Assembly: GCA_964234715.1 (NCBI GenBank)
Contig: OZ174279.1
Strand: one strand, 5' to 3'
Length of the DNA stretch: 64,000 nucleotides
Origin: Podarcis melisellensis
Lineage: Eukaryota
Shown in pieces: positions 1 to 64,000 of this stretch. The notes beneath the pieces are model-generated. The model had not been told where the DNA came from, searched no databases, and worked only from the letters and a program-made list of their open reading frames with translations. Position 1 is the first letter of the stretch, and each line of letters starts with the position of its first letter. The position numbers and the translations under genes are program-made.

Positions 1-454
1 TAGCTATATAAATAGCTCTCTTCTCTAATTGGCTACACTTATCTGTACAACGTATTACCTGTCTTCATTTGTGGCTTTATAACATTGCGCAAGACTATAT
101 TGGTTGGAACAGTTTGCCTTCCAAATACATTCAGCTGCAATAGTGGGGCTAATAGTTACATATCAAAGTAGTAGCAAAAGACCAAAGTATGTGAAATGTG
201 ATCTGGCTGAGTAGATAATGTGGGGAAGATGAAACGCTAGGTAATTTAAAAATGTACATATTATTATGTAAACATTCTGTTGAACTGGTGATTACTTTAT
301 CATTGACTATCAAGGTAAATGGACAACTTTTCAAAGTCAGAATTAAAGTCAGCACATTTGCTGTGGGTAGTAACCTACAAAATAAGTTAATATTCATGTT
401 TCAAATCCCAGACATCTGCCTGGTTTATACTAATGCTGAGCAGCTGCCGCTTTA

Positions 455-1392
455 CTTCGTGGATTGGAGGAGCAGGTGTACGGTACGCTCATTTCTGGAG
501 GCAGAAAACTCACTCTGAATTGGACCGAACACGGGTTAGAGCTGAACGTCAAGCCAGCAATTGGTGATAGTAATGGTGAAGAGGACCTTCTTCACCGCCT
601 CTATTGCATCTGCAGAAAGCAGCAGCAGGAGACTCCTTTAGGTGGCAGTCTAATAATGGAACCACCTCCACCACTGGGGCCTGGTGAGGACCCCAAGATC
701 TCCTGCAATGATTTTGCATTTTTTTTCAGATAAAGTCACTCAGATTCAGAAAGAGGTAGACTCCACTGTGGTAGCAGGGCCGGGGCAGGAGAGTGCTAGA
801 GTCCTGTCTACTCAAGTTGCATGGGATCAGTTCCAATCTGTTATCTCCGAGGATGTGGACAGGCTGCTTGGATGAGTGAAACTGACTACCTGTCTCCTTG
901 ATCCTTGCCCATCCTAGTGATTGGGAGTGGCCACTGAGGCCATATAACACATATCCTGAAAGACCTACATTGGCTCCCAGTACATTTCCAAGCACAATTC
1001 AGAGTTGGTGCTGACCTTTAAAGCCCTAAATGAGCTTGGTCCAGTATACCTGAAGGAGCGTTTCCACCCTCATCTTTCAGCTCGGACACTGAAGTCCAGC
1101 TCCAAAGGCCGTCTGGCAGTTTTCTCACTGCGAGAAGTTAGGTTACAGGGAACCAGGCAGAGGGCCTTCTCGGTGGCACCCGCCGTGTGGACCGTCCTCC
1201 CATCAGATGTCAAGGAAATAAACCAACTATCTGACGTTTAGAAGACATCTGAAGGCAACCCTGTATCGGGAAATTTTCAATGCCTAATGCTTTACAATTT
1301 TTATGTGCTGTAAGCTGCCTTGAGTGACTGGGGAAACACAGCCAGATGGGTGGGATATAAATATTATTATTATTAGTAGTAGTAATAATAAT
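455..1392 (+). mobile_element. L2-clade LINE, 5'-truncated with internal deletion of the RT domain
   Basis: Degenerate ORF2 peptides FFSDKVTQIQ…WDQFQSV…TTCLLDPCPS joined to ILKDLHWLPVHFQAQF…LTFKALNELGPVYLKER…RAFSVAPAVW; 3' end GAGTGACTGGGGAAACACAGCCAGATGGG and (TTA)(TAG)(TAA) tail. Confidence 0.85.
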
Positions 1393-2225
1393 TATTTCCT
1401 CAACTATGTATTTCAGGTAGCATATAATGCATGTGCATCATATGTACTGTGACAGTGTCCCATCTGCACAATTTACTCCCCACAGAAAATGTTTTTGAAA
1501 ACTGATGTTAGCATTTTGGGTGTGTGGCTTGCCTATGGTGCAAAATAGCCTGGTACTGGCACTGGTCATAGGTGCATATGCTCTCACCATACAATGTCTA
1601 AGGTGCACATCCACTTTCACCACTGTTAGAAGGAATCCTCAACAACTACTTTTATACCGCTTAATTGCTGAAGTTTTTAAGCAGTGTTCATAAGATTACA
1701 AAAATCATTCAGTGGGCAAAGTCAGTTAAAATCATAATAAAACAGAAAGCTTACTTAAAAATGCCTGCTGAAATAGAAATGTTTTTGTCAAGCACATGAA
1801 GTTCAACAGGGGACTAACTGATAATATAAATGTGCTTGTTTGCTTCTGAATCTTCTTCCATACAATTTTTCTACTTTAAAATTGGGAAGATGAGAGAAGA
1901 TTATGTTAGCTGCTATGCAGCCTAGCTCTGGCAATGGCTGCTCTCAGTCTTATGAATCACTACCAAAATTAGGTCTGGTCTGGACATATAAGTTAAGATC
2001 AGAACAAGCCAAGTGTATGAGAAAAGGATGGCAAGCAAATGTGTGACAAGGAAAGAATTTAGTATCAACTGCTGACTTGTAAATTTGATGGGAAATATCT
2101 TCGAACTAATTTCAGTGTATTGAATTAACAGCAACCTTAATCATTTCCTTCCTGTTGTGGAAGTTTTTTTGGAAACTGAACTGCTTGTACAAACAGTAAG
2201 GAAATATTGGTGCACCTATGTATCA

Positions 2226-2477
2226 CAGGGGTCAGCAAACTTTTTCAGCAGGGGGCCGGTCCATTGTCCCTCAGACCTTGTGGGGGGCCGGACTTTATTT
2301 TGAAAGAAAAAAACTGAACGAATTCCTATGCCCCACAAATAACCAAGAGATGCATTTTAAATAAAAGGACACATTCTACTCATGTAAAAACACGCTGATT
2401 CCCAGATCGTCCGTGGGCCGGATTTAGAAGGCAATTGGGCCAGATCCAGCCCCCGGGCCTTAGTTTGCCTACCCATG
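2226..2477. mobile_element. Non-autonomous hAT (Charlie-like) MITE, 252 bp
   Basis: Termini CAGGGGTCAGCAAACT / AGTTTGCCTACCCATG; 8-bp TSD ATGTATCA (2218-2225) / ATGTAGCA (2478-2485). Confidence 0.85.
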
Positions 2478-2919
2478 ATGTAGCATGATAAATGAGTAGG
2501 ATGGCAAAGCAGCTATTACTTATGCACACTTTTCATGTTTATGGTTTTTCAAGTGTGTAACCACTTACCATTATGATAGCTTTATTTATTTTGGTTTGTG
2601 GTTAACTTTTCATTCAAGAACTTTTCATACTGTTTTGCCGGGGTCACCAATATTGTGTTTATGTAAAGTATGCTAATTGTTTGTTGCTGAGAACTTCTTG
2701 TGAAATTTGTATAAAGAATTCTTATTACATGGCCTTTGTAAATAAAGCATCCGTGGGACATCTGTGGTTACATAAAACAAAAGTAGATGGGGGACAGTGA
2801 AAAAAGATATAACCATGTAGTTTGTAGACTTAAACTTGAACGCACACCGAAGTGTGGCTGCTGCCTGCTGGGTCTGCATTGCTTTTAGTGAAATGCACAC
2901 ATTGCACATTGAACTGTAT

Positions 2920-3280
2920 ATTCTGTGGAAAGTTATTCAGTGCAGGTAGATTGCATGGGCACTCAGACACACAGTGATGCCTTTGATGACCTGTGCCACA
3001 AACTAGATATAATGAGCACTCATATTGGTGTGCTCTGTAGACTGATAGCTGTGGTTTTATATATACTAGCCTTTTGCTCTCTTTCACTCTTGTCTGATGT
3101 TCCTAACTCTTCTTTTAGACATTCTTTGCTTCTTTTGCATTCTTATGGACTTTTATATATATTTTCTGTTTTAACTCATTTTAGTGGTTTTTTAAAAATA
3201 GATTTTGAATGACTGTACCCCCTCCCTCCTTATGCTGGCCTATGACCATAATAAAGTGTTGATTGGTGATGGATTGGTAG
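2920..3280 (+). mobile_element. Degenerate 3' end of a non-LTR retrotransposon (possibly RTE-X)
   Basis: T-rich UTR-like tract ending TATGCTGGCCTATGACCATAATAAAG plus a decayed (GATT)-like tail; family recalled, not verified. Confidence 0.4.
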
Positions 3281-3360
3281 TTTAAATCCCCTTTTGAATG
3301 GTGGGAAGTTCTTGGAAAAAGTGAACCTGAGAATGCATAGTGTTATGTGCTTACCACCAG

Positions 3361-3949
3361 CAGTGCCGGATTTACGTATAAGCTAAACAAGGGGTCCCAC
3401 CAAAAAATCTAAAAGAAAAAAATCTGGATACTTCTTAATTGTATTTCAGTTCAACAATTACTTTGATAAAATACATACCGTAGATTCCGGCGTATTAGGC
3501 GACTGGGCATATTAGACGACCCCCCAAATAGGCAGCTGCAATTTGGGCGTTCGTCTTATAAGCCCAGTAGCCTAATACGCTGGGCAGCTCCATGCTGGGA
3601 GAAAGCTGCCCGGCGTGGAGCAGAGCCCGCCACTGGTTGCTGCTGCTTTGGGGCCGCCGCCGCCGTGGGTGGGCTCTGCTCCATGTTGCCCATACTCGGC
3701 GTATAAGATGACCCCCGACTTTTAAACCTCTTTTCTGGGGTTAACAAGTTGTCTTATATGCCAGAATCTACGGTATTTTTAATGTGCAAATGGCTTTAGA
3801 TGCCTATTAGGTCCATAAATTGCCATGTAGCATATATTCAACACAAAAAACCCAGTGTCAATTTGTTGTTGGCAAAGGACAGCTAGACATATAAAGGGCC
3901 CCATTACCTTCAGTAGCTTAGGGCTTCATCAAACCTAAATCTGGCCTTG
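3361..3949. mobile_element. hAT-type MITE interrupted by a nested MITE
   Basis: Termini CAGTGCCGGATTTA / TAAATCTGGCCTTG; degenerate 8-bp TSD ACCACCAG / ACCACTAC (6/8). Confidence 0.75.
3478..3773. mobile_element. Tc1/mariner-superfamily (Tc2/pogo-like) MITE nested in the hAT element
   Basis: TIR CCGTAGATTCCGGCGTAT / ATATGCCAGAATCTACGG; TA duplication at 3476-3477 and 3774-3775; internal copies of the GGCGTATAAGACGAC-like motif. Confidence 0.88.
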
Positions 3950-4818
3950 ACCACTACCATGGGTGGTGAAAATCTGGAGCTTGACTTCCTTTTGGAAGAG
4001 TGATTGCTGGAGACATATGGCATTTTGAAATATTTGATTTATCTACAAATATACAGTACATATAGACCATAGAGAGAGGTGGGAAGCTCCCAGTTTTGGG
4101 ACCAGACGCAGCCTTACAGGGCTTTCTTGTTTGACTTGCTAACCTCTCCCTAGTCCCCAGTCTTCTCAGGCCCATTTCCCGCGCTATTGAACTATTTCCC
4201 GCTGATCAGAGGAGTGGGGTGGGGATGGGATGGGGGAGGTCATTGGAAGGGCTGCTTAGCTGCTTAGTGGAATCACCTCAGAAGGAAAGAAACAAGGAAA
4301 TGGCAGAGTCTCTCTGCAGAGCTACCAATGGAGTTAGTCTGGTTTTCCTGTCCCTTCTTCCTCACTAAAGCTTTCTGTGGCCCCAGAAATGTAAGATATG
4401 GCATAACAATGTAAGATGTGGCATAGAGGACTACAGAAGAAAGGGGGAATTGATGGAAATCAGAGGGCTACCTTCCATGAGCTCAAGAGCATTCTACTTT
4501 CACAAGAGTAGGTTTGGATCCAAACCAAGCTTTTCAATGCCCTGTGTTAATGTTTTCTCTCTCTTCCTCTCTCTCTCCATTTGTAATTTGAAAAATGAAA
4601 AAGAAAAGCATATATTTCAAACCTCCCTATCTTGGATTTTTACATGAACTTAAAGCAGTTTTCATTCCTTCCAGCATTGTTTCCATGTCACTGCACAGAT
4701 CATTAGAACAAGTCAGGTAGAAATATTGACCTTCACGTTCGTTGTTTTGAATTTAAACACATAAATTCTGCAAAATAAAATAAAAATCTTCTGTCTTTTT
4801 TATTCTTTTTTCATTTAG

Positions 4819-4965
4819 CACTTTCAGACCATGTTGAAGACTAAGCTAAATGTCTTAACCCTTCGGAAGGAACCTCTCCCCACAGTGATCTTCCATGAGC
4901 CAGAAGCCATTGAGCTGTGCACCACAACTCCATTAATGAAAACCCGGTCACATGCTGGATGCAAG
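4819..4965 (+). CDS. PID1: PID1 internal coding exon (147 nt, phase 0/0), HFQTMLKTKLNVLTLRKEPLPTVIFHEPEAIELCTTTPLMKTRSHAGCK
   Basis: U-rich tract ending TTAG|CAC at 4818/4819; donor AAG|GTATCT after 4965; 49 codons closely matching the recalled vertebrate PID1 N-terminal region; joins in frame to the exon at 61219. Confidence 0.96.
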
Positions 4966-5404
4966 GTATCTAATAATTCAAAATCCAGGCAACATGCCTG
5001 TTGTGGAAATATTCTGCACCAATAAAGAGACAGTTGAAAAGGGGTGAGAAATTTAAACACCTATAGTATTTAAACAGCAGTATTCAAATATTTGTTCAGG
5101 GTGTTAGATCCAGGCTAAAGTTATGCTTAGAATAGGCCCATTGAGTATCCTAAGTCTTGCTGATTTCATTGGGCCTGCTCTAAGCATGTTATGGGTCTTA
5201 GTCCAACTCATTAACTTCCACAAAATTCAAAACAGAATGTTATTAAATCTCAGAAAAATTTACCGTGAAGCGATCCCTGGACTGGTACGAACCATAATCA
5301 TATCCTCTGTTAGGTTAGGTTTTTATTTTTATTTACTTTAATTTGGCCAGATTCCTCACTGACAGATAAGGAAGCTGGAACCTAAAAATTGTTGACCCCT
5401 TGAA

Positions 5405-5868
5405 TCAGAGGTAGGAAAGTAGATCCAGTCAGTGGGCTGGATTCTAACTTCCCCTACTCCCTGCAGGTCAACTTTTACAGTGTGTGGGATCACTTTCTGG
5501 TCAGTCACACAACATTGCAATGATGTCAAGCAGGTGACACATGTCAGTGTTCTAATGAGATTGCTGAAACTACCGTTCATACAGCAATTTCCTTTGAAGG
5601 TGCGTGATCGGCCACAGGAACGCACCTTCAAAGCGGGTTGTTGTCTCTTCCAAACAGGCATTTGCCAGTTACAAAAAACACCTTTGAAACTTCCATTTTC
5701 CAATGCAGTGCAGCTGATCCCATTGGGGCTCCCTGGGACAGACACTGAGTCCCATAGGATGTCAGGTGTATGGCAGGAGGGGCTGTTTGCGAGGAACAGC
5801 TTCACAAGCCAAATTAGGACCCATTCCAGGCCTAATTGGGTCTGTGGGCCAGAGGTTTCCCATCTAGG
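5405..5868. mobile_element. Old hAT-like non-autonomous element
   Basis: Degenerate termini CAGAGGTAGGAAA / TTTCCCATCTAG with subterminal GGGCTGGATT and GTGGGCCAG motifs like the 2226 element; no clear TSD. Confidence 0.4.
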
Positions 5869-6440
5869 CCTTGAATGACTCTTATTTTAAGAACCACACA
5901 GAATCAATTCTTAGAGGTTGAATCATTTTAAGAAATACACTTATGAATAATAATGATAAAAAATTGGCAGAAACTTAGCATGTTTAAGGTCAGAGGTTGC
6001 AGTCCCTGAGTAGATGGGCTGCGGAAGACATCTCTACCTCAATACCAGGAAAGTTGCTGCTAATCAAGTAGAAAGTGCTGGGCTATGTGGACACAGGTGA
6101 GAGTGAGGTTTCCATCAGTAGAATGGGGAGGGAAGCAATATGCAATGATTCCCCCTCCCTCTGCTCCCCCTGTAAATTTGTTCTGGAGGGCCCTTGAACC
6201 CTTTGGAACAGATTCAGAGGTTTATATGGGAAATGGTCAAATAATGCTTCTCTCTTAGTTCTGCTGATGCAAGCCTTATTGTTAGCTGAGTGTTTGGCTG
6301 CAACCCTTAGCTGTATAAGCGAGTTTCTTGCCCCAATTTTTATCCTTTATCCTAACAAATTTCATTTGGTTGGATCCTTACATTTGCGGGTTCACTCATG
6401 GAATGGAGGGGAATCTTTAGCTCAGTAGGTAAGACTGTTT

Positions 6441-6952
6441 GTAGCTCTGTGGTAGAGTACAGTGGTGCCTCGCAAGACGAAATTAATCCGTTCTGTGAGG
6501 CTCTTTGTATAGCGGTTTTTTCGTCTTGCGAAGCAAGCCCATTGACAGCTTAGCGGATTAGCGCTACAGCTGTCAAGCGGCTCCCAGCGATCAGCTGTTA
6601 AGCGGCTTATCAGCGGAACAGCTGATAAGCGGCTTAGCGGCTTAAGAAAAGGGCGAAAAAAGCGAAAAAAAACCGCGGGGGGATGCAAGATTTTTTTCGT
6701 CTTGCGAAGCAACCCCATAGGGGAATTCGTTTTACGAAGCGCCTCCAAAACGGAAAACCCTTTCGTCTAGCGGGTTTTTCGTCTTGCGAGGCGTTCGTCT
6801 TGCGGGGCACCACTGTACATGCTTTGCATGCAAATAACCCCACATTCAGTTCACAGTATCTCCAGACAGAGCTGTGAAAAAAACTTCTGTCTGAAACCTT
6901 GGTGAACTGTGGCCAATGGTCTGGCTATGCACAAGGCATCTTATATCCTATG
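6441..6952 (+). mobile_element. tRNA-derived SINE with CR1-like tail (Squam2-like, name tentative), split by a MITE
   Basis: GTAGCTCTGTGGTAGAG…[MITE]…CATGCTTTGCATGCA…ATCTCCAG…CTGAAACCTTGG…CCAATGGTCTGG…AAGGCATC is colinear with copies at 36496 and 52207. Confidence 0.6.
6460..6815. mobile_element. Tigger/pogo-like MITE, 356 bp, young
   Basis: 22-bp TIR CAGTGGTGCCTCGCAAGACGAA with 21/22 match; TA duplication at 6458-6459 and 6816-6817; CpG-rich. Confidence 0.92.
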
Positions 6953-9327
6953 AGAGGCAATTTTTACCACTTGCCCCTGCAGCCTCTTTCTCCACAAACA
7001 TCTGCTTTGGAGAACTGGGGATCCTCCAGAACAGAATGGGAGGTGGCACAAAAATTGCAGGGTGATGGGAAAGCTGTCTTTTCTTTGTGAAGGAGTATAT
7101 TGGATATAAGCCACTAACTTGAGTCACCATTTTATTATTGTGTCTTTACTTTCTCTGTCAAAAATAATTTTAAAATCTCACGTATTAATGGGAAAAACAA
7201 TTTATGTGTTTATACAGTCAGCTCTGTTTATAATCTTTAACTCTCCAGAGACAATGTAGCTGTGGGAATAGGATCATGAATTTGTTGAGACTTGTACCGT
7301 CTTAGCAAAAAAGGGCTCTTATGCATTAGCATGTTTGCAGAGTCAAACATACTGTAAAATGTATTGTACCTTCTGCTATTGAACTTGAATTCCACATTAG
7401 CATTCTTCATAATCCACACCCACTTCAGCTGACCACACCCACTTCCTGGCATATGGCCCATTGGAAGTTGTCCAAGGCTGAAAGCAGCCCGCAGACCAAG
7501 AAAGTTAGCCACTTCTGCCCCTAGGAAGTTTTGGCTTATTAACCTTTCCTTCTGGGCCCTTGAATTCTGCACTTTGTGAACTGCTCATTTCTAAGGAGAG
7601 TTATATTTATTGTATGGTTGGGTCCTACTGAGCTTTGATGTTCATGGGGTTCTTAGGATTGAGCATTTCCAGAAGAAAATGTCAGAGGAACTGAACATAT
7701 AAATAGTAAAAGATAAAACAATAGGTGTTTTCGTAGCAAAATATGTTGACCTTGAAATCAGCTACCAAGTTGGGGGTTATCTGTTTCCATTGGGGGAGGT
7801 CTTGAATGATTTCTCAAGCTCAAAACAGTAAACATAACATATTCACTGGCCTGCACCAAGCAATAAAATAACTTTGAGCTATTATGATGGCAACACTGGA
7901 GACCAAGGTGGCTACTGGATACATCATAAAGAAGGAGGTCCAAAATGGTGCCCATTATGGCAGAATGCTTATGTGTGTCTGTCAGAGTAGCTGAGTTTTC
8001 TCTGTGGGTACATATGGATTAGCTAGTTGCCCAATGCTTCAGTCCACACATAGTCATTATACTCTTGTGGTTGTAACCCATCACTATGAGATTGCAGGTG
8101 AACTATGGAACTATCACAGCTACAAAGAGATGAGCCCTCCCCAAAACAGTTTAGCTGTTGATGCTTGACATGAGATGGGTTGGCTCTTGTTTCAAAGCAA
8201 ACTTTAAGCCATATGGTATGGCCAGAGAGATCACTCCAGTCTCAAAGGGGGAGCATTTGTGATAGCCACCAACAGAAGAGATTTGGGATGGGTGGGAAGA
8301 GAAGCAAACCATCATTTAAGTGAAACAAATCATAATCTTTGAGCTACGTCCTGGCATGTTAAAACAGATTAAGGCTTAGCATTTTATTCAAAAGTAGTCA
8401 AAACCTATGTTGTCGAGTTTAGATGCATTTTATGTATGGGATGGTTTGGATCATAAGATTAAGAGCTAACCATGCTATACTTTTTCTGTTTTTGGTACTG
8501 AATCTCCTTTTTATCATGTAGCTAAGTCAACAAGCTTGGCCCTTTCCCCTTGTCTGCAGTTGTTTCCAACTGATGTTTTAAACTCTGTTTTTTGACACTA
8601 GTAGAAGAACAGCACAAGTTACTACGAAGACAAAGATGGCAAAACCTGAACAGTGAAACAGAATATGCCAATTCTCCATGCCCCTATACATAACAAATCT
8701 CCATGCACAATATTCTGATTGGGAAAATGGCCAAGGAGAGAACAGGTGTCTTGGTGTGCCTGTTTGGCTTTGACCAGCATCCTAATTATTTATTGATTTC
8801 CAAAGTGTCAGAATATATTGTGTGAAAATTGCTGGCACAGTTTGTTAATTTTCATTAGAAAACACTTTCCTTCTACTTCAGAGGCACACAATTATATTTA
8901 AATTTGACATTTGAATTTCTTGATATTAAGGTAGCATGCTCCACTTATAATGTTCATGCTAGTTTCTAGCAGTTTCTTTACATTAGACAAGAACTAGCAC
9001 ATACTTACTATAAATAGCAGTGAATAAATTATGGTTTGACTCTGAGCTGCCACCTCAAAAGTGCAGCTTACAGGTTAGATAGTGGTTTTGCATTGTGTCC
9101 CCTTGCACCAGGTCTGGCAATTCACAAAGCTGTTGGCATTTTCCATTAGCACTTCTATACTGGTCTCTTTCCACAATACTCCAAACTGTTTGGATTGTTT
9201 CCAAATAGTTAATCCGCTTGGGAGACTTCTAGAATTACCAGCAACAGACATTGTCAGGATATGCTAGCCCTGTGCTACTCTGACAGCTCAGGTGATGTAG
9301 TGTAAATAGTGTTGACATTCTGTAGAG

Positions 9328-9612
9328 CAGGGAAAGTCAATGTGTTACCCTTCATATATCGTTGGACTCCAGCTTCCATTTTACTTGATCATTCATCATG
9401 CTGGCTGGGCCTGATGGGATCTAGAATCTAGAAAACATATTGACGGCACTACATTTAATTTTCTTTACTTCAGAGCAGGCTGCTTCAAGCTTGAATTCCC
9501 AGATGTTGTTGCATTACTACTCCTATCATCCTCAGTCAGCTTAGCCAGTGGTTGGGGATTATGGGAGTTGTTGTCCAACAATATCTGGAAACCCAAGCTT
9601 AAAGACACTACT
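9328..9612. mobile_element. Two adjacent copies of a ~135-bp palindromic hAT-like MITE
   Basis: Each has the self-complementary core CCAGATGTTGTT…ACTCC(C)ATCATCC…GATGGGAGTTGT…CCAACAA(C)ATCTGG; copies ~9328-9456 and ~9476-9612. Confidence 0.7.
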
Positions 9613-11812
9613 ATAGTGAATGTTTGTCTTGAAATTGCTGATCTGCCATTGAGTACATTGTGCAGGCTTATACAGGTCTTTCAAGCTAACCTACTTCCAC
9701 AGTGGTTGTGAGGGTGAAAACAGCCCCAAGTATGCCGCCATAAGCTCCTCAGTGAAGGGTGCATTGCAAATAAGACAAGTAAGTACTTTGCCATTTCCCC
9801 ACAGTTCGAACAGAAATCAAGATATCATGCTTTCTCCCCTTCCCCTCTCTGAAGTCAGGAACTTGTAGGAATGATTCTTGTGAATTGTTATTTCAAACCA
9901 CTCATTACTCAAATGCAAAATGACAGAGGTTATAAAGGTTGCCTGTAACTTGTGGGGTTGTGTCGCAAGTTTAATACTTTTCTTAAATTCTTCAACGTGA
10001 AACCAGTTCAGTACAGTCAGTGATCAGAGTCAGTTCTTATTTCAGTCAGATGCTTAGTCGTGCTTTTTGAAAAGCAAGTGTTGTTTGTCTTGTTTCTACC
10101 ACACTGCCTGACATCTTCATTTAACTTGGACTGACCCTTCTTTCTTAAGCTTATGATGAATGGTGCTTGCATGGTTCAGGTGACAATCACTCTAGCATAT
10201 AGTTTTGCAAAATGGCACTTGCAATTGTATGGTGGTGCGTCTTCTTAAATTGGAAGATTGCAAACTTCAAGTTTTTATTTCCTCTCAGCTCGACATGTCA
10301 TATTAACTAATTTTGGGAAGCAGCTTATTTTACCATTATTACAATTGAAGTTTTGGATGTGGAATATTATTTCTGTAGCAGGAATTACAATGTTACCCTT
10401 GGAGGGGGAAAAAGACACCCAACCATTACTTTAATTGCTAGCAGCAAAAAAAGCATGAGTTAAAAAAAATTGAACATATTCTGTGCCTACAGAAGACGTT
10501 AACTCTGAACCCAGAGTGTACCTTTAGCTGTACTTACATATCTACATTGCTTAGGATTTACATTAAGTGTGTCATAGCTTTTAAGAAAATCAATCCCACA
10601 TTATAAATAAAATGAATTAATCACTGCACATGGAACACTCCACTTTATATGGAGCTTGACTTCCTCGAATCAAGTACAGTCTTGTTGTGAACTATATCCA
10701 CATTCACTTGGACCAGACTGTTGCATTAATACATTACTGTGTTTGCGTGTTTACTCAACATCTCAAGTTCTTACCATCTCAAGACTTCTCCTTTAATTAC
10801 ACATCCTCACATGGTAAAACTGCCAATGCAATCATTTGACATTCATAGCTGACCTTGTCTGTTTCAGCCACAGTTGGTTAGCTGATGCATGCATTGCTAA
10901 AGCCACTTCCTTTTGTGACTATTGTGCGGTAGCAACCCATTCTCGCCAGTACAGCTGCATTTCACAAAATATGGAAAGCAGCTAGCAAATTCTTTCAAGG
11001 TTCTTTGCCAAGTTGGTAAGTGGTATGGCGGTAAGCTGACCACAACCACTTCCCTTTTCAAAAAGGGTAAATGCAGATTCTAAACAAACAAGGCCCAAAT
11101 TCTCAAATGGAGTGGTTTAAAGGAAGATGATGCAGCAATTTTGCTAAACGTAAGCAGGTCTGAACTGGTTTAGTGCCTGGATGTGAGAATTATATCCATG
11201 CAACCTTGACTTCTTTCAAAGAAAGGCAATGTATGAATGAAATAAATGTTGGTAATGAATCCATAATTTCCTCTTGCCATCTCATTTCTCTTGATTAAAT
11301 GTTGCTGAATTCATTTCACCAATTGACACAGTTCCTTATTCCCAAATTGCATTGCTTGGCTTCCTCTTTCGATGTTTGTGTGTGCTAAAAGAGAAATTTA
11401 CAGACACCTTGAAATCCCCAAACTGTTTTAAGGATAGGCTCATCATAGGGAGATACCTAACAGAATGTGCCTTTGGCCTAGCTGCACAATTTCAGCCTGC
11501 ATAATAGACTTGTTCCAAACATTGCCTTAGCTTTGCCATGAATAATATTGCTTTAACAAGGATGTGAAGGGAGGTATGGATTTCAGAAGATGAGCTATTG
11601 CAAAATTCCAACAGTTTATAATACACAAAAAGCTTTTATACAGTAGCATATCCAAGCAGATTAAGAAGAACACGAATGGTATTAAGTGCTTTCAAAGAAG
11701 GCAAGCGGAATGTGGATACTCACTGTTCGCCAGTGATTCCTTCCTTAACCAAAAGACCTTTGCACAGATAGTGATTGCAAAGTCCTGGTAAGAAGAGGTA
11801 CCTGACCACTTC

Positions 11813-11945
11813 AGATGTAGTCAACATGGTGCCGTCCAGATATTTTTGGATTAATACTCCCATCATCCACGTCAGTTAGCCTCACTGGCTGGGACTGATG
11901 GGAATTGTAGTCCAATATATGAAGGGCACCATGTCAGTTACCCTG
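11813..11945. mobile_element. ~135-bp palindromic hAT-like MITE (same family as 9328)
   Basis: AACATGGTGCCGTCCAGAT…CTCCCATCATCC…GACTGATGGGAATTGTAGTCCAA…GGGCACCATGTC; further copies near 13850-13937, 23715-23797, 37990-38052. Confidence 0.7.
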
Positions 11946-13440
11946 GAACTACATCAGCAGTCCTCAACACAATGATATTTGGTCACCTGAAGAATAGCAA
12001 AAGGAATGAAAAAGGCAAGTGAAAGGTTAGAGGCAGAAACTCCCTGGATCCAGCTATAAGTGGAGAAATTAGGTCAAAGAGTTTGGCTGTGGAACACCCA
12101 GTGATGTGTACCATGATGGCATGAGTATAGGGGTGAATACTGTTATGTATCCCACCTACACTTCAAATGATGTGCACTGTAATCATATGTCAAGCTGGCA
12201 TCAATGGTGTTGAGAAATGGGAAGACATTTTCAGTCATGTCATGGAGACAGGAGACCGGTATATCTGTGTCTCCATAGCTTTAGAAAAGCTAATAGTCTC
12301 CAAAAATTGGAATGAACAATACATATGTGATTGTCCTGAAATGAAAATGAATCATTGAATGCAGAGCAGCTGCCAAGTCAACAAGCATCCATGTCTCACT
12401 CAACAGAATAGCTAGTTTATCATCTCCAAATCTTGGAGAGAGCTGTGTCATATGCCGATTTACTTATTTCATGCTTAGGATGATCTGTGAAACCAAAAGA
12501 AGCTTGTTCTGTGAATGGATGCAAAAATAGATACATACAATAAGAATGAAAAGAGGAGAACATTATTGGATTAGGACATCATGATAAGATAATTAGTCTT
12601 CAGGGAAGAAATCTCAGCTTTTCAGTACTGAACTACAGTGTTGGAAAAGTTTAACTGAGCCAGCTGAATTCATAGTAAGGAGACCACAGTGTGCGTATCA
12701 GGCTGCATATACACCATACATCAATATGTACTATTATACATGCATCTTTACAGCAGGTTAGCCCTTTAGTCTGCAGTTGCTGATAATTCAGTGCTGTTGT
12801 TCTTTTTGTGCAACAGACTGTCATTCCAACAGCTACAGAATGAAAACCAAATCTATAACTTTTGAACTAAATATATATTGGTAAAATGTTTTCAATCACT
12901 GTAAATGCAAATGGCTATATTGTTTGAATACAGGAGCATTTTACTTCATGGGAGCAGCAATTGAAGTTAGGAAGAAAGGAACTTCCAAAGTTCCTTTGCA
13001 AATGTGAAATAGTGAGTGGCCCAAGGGTATTAAGTAATTTAGTAGCCAGGTGACATTGTTGTGGCTGATATTCAGGTATATTGATGTTCCTGGTATGTTG
13101 TCAGCATCATAGTAAAGGGAATTTAGAGCCAGTTAATCCTTACAGTGTCCTCCATAATCCAGAGAGATTCTGTTTCTCTTGTAATCCAACATTACTGTTT
13201 CAACAACTGGGTGCTACCTGATGTAGAGTTCTGGTATATTTGTGTGAAGGTATTTGGTAACCCAGATCTTAAACGTGTTGCAATATAATCACTACAAGAA
13301 GAAAAATATATGCTAAGAACTGAGTTTGGCATTGTACATTTAGATACAACATTGCACACAACATTGTTACTTGCTCCACTTTCATTTGCAGGGTCTCATT
13401 TGCATGTGGGGATCTGAACCTGATCTCATGCTCTGAGAGC

Positions 13441-13730
13441 CAGGGTCAGCCCATGACATTTAGCTGCCTGAAGTAGAGGACAAGATGGTCCATGTAGAGA
13501 AGATGAGTGGACTGGTTGCTGAAATTTATTTCAGTATAGCCAACAGAATAGTGTTCTTCACTGCACCTGAGGGCAGCAAGCTATTTTATTGGAGTGCATG
13601 ACACATACAGTTGTGCCCTCCAGCAGAAGGGCATGGCCAGGAGGAACAGCCAGAGGACTGCTGCCACCATCCAGAACTGGCTGCTTTTGGTGGTTGCATC
13701 ACTTTACATAATGATAGGTCAGGCCCCAAT
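13441..13730. mobile_element. Old hAT-like non-autonomous element
   Basis: Starts CAGGGTCAGCCC…GCTGCCTGAAG and ends …ATAATGATAGGTCAGGCCCC; the end resembles the element at 25548-25890. Confidence 0.45.
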
Positions 13731-16700
13731 TGACAGACCCTATATTTGAGTTCTGCATCATTAACCTTACTGAGTGTGGTGTGTTACATCCTGCAAAATT
13801 TGATTATACCAAGTCGTATGTGATGCAAGGATATTAGACACCATAGATTAAGGGTAGCCAACATGGTGTCCTCCAGGTGTTATTAGATTCAATCAAAGAT
13901 GATAGGAACTGTGGTTCAACAATTATGTTGACCACTTCCGCTGATTGTCTATTCTATACTTAGAAGACATGTATTTGAGTGTTAAAATGTATCTATACAG
14001 ACCAACTTCTTCACAACAGAGGTCTTTAATGTCTTGCACTTTAATATGATTTTCAGTGTAAACCCAGGACAGTTTAATAAAACTGAACCACGTTGAGGGG
14101 GCTGAAATTGTAGTATACAAATACCCAAATAAATTACTATCATATAATGTTTTGAATATTCTGTTTAAAATGCAGGGATTAAAACAGTAACTTGTGCATA
14201 CATACACATATACACACACACAACTTTTCTAATCTGAACAGTTGAAATCACTTTTATGCCAGCTACTTGGTAAATGAAAACAATGTTTCCCTTGTTTATA
14301 TGGACTGTTAGGGATTCACAGCTTTAAAGACTTTTGTGCAACTATTCACACAACGCATGATATAAAATTTCTCAGTTTTTCCATCTCTTTGTGTGCAGCA
14401 CATACTGGGCAGTTCTATTACTAGAGATAATCAGTTCTATAGATACAATAAACAGGGTTCACTGGATACCTCATGACACTATGATAAAGCAAAATTGAAA
14501 TTTATTGTGGTGGTTACTGTGAGCAGATTCTGCTGTCATTGCCAATCGGCTTGCTATGAAACGTCCTTGAAAAATGTCCTCACCTTTATGTGACCACTTT
14601 GGCTTCAGGATGGATCCACTAGAAGCGTCTCTGGTGTAATTTGTATGAGTGATATCTAGGCTGGGTTGCTATGGTTACTTGTCTATCCAACAGCCAGTTG
14701 GCTCTTTGTGATAATTAGTGCAGACACTGGATCTTTGACTTGAATTGGCTACAGTACATGGAAGAGCTCTTTATTTCTAACTCTTGAATCACATCTAACA
14801 TATTAAGAACCTCCTGTGAAATAAAATAAAATAAAATAGTGTATATGTATTATTCTTTCTGTTACAACTGAATGAAATGCTTCCCCCCCAAAAAAATGGT
14901 GTTATATATTATATAAGGTGCATTGATACTCTTCATTTTACAGATGAGAATGGGAATAATTTTGGACCAAGGTAAGTCTGAGAGTGAGTAATCAGCAGCT
15001 GATTACAGTTGCTAGTACCTCGTACTAGAATTGAAACTCCTGAAATGGGAACAGCTGAAATTAGTTCCATAGGGTGGAATTCAACATCACACTATTACAA
15101 ATGTTCCATCTGCACAAGCACAACAGCTTGCTAGACAGAATGATCTTCCTTGCCCCATGTACTATTCTGCAGGTTCTCCTAATCCCCACTCAAACCAGTT
15201 GGGGGGCACATGAGGGGAGAAAAGGGAGGGAAATCCCTGCTGTAGATAAGCATTGCAGGTTTATATGCATCTTTGAATTCCAACATTAAAAAAAAAAGTT
15301 TCCATTAAGGATGGGGGGGCAAACATCCAGTGCAGGGCCAGTCAGTTATGGGATCAACCCTGTTTGAACTGCAGTACACAGACTCAAGGTGGGCATAGTG
15401 TCTTAATTCTGTTCACATCCAACCTTCCGTATACCACAGTCTATTGCTTTCCCTAGGAAAAAACAGCCTTACCTGTTAGGAGAAGTGGCGACTGATGGAG
15501 GGCTCCAGCAGAGAGGAGATAGGCCCAGTGAGCTTATTCTGTGGCAGGAAATTATTCATAAGAGCAGTGGTGATCACGGAACATCATTTCCTCTGGAGAG
15601 GCCTGATGGGCCTCCACTGGGAACCTCCACCTAAAGTTGTTTTTATTTCTTCTTTGGAGAAGGGGAGGGGGGCTGTGCAGCCATTACACTTATAGTATTA
15701 AGCTAGACTACTTGGAGAGTTAGGGGGATTTTCAATAAGTTGATTTGGGGTGCAAACATCTCACTACTCAGCAGAGTTATTACCCTGTTGTTTAGCCCTG
15801 GGACTCTTAGATCAACTAACATTAATTAAAAGGGGTAATAAAGTTAACCCTCCAACAATTCCTTATTTTTATAGCTCTTAATATTGTGAAAGGAAGTCTG
15901 TAGCTGGCTAGTTCAAATCAATATGTGAAATTCAGCATATTATACCACCCCACTGCCTGCTTAGCTTTTCCAAATTACACTGTTCCTTGCAGAATTCTTC
16001 TTTATATGCAACTCATAAAGACCAAGAAAGGTCCCGAGTCTTGAAAGGCAACCCTGAACCCCTTAGGTCCCTAGCCCTCAATGCCAGGGTCTTTTCCTCT
16101 AGTCTCAGTTTTTTTTAAATTGCCCATGGATTAAGTTCCTAAATCTCATGGGCGAGGCACTGGATCCAAGCAGCAGGCCAGATGTTGCGCAAACCATGAC
16201 TGGTGGATGGGGCAATCTCAAAAGGTCTCACTCTTAGTGCTGATAAACTGATTGGTGTTAACAGCAGGTCTTCAAAGGGCTGACTCTAAGCACCAATAGA
16301 ATGAGTCTCATTGAGTGTACTAGGGAGTTAGTTCAGCTGATCTCAGTGGGGCTTTCTGGCAGCGAGTAGGGTCCTGGCAGCTTAGGGTCCTGGCAGCAAG
16401 CCTTGCACTTTAAGCTCCTGATCGTTCCTTTGTAACTAGGTCTTTACCTGCCAATCACCTGATATCACATATATCATCAGGGATGGTTCAAGTGGACATG
16501 GATTGGAGAAAATGGCCTTGTGAGCCAAGGAGGCCTGTGGGTGGGAGACTGCTGCTCACTGTCAACTCTGTTCTCACCCATTAAGCTACTTTGCTTCTGG
16601 GCTTCCTGGCTTTTTAGGTTCCATGTCTTCTGGTGTGTCAACCAAGTCAGCTTTCAAGTTCTTACCTTACATGAGGTGGTAATCCCCAGCAGACTGACAG

Positions 16701-18862
16701 CCCTTCTTTTTCTCATTTCTCAGCATACCAGCATAATTGTAGAGTGAAGATGAATGTGTTCACATGCTTTCCACATAACTGGAGCTACCTCTTGATGGGA
16801 TGGGACCGTGCTATTTTTGATGAGTTACAGCAGTTTTGACAGTTTGAGCCGAGGACGTAGGGCCTGAGAACTGAATCTAACTTGCTAAGCCTTTCCCTCC
16901 TAGAAAAGCTTCCCTTTGCTTTTCTGGAATGACATGTCCACAAGTGAGCTGTTGCACAAGAGCAGGGTGAGGCTTTGCTTGGTGGGAATAGCCTTGGTGA
17001 GTTTCCAATTTCCCATGGTCCTGCATTGCCTGTTTTTGAGTTTTGGCCAAAGTGTGCAGTGATGAGCATATCATATTTGCCCCGTGATTGTGAGACAATT
17101 CAAGTGGCATTAAAGAAATTCTGATTCTTGAAAAACGAGAAAGGTGAATCATCTGTTAAAGCACATAAATGTCATATGAACTGATGCAGCTCTCTTGCCT
17201 TCAGCAGCACTTGGGCCTGTTTATGGGAGCAGTAAATATGTGGACAAAGAGTTGTGTATAAATATAGTCGCCTTGCAACGCGCACACATTTAACTTGCAT
17301 GATTGCAGCTTTATGTGCTTGGCAGCTGACCAGCTGATATCACAGAAGTTAAACGCATGCAAGGCGCAGAGCTTAAAAGCTCTTTCCTGGTGTGGAAAGC
17401 ACTTTTAAGCTCTCAATCTTGCTTACCAGGCTCTAACTCTGGGAGGATCCCATGAGATCTTGTGAGAGCCTTCCAGAGCCCAGTAAGCAAGACAAAAAGC
17501 TTAAAAGCTCTCCACCATGTGTGTTGGGGCAGAGGCCAAGGCCTGCTTGGCACAATGGCTTTGGAAAGGTAGGGATGGTCACATGGGGGCAATTCCAAAG
17601 TTAAAACAATTTTGGCTTTATACACTATCCTCTGGAACATAACCCTTGCATTAGTTGCAATCCCACTGTACTGGATTTACACAGCAGGGTTTATTGGTTC
17701 TCTTCCTGTAACAGCTGTGTTCCTTCTAAGTTTTTCTTACCCACAAGATTCCAAAACTATGGGAAACCTCAAAAGAGAAAGGTTTGGGATTTTGTTGACC
17801 TAAAGGCTAGTACACACCCAGGGGTTTTTAGTGGCCCTAGATTCAGTTAATAGTATTGTAAGTGTTTGGGGAGAGACATAGCTCATTACTTCAGTAATTA
17901 AGTGTTTTGGGGTTTTTTTTGTTTTTTTAAAGGGCCCAGGTTCAGTCTCTTGCATTAGCAGCTTCAAGGATTAGGGTGCAGCTAATATGGAATACCTCAC
18001 CGTACTGCAAACCCAGGAGAACTGCCATTCATAGTACAGAATACTGTACAGTGCTAGATAGATGTACAGTCTGACTTTGTGACCTGTGTTTCTTGTTTGA
18101 GATATATTCCTTCATTGATTGTGGAACTGCTAGTAGGCTAAACTAACTGGGGTAATAAATGTGATAACAAGCTTGCTTAATTATCTAGTTCTCATTTATT
18201 CACCCGCAGAGTTTTTAAAATGTATGGTAATGGGTATCCCTAAATGTTGCACTGTTCTTGAGATTAATGGAGCATGCCATCTCAGTAGCATTTGATAATT
18301 ACTATAGTTCTTAGGTTTGGGGTATGATCAGTAAGCATGCTGTCAAGGCCAAGAAAGCATTCCTTAGCCAGGGTCTGTATTTGGAACTGAAAAGGCATAG
18401 ACTGGCTCTTGTTTGGATGTTAAAGAATTCAATAATGTATAAACTCAGTGTTAGTGGCACATCTGTTGTCAGATGTCTATGTTGCTGAAACATTTTCCAG
18501 TTTTTATTTAAATCTAGATTTTGCCCAACGTATTGAAGTGATGAATAATGAGTTTCAGTTTTTTAAGAAGAACACAAGGATCAAACAAAAGAGAAAGGCG
18601 TTTTCAGATGTGATTAGCTAGTGACAGAGTACCATTATTATCCTGTGAATATGTTATGGTGTAGTAAACTATATATCTTGCTTGAGATCACAGAGGAAAA
18701 TACCCAGCTATTTGCTTGTGTCTGTCTGCTAACATCTTAGATGATGTCATGTCTATTGTTTCTAATGTCTTCTAAAATATCTGTAAAATACTTTGCAGGT
18801 ACTTATTCAGTGATTAACGGTCAACATAGAAATACCACTTGGCAAGTAGAACAGTAATTAGG

Positions 18863-18920
18863 ATCATAGAATTCTAGAGTTGCAAGGGACCCTAAGGGTC
18901 ATCTAGTTCATCACCTTGTA
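18863..18920 (-). mobile_element. CR1 LINE 3'-terminal fragment
   Basis: ATCATAGAATTCTAGAGTTGCAAGGGACCCTAAGGGTCATCTAGTTCA is the reverse complement of a CR1 hairpin plus ATTCTATG tail. Confidence 0.7.
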
Positions 18921-19140
18921 TGTAAGCCTTGTGGATGTATCATGGGATTTTCAGCAGTGATAATTGCTGGTGAGATTAATCCAGTTTTTCTCAGGATATG
19001 CCTAGTGCTAGCATTGTATATCCTGGATCTCTTCTTGTATAAGAAACCACTTGCATAAGAAACCATTGTAACAGTCTGCTCATGGTTGAGCCAACATAGA
19101 AGTTATGTTCTAGGTTAAGGTATAATATATCATATAATTG

Positions 19141-19391
19141 GAGAGCCAGTGTGGTGTAGTGGTTAAGAGCGGTTGTCTCGTAATCTGGGGAACCGGGTTT
19201 GCGTCTCTGCTCCTCCACCTGCAGCTGCTGGGTGACCTTGGGCCAGTCACACTTCTTTGAAGTCTCTCAGCCCCACTCACCTCATAGAGTGTTTGTTGTG
19301 GGGGAGGAAGGGAAAAGGAGATTGTTAGCCGCTTTGAGACTCCTGAAGGGGAGTGAAAGGCGGGATATCAAATCCAAACTCCTCTTCTTCT
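19141..19391 (+). mobile_element. Squam3-type tRNA/CORE SINE, full length
   Basis: A-box GTGGTGTAGTGG, B-box-like GGTTTGCGTC, CORE-like GTGACCTTGGGCCAGTCAC, (CTT)n tail; highly similar reverse copy at 36190-36426. Confidence 0.88.
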
Positions 19392-19678
19392 AATTATGTA
19401 ACACATACAATGCTATTGGTATTTTATATATTGCTGACTTTGATATCAGTGGAACTTCATCACCATAAAATTAGTTCAGCATTCAGACCACAAAGCATAA
19501 ATCTTATGGAATTTCATTTAATTAAGCACTTGCTCTCAATTACTTGGAAGTGCTAGAATGCAGCTGATGAGAGCAAATCTTTTGCTTACCATATATCACT
19601 AAAAATATTAAATAACCCATGCAGTAAGTTTTATAGCATAATGCAGCTTGACAGAGAATCGAAGACCATAGAACCTGC

Positions 19679-19683
<5 letters not shown>

Positions 19684-19745
<62 letters not shown>
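19684..19745. repeat. (CT)n microsatellite
   Basis: About 30 uninterrupted CT units. Confidence 0.98.
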
Positions 19746-19747
<2 letters not shown>

Positions 19748-20656
19748 ATCCCCAAGTTGTGCTTCTAGGACTGTTTGGAGTCCTAAATAGAAAAGATGAC
19801 TTCAATTCTGTCCCAGGCAGACTTCAGTGTATACATAATTTAACACAGTTTGGCACAATTCACAGTCATCATCTAGGAAATGCCCAGAAGTGAGTCAATG
19901 CAGCAAAATCAGTTCCTGACAACTTCTAGATAGCTACCCTTTGAAGGCTTCATTTCATTGCATTGTTTTGCCATTGCTTGTATATTCTGTGACTGGTGTG
20001 CATCAAGGGATGTATATGTCTACCTGAAAATACAATACTACCAGTATTGTCATTGTTTCCTATGTTTGCTGGTGGGATTGGTACAAAATCAGAACTAGGA
20101 ACTTCTCAAAACTCTTGCCTTGAGGGAAACTCCACATTCTCTCTCTCTCTGGGAATCATAGTATTTTGACAATATTATCAGTTTCCTTTCTTCCTTTGCT
20201 GAGCAGAAATAGAGTGAAACTGTGTGCCATTTTCTTATGTCAGTTTGTCATTTTTTATGAAGCGCTGAATTTTTAGAGAGTTGTTAAACCCAGACTTAAC
20301 ATTAATAAAAATGAATAGAGAATTATTCTGTGACACTTTGTGCCAACTTCCACAAACCGTGAAGCTTTCAGCACATTAATGCTAGCATTTTTAGATAACG
20401 ATGATTCAAGGAAAATGTGTATCCTATTCCCCCCTGCAATGTGAGAATTCTGAAATAAAGTATAACAGTAAACTGCTATAATACCTTTCACAACAACAGG
20501 AAATACATCTTGCATGATCATCATGTTCTGATATCTTGTTTTTTGTATTATTTCCTTTTTGAAATCCATGTTTGTTAATTACACCACTTCTTTTCATATT
20601 CTGGAGGTTTTTTGTGCAGGGGATTCAGAGTTATCTTAGTAGGAATTGGCTTAGCT

Positions 20657-20783
20657 TGGGGTAGCCAACATATTGCCCTCAATATATTGTTAGACTACAA
20701 CTTCCATCATCCCTGACCATTTGCCATGATCGCTGAGGCTGATGGGAATTGTGGTCAACATCTAGAGGGCTTGGCTACTTTGA
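20657..20783. mobile_element. ~135-bp palindromic hAT-like MITE
   Basis: GGGGTAGCCAACA…ACTACAACTTCCATCATCCCTG…GCTGATGGGAATTGTGG…TTGGCTAC; same family as 9328. Confidence 0.7.
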
Positions 20784-21868
20784 TGTCACAGAGGGGCCAA
20801 TCTTAGAATTTGAATGTTAGTGTCTTTGAGCAATTTTTGGCAAAGTAATAATGCTTTTCATTTCCAGTGCAGTCTGGAGACTTGCTAGAAGTGGACAATG
20901 CATTTGCTTCTAGGTATATGCAGAAAACAGGTATTATTTGCTTGTTGATTACCTACGCTTCACAAGGTTCCACGGTGGGTCACAACATTAAAACACAATA
21001 TTGAAAACAGTTTAAAACAATGCTGGCTTGTTATGCCTGGCTGTAGATTGATGTTTAGAGACATGAGTTCAAATATCAACTTCAGCACTTGTTTCAAAAT
21101 TCTAAAGAGGCAAGCAATAGAACATGGAAACAAGTCCTTAATTCTATGCACTAACATGCTGTTTCAACAAAAATGAAACTGAACCATGGGCAAGGGAGGA
21201 ATTCTGTTGGTACAAAGCAGGGAAGTAGTAGGAGTCAGTTAATAAGGAGAATGTGCTTGTCACTGGCTCAGGGGATTGCTGTAAAACATTAGGAAGTAAC
21301 ATCAATGCTGAGGATTTTCTCTAGGTCCCTCCATCTGTACGTGACAGCAGACTTCCTTCAGAATATGCTTAGGCTAGTCAAACTAGTTCTCTGTCTCTCC
21401 TTTTTTCGTCCTACTTAAATGGGGAACAAGTGCTGGCTGATAGTGGCCTGGGATTGCAATCTGCTTTGTAATTGGTGGCATGGGCTGAAGTTTAGCAGTT
21501 CCTCTTTCCATTCTTGCTGAAACACGTTTGTCAGATTTCACTCAAGAGTTCAGCCCATTGTGATAGCATGCAGACCATGAATGAGAAATAGGAAATATAA
21601 AACCACAACACCACTTGTTGTTCCATGCATTTACCGCTTGATTTGGTGTAACAGCCGACTTCCCCATTGTATAGAATTTTCATTAAATCAGCAGCTTTTT
21701 TGGGGGTGGGGAGCTGATTACAATAATTCTACTCCCAATCACCCCATGCAGCATAAGAACAGTGTTGTTTGTCTTCTCTAACACTGCTCAAATACCTGAT
21801 AGATAACCCTACAAACACCATAAATTAGACTACTGGAACATTTTGAGAGTTTCTGACAGTATTTACCT

Positions 21869-21926
21869 GTTGTTGTTGTTGTTGTTGTTTCGTCGTGTCC
21901 TACTCTTTGTGACCCCATGGACGAAG
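21869..21926 (-). mobile_element. Extremely 5'-truncated BovB LINE insertion (58 bp)
   Basis: Reverse complement reads GTCCATGGGGTCACAAAGAGTAGGACACGACG + (AAC)n, matching the 3' end of the 35010 copy; 11-bp TSD AGTATTTACCT / AGTATTTTCCT. Confidence 0.85.
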
Positions 21927-23485
21927 AGTATTTTCCTAGGGACTAGCAATTTTATATTATGTATAGGGTGAGAAATGGAATAGCTTGGGGGAGGGGGTTA
22001 AACTGAACATTTTTCTCCTGCCAGCATTGTCAGAACTTAGGAATGGTTTCAGAAAAACTGTTTTCCAGAATATTTTCCAAAAATGCAGACTTGGGCAGGG
22101 AGACTGTCCTGAGGGGATCAGAATAACTTTGTTATATCTGTGTTTTTATGTAAAAAGAGAACCTATAATTTACTGCGGGAAAAAGAACTCTGGCCAGTTT
22201 TGCTATAAGGTAGATGTGAAACCTTTGTTTAGTTTCAGTACTCCCAGCCTTTTCTTCTTGAAATATTTTGGAAAACATTTTAAAGAAATATGTACTTGAG
22301 GCACCCTGAACGATTATCTATAGCAGCTGGACAGCAGCTGTCTGTTCCTCTCTGCAAGTTCAGTCTACCTATTGGAACACATATTTTCTATTGCTCTACA
22401 TATACATTAAAGAGGATAGTTTTCAAAGTTCTGTTTTTTCATTCTCTTCAAAATTCTGTGCTTTTGGGTAGAAATAACTAAAGCAAGTTTGTATCCTCCC
22501 TGTTGCCGTTTGCAAGCAAAGCCTGCAGTTTTGTATTTCAAAATAGACTGGGAATTTGAGTCTTCTCTGCATGCCTCTCATGATGTCATGTGTTGGCAGT
22601 GAAAAGTTATCCATGTGGCCACTACATACCACACACATGACCGCTACGTACCACACTCATGCCAGTTTGGTATTTCTGAAAGGTTACAAATCAATGAGAA
22701 TAATTTTATGCAAGTGCTCTATAAAATGAACATAACATAGTAAGAGCATTCTGTGTTCTGCTCTTGCTCTTTAAATTGCTTGAAAACAATCAGCCGTCAG
22801 TCAAGCCAGGAGAGCAAGATGGGCAACCTTCGATATATTGAATTGTGTGATGTACAACAAGCTGGGCTTGAACCTATGAGGCTCAAAGCATTTTGTGAAA
22901 AAACATGAAAGAATCTTTTCAGCTCTGCAGTGAGATTACTACAAAGTATTCAAGCATAATGTTCATTCGCAGTGAGATGATGGACTGCTGCAGGCATAAT
23001 GTCATTCCTTAACAGTGATTAAGAGGCTGGGACTGGGAAATGGGAATCATTTCAAATCCTGGGCTAAGAAGAAACTCTGATTGCCCTTAACATCAGTTAA
23101 CTGTGATACCAATGTAGTGCTTAACTGAAATTTGCAGATGGAGGGCTGAATTAATATGAACATGCAATTATGTAGCTCAGTTGTCATCTTTTAAATATTT
23201 TCTTTTTAAAAAAAATAATCAATAATTGTTAAGAGACTGACTGACTGTTATGTCTACACAAGCCAAGTTAGAGTTAAGCAGTTTTGTCAGGATGGGAAGA
23301 AAGAGTCAATGGTATATCATTATGGAAATATATCTAGGAAAGATTCAGGTGCTTCGCTTCACCCATCCCCCGCATGAGTGGGAGGAGAGTTCTGAATGTT
23401 TTCGTTCCTGTTTCAGACTAACTACAGCTTAGCATTATGTCTGAACCTAAGCAAACTGTGGTTTGTGTTAAGTATTTTTGGTTTC

Positions 23486-23562
23486 TGTGGAAGCCGCCCA
23501 GAGTGGCTGGGGAAACCCAGCCAGATAGGCTGGGTACAAATAATAAATTATTATTATTATTA
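23486..23562 (+). mobile_element. L2 3'-terminal fragment with (TTA)n tail
   Basis: GGAAGCCGCCCAGAGTGGCTGGGGAAACCCAGCCAGAT matches the 3' ends at ~1320 and ~54310. Confidence 0.8.
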
Positions 23563-25547
23563 AGGTTAGTTGGAACAAACCAGCTTTATGCTATAGACAA
23601 CTTGATTTGTTTCAACCAACAAGCCATCTAACCATAGTTTAAAAAAACCACTGTTTAAGTTTGGGTGCAACACTAAACTGTGGTGAACTGAAATTGGAAA
23701 TGAAAGATTTTGATCTCCTCCCAGCTACACTGGCTGGGGCTTATTGGAATAGTAGTCCAAAACATCTGGAAGAAACCAGATTGGCAGAGGCTGGGCTATA
23801 GTTACATCAAAATGCAAAGTGCAGAAGTTTAGTTTTCTTTTCTATGTTCAAATAATTAAAACATGTGTAAGAATATGACAGGTCATATGGCTGCATATTC
23901 TCTGAGGTTGTAGAATATATCAGCATAACAGCCTGCAAGCGTTTCAATTGCCCGGATAATGCCTGGATAATGATTGATGTGAAGCAGGAATATTTGAAAG
24001 AATGCAGTTGAAAAAGAAACCCCATATGTTATCCAGTTTTCTTCTAGCTTTTCCCCCTGCACAGTCTGATATATTTTTCTTCCAACTTGTAGCCTTCCCA
24101 AACTTTTACTGACTTAGATGCCTGCTATTTTGAAAATGTTTTGGTATGAAATGTTGTCTTGCAAGATGCTGATCTTAGCATCTCTTAAGCAGATGGAAAT
24201 GAGAATGTTTCCAGCTCCTAATGACAAACACAAGCAAAGGGAACTATTCCAAATATTGAGCAACTCACTGGAGCCTTACGTTTCTTAGTATCCTAAGCAG
24301 GGCAGGATTTGAACCTCTGCAGCTAAACGGCTTTAGGATAAGCATTTGCTTGCAGTTGTGGAACTAGTTTTTAACTGTGTATTCTAAATATATTTGCTTA
24401 TACTGAAGCTGGGTCAAGTCACTGCTGTTCAGATCTCTGCTAAACCTAAAGGTCAAAAGTACTTGCAGTCAATGTATGCCTTTTAGCAATACTTCATAAT
24501 TCTTTTGTTCTTATTTTTCAAAGGAACATGTTGATGTTTATGAACATTAACCTGGACCTGATGTTTGGAGGTATATATCTAGTATTTATGGTTACAGCTC
24601 TATGAAATAGGCAGCAGAAATTGAAAGAATTCATAAAGGTTCTGGAAGAGTACCCATGTTACCCCCCAAAATCCCCCCCATTTGATACATTAAAATACTT
24701 AATTATTTTATTGCAGTACAAGTGTTCATGTACAAATATATTTTTACATCAGGTGTTTCCCTTCATTTCTGCCTCTTAGGCTACACTGAGGAAAAATCTA
24801 TGCCTGCATGGTTGAGTCTAATGCTAAAGAATTTGCTTGTCTACTGAGGGCTACATGTTCTTGACTGGCCTTAAATCTTTCAACTTTTACCATGACAACT
24901 TCTAAAATGAAACACTACAACCTCTCTATATTACTTCTTGGGGCTTAATTTTAAGATAGGGATTATTTGGAATTAGTTTAAATCTTACGACTAATCTCCA
25001 GAATCTGAAAAGTGAAATATGTTGTGATTGCATTACAAGTTCCTGGTAGGATAGTACATAAAAACACAAAAGTCCATCTGGTCCAACATCCTGTTTTTGC
25101 CACAGTGGTGAAAGAGATGCTTATGGAACGCTCACAAGCAGGAAACAAGGGCATTCTCACTGTTGTTCTCTAGATCTAGATTGGGCTGGTTTCTTTTGTA
25201 AATTGATTTTTTAATTAATTAAATTTGCTGTTCATACACACGGAAAGACAGCTGAAGGATTTCTCAGTGTGTGCATATATGATGCAAAACATCAAGTGTG
25301 ATATCTTTCATAAGTGAATGAAGTCTACACTTGCGTTTTAGTGCTAGAATAATATGGATTTCAAATATTTAGAGAGTGCCAGCCAACTACATATCTTTAC
25401 CTGAGGTGTCTAATGGGTTCCAAAAATGGAGTGGGAAAGAATACAATAACAAAAAACAAAACAAAACGCCAACTTTCTTGTGTTTCTTTTTTATTATGCT
25501 TGGTGAGAATATGCACAAAATGAACATGCTTTTTGTGTTGTCCTTCT

Positions 25548-25890
25548 CAGGAGTGACACGGCACGTTTCACTGCTTGAGGTGAAACGAAGTGCCGCCCTG
25601 CCCTGCCACTTCCCCTGTTCCCACCATCAACATACCTGCCCCTGCAGCTTCCACTGCCACTGTGTGCCACATTCTCTGCTGCATCTGAAGCACCACCACC
25701 ATTAGTGCCAACAAGATTGCGCTGATTTGCGCTGATCTCACCCAAAATGGTCATGATCTTACCCAAAATCAGTACTGCTGGCAGTGGCACTTCTCTGCCA
25801 CTGGCGAAGGTGGCAGCGCAGGCAGGGCACTTGTAGGGGTGCTGCCTGAGGCAGCAGCCTCACCCTGCCTGATGGCTGGGCCAGCTCTGG
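25548..25890. mobile_element. GC-rich hAT-like element remnant
   Basis: Ends GCTGCCTGAGGCAGCAGCCTCACCCTGCCTGATGGCTGGGCCAGCTCTG; GC-rich against AT-rich flanks; left end uncertain. Confidence 0.45.
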
Positions 25891-25896
25891 TCCTCC

Positions 25897-26330
25897 TTTA
25901 AAAAAAAATTGTTATTGATTTCTCCATGTATACATCTTCTAACAATATATCTCTAAGAATTTTTCATATTTCCCCCTGGACTTCCCTCATACTCCGTTTT
26001 GTTTTATTTCCATATTGTTCACCCTGCATATTGTTTTCCCCAAATTTCCCCAATACATATAGTCTTATTTTTTGTTGTATACTGTTGTGATTGTTTACTC
26101 AAACCCTGCCAATGAGTCCCTTTCTTTATGTTGCCTCTTCATATATGTTGTAAATGGTTCCCATTCTCTTTTAAAGTCTTTGTTGTCCTTTTCATGTAAT
26201 TTTTCTGTTAATTTTGCCAGTTCTGCATATTCCATAAGTTTCCCTTGCCATTGTTCCTTCGTTGGTATTTCTTCTGTTTTCCAAGTTTGTGCTAATATGA
26301 TTCTTGCCACTGTTGTTGCATACAGCTCTG
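25897..26330 (-). mobile_element. L1-clade LINE 3' fragment (ORF2 C-terminus and 3'UTR)
   Basis: Minus-strand peptide LYATTVARIILAQTWKTEEIPTKEQWQGKLMEYAELAKLT…DFKREWEPF, typical of non-mammalian L1 ORF2 C-termini, then an A-rich UTR. Confidence 0.8.
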
Positions 26331-26504
26331 GTCCCTCTACACCTCTTCCCAAGACCTTGCACACCGATGTGCAAGTTGGACTACAGATCTCTCTGATCTT
26401 AAGAATAGAGAACTACATGTGAAGGCAGCAAGGCTGACTATTAGGGTGCAAGTATGAATGTTAGGTGACTTGCAGGAAGTCACCGTTAGTGCCGATTTCA
26501 GACA

Positions 26505-26900
26505 AGATTGTGCTCCCTCTCTCATAGCACTAGCAGTCGTGGGACTCTATTGAAAATGAATGCTGGAAGTTTCAGGATGCATGAAAGCAGTGATGGAACT
26601 TCGTGCTCTGGCACTGGGGGTGGAGAGCAGGTGGAGGCGTGGCGTGTGTCCTGGGGGCATGGCACACCACCCGCAGGGGTGTGGCACGCGTCCTGGGGGC
26701 GTGGCTGCATCCTGGGGACGTGATGCGCGCCTGCAGGGGGTGAGGAACTCTGATGGCACCCTACTGGGATCGTGGTGCCAGGGGCGGTGTGGTCTCCCCG
26801 CCCCCCTCTTCCTCCACCAGTGCATGAAAGAAATGTTCCTTCATACAGCTCATAGTCAAACTATGTAAATGACTGCCACAGTATACAGTGATGACTGCCA
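26505..26900 (+). mobile_element. CR1 ORF2 3' remnant split by a hAT MITE
   Basis: LSHSTSSRGTLLKMNAGSFRM…(insert)…FLHTAHSQTM resembles the decayed CR1 motif TRGHxxKL…FR…FFTQRVVxLWN. Confidence 0.6.
26588..26822. mobile_element. GC-rich hAT MITE with internal tandem repeats
   Basis: Perfect 8-bp TSD CATGAAAG (26580-26587 and 26823-26830); termini CAGTGATGGA / TCCACCAGTG; repeated GTCCTGGGGGC(A/G)TGGC units. Confidence 0.88.
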
Positions 26901-29900
26901 AAGGAGGGGAGAGTCAAATAGGCAAATGGGAACAATTTGTGGATGTTGTCGTTTCAGGTTATTCCATTCCTAATTGAGAAACAGAATATGAGGTCAGAAT
27001 ATAGGTGATGGGGGGATTTGAAAATGGTCTACATTGAAGTGCTTAGCTGGGAGCCAGTAACCCTTTTAATATTACTTCAGGCCATTTTTCTGACACTACT
27101 TGATAAGCAGAAGTTCAAAGAAAATTGTTGTTAAATAAAAATATGCTATAGATTAAGAGGACCAGTTAATTACGTGTGTGCTGAACTATTTGTCTGTTTT
27201 TGTACGATAGCCATAATTTTAGGAAATAATTAAATACAATGAGGTAAAAGAATTGCATTTAGACTAATAAAGGAAATTGACTATTCGTACTGCAGTAATA
27301 AAGAAAAATAGCACAAGGCATACACATGCCAATATCAATGTGCATTCAACTGCATTCACAAATGTTGGAGATCCTTATTGGTAAAAGCTGCTTTTATTCT
27401 GGAGAGGATGCTGTAACTCTTTGTCTCAGCCTGTTTTTATCCCTAATCCCCAGTCTCTCTGTGTGTGTCTCTTCCCCTGTCATTATTCTTCTGAGTCCAG
27501 ACAGGGAACCTGTTTTTAATTTTAATCTGTCATGTCTGTCTCATAAAACATTCACTGTATCATATGACTGTTGTGCAATGTTCAAGTGAATATCTCATCA
27601 TAGGAAAAGCTTGTAGAGCTGCCTTGAAATAATATACACCAAACCTTAAAACTAAAAGGGCAATAATTTTCTTCAGGTTAGGGTTCCAAATTAATTAGGA
27701 AAACTACCAGAGAGCCTGGTTTGGGAGATATCAGACCTGACTCATTGCTGAATGTCCAATTTTTGTTATTTTAATTTTGCACTGTATGCACAGTACTGAG
27801 CATAAGTGGGTGCTACATTAAGATGGAAATGACTGGGGTGGCACTGGGCAGATTTCATGCTGCCAGTGGCCTCTGGATTGGGCCTCCTCATTGTAAGTGG
27901 CAGTGAAAAGGAGCCTGGTTGAAATGCCTGGCTTGCTCATGAATGTTGTGAATTAGTAAAGAACTTTGAACCTGGCTCGGTAACACATTGGTAGAGCCAA
28001 TTCAACAGTCCTGATGATTTGCTAATTTCCATTTGCTAATTTCACAAATAGCATCTCATCTTAATTTGGCCCTGAGCTGCAGTATTTTGTAAGAGAATTT
28101 GAATTGGATGCTGGCTGAGAATTCTCCTGAGAATTGAGCACAGTGAATTTGGTGGGCATATTTAAAATCTCTGTGTGGCCAATATGACAGTGAGTTGAAA
28201 CACGAAGAGGTGTACTGTATAGCACACAAAACATGTGTGCATCTTTGATCGATTGTTTTCCTTACAGTTGCTAAAGCACTGTGAAACGTTTTAGGCTGGA
28301 GAGTTAAAAGATAGAACATTGAAAAGGGAGCCAAGCCAAATATAAATACCATGTTAACTCTGATTATTCACACACTGATGCTTTTCTTAAAATAAAAGCA
28401 TCTTGTTTCAAGGCTGTCACATGGGCTTGATCAAACTGAAAGAATGTCAGGGTTTGCTGATCATGTCTATGATGTATTTATATTCCAAAGAGTTCCAGAG
28501 CATCAGGTAGCATAAATTGTCATATAATGGACAGGAATATTCCCTATCCTTATGCATTGTGCTCCAGTACAGGCAGCACACTGCAAAGTTCTCTCCTCTC
28601 CTCTAACCTACCTCCCAATAACCAGAATGCAATAAAGTGCAAAGGCAGCGAGAAGGTAAAATGAGTTGGGTAGGGGGAAGAGAAGGGGGGGGGGACACTA
28701 TTAGAAATGTATGACATTCTAGCAGCACAGCAGGAACACTTGCCAAGAAAAGCAATATTTTGAACCTCCCATGCATGTGGTTTATGTGTAAAAAACCAGA
28801 GAAGGAAAAGAAAATAGATTTTAAATACCTCAGTGTTTACGTGAATGATCAAAAGATGGCAAAAGGTTTTGCAAGTAACAAGGTGATTAATGATGGGAAG
28901 CAATGAATGGAGACTTCTAGTATAATTATTGTACTAGCTTTTCATGACCGGCACACTGCCTAACAGAGGGCAGTGGGGAACTTTGTCACTGAAAACATAG
29001 TTGAAAATGTTAACACTAACCAATGGCTAGCTACTCAGTAGTTTGCATTAGTAGTGCCCCATAGATCATTTTTCACACATGTTTCTTTTCTTGTTATGAT
29101 TTCCCATCCAAAGAACAAAACAGTAGAATGTTATTATCCAAGACCTGCTGAACTCTTACACTGCTGGAACTCTGCTCTGTGGGTATTAAAATCTTTATTA
29201 CACAGCTTCTCAGCATGCTCCATATTTTTATGACAGAGTCTGGCATTATTCAGTTAATCTTTCTTTTAGTTCTTTTATCCAAAATACTGAGGGTTGTTTT
29301 TTTTATAGTTTAGATAAGCTTTTGCACAGTGCTGCATTTGTGTTTGTTCCTGTTTTGATCTTTCTAGTCTAAAATATGATAAAAAGAAAATACTTTCCTG
29401 TTATTAGGGGGTTGTTGTTTTGTGTGTGTGTTTGTGGGAGACAGGCATTAATATTCATACTGTTACACACATGGAATATGGAATTAGAACCTGCCCACTT
29501 GAGAAAGCTCAGAGGTTCATCTTGCAACATCTTCTGAGAAAGTGAGCTTACAGTGAGTTACAGGAAGTCACCCTTTGGAGCACTGTCTTAGCACTTTGCA
29601 CATTGTGTAGACACAAACATGTGTTTGCCACTGAGTATACACTTAACTGGAGGCTGCAACCAATTGGCTGTCTGATCAGTATACCTGTATGATGCATGTT
29701 TGATTTCATGTATATTTAAAACATCTTAGATGTGTGAAGCGGCCTTTTCCTGATATTTGTAATTCTTGCACAGGGCTCTCTTTCCTTTCCTTTCCTTGAG
29801 GATGAAAGTCAAAGTGAATTAATGTAGAGTTAAGATCAGTTGAAATCAACAGCTCCCAAGTAGGTGTGGGTATGATAGAGTAAAAAAGGAAATGAATCTT

Positions 29901-30029
29901 TAAAGATTTCTTATGCTAAGGTGTGTATCTTTCCCAGTAACAGCTCTCTGAATAATGTTGCAATATGACCAAGATTAGCTCTGAATTCTCTACTTGTGTT
30001 ATTGTCAATAAAATAGATATTACCTATTC

Positions 30030-30190
30030 TTGTTGGCATCCATCCATCTCAAGGGACAATGCAAGAGTATGCCATCGGGAATAAATTCAAACTGTTGAAG
30101 AGTAACAGTATCTGCTGTAGCTGTAGAGACCAAAATGGGAGAGACATGTTTTATTGCAGCTGGGGCATATGAAGGCGTCCGGTTTCACTG
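30030..30190 (-). mobile_element. RTE-clade LINE 3' end (non-BovB type)
   Basis: Minus strand encodes FICPSCNKTCLSHFGLYSYSRY, a decayed RTE C-terminal zinc finger, followed by …GATGGATGCCAACA. Confidence 0.8.
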
Positions 30191-33054
30191 ATACAGATGT
30201 ACCTATTCTAGGTCTTTTTCAGATTCATGTCGGCCCCTGGCCCTGAACACTGTTAAAAGACATTGTGGTTTCTAAATGTTATTGTACTAGCACTGGGTTG
30301 CTGCTTTGTTTTGAAAAAGCGCGTTCTCCTTCATGGAGAGCACGTGTTGCGGTGGGGGCCGCCAGGACACTCCAAAGTTGGGGGCGGGCTAACTGATCGT
30401 TGGCCACTGATGCGATTGGGGCTTCCCTTGTTGTTGGGAAGAAATTAATGTTGCCATTTATTGATTGACAGCCAGAAATGCTAAAACTCCTTGCACGAGG
30501 CCAGGGCTTCCTCTATCCAATTCCTAGCTGTGTTAAATGTGATTTTGTGCAGCCTTTGAGTATTATGGTGATGAGTAAAAATTAAAACATGCCTATTGCA
30601 AATCAGTGTGCTACATGCTGATCACAATACCAAAGAGACACACAACCACTTTGGACTTTATTGTCTGGTTGATTCAGACAGGAGAAAGGTGAAGTGAAAG
30701 AACAATATCTCAATTAGCAGAAAGTGCAAACATTTGTGATTACCCAGTAAAGAGATGAGAAGTCCATTTTGAGATTGGAGCTAGATAAGAGGAAGCAGTT
30801 CCAAATATAAGGGAAGAAATTGAGGGAAAGCACGGATTTGGAACCAAGAGAGATTAGTTACCCATGTATGATTATGGGTAATCTAATATGGATAATCATG
30901 CTTTATGGGTGTTTCATTACAGCCTAGTTGTTTGGGTAAGTTGTAGAAATCCTGCAGAGAGTTGCCATGCGTGGTTACTGTTATTTCTTCCAGAACAGAA
31001 TTTCTCCCCCACTGTATTTTCTTTTACTGCTTTGGGGCCTGTTTTGAAGACATGTTTGTGGTTCATTCAAGTAGAGCAGAGGTGGGAGTTCTGTAGCTTT
31101 ATGGAGTGTTTCATATATTCTTTCTTTGTCCATATGATACTTATGTATTTATTTATTCATAACCATTCAACCAAATGGGTTTTTGATGGAGAGCAACACA
31201 TCTTGCATTTCAAAATAGAAGCTGTCCTGACGGGGACTTAAAATGCACTTGCAGTCAAGGTTCTGAAACTGTTTCCATTTCAATGAAATGCATGCTTGTT
31301 TCTTTCACAGAGTGAAAGTGTGCAGCTATTCTAGTTAGCCTGAAGGGAGGGTGGGGTGTCTCTGATTCACATGGTATAAGTCCGGATGCTCTCGTTTATT
31401 TTCACAAAGTGTCCTGTCTTAAAGTAAAATATTGTACATATATAATGTTGATTTATAAAAATACTACAACCTATGTTATTCATGTTCAAAATAAGTGGCA
31501 TGTTTTGAAAACAAAGGTAAAATATGAAAACCTACTCCCAAGTAATTCCATGCCAATTTAACCACAACAACGGCTAGCCCAAATAAAATGGTCTTGCATT
31601 GGTTCTGGGTAATTAAATCAAGCTGAACAACCCTTGGAATGCTATTAATTATTCTGAAAATAAGAAGGACGACTGCTTTGGGAAACTGTGCTATTCACAA
31701 GGGTGATTCTAGTGTAATATCAAACCATGATTTGGAAATTGAAAAAAACAGGAGGCTATGGGGCTCCTGAGAGACCAACCCCCTGTTCCCTTATGTGTGT
31801 TGATTCCCTGAATCTGATTGTAGTATGAGGCAAACAGTAGTTGTGTTTACTCTGCAAACCAGCATCAGAAACCAAGGTTTAGAATGTTTGCCTCCAACTT
31901 GGTGGCGAGTCCCTCTGTAGAGTAGTCCGGTCAATATACAGGTTAATGTTTGAAATTTCTCCAGTGCATCAACTCCTTTAGAGGTGGCCCACCCCTTTCC
32001 TAACCAATAGGAATAAGGGATGTTGATGACCCACGATCTCCATTCCATGGGATGATGGATGCCTTGACAAATAGGAGCAAACACTAGCCTGTACATTGAA
32101 GGGAATACATCTATGGAGTCACTATGTATAGGGGCACAACCCCCAAACATTTTGAATTAACACCTACCCTGTAGATTGGGTGTGTGTGTGTCATAAAACC
32201 TGCTCCATCAGATCAAGAAGAATGCGATGGTGATGTGTGTAGGGCACAAATTATCATTGAAACAAACTCCCCCCCAATAATATAAAATTCACATAAAATT
32301 CAAATTTTATATCAAGCTATATAAAATTTATATTAAAAGGCAGGACTTCTGGGGGAAAGGATAAGGGCTACCCGTAACTTTATTGATGACATAAACTAGG
32401 TATTCTTTTTGTACATCACCCTGGAGGAAGACTGATGTAGAAGTATGAATAAATAAAACTTTTACTCTATAAGAAGTACAGTAGGAAGTGGTATATGTCC
32501 TGCCCACCTCCAAGGCATTCTAATTCAGACAGTTTTCTTTTTAATATGAAATCTTTGTCAATATAGAAATCATGTTCCATGTGAAGGATATTTACTAGAT
32601 TATAAAGTAATCTGAAAATCACAAGGATACATTGTTAGAAGTATTTAAAACACTTCCCAGAGATCTGCATGAGTCTAACACGTGCCAACCACGTGCCTAT
32701 GCAAAGCCTGCAAGCAGAATCCTAATGCAAGAGCCCTCTCCCCTTCGGCTGGTATTCAGAAGCTGGCTATAGTTAAAACTAATTATATTAAAAAATCTAA
32801 TATAGCAGACTTGACCCATTCACATTTAATTTTAGTTTTATTAATAGAGAAACATAATTCAAGGCAAGGTTTAAGTTAGTCTATAACTGGCTGGCAAAAA
32901 AAGAGATAAAATTAAAAATATACTCTTAATAAAAATAAAAAAGATGCAGAAGCAGAAAATTACAGCTCTATTCCTGCCACATTTTCTTAAAAACAAAATA
33001 AACCAATATATATGAAGCAAATATAGATTCATTAAATGTAATAATCAGTGTCAT

Positions 33055-33165
33055 CTGGGCCCTAGGGTTAGGACAAGCCGCATCTTTGTGGGATTTCCAT
33101 TGGCACCTGACTGCCCATTGTGGGAAACAGAGTGCTGGACTAGGTAGGACTTTCATACAGCAGCA
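33055..33165 (+). mobile_element. Old CR1-type 3' fragment
   Basis: GGCACCTGACTGCCCATTGTGGGAAACAGAGTGCTGGACTAG; related copies at ~25045-25150(-), ~39635-39725(+), ~57415-57530(-). Confidence 0.55.
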
Positions 33166-35009
33166 TTTGTCTCATGGACTTGTGTTTACGCTAACTTCCA
33201 AATCCCTGCACCATGCAGGAAGGAGATCACAGAATTTCCATTTCATCAGTTTTATTGACACACAGGAATTATGTTTCATATTTGCACTGATTGACAGAAT
33301 AAGCTTTGGAAATTGCATGTTTTTCGTAGTCCTCCCCCCCTCCCCCATTCTGAGCCATTAGTGCTGGGAAATCCACAGGAATCTCCATTTGCTGCACTGT
33401 GCAATCATGTTGCTCTTACTGATGAGCATACATATGGCTCTTATTCCTTCTTATTTATGCTTCTTAGATGTGAAACATAATTCTGTCCTGCCAAGACCTT
33501 AGGTCTGTGCTGAAATGACTAACCAAACAGACACAAAAAGTTTATAAATTCCAAGAAGTGAAAAGCAACCAGCACAAATTTAGGATCGTTTCTTGATTAG
33601 GCAAAGTTGAAGTACTTTTAAATCTCAAAAACATTTTTTTTAATTGATAAAGGAGGGTTCCGCATCTTCCAAGTACAATTTACTTCAAGTAACAGCAAAC
33701 ATCTTGGTTTGTGCTCAATTTAATTTGGCTGGATTGAGCCCATTGATTCTAGTTATATCTCCGAAACAGAAGAGATGGCCAACTTTACTTAACCATGCAG
33801 TTTTTGACAGCTAATGAACTACTGAAAGACTTTCTTGGACATGGTTCCATTGATGTCTCAAAGTTTCCTGTAGTGTTTGATTTAAGATCTAAGTCCTATT
33901 AAGCAAACTAAGGCTGCCAGTCTCCTCCAAACCAGTAATCCCTGCAAATGCAGTAATTTCCATTCCTCTTCAAAACCCCAACTAATAATACTTGCAGGTA
34001 TAGTTAATAATGCAAGAAAAACTCACTCCTTTTTTTTAGTGCAGCAGTTATGAATAATCATGGTCACATTGAAGATCTAACTTGCAGTTCCTAGTCACAT
34101 TTAAAATAGCTGCCATATGGATTGTGGGGGGGAAATGCAGATGGAATTAGTTGTACATGAGTGGCAAGACTGCTGTAGGTGGAAGCTTGCCTGCGTCAAT
34201 CTTTAATCTAATGTTTGACCAGGAGATGACAGAAAAATAAAGCAGCATATTCTGTGTGGGCACTATACTGAGCTTGGTTGGAGCATAAAGCCTTGTTACG
34301 TGTCCACCAGCACAATGTAAATATTTAAAGGTCCCCGTTGGACAGAGAGTTGTTTAAGAGCCTTCTGTTTGTAATCATTCGTTAAAGTAAACGTTTCTTA
34401 TTATACATGGAGCTGTGGTAGGTTTCTGCACTTAAAAGCTTGGCTGAAAAGCTGAAGTCATGTGCTGTTCTTTGAGTACATTATCATCCTCCCATGTAGA
34501 TGAGTCTCTCCTGCTTTCTATATTAGCAAATTCTGTCATACAGGGCCATCCCTATCTAGACTCCAAAAGTCTACCATCTTCTCTGATATGGGCACAAATT
34601 ATTTGTGACTGTTAGGAACCCAGCCTTCTGCCCTTAAATTCTTGAGCAGTTTCCTGAAGCAGAACCCAAACAGAAGCAAGGGAAATGTGAAATAAATGGG
34701 TCAAAAAGCCTAAAGGGAAGTGAAGCTTGGGCTGATTTGGGAAACAGAAAGAAGGAAGAGGCAAAGGAGTGTTTGAGGGTTGAGTGCCCAGGGGAAGGAA
34801 AGGGAGCAAATGAAACTGTAGCTAGAGGTAAGGTGAGCAATGGAAGGGATGGGATGAAGATGCAGAGAGTCTGAAGGATGAGAACTGGACTAAGTGGCAA
34901 CTAAAAAAAGTCAAAGCTAAGCAAGCGTGTTGCCTTCATTTTTTACCGCCATCTTATACTGAGTTAGCACCTTTAAAATGCATTCTCTATAAACACAACA
35001 TTTAAACTA

Positions 35010-35395
35010 CTGGACCATAAAGAAGGCTGATCGCTGAAGAATTGATGCTTTTGAATTATGGTGATGGAGGAGACTCTTGAGAGTCCCATGGACTGCAAGA
35101 AGATCAAACCTATCCATTCTGAAGGAAATCAGCCCTGAGTGCTCACTGGAAGGACATGTCCTGAAGCTGAGGCTCCAATACTTTGGCACCTCATGAGAAG
35201 AGAAGACTCCCTGGAAAAGACCCTGATATTGGGAAAGATGGAGGGCACAAGGAGAAGGGGACGACAGAGGATGAGATGGTTGGACAGTGTTCTCGAAGCT
35301 ACCACTGCGGGAGGCAGTGGAAGACAGGAGTGCCTGGCGTGCTCTGGTCCATGGGGTCATGAAGAGTTGGACACCACTAAATGACTAAACAACAA
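35010..35395 (+). mobile_element. BovB (RTE) LINE 3' fragment
   Basis: WTIKKAD…RIDAFELW…RRLLRVPWTARRSNLSILKEISPECSLEG…HLMRREDSLEKTLILGKMEGTRRRGRQRMRWLD; 3' end GTCCATGGGGTCATGAAGAGTTGGACAC…ACTAAACAACAA. Confidence 0.95.
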
Positions 35396-35399
35396 TACA

Positions 35400-35670
35400 T
35401 TTTTCATGGGGCTACCTTTGAAGACTGTTCATAAACTTCAGATCATTCTGTATTTATTTGATTCCATTTATGAATTACTGCTCATGAAATTAATTGAAAT
35501 GATTTCGCAGTAAAAACATGTGAATTCTGCAGCCAGACTGTTGACTAGGGCTACTTGTAGGGAGCAGCCCCTATATTAAAACAACTTCATTGGCTATCAG
35601 TCTGTTTCAGGGTGCATTTCAAAATGCTAGTTTTGACCTACAAAGTCCTACTTGATTTGGAATTGAGTTA
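35400..35670 (+). mobile_element. L2 ORF2 C-terminal remnant
   Basis: MGLPLKTVHKLQ…NSAARLLTRAT…ILKQLHWLSVCFRVHFKMLVLTYKVL in decayed frames. Confidence 0.75.
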
Positions 35671-36189
35671 TCTTTTTTTTTTTAAAAAAAAAAAAAGCTG
35701 CTCTTCTATGGTCTTCTGACTTGGGTTTTATTATCTTTGTGGGGCTCATCTGTCTTTCTTTCCTGCCAGAATTTGAAGTAGCCTGTTTGGGGGAAATCAG
35801 GTTTGTCTGGGGCACATCTGTTTGGAGAAGGCAGGTTTAATGTGACATGAGAACCAGGCCATTGTATACATCATGAATACAAATAAAATATCTGCCCAGA
35901 AAGCTTTCTTAAATCAAGATTTTGGCGTAACATAAAACTGTATATCAAAGAATGTCAATATTTGAAATAAGTGAGCTAGGAAAAAAATCTTGTTGAACAA
36001 TAACTGCTTCAATAGGCAAATCATTTTCTAATAACTTGAGGCAAGGGAGCTGCAAAATATGAGTTCCTTTCCCTTCAGTTGCAAAATTCCAAACACAACA
36101 ACAGTAACAGTGACTTAGGAAGTGAAATCTCTCTCACATTAAAGCACTAACAATCTTAAAGGCACAGAAGCACAAACCTATATAGCACT

Positions 36190-36426
36190 AGAAGAAGAAG
36201 AAGAGTTTGCATTTGATATCCCGCTTTATCACTACCCGAAGGAGTCTCAAAGCGGCTAACATTCTCCTTTCCCTTCCTCCCCCACAACAAACACTCTGCG
36301 AGGTGAGTGGGGCTGAGAGACTTCAGAAAAGTGTGACTGGCCCAAGGTCACCCAGCAGCTGAATGTGGAGGACCTGGTTCTCCAGATTACGAGTCTACCG
36401 CTCTTAACCACTACACCGCACTGGCA
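36190..36426 (-). mobile_element. Squam3-type SINE
   Basis: Reverse complement of the 19141 element with a small deletion in the B-box region; (GAA)n tail; flanked by GCACTA on both sides. Confidence 0.88.
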
Positions 36427-36495
36427 CTAAAACCAGACAATATTAATGAAATATCTCAAGTGTTCATTCAGAGCTCTAGGACATAATGCATGTAA

Positions 36496-36664
36496 GGGAA
36501 GGGTTGTAGCTCAGTGGTAAAGTGTCTGCCTTCAATCTCCAGGTAGGGTTAAGAGACACTCCCTGCTTGAAATCCTGGACAGCCACTGCCAGTCAGTGTA
36601 GACAGTACTGAGTTAATGGATCAATAGTCTGACTCGGTATAAGGCAGCTTCCTGTATTCCTGTG
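36496..36664 (+). mobile_element. tRNA-derived SINE with CR1-like tail (Squam2-like)
   Basis: GTAGCTCAGTGGTAAAG A-box; body ATCTCCAGGTAGGG…GCCACTGCCAGTCAGTGTAGAC; tail GACTCGGTATAAGGCAGCTTCCTG. Confidence 0.75.
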
Positions 36665-39600
36665 TGAATCGCAAAAGCCTCACATCGAATTAACAAATTG
36701 ATTTATATTAAACCAATGGATTCAGTTCCTCTATGCTAAAAACTGAGAAGTTGAATAAGCCAATGTTGTTTGTATTCCTGCTTTTACTTGTCGAATCCTA
36801 AGTCTTACAGGTTGAATGGTCTTGCTAGCATAGTGTAAACTGTGTTAACACTTCAAAACACAAATAACCTAAGCAGAATTGAAATTAGAAAAATGCCTTC
36901 ATGTGAACATTCTTGTGTTTGCTTTTGTTTTGTCTAACATAAGATCAATGTTGTACAGTTTGCAGGTTTGTTCAGTGATGCAAAGAAAATATTTTCATTT
37001 AATTTAATATATTACCTGCTTTACCTGGGGAGATGGATACAGAATCTCCTGGAGCTGTAAGCTTCTGATGATGTAGATGGTATACTTGTAAGGGTCTTAG
37101 GAGAGCAACTGCATCAACTTACCATTTGCTTCCAGGAGATAATGGTTCAAAAGATACCAGCACTGCCTCATTATTACGTGCGTCCCTTTTTTCCTGCCTC
37201 GTTAATGGCAATTTCAAGTTCAGTTCTCCTGGGAAAATCTCCTAGTTAATTGAGGTAGTGACATTTTTCTCTGATTTAATATAATTATTTTATCAAATAC
37301 TGGAAAAGATTAACTGGCAGCTCAATTAAGTACACTTTAGATAAAATGTTGAAGGTGGATGTAGTTTGTTGAGCTGGTGTTTCTCTGTGCTTATCACCCA
37401 CATTTTGCAGACATGCTTCTCCTTGGCAAGGAAGGTTTTCCATCTGTTGTGCTTTATCAGAGAGATGCACATCTTTGGTGTGCTTTGATCTGCTCAGCTA
37501 TGATTAGCTGGGAGTGAGGGCCTAATCCATCATGATTTGCTGGAGGGAAAAATATTATCTCTGACGTTTTTCTGTACCCACTATATAAGAATCCATGCAA
37601 TCAATCTTTCTGGGGGGGAAACTAGTCCATAAATATATCTTAATATCCCTGGGCATCCCAAGGTATCATGAGCAGAGATTAACCATGCCAGTGGCTTTGG
37701 ACATGAATTACATGTCCAAATTTCAGCAGCACCCTAGCCACATCTCACCTTCCATTAAACATCATAGTTGTGACGTCCCCTGTGGTGCCCCGAGGCTCTG
37801 TTCCCCATGCGACCGGTCCCCTAAATCCGGTTCCATGCCCACTATAGGACCGGTCCTATAATTATAATGAAGTGTAAACCTTGCCGTTCCTCTCCCTGTG
37901 CTTATGTATCATGTCTGCAGCCTGGATATATGGGAAGAGTGTGAATCTTTTTGGGTGGGAGAGAGAAATGCACATCTCTTGACACAGAACAGTCTTCACC
38001 AGCCTAGTGTCGTCTAGCTGTTCTGGATTACAACTCCTATCAGCCCCAGCTATTTGGATCTATCTGTCAAGTTATAATAAAAATAATAGACCCATCAATC
38101 TGATTTTTTTGTTGTTAGAGATATAGGCAAATTATATGTTAAGAAATGGAACATAAAATAGAAGTCCCCAAATTTTATGTCCAGTATTGTTATTTAGATG
38201 TGAAGTGCTAAAGAGATAAGTGAATTCCATATTGTTTCATTATTATTTCCACGCCAGTATGATCCCATTACTTAGGATTTTGTAGGGGTACTATAAGTTG
38301 TAGTTCATCCTTTTTTAGTTCCGGTGCAATTAGGAAAATGCACAATTCCATCAGTGCATGCATTCCTTCCACATCTGTAGCTGTAGAATCACTCCATGTG
38401 GGGAATGTAACACACATAAGTTTGAGCCATATATAAATCTGTTCCCTTTCCCCCAAAGTTTAGTTTGACAGAAGCCAGGATTTAGATGGAAGGCATGCAC
38501 TCTGTTCTGTTGAATAGTTCTAATAAAGATTTACACTACGCTTCATTTTGGCCCACAAATGATTAAACAGTAATGCAATGCTGCCATGTACCATTCATTA
38601 GACTCTATGGATCAAATTATTTACAACAGCTTTTTCATTACAAAATTTATTTTAGCTCATAATATAATTGTTGTTGACAGCTAATGCCATCAATCAGATG
38701 ATATTTTGCCCTTTTTTTGCCCAGTTGATGGATGGCTTTGGTACCGAAATGTTCCACAACAAAATATTTGTGTGCGCAAAACCTGTATTCATAGGGCACA
38801 GCTAAGAAATGGCTTCTCTTTGGAGCCTAGAGGTCATAAAGCACTGTTCATATAAAATCAATTTCTGGATAAAGGAGGTTCAACAGCTTTGATATCTTAT
38901 ATTTGTATGCATGCTCGTTTCTCGGCAAATTTCTCATGGCAGTTCCCATTAAATATTAAGCAAGCCCAATATAAACATTGTGGACATCTGCTGTTTTGTT
39001 ACCAAAAATGTAATGCCCTAGCTCCTAGATTTATGAAGTTTATTATTTCGTAGCTCTGTCAAGCAGGTAGGGTGATAAATCTATGAGCCTGTGCATTGCA
39101 CCCACTTTGGATGGGAACTGACCTTAGCTCCCATTCAGAAGGACCACCATCCATCCACTGATGAAACATGCCCAGAAGCATGGTGGAGGGCAGTGGCTGC
39201 CACTACCACAGCAGCAGTGGCAACTGCTGTTTGGACCACCGCAGCTGGGCTCCCCTCCCCCACTCTGGTTGGCAGGGGAGAGAGAGCTCATCATCAGGAC
39301 CCTGCCAAGCGCCCCCTGCTTCTCCAAAGCCCTGTTCCCTTGTCACCAGGCAGAATTAAGGCAAGGAGGAGAGAGAGAAATAGCAGTGGAGTAAGACAGG
39401 GAGAAATTAAAGGAGCTTCAGACCCTGTTTGGCTTATCTGTTGGGTAGGTGACGTACATGGGAAACACCTTCTAGTGAAGTCAGAATTTGAAAATGACCC
39501 AGTCTTTCACCAGGAGGATGCACTTTTTTTGAAAATCAAAATCTATGTGTTCTCCTCTGTAGTGCACAAGGCAATGGACAGATGAAAGTGAACGTGTAAT

Positions 39601-39789
39601 ACACAGGAAATGAAAGGAACCATGGGAGCACCCTTCATGTCCTTCTTGTTGGCTTCCCATTGGCCACAGTGGAAAACAGGATGCTGGGCTAGGTGAACAT
39701 TTAGTTTGATCCAGTAGGGCTCTAATGTAGCCATTATGGACTTGAAAGACAATTTTCAGTGCTTTTTCAGAACAAAACCATACGGTGTA

Positions 39790-40560
39790 TGATCTGACGT
39801 TTCCAAAGGGGTAGCAGTTTCTTGTAGCAAAGGCAGCAGTCTTCTGGCACCTTAAAGGCTAACACATTTGTTATGGACAAGCTTTTGTGGACTGCAGTTG
39901 ATGTTTCCAGATGCATGAAGGTTTATCCTGAGCTGCAGTTATGTGTGTGTATCAGCCATTTGTAGCCCATCCTGGGCACTGACACTTCCCTCTCACATCC
40001 CTTGAATGGCAGGCCTGTAGTTGCTTAAAGATAGCTCTCTCTCTCTCTCTCTCCCACACCCACCCCTAAAAGAGTTCCACAACAACAGGTCACACAGCAG
40101 AGAAACAAGTAAAGTGATGGGCAATACTACAGAACCGAATAATGACATCAAGTTATTCACCCGCCCATCTTCCAGTGTGACGTATGCCATTATCTGCCAA
40201 CCATGCTCTTCTGCATTCTATTTGTGACAAATAGGCCTGTCTCTGTGCAAACAAATAACACAAATATGGCAATATTAAAACAAACAAACAAACAGTGATA
40301 AACATGCTGTCCTACCAGGACAGCCTGTAACCAATATTAAAGGAAACATATCGTAACAAAGTAATCTCAAAGGGAGACCGTGACATGAAACAGCTGAACC
40401 ACAATACATCAAGAGGTTCAGTGCTATAATTTGTAGGTATAATATCTATCTATCATCTATCTATATCTATCATCTATCTATCATCTATCTATCATCTATC
40501 CATAACTCAGGATAACATTTTGTGGATATTTTATGTAGTCCACAAAGGTTCCACAAATAT
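39790..40560 (+). mobile_element. Penelope-like element remnant (inverted terminal segment plus GIY-YIG fragment)
   Basis: 40145-40270 translates FTRPSSSVTYAIICQPCSSAFYL*QIG, resembling the PLE endonuclease FTCxSSNVIYAIxCQxCxxxxYIGQTG; 39790-39920 resembles the reptile PLE terminus in inverted orientation. Right boundary uncertain. Confidence 0.65.
40443..40500. repeat. Imperfect (TATC)n microsatellite
   Basis: TATC/ATC units seen directly. Confidence 0.9.
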
Positions 40561-43500
40561 CTCTGTTCTTTTTAGGCAGAGAGCATGTTAAATCAGGGTG
40601 GGGGGGACGTAGCTGGTAATTGTAGAACTGCAAGACCTTCACTTAATAGATTCAAAATAGTTAACATATGTAGCGATGGATAGTATACAAATCTTCATCA
40701 GAGGCAGATTTTGAGCATATGTGAGTGAAAAGATTTTAAATATTGGGCAAGCCTTAAACTTGAACCTGGCTCATATCACATGAAGCATCTTCCAAAATGA
40801 AATCCTCTTTGCTTTATTCCAGCTGTGGAAATGGTATTTATGCCTGGGCTACAGCAGCTACATATTCCTTACTTATACTAAGCATGTGAGATTCAGTACT
40901 ATACTATGAAATGCTCTGGCTGTTTTTAAAGCTGTATATATTTTGAGATCTATAGCCTGATAACTCATCTGTTGGATACAAAAGTATTCTCCTTCCACAG
41001 TCCTTGAAAGATAACTCACCATAAAGGTCAAAAAAAGCTGCCTGACTCATCTGAAGAAAGAGAGCCTTTTTATGATCAACAGTGTTCTTAACTAGGCTTT
41101 TATCATGCCGGAATGCTTCAGAAGCCAATTGAACAAGATTTTGACACCCCCTTTTACAGATACGTTATGATGCAGCTGTTACAGCTGAGCTTCAACTTCG
41201 TTAATGACAAGCAAAAGTTATTTATCTTGGCTCAGCTTATTCTTTGCCATATGGCATTACAACCTCTACTCTATATATTATATGAAAGAAAAAGCTATCC
41301 ATGTTCTTTGGTTTTTCAACCCATGATGTTGGACAGATTGTGGCTTTGCCTTAGCAAAAAGTGCTTCTGATCACAGAGGTTGAGACACCCTTTTTCTTTT
41401 TTGCTGCAGCACCTGTGTTGCTGTTGCTGCTGTTGCTGCACTCCTCTGCTCCAAATCACATTCTGTTCCAGGGGTCTCCCAGCCATTGGGAACAGTTTTT
41501 GGGGAGAGATATGGTGGGGCTGAAGATGGTAGGGAAAAGCAGCAAAAACCAGGTTCTCCAGCTAGTGAGACTAGGAGCACTTTCCACTTAGGCAAAGCCG
41601 TCATTGGACACACCTTAGAGTAGTTTTCTTTGTATGTAGAATCCTTGAATCATGGTTGTGGGCAATATTTTACGATTTCTGTTTTCTAACTTTAAAATGC
41701 ATGTAGTGTCCTGAGCTTCCTGTTTTAGTAAGTTTTCCTTTAGCTTTTCTGGAACCACAGTGATTCTGCAGCTGCAGCAAAAGATGGAAGGAAGTGGGTT
41801 CCAAAAAAGACCCCTCCATTAAAAGTTGTGGGGCTGCTGCAAAAAAACATACATCACAATTGAATCAACTGACTTAGATTGTTACTGTCTGTCTTTTGTG
41901 CCAGAGGTTAAAGTGGTAATTGTTTCCTTTGCTTTCTGCCTAGAAGCCACTGGTGGCCCAGTACAGATCTCCTTTTAGAAATGACCCAGTTAAGTGAAGC
42001 ATAGAATATGATATATTTCAGATGTAACCTGGGCTGGCAATATGTTGGATGTTTCACAGAATTGCAGCCAGCTTCTTGAGTTTCTTATATTTTTCATATA
42101 ATTTAGGTCATCTTACTTATGCCGTTAATAATATATCCAAGAGAGAGTGTTCAGCTATTACGTTTGCACATTTAAAAACTTGTTTAAAGTTTGCTTAGTT
42201 AAAAGTTTGATTACTATTTATCAGCCAGACATTTTCCCTTTTAAAAATAAATCATGCATTTAATTCATTCCTGTAGGTTTTGCCTAAACATGATTTTCAA
42301 ATTTTGCTAATTTCTGTTAAAGTGAACCAAATACTTTCAGCTCTATAATGTTTGTACATTTTGTACTGCTACTGAAAGGTTTACTGAGATGGATATAAAA
42401 TATGTAAAATGCTTTGAATTCTTGATTCTATATAAATTCTAAGTATCATTACTGTCCAGGTTTCTTTCTAAATAGACTTTCTTTCATTGAATTGGAACCT
42501 GATCAGGACCACATGGTCAAATCATCTACCAAAAAACAATAAGTATATTTAACTAGCTATGAATGTACTTATTGAGTGGAGTGGACAATTAATTGCTAAC
42601 ATAACTGAAATATTCAAGAGTGACTATTACCTTCTGCTAATAACGGAGAAGAAATCCTATGTTATCGAAGAGACTTGATTTGATTGCTCTTCTGTGGTTG
42701 TGATAAGAGAGAAGGCATATTATTTTAAAGATGAGGAGGAAGCCATTTTAATAATGCATGAAAATATAAATTCCATATGGGCAATGTCAACCTTTTGTTG
42801 TTAGTGACCTAAAGAACCAATTGAGTCAATAAGTTACACCTTTAGTAGCCAAACTGGCTGTTCTTTGAAGTAATTGGCTGATTTCATGGTGCCTTGTTGA
42901 CTCTAATTTTCTAGCCATTGTGACTAAACAGTTGGTTTTGCTATTTCTTTTGTTCCACTGCCCTGTATTGGATAAAAAGTGCAGCTTCTCCAAACCTGGT
43001 TTAAGCATTTTGAAGCTTTGATTTAATTAGTTTGAATGTGTAAACTTGGCAGCTATAGCCAGTACATTATGTGAAGTAATTATCCAGGAATCATGGTGAA
43101 GTGAAAAAGACATTGCGTTGTCTTTTGTGGCAAGGATCTGTATCAAAACTATTATGTTCTTCTGCAGAACATGTGGAATATCAAAGAAGCTAAAACTACC
43201 ATTTCCTAATCATTTGCCAGAGAGTTTATTAACTGTCCACATGACAACAGACTAAAATAAATGCAGAGAGTTATGCTTCAATAGATTGAATTCCTGTCTT
43301 TTCCAAAACCTTTGTTCCAAACATATCTTAGTATTGGAAAGAGCCAAGTCCAGTGGCCTGCAATTTGAAACATTTAATATCTGCACAACTGAATGTTGTT
43401 TTTTTACACGCAGTTGAGTTCAGTTCCTTTTAATGTTCATAGCAGGACATTTTTACTGTTCATAGAAATTGCCAGTGTTCCTATACCATCCTTTCACTGT

Positions 43501-45558
43501 GCTGTTAAAAACCATTATGGCATCACAGCATGACATCACTGATACCATTATGGCATCAGTGGCAGAGGCCACTGATAGGAGCAGCCCATTTTTAGTCTAT
43601 TTCTTATATAGAAGTTGCTGCGTTTGTTTCCCCCTTACTGTATGAAGGTTAATACTGAATAGTTTTACAGCTATAAAAATTCTGTTAATGACTAATCATT
43701 CTAGAGTGATCTGCCTAAGCTGTTTGCAATAATGAATTTCAAATGAGTGTTGTTTGTCATGTAATTACTGTCCAGTTTCTTGGCCTTTACACTTTGGAAC
43801 AGCAAAATGAAAACATAAGGCACCATCTAATGGGAACATCTCCTACAGAAGTTCATTTGAAATGCCAAGGCATTATGCCCAGAATATTTACGCAGGAAAA
43901 TGCTTGCAGATTATTAGGGCTAGCTAAATCCAATCTATTCTTACTGAGGTGGGCCAAAAAAAGTGTATCTGTTGTTTTGTGGGGTTTTTAATGTAAATTC
44001 TGCATTAAAGTACCTAGAATAATTTTGATTGTTCTATATAAATAGATTGTCTCTTTTTAAATTAGGGCTTTATTCTCAGTTGCAAGAGAAGTAATCATTA
44101 TATGGAGCAAATAGGTAGAATAAGGGAGATGCTTAAATTAATGTGTGCACTCATAATTTGTAGAGCTGCATTTCACTTTAGTTCTAAATCAATGCAGAAG
44201 GTTTTGAGCTTTCTTTTCTTTTCCCTGCCATCATAGATCTTATATAAAATGGTCATAATTTGCTGGGAGCTATTATCATAGTAATAAACAAAGCAGATCA
44301 TTATAATGTCCATCTCATGGTCAGGCATGGGAAATCTTAAAATAAATCTGTGTTTGTAACATGTAATGTGAATCCTTGCACCTTGTCTTTCTCATGTATC
44401 AAAGGTACAGATGCCCACAAATTTCTTTGACTGGCCAGTACAATCCAGCTCAAACTTCAGTTGGTTTGTTTTTGTCTAAAATCCAAGAAATAAAGATCTC
44501 CATCCCCCCCCCCCCGTAAGCCAAGTATCAACTTAATGAATCTGGTTGTGTGAAATCTTTAATGTATGCACATGTGATGTATGTTACTAATTTTCCTCTA
44601 TGTCCAAAATCTCTAATATGTTTGCTTCCATAACTCTTGATGCATGTAGTGTTGATCAGATGCGGAATCGACCGGTGAACTTCCCTGCAGTTGAAATTGG
44701 GATCAGACAAAACATGAAAATGAGTTTTCAGTCTCTTGTAAAGCTAGTGACCTCCACAATACCAGAGAGATTAGTTTATTTGAGTATGAAAAGAGTGTTC
44801 AGAACATGCTGTGGGGTTAGAGAGGATGATGATTAAATCTGAATGGCAGAGTCCTGACTTATGCTGTGGGAATGTTACTATAACAGATGACCTGGTTCCA
44901 TAGACTTACAGCTGTGCTAGGTATTGTTATCTCTGGAACAGATTAAAGATGAATATATTTTCTTGGTCAGCCCTTCCTTCTGTTTTAGGGGTGAGCTTGG
45001 TGTTCTTTAGCAGTTCATTATGTTTCAAACCTTAACACAAGAAATTCTCATAATTTCTCTCTTAATTGGTGTGAACAACTGAATTGGACTAAATGCACTA
45101 TTAGTAGCAAAACACAGGAACTGGGACAGTTAGCTGTTTTCCCAGATGGTTCAGATTTTGTTAAACCCATAAGATAATGAATTCATTTCTTCTTTCATGA
45201 GTTATGTTACTTAAAAATAATAAGCAGCTCCATTTGCTCCATTTATCCTGTGTTTTAACTATGACATGACCGTCCTTTATTTTGTAAAATATTTGTGGGA
45301 GAGGTGTTTGGGGCAATCGAGTCTGGTCCATTAGGGTGAAATCAGAAAGTCTCAGTGTTGCTTTTGTAGAACACAGCATGGAGGAGGATGGGGATACAAC
45401 TAGAATTATTTGGCACTGGTCTCCCTGCCTTCTGCCCTACAAGTCCCTAGGGGCACCAGCCACCAAAGGTCCTGAGGGTGAAGTTAGAAGGCCAAAGATG
45501 AGGCCTCGGCTGAACCGTATTCTGAGATCACGTACTGCAGGTTGTTGCTCATAAATAC

Positions 45559-45851
45559 AGTTATGTACTGAAGTTCTCAACCTCGGCCAGCAGGGGAATA
45601 CTGTAGATAGTTATGCAAATGAAGGATCGAAAGTGACGTTCAGTGATTGGATAGTTTGTATGCAAATGAAGGATCGAAAGTGACATTCAGTGATTGGATA
45701 GTTTTAGAAAATGGCAACAGTTACATTGTTCTGGAGCTCTATATAAGCAGGCTGACTGAGTTCCTCAGCTCAGTTCTGTTCCAGCTTACAAATAAAGAGC
45801 TGCTTTGGAAGAATCGCTGTGTCATCTGATATGTTTGCCCATAACTTAACA
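45559..45851 (+). mobile_element. Solo LTR (293 bp) with a 47-bp tandem duplication
   Basis: Termini AGTTA (TGTTA with one change) … TAACA; 5-bp TSD AATAC/AATAG; ordered octamer, ATTGG, TATATAA (45740-45746) and AATAAA (45791-45796). Confidence 0.8.
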
Positions 45852-48800
45852 AATAGCATTTTCTGTTCCCTGTAGAAAGATGGTTTTGCACGAAGGTACA
45901 ACCTGCTGCCCAGGCTTCTCTACCCTGTCCTGTAATGTTCCTAAAATCTTCTGTAGTGCAGAACATATGCTGCTTTCACAGGCCAGGTTCCTAGTATTAA
46001 ATTAAGCTTTCCTATTGCTTCAAATATGGAACCTGCTGTTTTGTGATGAGGCGGCAACCATCATGATGGAAGCTGTTGGGACTGTGGGAGGGTTTGAAAA
46101 GAGATGGGAAGGCAGCAGGAGGGGAACGTTGCTTCACTTCTCAATCATCAAAGGATTCCAGCAGGATTTCCTGGGTCTGGCACACTGTATGTAAATTGCC
46201 CCCACGCCCTCAATATATTACAAACTGAAGCTGGGTTTCTAATGTACAGCTTGCCTGTGTGGTGCAATATTGCTGGTTCTAAGATAAACTCAATGTCAAC
46301 TTCATGATCAAGTTCTTTCCCCAAATATCTCCATTCTTTTGAGCACATGAAGTCCCAACAAAAATATTGGGGAATATAGTATTTTAATTTAACATGTGAA
46401 GCAGGGTGCTTTGTACCTTCAGGTGAAAGTTTAAAGTAATGAAATCAGGAAGGTGCGGAATGAAACTTAAATGATTATTTCCTTTTTTATTATAAAGATC
46501 ACACACAGTTCTTCATTTTAGAAATCTACCTACTGAAGTTTTAATGTGTGGTTATTTCTGGTACCTTTGTTCACATTAACGTAAGCGGAAATGAGCTGAT
46601 TATACTTCTTGGTTTGTATGTGTTCTCTTCCTCAGCATTATTTTCATGTCATTAGTGTTGTTTCCCAAAAGTCTATGGACTGAAAATGTTTCACAAATTT
46701 GTTGATCCTTCCTGACATCGTTCAGCATGCAAAGTACCAAGAGGATGTTGTGGGCGTCACAAGTCGAGTCATTTATGTGCTGTGAGAGTAGCAGCCCTTT
46801 GTTTTGACTCAAAGCTAGACAAATTTGGCAACAGAGACAAAAGGAGAATACCTTTGTATTACTGAGGTGTCATTTTTATAAAGTGCCTTTGTCTCCCGCG
46901 CCACCCTCTTAATGTCTCAGAAATAAATCACTTCAGACTTCGTCACTGACAGCCACAATATCTACAGTCTTCACACATCAGGAGCCTGGCTGACATGGCA
47001 AATTATGTGCTGGTGCCATTTGACAAGAGCAAAATGAAGAGAGGGGCTGGGCTTCCTTGCTGTATATCAGTGCAAAGTAGTAATGTGTATTCTGGATCCA
47101 GAGTGGGTGTTTGAACGCTTAATTGTGTTTGGTAGTATAAGTTGAAAAATAAGCGGAATAACAAGCTGGGGAAAGGATGTAATGGGACTAAGAAAAATAA
47201 TCTAGGCACCTGATTCATTGATGGAGAATCGCTTGCCATTATTTAAAACAAATCTGCATTTGTGCCACAAATCTCATTACCAATGTGCACATATAAGTGT
47301 TGATCTGCAGTAGTGTGTTTTTTAAAAGATGATGCAGAACTTGCACTAACAGATGTGTATGCTACTTACTCCCCACAGTCTCCAAAATCCCTTTACCTAG
47401 GCTTCGGAAGTGCATATCCAGATGACTCCTTGAGTAAAGTAATCATTTTGCCTTCCTCTGTTTATAAGATAGGAGTTGCTTCCTCTTTTGAGTTTGTTTT
47501 CTTGTATCTCTTCGAGTGGCAGTGCCTCCACCTCTTTCTCATCCAAATCTGAGAATACAGTAAAATAAATACTTTGTTTAAAAAATCTCACTGGAATTGT
47601 GTTAAGCTCATGATTCAGATAAATGAGGGAGGAAAAGACTTGAGCTGATACAATTAATGTCTTATGCTGGAGATCTCACCAGCTGCCTTAGAAAAATTGC
47701 TTAGGTGCTGGGCTTCAATATAGTTTCATAGAAACCAGAGACCAGTGGTGGGCTTGCCTTACACAGCACAAAACTTTCCAAAGTGCTTGGTTTTACTGTT
47801 TTACTGTCTTCAGACCTTGTGACACTACTGCAGATGATTATTAATACACTGGATCTGGAATTTCAGGCAATATGGCTCACTTTCTTTCTTTGCTACAGTA
47901 CTTTATATGCAAAGTGGATAGACTTTCATCCATATGCAATTACTGCAAGACTATAAAATATGATATGGTTAAAGAAAGCAGTAGATTAAAACTACAGTAA
48001 TTTCAAGAACTTGCAACAGGAACTAAAATCAAATTTGAATATGTTGCACAGTTACGAAAAAAAGCTGAATTGACAACAAATAATTACAGCCTGTGGGAAG
48101 CAAGGGACTTTGCTACCCAATAAATAAGCAGCTCTTATTCTCACTGGGTAGAGAGATGCGCATGTTCAAGCGATGCACATATACCAGCTATTCTTATATT
48201 TCATTGAACGTTTCATAAGTGCTTGCTTGATGTGCAGAATAGTGTCACGCTGAATGTTAATCACTACAAGTCAAGAAAAATGAAGTTACCTCAAAGTCCA
48301 CTTTCAAAGTCTTCATTTATAAACCACCATGTCCTAAAGGTATGGGAGGGTTGTATGGGGTGAGCCAGCTGGGTAACTACAGACGACCAAAACCCAGCAG
48401 TAACGGAATTCTGGAATTAGATTTTGTTGCAACCACTTGAAATTCTGTGGTCGCAACTGTTTGATCAAGCCAATCCAGGCAGATCAGAACATATTGATAT
48501 GAACCGAACCAGTTCAGCCCAGTAATAAAAGTAGGCACAGGCTGGCTAAAAGCTGCAGCTGCATTGCAGTTACAGTGCAGATACACTTCACAATGGAGAA
48601 AGAAATGTGTAAGCCATCTGTCTTATAGTCACTCTTTGACTGCACACATTTTAGTAAAAGTTCCCAAGGTCTCCAACTGACTTGCCCAGAGCAAGGTAGA
48701 TTGAACCTATGAAAATTTAAAAACAGCAATCAGAAACTAAAGATCAGTTTTGAGCATCCCTCTCCCTCCGCCTCCCTCCCTCTTTCCTTTAACAAAGCAG

Positions 48801-49799
48801 AGGTAGTGCCACTGATGCGCTCCATCTTAGCTCCAGACACAACACACCAGTTGAAGACTCCCCTTCTGCACATAATTTCTAGTTCAAACACTTTGTCAAT
48901 AGATCCATTTTTTTTAAAAAAAAATAGAGTTTATGATATGGCTATTTATTATAGGTTTGTGTCCACATAGATTCTACTGAAAGAGATACAAAACCTATTA
49001 TTGCTGTTCTCCAATTACAACCGTCCAATCCAGTCCAACAGTTGAGTGTAGAACTGAATGCCAGCGCAAAGCTGGGAGTGGTGAGGGAACAGGAACACCG
49101 TGGGTTTCTTGTACTATATTGTGTTAAAGCAGCCAAACCCTTTAATACTGTCAATGCAATTAGTGATTCATGGAGTAAGAAAATCAAAAAGATGGGTCCC
49201 TGCCATGAGGAGCTTACAATCTAAGCTTCAGCAGTGGAGGGGATAGGAAGGGGAAATAACAAGGGTTGCATGTGCGCAAATAAGCTACGTGTACTTAATT
49301 AAGCTTTGTTGCAGCTGGGAACCAAATTTGATTTGTTTCAACAATTTATAGTTTGCCCATTTGGCAAGGCACTCTAAGCAACTGAAAAGACAAATGTAAG
49401 CATTCACATATACAGATTACAGCAATAAATTAAACCTGGAAGCCTGAGTTTCAACTCCTAGGTGCCAGAATCAAATGTGTGGGAGCTAACCTTGTGACCC
49501 CAGTCCAAGCAAAATTAGTAATCATGACCAAGCCACAATGAAAGCAGTAGGAATTAATTTGGCTGTCAGGAAGGGAAAGAGGTTTAATCTCCCTTAACCC
49601 CTTTAAGTGTTTTTTGTCAACTTACATCTCCGTGTTGAACCTGAAATTAAAGTTGCATTCATTTAAATTTTCTTCTCCACTTCTAAGAACTGTGATACAG
49701 TACCCATGGCAAAGAGCCGGGCCCAAACTATGAGTGAATATGTTTATTTCTTGGTTTTCCTGCCTATTCCATTTGTATCCTGTCCTCCTTCCTGTGAGA

Positions 49800-49990
49800 T
49801 AAGGCTGCTGACATGGAGGTGGGCTTTTTCAGTGATGGCACTGAATGTGATACATTCCCTGCTGAAATAAGAGACACCCCATCTGTGTTGGCATTCTGTT
49901 AGCTCTTGAAGACACACCTGTTTGAACAGGTATTCCCCTGACCTCTTTATCCAAGTCTCATGTTTTAATTGCTGTGTTGTTTTAAGGACA
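49800..49990 (+). mobile_element. Old L2 3' remnant
   Basis: AFSVMA…PAEIRDTPSVLAFC*LLKTHLFEQVF, a decayed L2 ORF2 end. Confidence 0.6.
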
Positions 49991-50054
49991 CTTGTTACTG
50001 CACCACAGCATATTGCTTCCATTAGTGCCATTGCTCTAGCAGCTTCTAGAGAGA

Positions 50055-50180
50055 ATAATAGAATGTAGAGACCTTGAGGATAATCTAGTCCAACACCCTG
50101 CAATGCAGGAATCTCAACTAAAGCATCCATGACAGATGGCCATTCAACCTCTGCTGAAAAACCTCCAAGGGAGGAGAAGG
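50055..50180 (-). mobile_element. CR1 3' fragment
   Basis: ATAGAAT…ATCTAGTCCAACACCCTGCAATGCAGGAATC…CCATTCAACCTCTGC…ACCTCCAAGG is the reverse of a CR1 ORF2 end and 3'UTR. Confidence 0.7.
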
Positions 50181-50384
50181 GCCTCCCCCAAATATCAGGT
50201 TTGTAAACCCTAAGGGACTCTGCAAGCCAGTGACCAAGGCATTGAACAGGAGTCATTGTCCCCAGCACCATCTTCTGAATTTGCTTCTCCAGGAAGGAAT
50301 GGAACTACTGTCCCTCCAAGTCCTGTCCCAGCAAGGCAGCCTGGAAGGATACCATAGAGATCTAGCAGAAAGCCACTAAGAGAT

Positions 50385-50565
50385 CTAGCAGAACCAACAG
50401 GAACACACTCCCACCTGTCCAGTTCTTGGCATTAAGTCATCCACCAAGGCGACCAAAGCTATCTCTGTCCCATAACCAGGCCTAGAACCAGATTGAAATG
50501 GATCTAGATAATCAGTCTCCTCCAGAAACCTCTGGAGCTGAGCTGCCAGCACATGCTCCAGTACC
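50385..50565 (-). mobile_element. L2 reverse transcriptase fragment
   Basis: LEHVLAAQLQRFLEETDYLDPFQSGSRPGYGTEIALVALVDDL matches the L2/CR1-clade RT motif QSGFRPGxxTETAL. Confidence 0.85.
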
Positions 50566-50654
50566 ATATTTTCTATTTCATCTACCAATGTGTAGGAAGT
50601 GATCCTAATTCTGCAAGGAGTTTTGATCCAATATGGCACTTGTATTCTTAAAAC

Positions 50655-50899
50655 CTCCTGCCAACCTAGCTGTTCGAAAGCATGTCAAAGTGCAAGTAGA
50701 TAAATAGGTACCGCTCCGGTGGGAAGGTAAAAGGTGTTTCCGTGCGCTGCTCTGGTTCGCCAGAAGCGGCTTAGTCATGCTGGCCACATGACCCGGAAGC
50801 TGTACGCCGGCTCCCTCGGTCAGTAAAGCGAGATGAGCGCCGCAACCCCAGAGTCGGCCACGGCTGGACCTAATGTTCAGGGGTCCCTTTACCTTTACC
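50655..50899 (+). mobile_element. Sauria SINE (Squam1), 5'-truncated, young
   Basis: CCTGCCAACCTAGC…AGATAAATAGGTACCGC…ATGCTGGCCACATGACC…GAGATGAGCGCC…(ACCTTT)n tail; perfect 12-bp TSD TATTCTTAAAAC (50643-50654 and 50900-50911). Confidence 0.92.
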
Positions 50900-51363
50900 T
50901 ATTCTTAAAACACCTTGCAAGAATTCCACAACCACAGTCTCCGGTCCAGGGCCTAGCATACCTTCAAGTAGTGCTGGGAATGTCCTCTGGTGAGCCACTG
51001 CTAGTTGGTGTAGAATTGGAGACAATATTGAGCTTCTTTATAAGGCAGCCTCCTATTTTCACTAAGTAACTCAGCAGACAGTGGCTTATAGTCCAGCTGT
51101 GGTACATATTCTACTTTCTGCCCATTCATGTCTTAAAAAACCCCAGTGTGTCTAGCATTGTGTATGACTGGTTTTGTCCTCTCTACAACAAATAGTAAAA
51201 TACCCAATTACAACAGAATGGCCTCAAAGCAGCAACATGAAATTAAATAGTACATGAATTGGTAGCATTTTACCATGTTAAAATATCAAGGATCGGCTAA
51301 AACCTTTGACTTGAATAAGATTTCAGCTTCTAGCCATATAGAAAAATAATTTAAATTAGGCCA

Positions 51364-51517
51364 NNNNNNNNNNNNNNNNNNNNNNNNNNNNNNNNNNNNN
51401 NNNNNNNNNNNNNNNNNNNNNNNNNNNNNNNNNNNNNNNNNNNNNNNNNNNNNNNNNNNNNNNNNNNNNNNNNNNNNNNNNNNNNNNNNNNNNNNNNNNN
51501 NNNNNNNNNNNNNNNNN
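51364..51517. other. Assembly gap (154 N)
   Basis: Run of n characters. Confidence 1.
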
Positions 51518-52206
51518 ACTGAATGCTGTCAACTCTCATTGAACCATGAAGAAGGTGTTCAGAATTGCTTGCTAGACTGAACCATATCTCCTTGGTAACC
51601 CACTTCCGATGCATTATGTGATGTCATTGGTACTGTTAAAAGCAGGCTGTGTTACTTTGTTGTCATTGTCCCCCCTCCCAATTTCGAACATATTTTTACA
51701 CATTTCTTTTTTAAATGTGATGTTCATTGGATTTTCAGAGGGAAGTTTTAGTGAACTTGTATGTATGCTTTTGGGAACACAGAACGAAAGCATGTATTAT
51801 GATGTACAAATGAGGCAAATTATTCTCCCACCAGAATCTGTACTTCCTTGAGGTTGCATGCTTATTCTGGAAATTTATGAGGCAGGTATGTGCAACATAG
51901 ATTGCACCTATTACTTGTCTGGAGGCCTCTGGCATGCATGGGGAGTGCTAAGGAATCATCTCCCCCATTCCATGCCAAGTATCCTCTTGCCTTTCGGTGG
52001 TCTTGCAGAACTCTAATATTGCCGGAAAGCCTGTAATTTTTTCTGAGGTTCCTCTCTGTCTGGGACCCCTCAGTTCCCCATCGGCCCACTCTTCACCAAA
52101 ACTTTGCATTCAGAAGCTCTGTATTAATAATTTGGCCCTTGTGCTATCATACAAAATAATGGCGTAGTACAGCTTAAGTTCCAGTGTAAGTGTGACTATG
52201 AAAGCA

Positions 52207-52558
52207 CATAGGAAGCTGCCTTATACTGAATCAGACAATAGGTCCATCTAGCTCCTTGTTGTGTGTACAGGCTGGTAGCAGCTCTCCAGGGTTTTAGACA
52301 GGAGTGTTTTTTCCAGCCCTACCTGGAGATGCTGAGACCATCTGCAGGCACAGCAGATGCCCTGCCAGGGAGCTATTTGTTCCAGACTCACTGAAGCATA
52401 CAAATTTACCCTATACCAAGTCAGACTATTGATCTATCTAGCTCAGTATTAACTACTCTCCAGGGTCTTTCCCAGCCTTACCTGAAAATGCCTAGATTTG
52501 AAGCTTTGGTCATTTTGATGCAAAGCCTGTGCTCCGCCACTGAGCTATGTCCTTCCCC
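52207..52558 (-). mobile_element. Two tandem Squam2-like SINE copies
   Basis: ~52207-52378 and ~52397-52558 are each a reverse complement of the 36496 family (AGGAAGCTGCCTTATAC…; …CCACTGAGCTAT). Confidence 0.75.
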
Positions 52559-53199
52559 AGCTACTCTAGTGTAATGTAATAAGCCCTTCTCTTGGTGATT
52601 GCTATTTCTGAATCTCATCTTGGTCCAAAGTGAGCAGTATTTCCTCTAATGACAGCTTAGCTAATTAGTCTGCAAAGGCAACCAGTGTTTAGAGGAGTAG
52701 AATAAACAAATGTTTGGCTAAATAAATTATATATTTTTGTTCCACATTTTAATTCTGCCCCCAGGTGATTATAGGGCAAGCCACATTGAACTGGTTATGT
52801 AAAAAAAAAAGTCAACCAGTCATTAATCTTGCAGTAGGCTAAGGAATTCACACTTCTTGCATTGTTAAAAACTAGAAGCTACTGAAAATAACCTAAAACT
52901 GTTTTGCCTAAATAACATAGACAAAAATGAAAGTCAAGTAACAAGCAGGAGTGCTAAAAAGAAGTATAGATTATGAAACTGTTCAGTTGAACTAAAAATG
53001 CATTTGCTTCAATCCAGAGTCCCTTGTGCATTGTGATTCTTTTAAGTCTCTCAAGGTGACATGGAAGAGCCCTATCAGATATCCTTCTGTTTTGAACACT
53101 TGAACAGCAGCTGGGAGATGAATTTAATCAGGAAGGGGTTAAACCTTCCACTGCCTGCTATTTCCACAATGGAAATTGTTCCCCAATGTGCTATTTTTT

Positions 53200-53343
53200 T
53201 AAAACAAGGCTGCATTTTAAATTGCATTTTAACCTGTATTTTAAATTGGTTTTTTTCCTATTATGTTTTTATTGTAATTTTACTGGTATTAGTTGCCCTG
53301 AGCCCGGCTCTGGCCGGGGAGGGCAGGGTATAAATATAATTTT

Positions 53344-53405
<62 letters not shown>
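53200..53405 (+). mobile_element. L2-type 3' end with an expanded (TTG)n tail
   Basis: T-rich UTR, terminal GCCCTGAGCCCGGCTCTGGCCGGGGAGGGCAGGGTATAAAT, then ~20 TTG units (53344-53404). Confidence 0.7.
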
Positions 53406-53406
<1 letters not shown>

Positions 53407-54239
53407 TCCCTACAGCAGGAAAACATTAAGGTCCTCTCCCTGGACATCTTCCTCCACTGGCAAGTATCAGCTTTGGGAAAGTGCTTTTCATAGGGAAACT
53501 GCTCTGGAGAACAAAGGGCTAGCTTTTTACCCCAACACTGTGATCCTGATTAGATTTGCCACCTATTAAAATATTCTATTTGCTATTTTTTTTATATAAA
53601 GCCTGGGAAAATGAAAATACTGGAACTGCTGTTGCATCCAGTTCGACCCTTAGTGTGTGCATTAAGTCTCTGTTACTCACAAGAGACTAGTGGTTCAGTG
53701 CCTCTTTCTATGGACTCAGCTAGACTGGTAAAGAAAAAGCGATTTATATGTGTTGTATTGTGATATAACATTGTGCCACCAGATGGCGACATGGAGTCCT
53801 GTCTGTCTCTAACTGTTTTCCCTGTTTAAATTCACAACACTTTAAACGCTTCTTTGATGTGTCTAGATCCAGCCTATATGTAGTGATTGCCTTTGGGATA
53901 ATTTCATGGGAAAAGTTATGCAGGTGTTGCAAATAATAGGTGGGAACCACTGGCACAAACAGGTGGAATCTGTGGCAGCCGCATACAGAACAGGAGGGTC
54001 TGTGGGCCAGGTTATTTAAAATTTTAATCAGAACTTTAGGAAAGACTCACTGGGGATCATGGGAATTAAAAACTACAGAAAAGCAGAGTTTAAAGCAAGA
54101 GTCTAAAAGCAGCAGAGAAAACATTTAAGATAGCTTCCCAGAACTTAAAACCATTTCACCAAAATCCTGCTCAAAAAGGAAAGTCTTATATTGTGGTTAG
54201 AGGCCAATAGAGTGGTCAGCAAGGCAGGCTTCTCTTAGG

Positions 54240-54400
54240 ACTTTTAGAAGTCCTAAGGGAAGCTTTTAATGTTTAATAGATTATTGTAGTTTAATATTCT
54301 GTTGGAAGCTGCCCAGAGTGGCTGGGGAAACCCAGCTAGATGGGTGGGTATAAATTAATTATTATTATTATTATTATTATTAATAATAATAATAATAATT
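54240..54400 (+). mobile_element. L2 3' fragment with an (ATT)n(AAT)n tail
   Basis: GGAAGCTGCCCAGAGTGGCTGGGGAAACCCAGCTAGATGGGTGGGTATAAAT as at ~1320 and ~23490. Confidence 0.8.
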
Positions 54401-57400
54401 AGAGGGTGTGCTAAAGCCTAGTCACAGCTTCTGAAAAGGTATCTGAGGCATTTTGGAGACACACAAGAGACTCTGAAAGGTCAGAATAAAGAGGCATGAT
54501 TCACAGTCAGGTCTGTCTTCTAGCCTCTCTTAGTTATGTTCTGCTGAGAGCTCAGCAGTATGGAAGCAAAACCACATGAACCCACAAACTCTTCACATAT
54601 TACTTGCATGGACATGTAAAGTACATAGAATGCATCTTCTGGGCTATACCTCTGCCCCCATCCCCAATGATGTGTAACTGCCTCCTCTGCTGTCCACATA
54701 TTAGCATGGGTGACAAAAACAGGAAGGCCTACAGATGTAGGCTTCCCCACATCCTGGAACTCAGTCATGCAGGGTTCCATGACCCTAGAGTAGTCTTCTC
54801 AAAGGCTTCCTCTCCTTCTCAGATGGTGGGATGGGGCAGCGAGAGTGGAGAGCCATGCATGAGCAATAATCTTTACCAAAGGACCCCCCTTCGCCTCTAC
54901 CAGTGGGACTTGGGGTAGGCGCCCTCAAAATTGTAGGCCTTTGCCTATGAGCCCCCTCTGCCCCCCAAGTTCTGACCTGTGTATGAGTGGTGGTAGGGCC
55001 AAGGGTGCAGCCTCACAGTCCCTTTCCACACCCTTTGCCTTTTCACGTGAGTAATGCAAAAAGGAGGCCACAGAAATGCTACATAGGTATTGTAGTGTGA
55101 GTTACGTCACCCTCTGTTTGTCAAACGTATTGCAAACAGGTTGATTTTGATGCATAAATCATGTTATTGTTTAAATTAATAGCAAATTCTCATTGATTTC
55201 ATTTAGGTTGAAATTTTTCTCTAAGTCTCTGTAAGCCAAATAGCCTTTTCACCAGTCCTGCTGAAAAAGAACAACAACAAAAGCTCTAGATACTGCAGTC
55301 TTTTTGCAGATTGCACCTTGAGTCAAATATTCATACTCTGTTACAAGGTTTACATGAGAAATGAAATCTTCCTTGACATGGATTTTGCTTTCCCCCTAAA
55401 GGTTAGCATATTCACATGCACCTAATAACTATTAATAGTTGAAAGTGCAGCTGTGTTTGAGATCATTGTAGAAGCTTGCCAGTAGGGAAAAGACTTGGAT
55501 AGAAAATCCTATTTGACAGGAGAAAAGAATATAGACAACTTTAGTATGCCAGGAAAGTTGCGTCTGATGCCTTCTTTTTACACACCCTTTGAAAAACTAT
55601 ATGGAGATCTCAACCTACTACAGCATATAATAAAGCAATATTTTTATATGTGGAGAATAGTGTGATAATAAAAAGCTCTTTATTACTGAAATTTAATAAA
55701 ATGCTGTTTAGGTGTGCCCCCTCAGCCTCCTATATCATATGACACCTATCATCTACTAAACCTACTAAGAGATGATATAATAGACAAATCATGTCTCAGA
55801 GTCTCAAAAAAGTCAGTGAGAGGTTCACCCAAATGAAAGTGGATCAGTGAGTTCGCCCACATGAAATTGGCATTGGTTGTACACCAAGACTGATGACTAG
55901 GACTTTATACTGGATCTCTTTTTGAGAAGTGTGATACAAAACAAAGCAGTCCACCGTCACCACTGATTATCCTACTCCGTTGAATTATGACTTGTGGTTC
56001 CAACAGTACCATTAGGCAGAGAGATTGCTGGGGAGGGAAACAATGGGATCATCTAGATATTCCCATTCTCTTGAGCTGCTGCCCCAGCATCAACACCAAT
56101 GGCTTGTTGCTGGCCTGTGCTAGCTGGCTCAGCGAGTTTTCTCCCAATGCATCACCATCAGCACTGTTGCAGAGGAGAAATCTTGGCTGAGTGGGCAGGC
56201 AGATGCACAGGCTACCCACTCCAGCTGGCATGCCCTGTCTTGCTTGGCTCATCTGACACACACGGCCATCATGTCTGCATTGCAGCATTTGTTGGAGGGA
56301 GCAGGGGTCAGGAGGAGTGGGAAGTCACTGATGGCAAGGTGCTGGAAAGCAGAGCTGTATGTGCCATGCAACCTGCCCTATGCTTTCCAGCTCATATGCT
56401 GCATTTGAGTGTGGATGAGGATGCTGTCTGGTTACCCAAAGTGAAAGCAGATTCAACTGCCGGTCTGAGCGGTTAGTGTATGTGGGATGGAGAAGGGAAA
56501 CAACTTATTTTCCTTCTTCTCAGGCAGCAAAGTGTATTGCAAGGGCTCTGATTTTATATATATATATAGCTTCCCCACAACTGGATTGCCTTGTGCAATT
56601 GCTTGTCACACTGAACCAAACACCTGTGGGTGTTGAGGAAATGGATATCATACACTTCGGATGATTCTTCTACCTGGTGACTATTAAATTGTACAGGTTT
56701 CTGTCGTTTTTACTGGTTTTGAAGAATTAATCTTGCTAAAACGCAGCTCTCAATGTTATTTTATGGTGTGTTGATAGAATATATGTATAACACATGGATA
56801 TTTTATGTGTTTTGTGCTTTTAAAAAAGTATTCCCTCGCTATATGAAATTCATGAGTTGTAAGAACAAAGCATTACAGAAATCAGCAATGGTGGCTTATA
56901 AAATGCTAGCAGCCTCATACTTGGCACTGCTTGGGAATTCTAAGAAACCAAAATAAAACATAGAAATCAGTGAAATTTTGGAAGCCTCTGTCCACAGGGA
57001 TTCAAAATGGCTTCCAATCGCAGGTAAACATAGACCAAAACCTGCTCTTGGGAACAGGTGCATGCAGTCAGAGAGCAGCATGGATCTGTTTGAATGCCTT
57101 CTTGCAAACAGTCCTGGACTTCCCTTTACAGAGGTAATGTGCCTCTCATTTGGCTAAGTACAATCTGAACGGGGATAGACTTCACATATTAAGGCTTGTG
57201 TTTGTGTACAAAATAACAATGACAAGTGGGGTAAAAAAGCTTTATTTTTCTGTCTGTTGTATAGTATAGAAAATAAAAATATTGCTACTTCAGAACAGGA
57301 GTTTGCTTGGGTTCTTGAAGCAATGAGGTTGGGTTACTAAAAAATTGGGGCCTGGCAAACCATAAATAAAAACAAATATTTTATTTTAAATAGTAGTGAT

Positions 57401-57609
57401 GGGGGAGTTCCTTTGAATATAAGAGTAACCAGACTGGATCAATCCAAAGGTCATCTAGCCCATTATCCTGGTTTCCACAATGTCACCAGATGCATCAAGA
57501 AGCTTATACACAGGGCATGAGGCCAAGAACCCTGTTCTGTTGTTCTTCTCTCTTCCTTCAGCATATTCAAAGGTAGACATCATCCAAACTTGGTGAGGGA
57601 AAGCTTGTA

Positions 57610-57735
57610 CAGTTATACCTTGGATCCCGAACGCCTTGTGAATCAAACGTTTTGGCTCCCAAACACCGCAAACCTGGGAGTGTGTGTTCCGGTTTGTGAA
57701 CGCTCTTTGAAACCTGAACATCCGACACGGCTGTA
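57610..57735. mobile_element. Truncated Tigger/pogo-like MITE (one end only)
   Basis: TA|CAGTTATACCTTGG… start, CpG-rich with repeated GAAC/AAAC motifs; second TIR not found. Confidence 0.55.
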
Positions 57736-60034
57736 TATGGAATATACAAGTATATAGCCAGAATTGTATATAGAACCTCCAGGTTCAGAGACTGTCTCCC
57801 TCTAAATAATCTAAATAACCTGAAGTTGTGGAGGCTAACAACAGGAAAGGAAAGGGCTTTGGGTCTCAAACCCTGCTTTGTTTAAACACGTTTAAAAGGG
57901 TGTGCAAGCCAATGGCCAGCACCACATGATTTGCTGTGTGAAGAAATTATTTCACTTTTGATCCTACTGCTCCCTTTCAATTTCACTGGAAGACCCATAT
58001 TTCTGATGTTAGAGAAATGATAAAAATCTGTGGTAACATGCAAACGCTTGCAACTTGTAATTTCTTATGTACTCAATCTGTGTCGTGCCATATTCAGAAT
58101 TAAGTCCCACTATGTTCAGTGTAAGAGCCGTAGGCTGCATAAGATAGCCCAAATGTTTCTTGTTTATATTTCAGAATTTTGAAACTCTTCAGGCTTTTTT
58201 TGTAGCCCACAAAACCTTATGCCTTAATAAATGTTTTAGTCTGTTAAGATACCTCAAGACTAATTTTGTGGTACTGTATTTCATGTGCTCCTTTTGGGGA
58301 GAAGCTGCCTTATTTTGGCGATTGTACCAGCGGGCCCCACCACCTTAATCTGGCCTTGCTTCTGAGGGCTGAGTCCTCCATGGTCAACAATTGTCATGGA
58401 TTTCAGAGAAGGCTTCCAATGCATACTGCTGTTTGTGGTATCAAACTTCTTTTGGGTAACTCGTGTAAGAATGAAATGTATTGGATTGGCTCTGCAGAGA
58501 ATAAGCTGAAGGTTACAAACATGGCAGTTTATAGATTTATCTTATTTTCTAAACTATAGACTCGGAAACTTACAACAACTTCAGCATCTGTGAGACTGTG
58601 CAGAGGGGGCAGGAAGGGAACTGCTTGAACTCTTGGTAACACCATATGGAACACCGTATGGAAACTTAATTGATTAGAGTAGCGATAGGAACTAAAAATC
58701 CAGAGCCTTGTTAACAATTTTAGCTGTTGCAGTTCCCTGTGTTGTCCCAAATGTAAGATGCTTATGGGTGTGACGTTACAGAAGGCTTCTTAAGGCTTTT
58801 CATTTTGTGATTTCCTTGCATTTTGGCAGAGAGGGAATGAACCAGGATGGATTTCCAATAATATTTTGTAAGCTTATTCTTAATTATTTGGGTCTCTGAG
58901 TGTGACACGAACAACTCCTGCAGAAACTCTGAGAGTTGTTTTCATGCTGAGTCCTTGCATGTTACATTAGTATTTAATGATTTTGCACAATGTAAACACA
59001 TTGCTGTTCAAAGCTATTTTTATAATGAGGAACTTTTTAAAGCCAAAAAATAGAAAAGGAAAATTTATAGTGAACTCTTGCAGCAGTTAGTTGCTTGGGA
59101 TGTGGAAAAGTAGACCCCATAAAAAAGAGTAGCAGTACATCTATGGACCAATCCAAACATTATGCTAATTACATGAATGCAATTAATGTGCACATTTTTA
59201 ATATAGTAGCCTCTTTCTGCTTCTGCTGTGGTCTGACAAAAATTGCTTCTCCAATAATGTTGTTTGCCTTTCAGGGGATTTTTTTCAGGGACATAAAAAT
59301 CCCCCTCCTCTGCCCTAATGGTCCTAAAACAACTCCAGCATCACAAAGGCTGCTGTTTACTTAACCCAAAAAAACACATTAACTGCACAATTATAGTGTC
59401 ATGTTTGGTTCAAAGCTATAGCCTGGCAAATCGTATTCGCGACGGGACAACGAAGAGTGAGGCCGCGTGGCTGGCGCAGCAGCGATTTACGCTGTCATCC
59501 ACACCCCTTTGAAGGCACCTGGTTGGGTGCCTGCCCGTGGGCGTGGTGCGCCAGCCAGGTGAGTAGGAGGCAGGGGGCTAATGCCCCCTGCTTGAGGCGG
59601 AGACCGGCTCCCGCCCACAACCACTCCCCTCTTTTGCAGGAGGAGAGTCTTTGTAACTCATTGTTAAAGAATATGATTTCAAAATTTGGCCAAGACTGGA
59701 TCCGTAAATGATGCCAACCACTTCCCACCAGCACAAACCTCTTCCAGAGATGAAGCAGAACTCTTGGCCATGCATGTATCTCTGTGCCCAGCTCCTGTTC
59801 TATCTATACCATTCTCTTTCACCCTTTTTGACCCTCGCTCCTCCAGCACTAGCTATGGCTCTACGTATTTCCTTTCCACTTTGCTTTCAAAACTCCCAGT
59901 GAACTCTGTCATATGCAGCATCTGCTGCTACTTCACTGTTTCCCCTAAGATTATGGCACCCTAAAGCAACTACTTAGGTCGACTTTGTAACTAACTAGTT
60001 ACAAACTATATATTTTAGAGTTGTGAACTGGACT

Positions 60035-60100
60035 GTAGTAGTAGTGGTAGTGGTAGTGGTAGTGGTAGTGGTAGCGGTAGTAGTAGTAGTAGTAGTTGTA
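60035..60100. repeat. (GTA)/(GTAGTG)n compound microsatellite, probably the tail of a minus-strand L2 end (60100-60132)
   Basis: Repeat seen directly; adjacent ACCCTGCCCATCTGG is the reverse of the L2 terminus. Confidence 0.8.
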
Positions 60101-60199
60101 GGAATAATTTATTTCTACCCTGCCCATCTGGTTATTTTTACAGATCATATTTTAATTTGAGATGTTGAAAAAGACAATACAATGTACATAATAATAATT

Positions 60200-60390
60200 A
60201 TTAGCATCTGTAGAGCACTTTTAACATCATTCTGTGGTTTTTATAACAACCCTGTGAAGCGGATGAGTATCATCCCCATATTGTTGAGACTGAAAGAGAG
60301 CAGTTTGCCAGAGACCCGCCTAATGGGTTTCTACCTGGTGGTAGAGACAAGAACCGAACCACGAGCGTTCAGATTTGCAGCTCTTTGTAG
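60200..60390 (-). mobile_element. Old CORE/MIR-like SINE
   Basis: ACAACCCTGTGAAG…ATCATCCCCATATTG…GACTGAAAGAGAG, typical of the antisense CORE domain. Confidence 0.55.
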
Positions 60391-61218
60391 CTAGTATAGG
60401 CATTACCTCTGAACACCGTATACCAGCATGAATAGGAACCATAGAGCTGTGTATGCCATTCCTGCTTGCTCTGAGCTGCCCACGTTGAGTGAGAAGCTTT
60501 GAAGGGGGTCTCTATGTGTGTTTGACTATCTTCAAACCTTCCCACTCAGTGCCTCCTACTTTGATTAGGATTCCCTGTTCCAGCATAATGCCTGACTAAG
60601 CATGTCTCAGGCTGCAGTCCTAAAACACTTCCCAAGTAAGTGCAAGCCCTCTTGAACTCATTGAGCCTTGCTTCTGATTAAACATGCACAACATTGTATA
60701 ATTAACTCACTGTGTTACATCAGTTCACTTGGAATGTATTATTTTAGCACTATTACAGGAATAAAATTTGAGAGCTAGTAGGAACAGAGTGCTTATCTTC
60801 TGTTGTACTTCTACATTTAGAAGCAATCATTGGAAGATAGGCAGACGTAAGTTCAGATTTGAAAATGCTGCTTCAGATCTTTGTATTCTTGTATGATACA
60901 TACATAAGTCTAATTGGAAGACAAAATAGGCACATTTTGATCATTGCGAAACTAATATGGATGTACTCAGTAGCTGAATATTCAGCTTTTTAATAGAATT
61001 GTCAGGTGATGCAATATTTGGATGTATTGTGACTTCAGTAGTTCTAATTCAATGTCAAGTAGACTTTGAAAATCCCAAGCTAAAAGTTCCTTGAGCTGAG
61101 ATAGGTCTACAATTTTCAAGTGATGCTATTGGTGTTCTGTGTAAAGCTCACATGTTGAAATTGAAATTCCAAAGACTTCTGTTGACAAACTTTATTTCCT
61201 TTCTATCTCTTTTCTTAG

Positions 61219-61695
61219 GTTACATATTTGGGTAAAGTTTCCACAACAGGGATGCAGTTTTTGTCAGGTTGCACGGAAAAACCAGTCATTGAGTTGTGGA
61301 AGAAGCACACGCTTGCCAGAGAGGACATCTTCTCAGCTAATGCCCTTCTGGAAATCCGCCCCTTCCAAGTTTGGCTTCATCATCTGGACCTCAAAGGAGA
61401 GGCCACTATCCACATGGATACCTTTCAAGTTGCACGTATTGCTTACTGCACTGCCGACCACAATGTCAGCCCAAACATTTTTGCTTGGGTTTATCGGGAG
61501 ATCAACGATGATTTGTCCTACCAAATGGACTGCCATGCCGTAGAGTGCGAGAGCAAGTTAGAGGCCAAGAAGTTGGCTCATGCCATGATGGAGGCCTTTA
61601 AGAAGACTTTCCATAGCATGAAGAGTGATGGACGGATCCACAGGAATAGCTCATCTGAAGAAATGTCTCAAGAATTGGAATCTGACGACGGCTGA
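61219..61695 (+). CDS. PID1: PID1 terminal coding exon (PTB/PID domain), VTYLGKVSTTGMQFLSGCTEKPV...QELESDDG*
   Basis: Acceptor TTTTCTTAG|GTT at 61218/61219; 158 codons plus TGA (61693-61695); PTB-type motifs VxYLG, RIAYCTAD, IFAWVYRE, CHAVEC. With 49 aa from the upstream exon and the recalled 10-aa first exon this totals 217 aa. Confidence 0.98.
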   Translation, partial: VTYLGKVSTTGMQFLSGCTEKPVIELWKKHTLAREDIFSANALLEIRPFQVWLHHLDLKGEATIHMDTFQVARIAYCTADHNVSPNIFAWVYREINDDLSYQMDCHAVECESKLEAKKLAHAMMEAFKKTFHSMKSDGRIHRNSSSEEMSQELESDDG

Positions 61696-63225
61696 CTTGA
61701 ACTCATTACTGGTTAAGCAAAAGCAGAAAATGGCCCTGGGAATAGAAGCATATAGATGAATAAGCAACAGTTCAATGTGGGAGTGATGGGGCGCCCAACA
61801 TGTGACTGATCAGCTTTTCAAAATAAAGAAGCAATTCAGTAAATTCCCTAAAATATATGCATCTTTATAATAACTGCACCACATTGAAATCTGCTGCTGC
61901 TGTTTAAAAATGTGACAAAACATTTTTACTTGTGTTTCCATTTTACCTTCAGCCACAGCTTCCAGCCCCATTTTGGCCCTCACAGTTCAGGCTCGTCTCA
62001 TAAAGATAATAAATTGTTTCAGTTTTGCTTGTTGAAACAAGTGAACAATTCTAATGATAGAATCCTCTAGGATTTGTTGCTAGAGTCTTAATACAGTTGC
62101 AAATGAGATCCATTTCTAGAGAAGAAAATACAATTTGGTGGCCTACTGCTAATCCTGTTGACCGTCTCCAGATTGAAGTAGCTACCTACAGTCTTTTAGA
62201 TTAACAGCCTGAAAATCTACATAAACTCACATTTCACAGTTTGAATATTCAAAGATGCTTATATTTACACACTATAATCATATGCTATATTTTATTTTAT
62301 TTTACCTTTTTAATGTACCTGCAGCCACTCATTTTCCACTTAAGCCCTATAGTTTTTAAATACAAACTTGCAGGGATACCAGAAGGCAGGTTGGGGAGCT
62401 GGGGGACCTGATTGTGAACTGTTTTCGAATGCCTGGGACGACCGAACCACTGCTGCAGATTGTGAGAGATTGTAATTTGGTAATTAATGATAAACTTCGG
62501 TAATTAAGCAGTATATAAATAGCTTCAAAATAAAGATCCTGGATAGTTAATAGTTAAGCTGCCTCACATGCTTTCCCTCAGTTCTGGCATGGTATGAGAC
62601 CCTCAGTTCCACAGCAGTCTTGCCACCATCTATGTCCATATTGACCCCACTTCCTTGGGTATCACTTTTTAGGTCCAGTTTGATCACAGGGTGTCTTACA
62701 GTGGGAAGGGATCAGGTTTGAAAGCAGATTATTTGTTGTGATTCAAAACCTCATACTAATATTTCCAGAACCCTTTTCTGGTCACAGATGAAAGGGTTCA
62801 TAACTTGAGAAAGTTGTTTATTTGTTTCTTTTTTTTAAAAAAAATAATGTTTAAAGGCCAAGTGCTGATTAATAGGTTGCAGATAACGCTGCTCCTTTAT
62901 ACATATAGTCTTGTTCATAAATCGTGGTAATGTTAGGGGCACGAGGGCACCTTACAGAAGCCTTAAAAGAAAGCTAATCAAAGCAGATAGCTCTAGCAGT
63001 CTGTTCCATTGTGTGTGAATATGTATACTTTGTATGTTTGTGTGAGTGTATGTATGTGTGTCTGCGTGTGCGATCAGTGTCACAGCATGTAGATTGATCT
63101 TGGGAACATACTGAGGAGGACTTGCACCTCTTGAAAATAATATGCTTATTGCTTTCCAATGTATGTAAACTATTCAGCAATGTAAAGGCATTCATACTTT
63201 AATAAAAAAAAGGTTTGAATCAAAG
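61696..63225 (+). other. PID1: Probable PID1 3'UTR
   Basis: Follows the stop codon; no obvious TE copies; ends at AATAAA 63201-63206 followed by U-rich sequence. End point inferred. Confidence 0.65.
63201..63206 (+). terminator. Polyadenylation signal AATAAA (likely distal PID1 site)
   Basis: AATAAA preceded by several TGTA motifs (63160-63184) and followed by U/GU-rich sequence (63231-63275). Other AATAAA copies at 61822, 62008, 62529. Confidence 0.65.
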
Positions 63226-64000
63226 ATAAATAATTTTAGGCTCTTTGATTTTATGCGTACATTCCTGTTTTATTTCAAATACCATGTCTCACTTTTAATA
63301 TGCCACTTTACAACGGTAATTTAACTAATTCAAAGTTCTGCTGCAGCATATTAATGGAAGCTTAATATGACTAATATGACTAAAATAACCATCTTACCCT
63401 CTAATTAATTGCAATATTTATTTTATCATTTTCCACTGAACATTAAACCTCAAATTATTGCATTTTAAAATGAGCATATACTTTTATTTTGGTATGTGTG
63501 GACGTCCCTAATTTGGCATTCAGAGCCAGAGCTGTAAAGTATGTCGGAACTGGTGGTAGTGAGATGCTCTTTCTGATTTGCTGTCCCTTGCTCCTTTCTC
63601 TCCACCTCATTTCTGTGGAAGGACAACAGCCTATCTTTCCTACCACTATTCTTTTCAAATAGTCTGCTGCTGACTAGGAGGGCAAGGTATCTGAAGATGC
63701 ATGCTCAAACACGGGGGTACTTTACATGTCATGTTAAACCATACTTCATTTTAAGCTATGGTTTAATGGCAATGTATCCAACCAGTTCCCACTGTTTCCA
63801 GGAAGCTTTCTGAGAAACCAGCTTTGCAAATTCACCCTTTGCCATAGTGCCCACATTTGTCTACATAATTGTTGGGGTGCCAATTGCTTAAGCTGCTTGT
63901 GAAGGTCTTTTTGCATGAATCACATTGCTAAAATGTGTGTTTTCTTGGCCTAGAAAGAAGTTGGATTCATAATGGTTCTTTTTATTTTAAAAATCCACTT

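Follow-up and report, generated by a model that had tools for sequence, protein, structure and literature searches.

Is the dense nest of helices predicted in the last intron of a lizard PID1 gene an RNA that its host has adopted, or is it a property of the DNA that happened to land there? The 64,000-nt stretch of Podarcis melisellensis DNA analysed here, contig OZ174279.1, is referred to as the window. Its positions 59468-59615 (hereafter the module, together with the adjoining repeat sequence) had been proposed to form a three-way junction and two hairpins, and to act as a structured ncRNA or as an RNA domain of a retroelement, with a possible role in gating splicing.

The module folds strongly on both strands

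The helices P1 to P4 and the hairpin behind them lie where the original prediction had put them. They can be read in the letters, and RNAfold reproduces them in its MFE structure. The elements are listed below; all are taken from RNAfold, except hairpin 2, which was read directly from the sequence.

59468-59557, both strands: three-way junction (RNAfold MFE and shuffles)
59468-59478/59547-59557: P1, 11 bp, perfect
59479-59484/59490-59495: P2, 5 bp plus a closing G59479-U59495 pair
59499-59506/59539-59546: P3, with the mismatch A59503/C59542, the only one in this helix
59513-59520/59525-59532: P4, 8 bp in the fold
59568-59593: hairpin 1, with a 4-nt loop and 9 perfect pairs rich in G/C, extended to 11 in the fold
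59596-59615: hairpin 2, bulged and weak, GGCGGAG/CTCCCGCC

Hairpin 1, formerly drawn at 59570-59591, extends to 11 bp at 59568-59593 in RNAfold. Against dinucleotide shuffles, the whole of 59468-59615 reached z scores of -5.2 on the plus strand and -6.8 on the minus strand. The three-way junction by itself gave -5.95 and -6.25, respectively, and hairpin 1 by itself -5.4. Hairpin 2 is present as described, but its stability did not exceed chance (z -1.3, equalled by 24 of 200 shuffles), and the fold of the whole region pairs its bases differently. A weak terminal hairpin at 59623-59648 was likewise no better than chance (z -1.65).

The helices are almost purely Watson-Crick, and both strands fold equally well. 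Judged by these predicted folds, either RNA or DNA may be the relevant form. In composition, the module is a GC- and CpG-rich island of ~210 nt within CpG-poor, AT-rich DNA, with 10 CpG in 59400-59499 and, as read from the letters, GC-box-like motifs on its minus strand.

The claim that the module matched no recognisable ncRNA was borne out by Rfam 15, from which nothing reached the gathering score in the whole window. The best match over the module, at a threshold of E up to 10, was the bacterial rmf motif with 19 bits (gathering 45) and E 1.4, a chance match. The absence of a hammerhead core was also confirmed, and there was no Rfam hammerhead match in or beside the module. Hammerhead and other ribozymes, U1-like snRNA, 7SL, 5S, vault and the other Rfam small RNAs were rejected for want of an Rfam match; the U1 likeness of the minus strand is simply the complement of the donor consensus.

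The module is a copy of an interspersed repeat

Contigs of four public runs were aligned to 58700-61260. X14 is a DNA run from a related lizard, organism I. X15, X18 and X19 showed zero depth over most of the intron together with a spliced junction into the last exon, and were therefore taken as RNA runs. The evidence on the repeat family consists of contig depths and majority letters from one such alignment. Two features follow from it.

59438-59649, plus strand: interspersed-repeat copy, given as the extent of the insertion, with family likeness up to 59652 (contig depth and a single-copy contig)
59620-59648, plus strand: pyrimidine tract plus AG and the weak terminal hairpin, where the repeat is at its most abundant and best conserved

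The depth of X14 over the module, taken in four bins, was 252, 3468, 9988 and 215, versus about 9 in the flanks. It stood at about 3,500-10,000 over 59474-59645 and at about 12,000-13,000 over 59614-59638, where few variants are listed. In total, 370 contigs of this run match the module with 85-100% likeness: 30 at 99% or more, 91 at 95-99%, 175 at 90-95% and 74 under 90%. Beyond 59652/59653 the loose ends vary from contig to contig and from run to run (agreement 0.63), which shows copies with unique flanks, interspersed rather than tandem; no joints in the module contigs turn back on themselves. The module is thus very probably one copy, 212-215 nt long, of an interspersed repeat that is rich in CpG and dense in hairpins and numbers several hundred to about a thousand copies in related lacertid genomes.

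No second copy was found within the window. The two longest frames across the module, 59457-59708 on the plus strand and 59498-59734 on the minus strand, had no relatives in a protein word index and contained no Pfam domain. An exact 20-mer from the best conserved part gave four metagenome contigs, in which the likeness covers 20-22 bases only and is ascribed to chance, and no match in viral contigs; a 19-mer spanning P1 and the donor gave none in viral contigs either. Snippets of the module were not found in full-text papers, and a topical literature search returned nothing useful.

Separately, a query with the 22-nt hairpin showed that the 24-nt GC-rich hairpin of 59570-59593 recurs in three near-identical phage contigs (L005 4470-4493, L006 3331-3354 and L007 1983-2006), where the likeness to the module stops at 24 bases. 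In their AT-rich context the phage copies look like an intrinsic terminator, and the match is a mere coincidence of a short palindrome.

Several repeat classes could be set aside from the build of the copy. A satellite monomer was rejected because the copies lie in unique flanks, and an rDNA spacer because they are diverged and interspersed. There is no tRNA-like sequence as in the head of a tRNA-derived SINE and no CTRR terminus as in a Helitron end. The insert starts with CG and ends with TC (TTT), has no TG..CA and no target duplication, and is therefore not a solo LTR. An intact MITE or cut-and-paste transposon was rejected since no inverted repeat links the ends of 59438-59652 and no duplication flanks them.

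A related lizard has no module at the orthologous site

A contig of organism I, 1012 nt long and at single-copy depth (8.85), runs through 58909-59437, then through 61 other letters, and then through 59650-60029. The module, 59438-59649, is absent from this orthologous site, indicating a lineage-specific insertion of the repeat. Most likely, the insertion took place in the lineage of the present sequence and replaced about 61 bases; a deletion in organism I is the less likely direction. Of the two identities originally offered for the module, the mobile-element one is supported in its general sense by the many copies and the empty orthologous site, whereas that of an ncRNA gene found no support, with no Rfam match and an unconserved position. 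As the insertion differs between related species, it could possibly serve as a phylogenetic or population marker.

Near this site, a 10-nt direct repeat (CTTTGTAACT) occurs at 59649-59658, adjoining the 3' end of the module, and at 59983-59992, where it sits in a palindrome (TTGTAACTAACTAGTTACAA). The pair may be an old target duplication or may be due to chance.

The fold is a property of the repeat family

The letters of the PID1 copy were compared with the family majority. At 59503, in P3, the majority has G (1036 of 1060 in depth, 18 contigs) where the PID1 copy has A, and G restores a G-C pair. At 59495 the majority has C (171 of 171, 11 contigs) where this copy has T, and C turns the closing G-U of P2 into G-C. 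Since the majority letters at both positions restore pairs, the fold is one that the repeat brought with it, and the PID1 copy is losing it. In the loop of hairpin 1, at 59582, the majority also has C (4272 of 4687 in depth), and the CpG has decayed to TpG here. Both 59503 and 59582 are CpG sites in the family majority that have decayed in the PID1 copy. The nested helices were accordingly inherited from the repeat family rather than shaped at the PID1 locus, where the fold is slowly decaying, partly through loss of CpG.

Homologues lacking compensatory changes had been named as a refutation of the proposal; here, both substitutions of the PID1 copy in predicted pairs, 59495 and 59503, weaken the pairing with no listed compensating change, two sites being a small sample. 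A shorter variant of the family keeps both arms of P1 without P2-P4, and one copy is without 59564-59604. Positions 59593-59605 and 59614, in the loop and stem of hairpin 2, vary among the copies with no clear compensatory pattern.

Strong folds are common in the window

A sliding fold scan of the whole window, with windows of 150 nt and a correction for GC content, put the strongest excess folds at 3426-3650, 6426-6950, 9451-9625, 17276-17550 and 54176-54475. Among the 25 strongest windows listed per strand, none starts within 59401-59650. Several other repeat-derived stretches match or exceed the fold of the module relative to GC content, so a strong fold is not rare in this genome; it mostly marks repeats. 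In a lizard genome as rich in repeats as this one, a very low folding energy is an unreliable indicator of functional RNA.

The scan also drew attention to some of these stretches in their own right. One of them, at about 6461-6816, is MITE-like: terminal inverted repeats (CAGTGGTGCCTCGCAAGACG... / ...CGTCTTGCGGGGCACCACTG) enclose an interior rich in CpG, and its excess fold ranks with the strongest in the window. The CpG-rich stretch 3426-3650 has the top GC-corrected excess fold on the plus strand (z about -6) and is probably another repeat with long inverted arms. The very strong excess folds at 54176-54475, which is AT-rich and has no CpG, and at 17276-17550, which is stronger on the minus strand, are likely long inverted repeats. 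The module has no likeness to any of the other folding modules of the window.

The insertion may be the tail of a truncated retroelement

How did the repeat reach this site? The depth of the contigs climbs towards a sharp end at 59652 (about 600, then 3468, then 9988), a gradient that could equally reflect unequal conservation along the repeat. Because a sharp common end is combined with rising abundance, the pattern of a 5'-truncated retro-copy is preferred. We infer that the module is the tail of a 5'-truncated retroelement in plus orientation, which is the most likely reading and to which we assign a probability of about 0.5. The plus strand would be the sense strand of the element, either the 3' region of a LINE, a SINE-like partner, or a Penelope-like element, and the repeat presumably moves through RNA. 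The copy would have been made by target-primed reverse transcription with deletion of target DNA and would be 5'-truncated. The chain of hairpins beside the sharp 3' end may be the kind of 3' RNA structure that is recognised by the reverse transcriptases of stringent-type LINEs. A target deletion such as the one of 61 bases is a known by-product of target-primed reverse transcription during LINE integration. The copy ends in ...GAGTC(TTT), with no poly(A), microsatellite or short-repeat tail; the flanks share no direct repeat that would be a target-site duplication; and neither a linked reverse-transcriptase ORF nor a tRNA-, 7SL- or 5S-derived head was found, which a truncated copy may simply lack.

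The main alternative, possible but less likely, is that the module is an interior piece of a non-autonomous DNA transposon made of chained hairpins, left as break-filler DNA or by an abortive or rearranged insertion. Its helices would then be inverted repeats of the DNA and have no RNA role, which agrees with the nearly pure Watson-Crick pairing and the equal folding of both strands. The MITE at about 6461-6816, with its clear terminal inverted repeats and strongly folding CpG-rich interior, shows such an element in the same window, and 61 replaced letters with no target duplication would fit a repair patch. However, the insert has neither terminal inverted repeats nor a target duplication and is unlike the other folding modules of the window, and a single sharp end from which the depth declines is what a retro-copy leaves, not the two-ended pattern of cut-and-paste transposition.

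Splice-like motifs travel with the repeat

The module lies in the last intron of PID1, in sense orientation and 1.6 kb upstream of the last exon. Two features are needed here.

61219-61695, plus strand: last coding exon of PID1, the host gene (PTB/PID domain), beginning in phase 0 behind the acceptor AG (61217-61218)
59556-59564, plus strand: 5' splice-site-like 9-mer CAG/GTGAGT, from the sequence

Within the last coding exon, the plus-strand ORF 61228-61695 matches Pfam PF14719 (PID_2, E 7e-18), and the protein encoded by 61219-61695 is one that we take to be PID1. P1 had been said to end one base before a splice donor, and this is correct: P1 closes with 59557, G59558 is the last exon-like base, and the GT lies at 59559-59560. 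An acceptor-like pyrimidine tract ends in AG at 59638-59639, and the two motifs outline an intron-like unit of 81 nt. The plus frame that is open from 59457 completes a codon at 59558 and is in phase with the last exon, which begins in phase 0. With the insertion, the exon that encodes the PTB domain of PID1 has acquired strong splice signals on the sense strand, 1.6 kb upstream of it.

The RNA runs bear on whether these signals are used. In X15, X18 and X19, from three species, the PID1 contigs pass from the upstream coding exon straight into 61217. Across 58700-61260 just two joints are listed, both in DNA and neither at 59558, and no joint from the donor 59558/59559 occurs in the three RNA runs, which come from other species, at least one of them without the insert. 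The insertion may be absent from all three RNA species, as was shown for organism I only, and their regular PID1 splicing is therefore weak evidence on animals that carry it. The module stretch itself appears as RNA in no RNA run. In transcribed copies of the repeat elsewhere (X15 record 8, 2431 nt; X19 records 15-18), the 81-nt intron-like segment is still present. The proposal that the module gates splicing found no support, given that the upstream PID1 exon is joined straight to the last exon, that there is no joint at 59558/59559 and that the 81 bases are retained in transcribed copies. The splice-like motifs travel with the repeat, and there is no sign of their use in PID1 or in transcribed copies.

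Among the more far-reaching readings, we regard as improbable that the module represents an undescribed lacertid family of retroelements or SINE-like elements, with a head derived from neither tRNA, 7SL nor 5S, whose RNA would carry a conserved three-way junction abutting a perfect U1-binding motif. Such an RNA would recruit U1 or hide the site by folding, and the PID1 copy would occasionally give a truncated isoform in carriers.

Very improbable is an alternative first exon or promoter adopted by the host, with transcription beginning in the CpG-rich module and a short PID1 isoform arising from splicing of the donor 59558/59559 to 61219. It draws on the consensus donor, the open frame from 59457 in phase with the last exon, the CpG-rich stretch and the GC-box-like motifs of the minus strand. 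Against it, that frame has no ATG inside the module and being in frame is a 1-in-3 chance, the stretch is in no RNA run and the three RNA runs have no 59558 joint, and transcribed family copies keep the 81-nt part (X15 record 8; X19 records 15 and 16). A conserved PID1 exon is excluded, since organism I has no module at the orthologous site; the module also has no ATG.

Finally, it is scarcely credible that host selection maintains a structured RNA here, whether an ncRNA gene or an intronic switch in which P1 hides or exposes the donor. In its favour are the high stability of the fold (z -5 to -7), the position of P1, which stops one base short of the donor-like motif, and the retention of the P1 arms even in the shortened family variant; against it, the sequence is multi-copy, lineage-specific at PID1 and absent from the orthologous site, has no Rfam match even at E up to 10, carries uncompensated substitutions at 59495 and 59503 that weaken the fold, and has a structure that is not strand-specific and is comparable to folds common in the repeats of the window.

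The PID1 insertion is an ordinary mobile-element fragment in an intron and matters little as it stands.

Just downstream of the module, RNA contigs of the three related species lie on a single-copy, pyrimidine-rich piece, 59704-59909 (X15 59715-59863, X18 59704-59896, X19 59727-59909), with 1-5 other letters and no splice joints. This piece is unstructured (z +1.7 and +2.4). No other part of the examined intron stretch has RNA contigs this close to identity; what is covered there is repeat-like, at the module and at 60644-60685. The piece 59704-59909 may be a low-level unannotated transcript, or an intron piece that is stable even where the module is absent. Further downstream, 60030-60109 is a (GTA/GTG)n microsatellite, which was skipped as a repeat in the contig alignment.

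Comparison with known systems

The leader of a retrovirus or LTR element, with its primer-binding site, major splice donor and packaging hairpins, resembles the module in its order of parts, a multi-helix region, a consensus splice donor and then short GC-rich hairpins, and one family-majority loop has a CCGG palindrome. Unlike such a leader, the module is flanked by single-copy orthologous intron with no adjoining LTR, and no primer-binding site was recognised. Moreover, the repeat family ends 90 bases after the donor instead of continuing into gag, and the depth pattern does not fit.

Hairpin-chain DNA transposons, represented in the window by the MITE at 6461-6816, share with the module a CpG-rich and many-copy character, GC-rich inverted repeats and a strand-symmetric fold. 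The module differs from them in that terminal inverted repeats and a target duplication are absent, and its sequence is unlike the window examples.

Penelope-like elements are common in lizards; they bear hammerheads, retain introns, are often 5'-truncated and have no poly(A) tail. The module is like them in having an intron-like segment and no poly(A) tail, whereas it has no hammerhead, and no RT or GIY-YIG ORF lies nearby.

In its sequence, the module is presumably unlike the Sauria SINE and the tails of CR1 and Bov-B. Elsewhere in the window, the minus-strand open frame 35007-35360 has a translation that appears to resemble the Bov-B/Bov-A type of retroelement, known from ruminants and squamates.

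Stringent-type LINEs and their partner SINEs have 3'-terminal stem-loops, as in eel UnaL2/UnaSINE1 and in CR1/L2-type elements. The module departs from their tails in that it lacks short repeats or poly(A) at its end, a target duplication and a linked RT ORF, and its recognition by a reverse transcriptase is putative. As in these elements, the insertion has no inverted ends and conserved hairpins lie in the last 100-200 bases; many copies also stop sharply at 59652, with a contig depth that grows in that direction, whether through 5' truncation or through unequal conservation. This unclassified lacertid repeat has an unusual build, combining a junction, a consensus donor, hairpins and a sharp end, and could merit classification from a full assembly.
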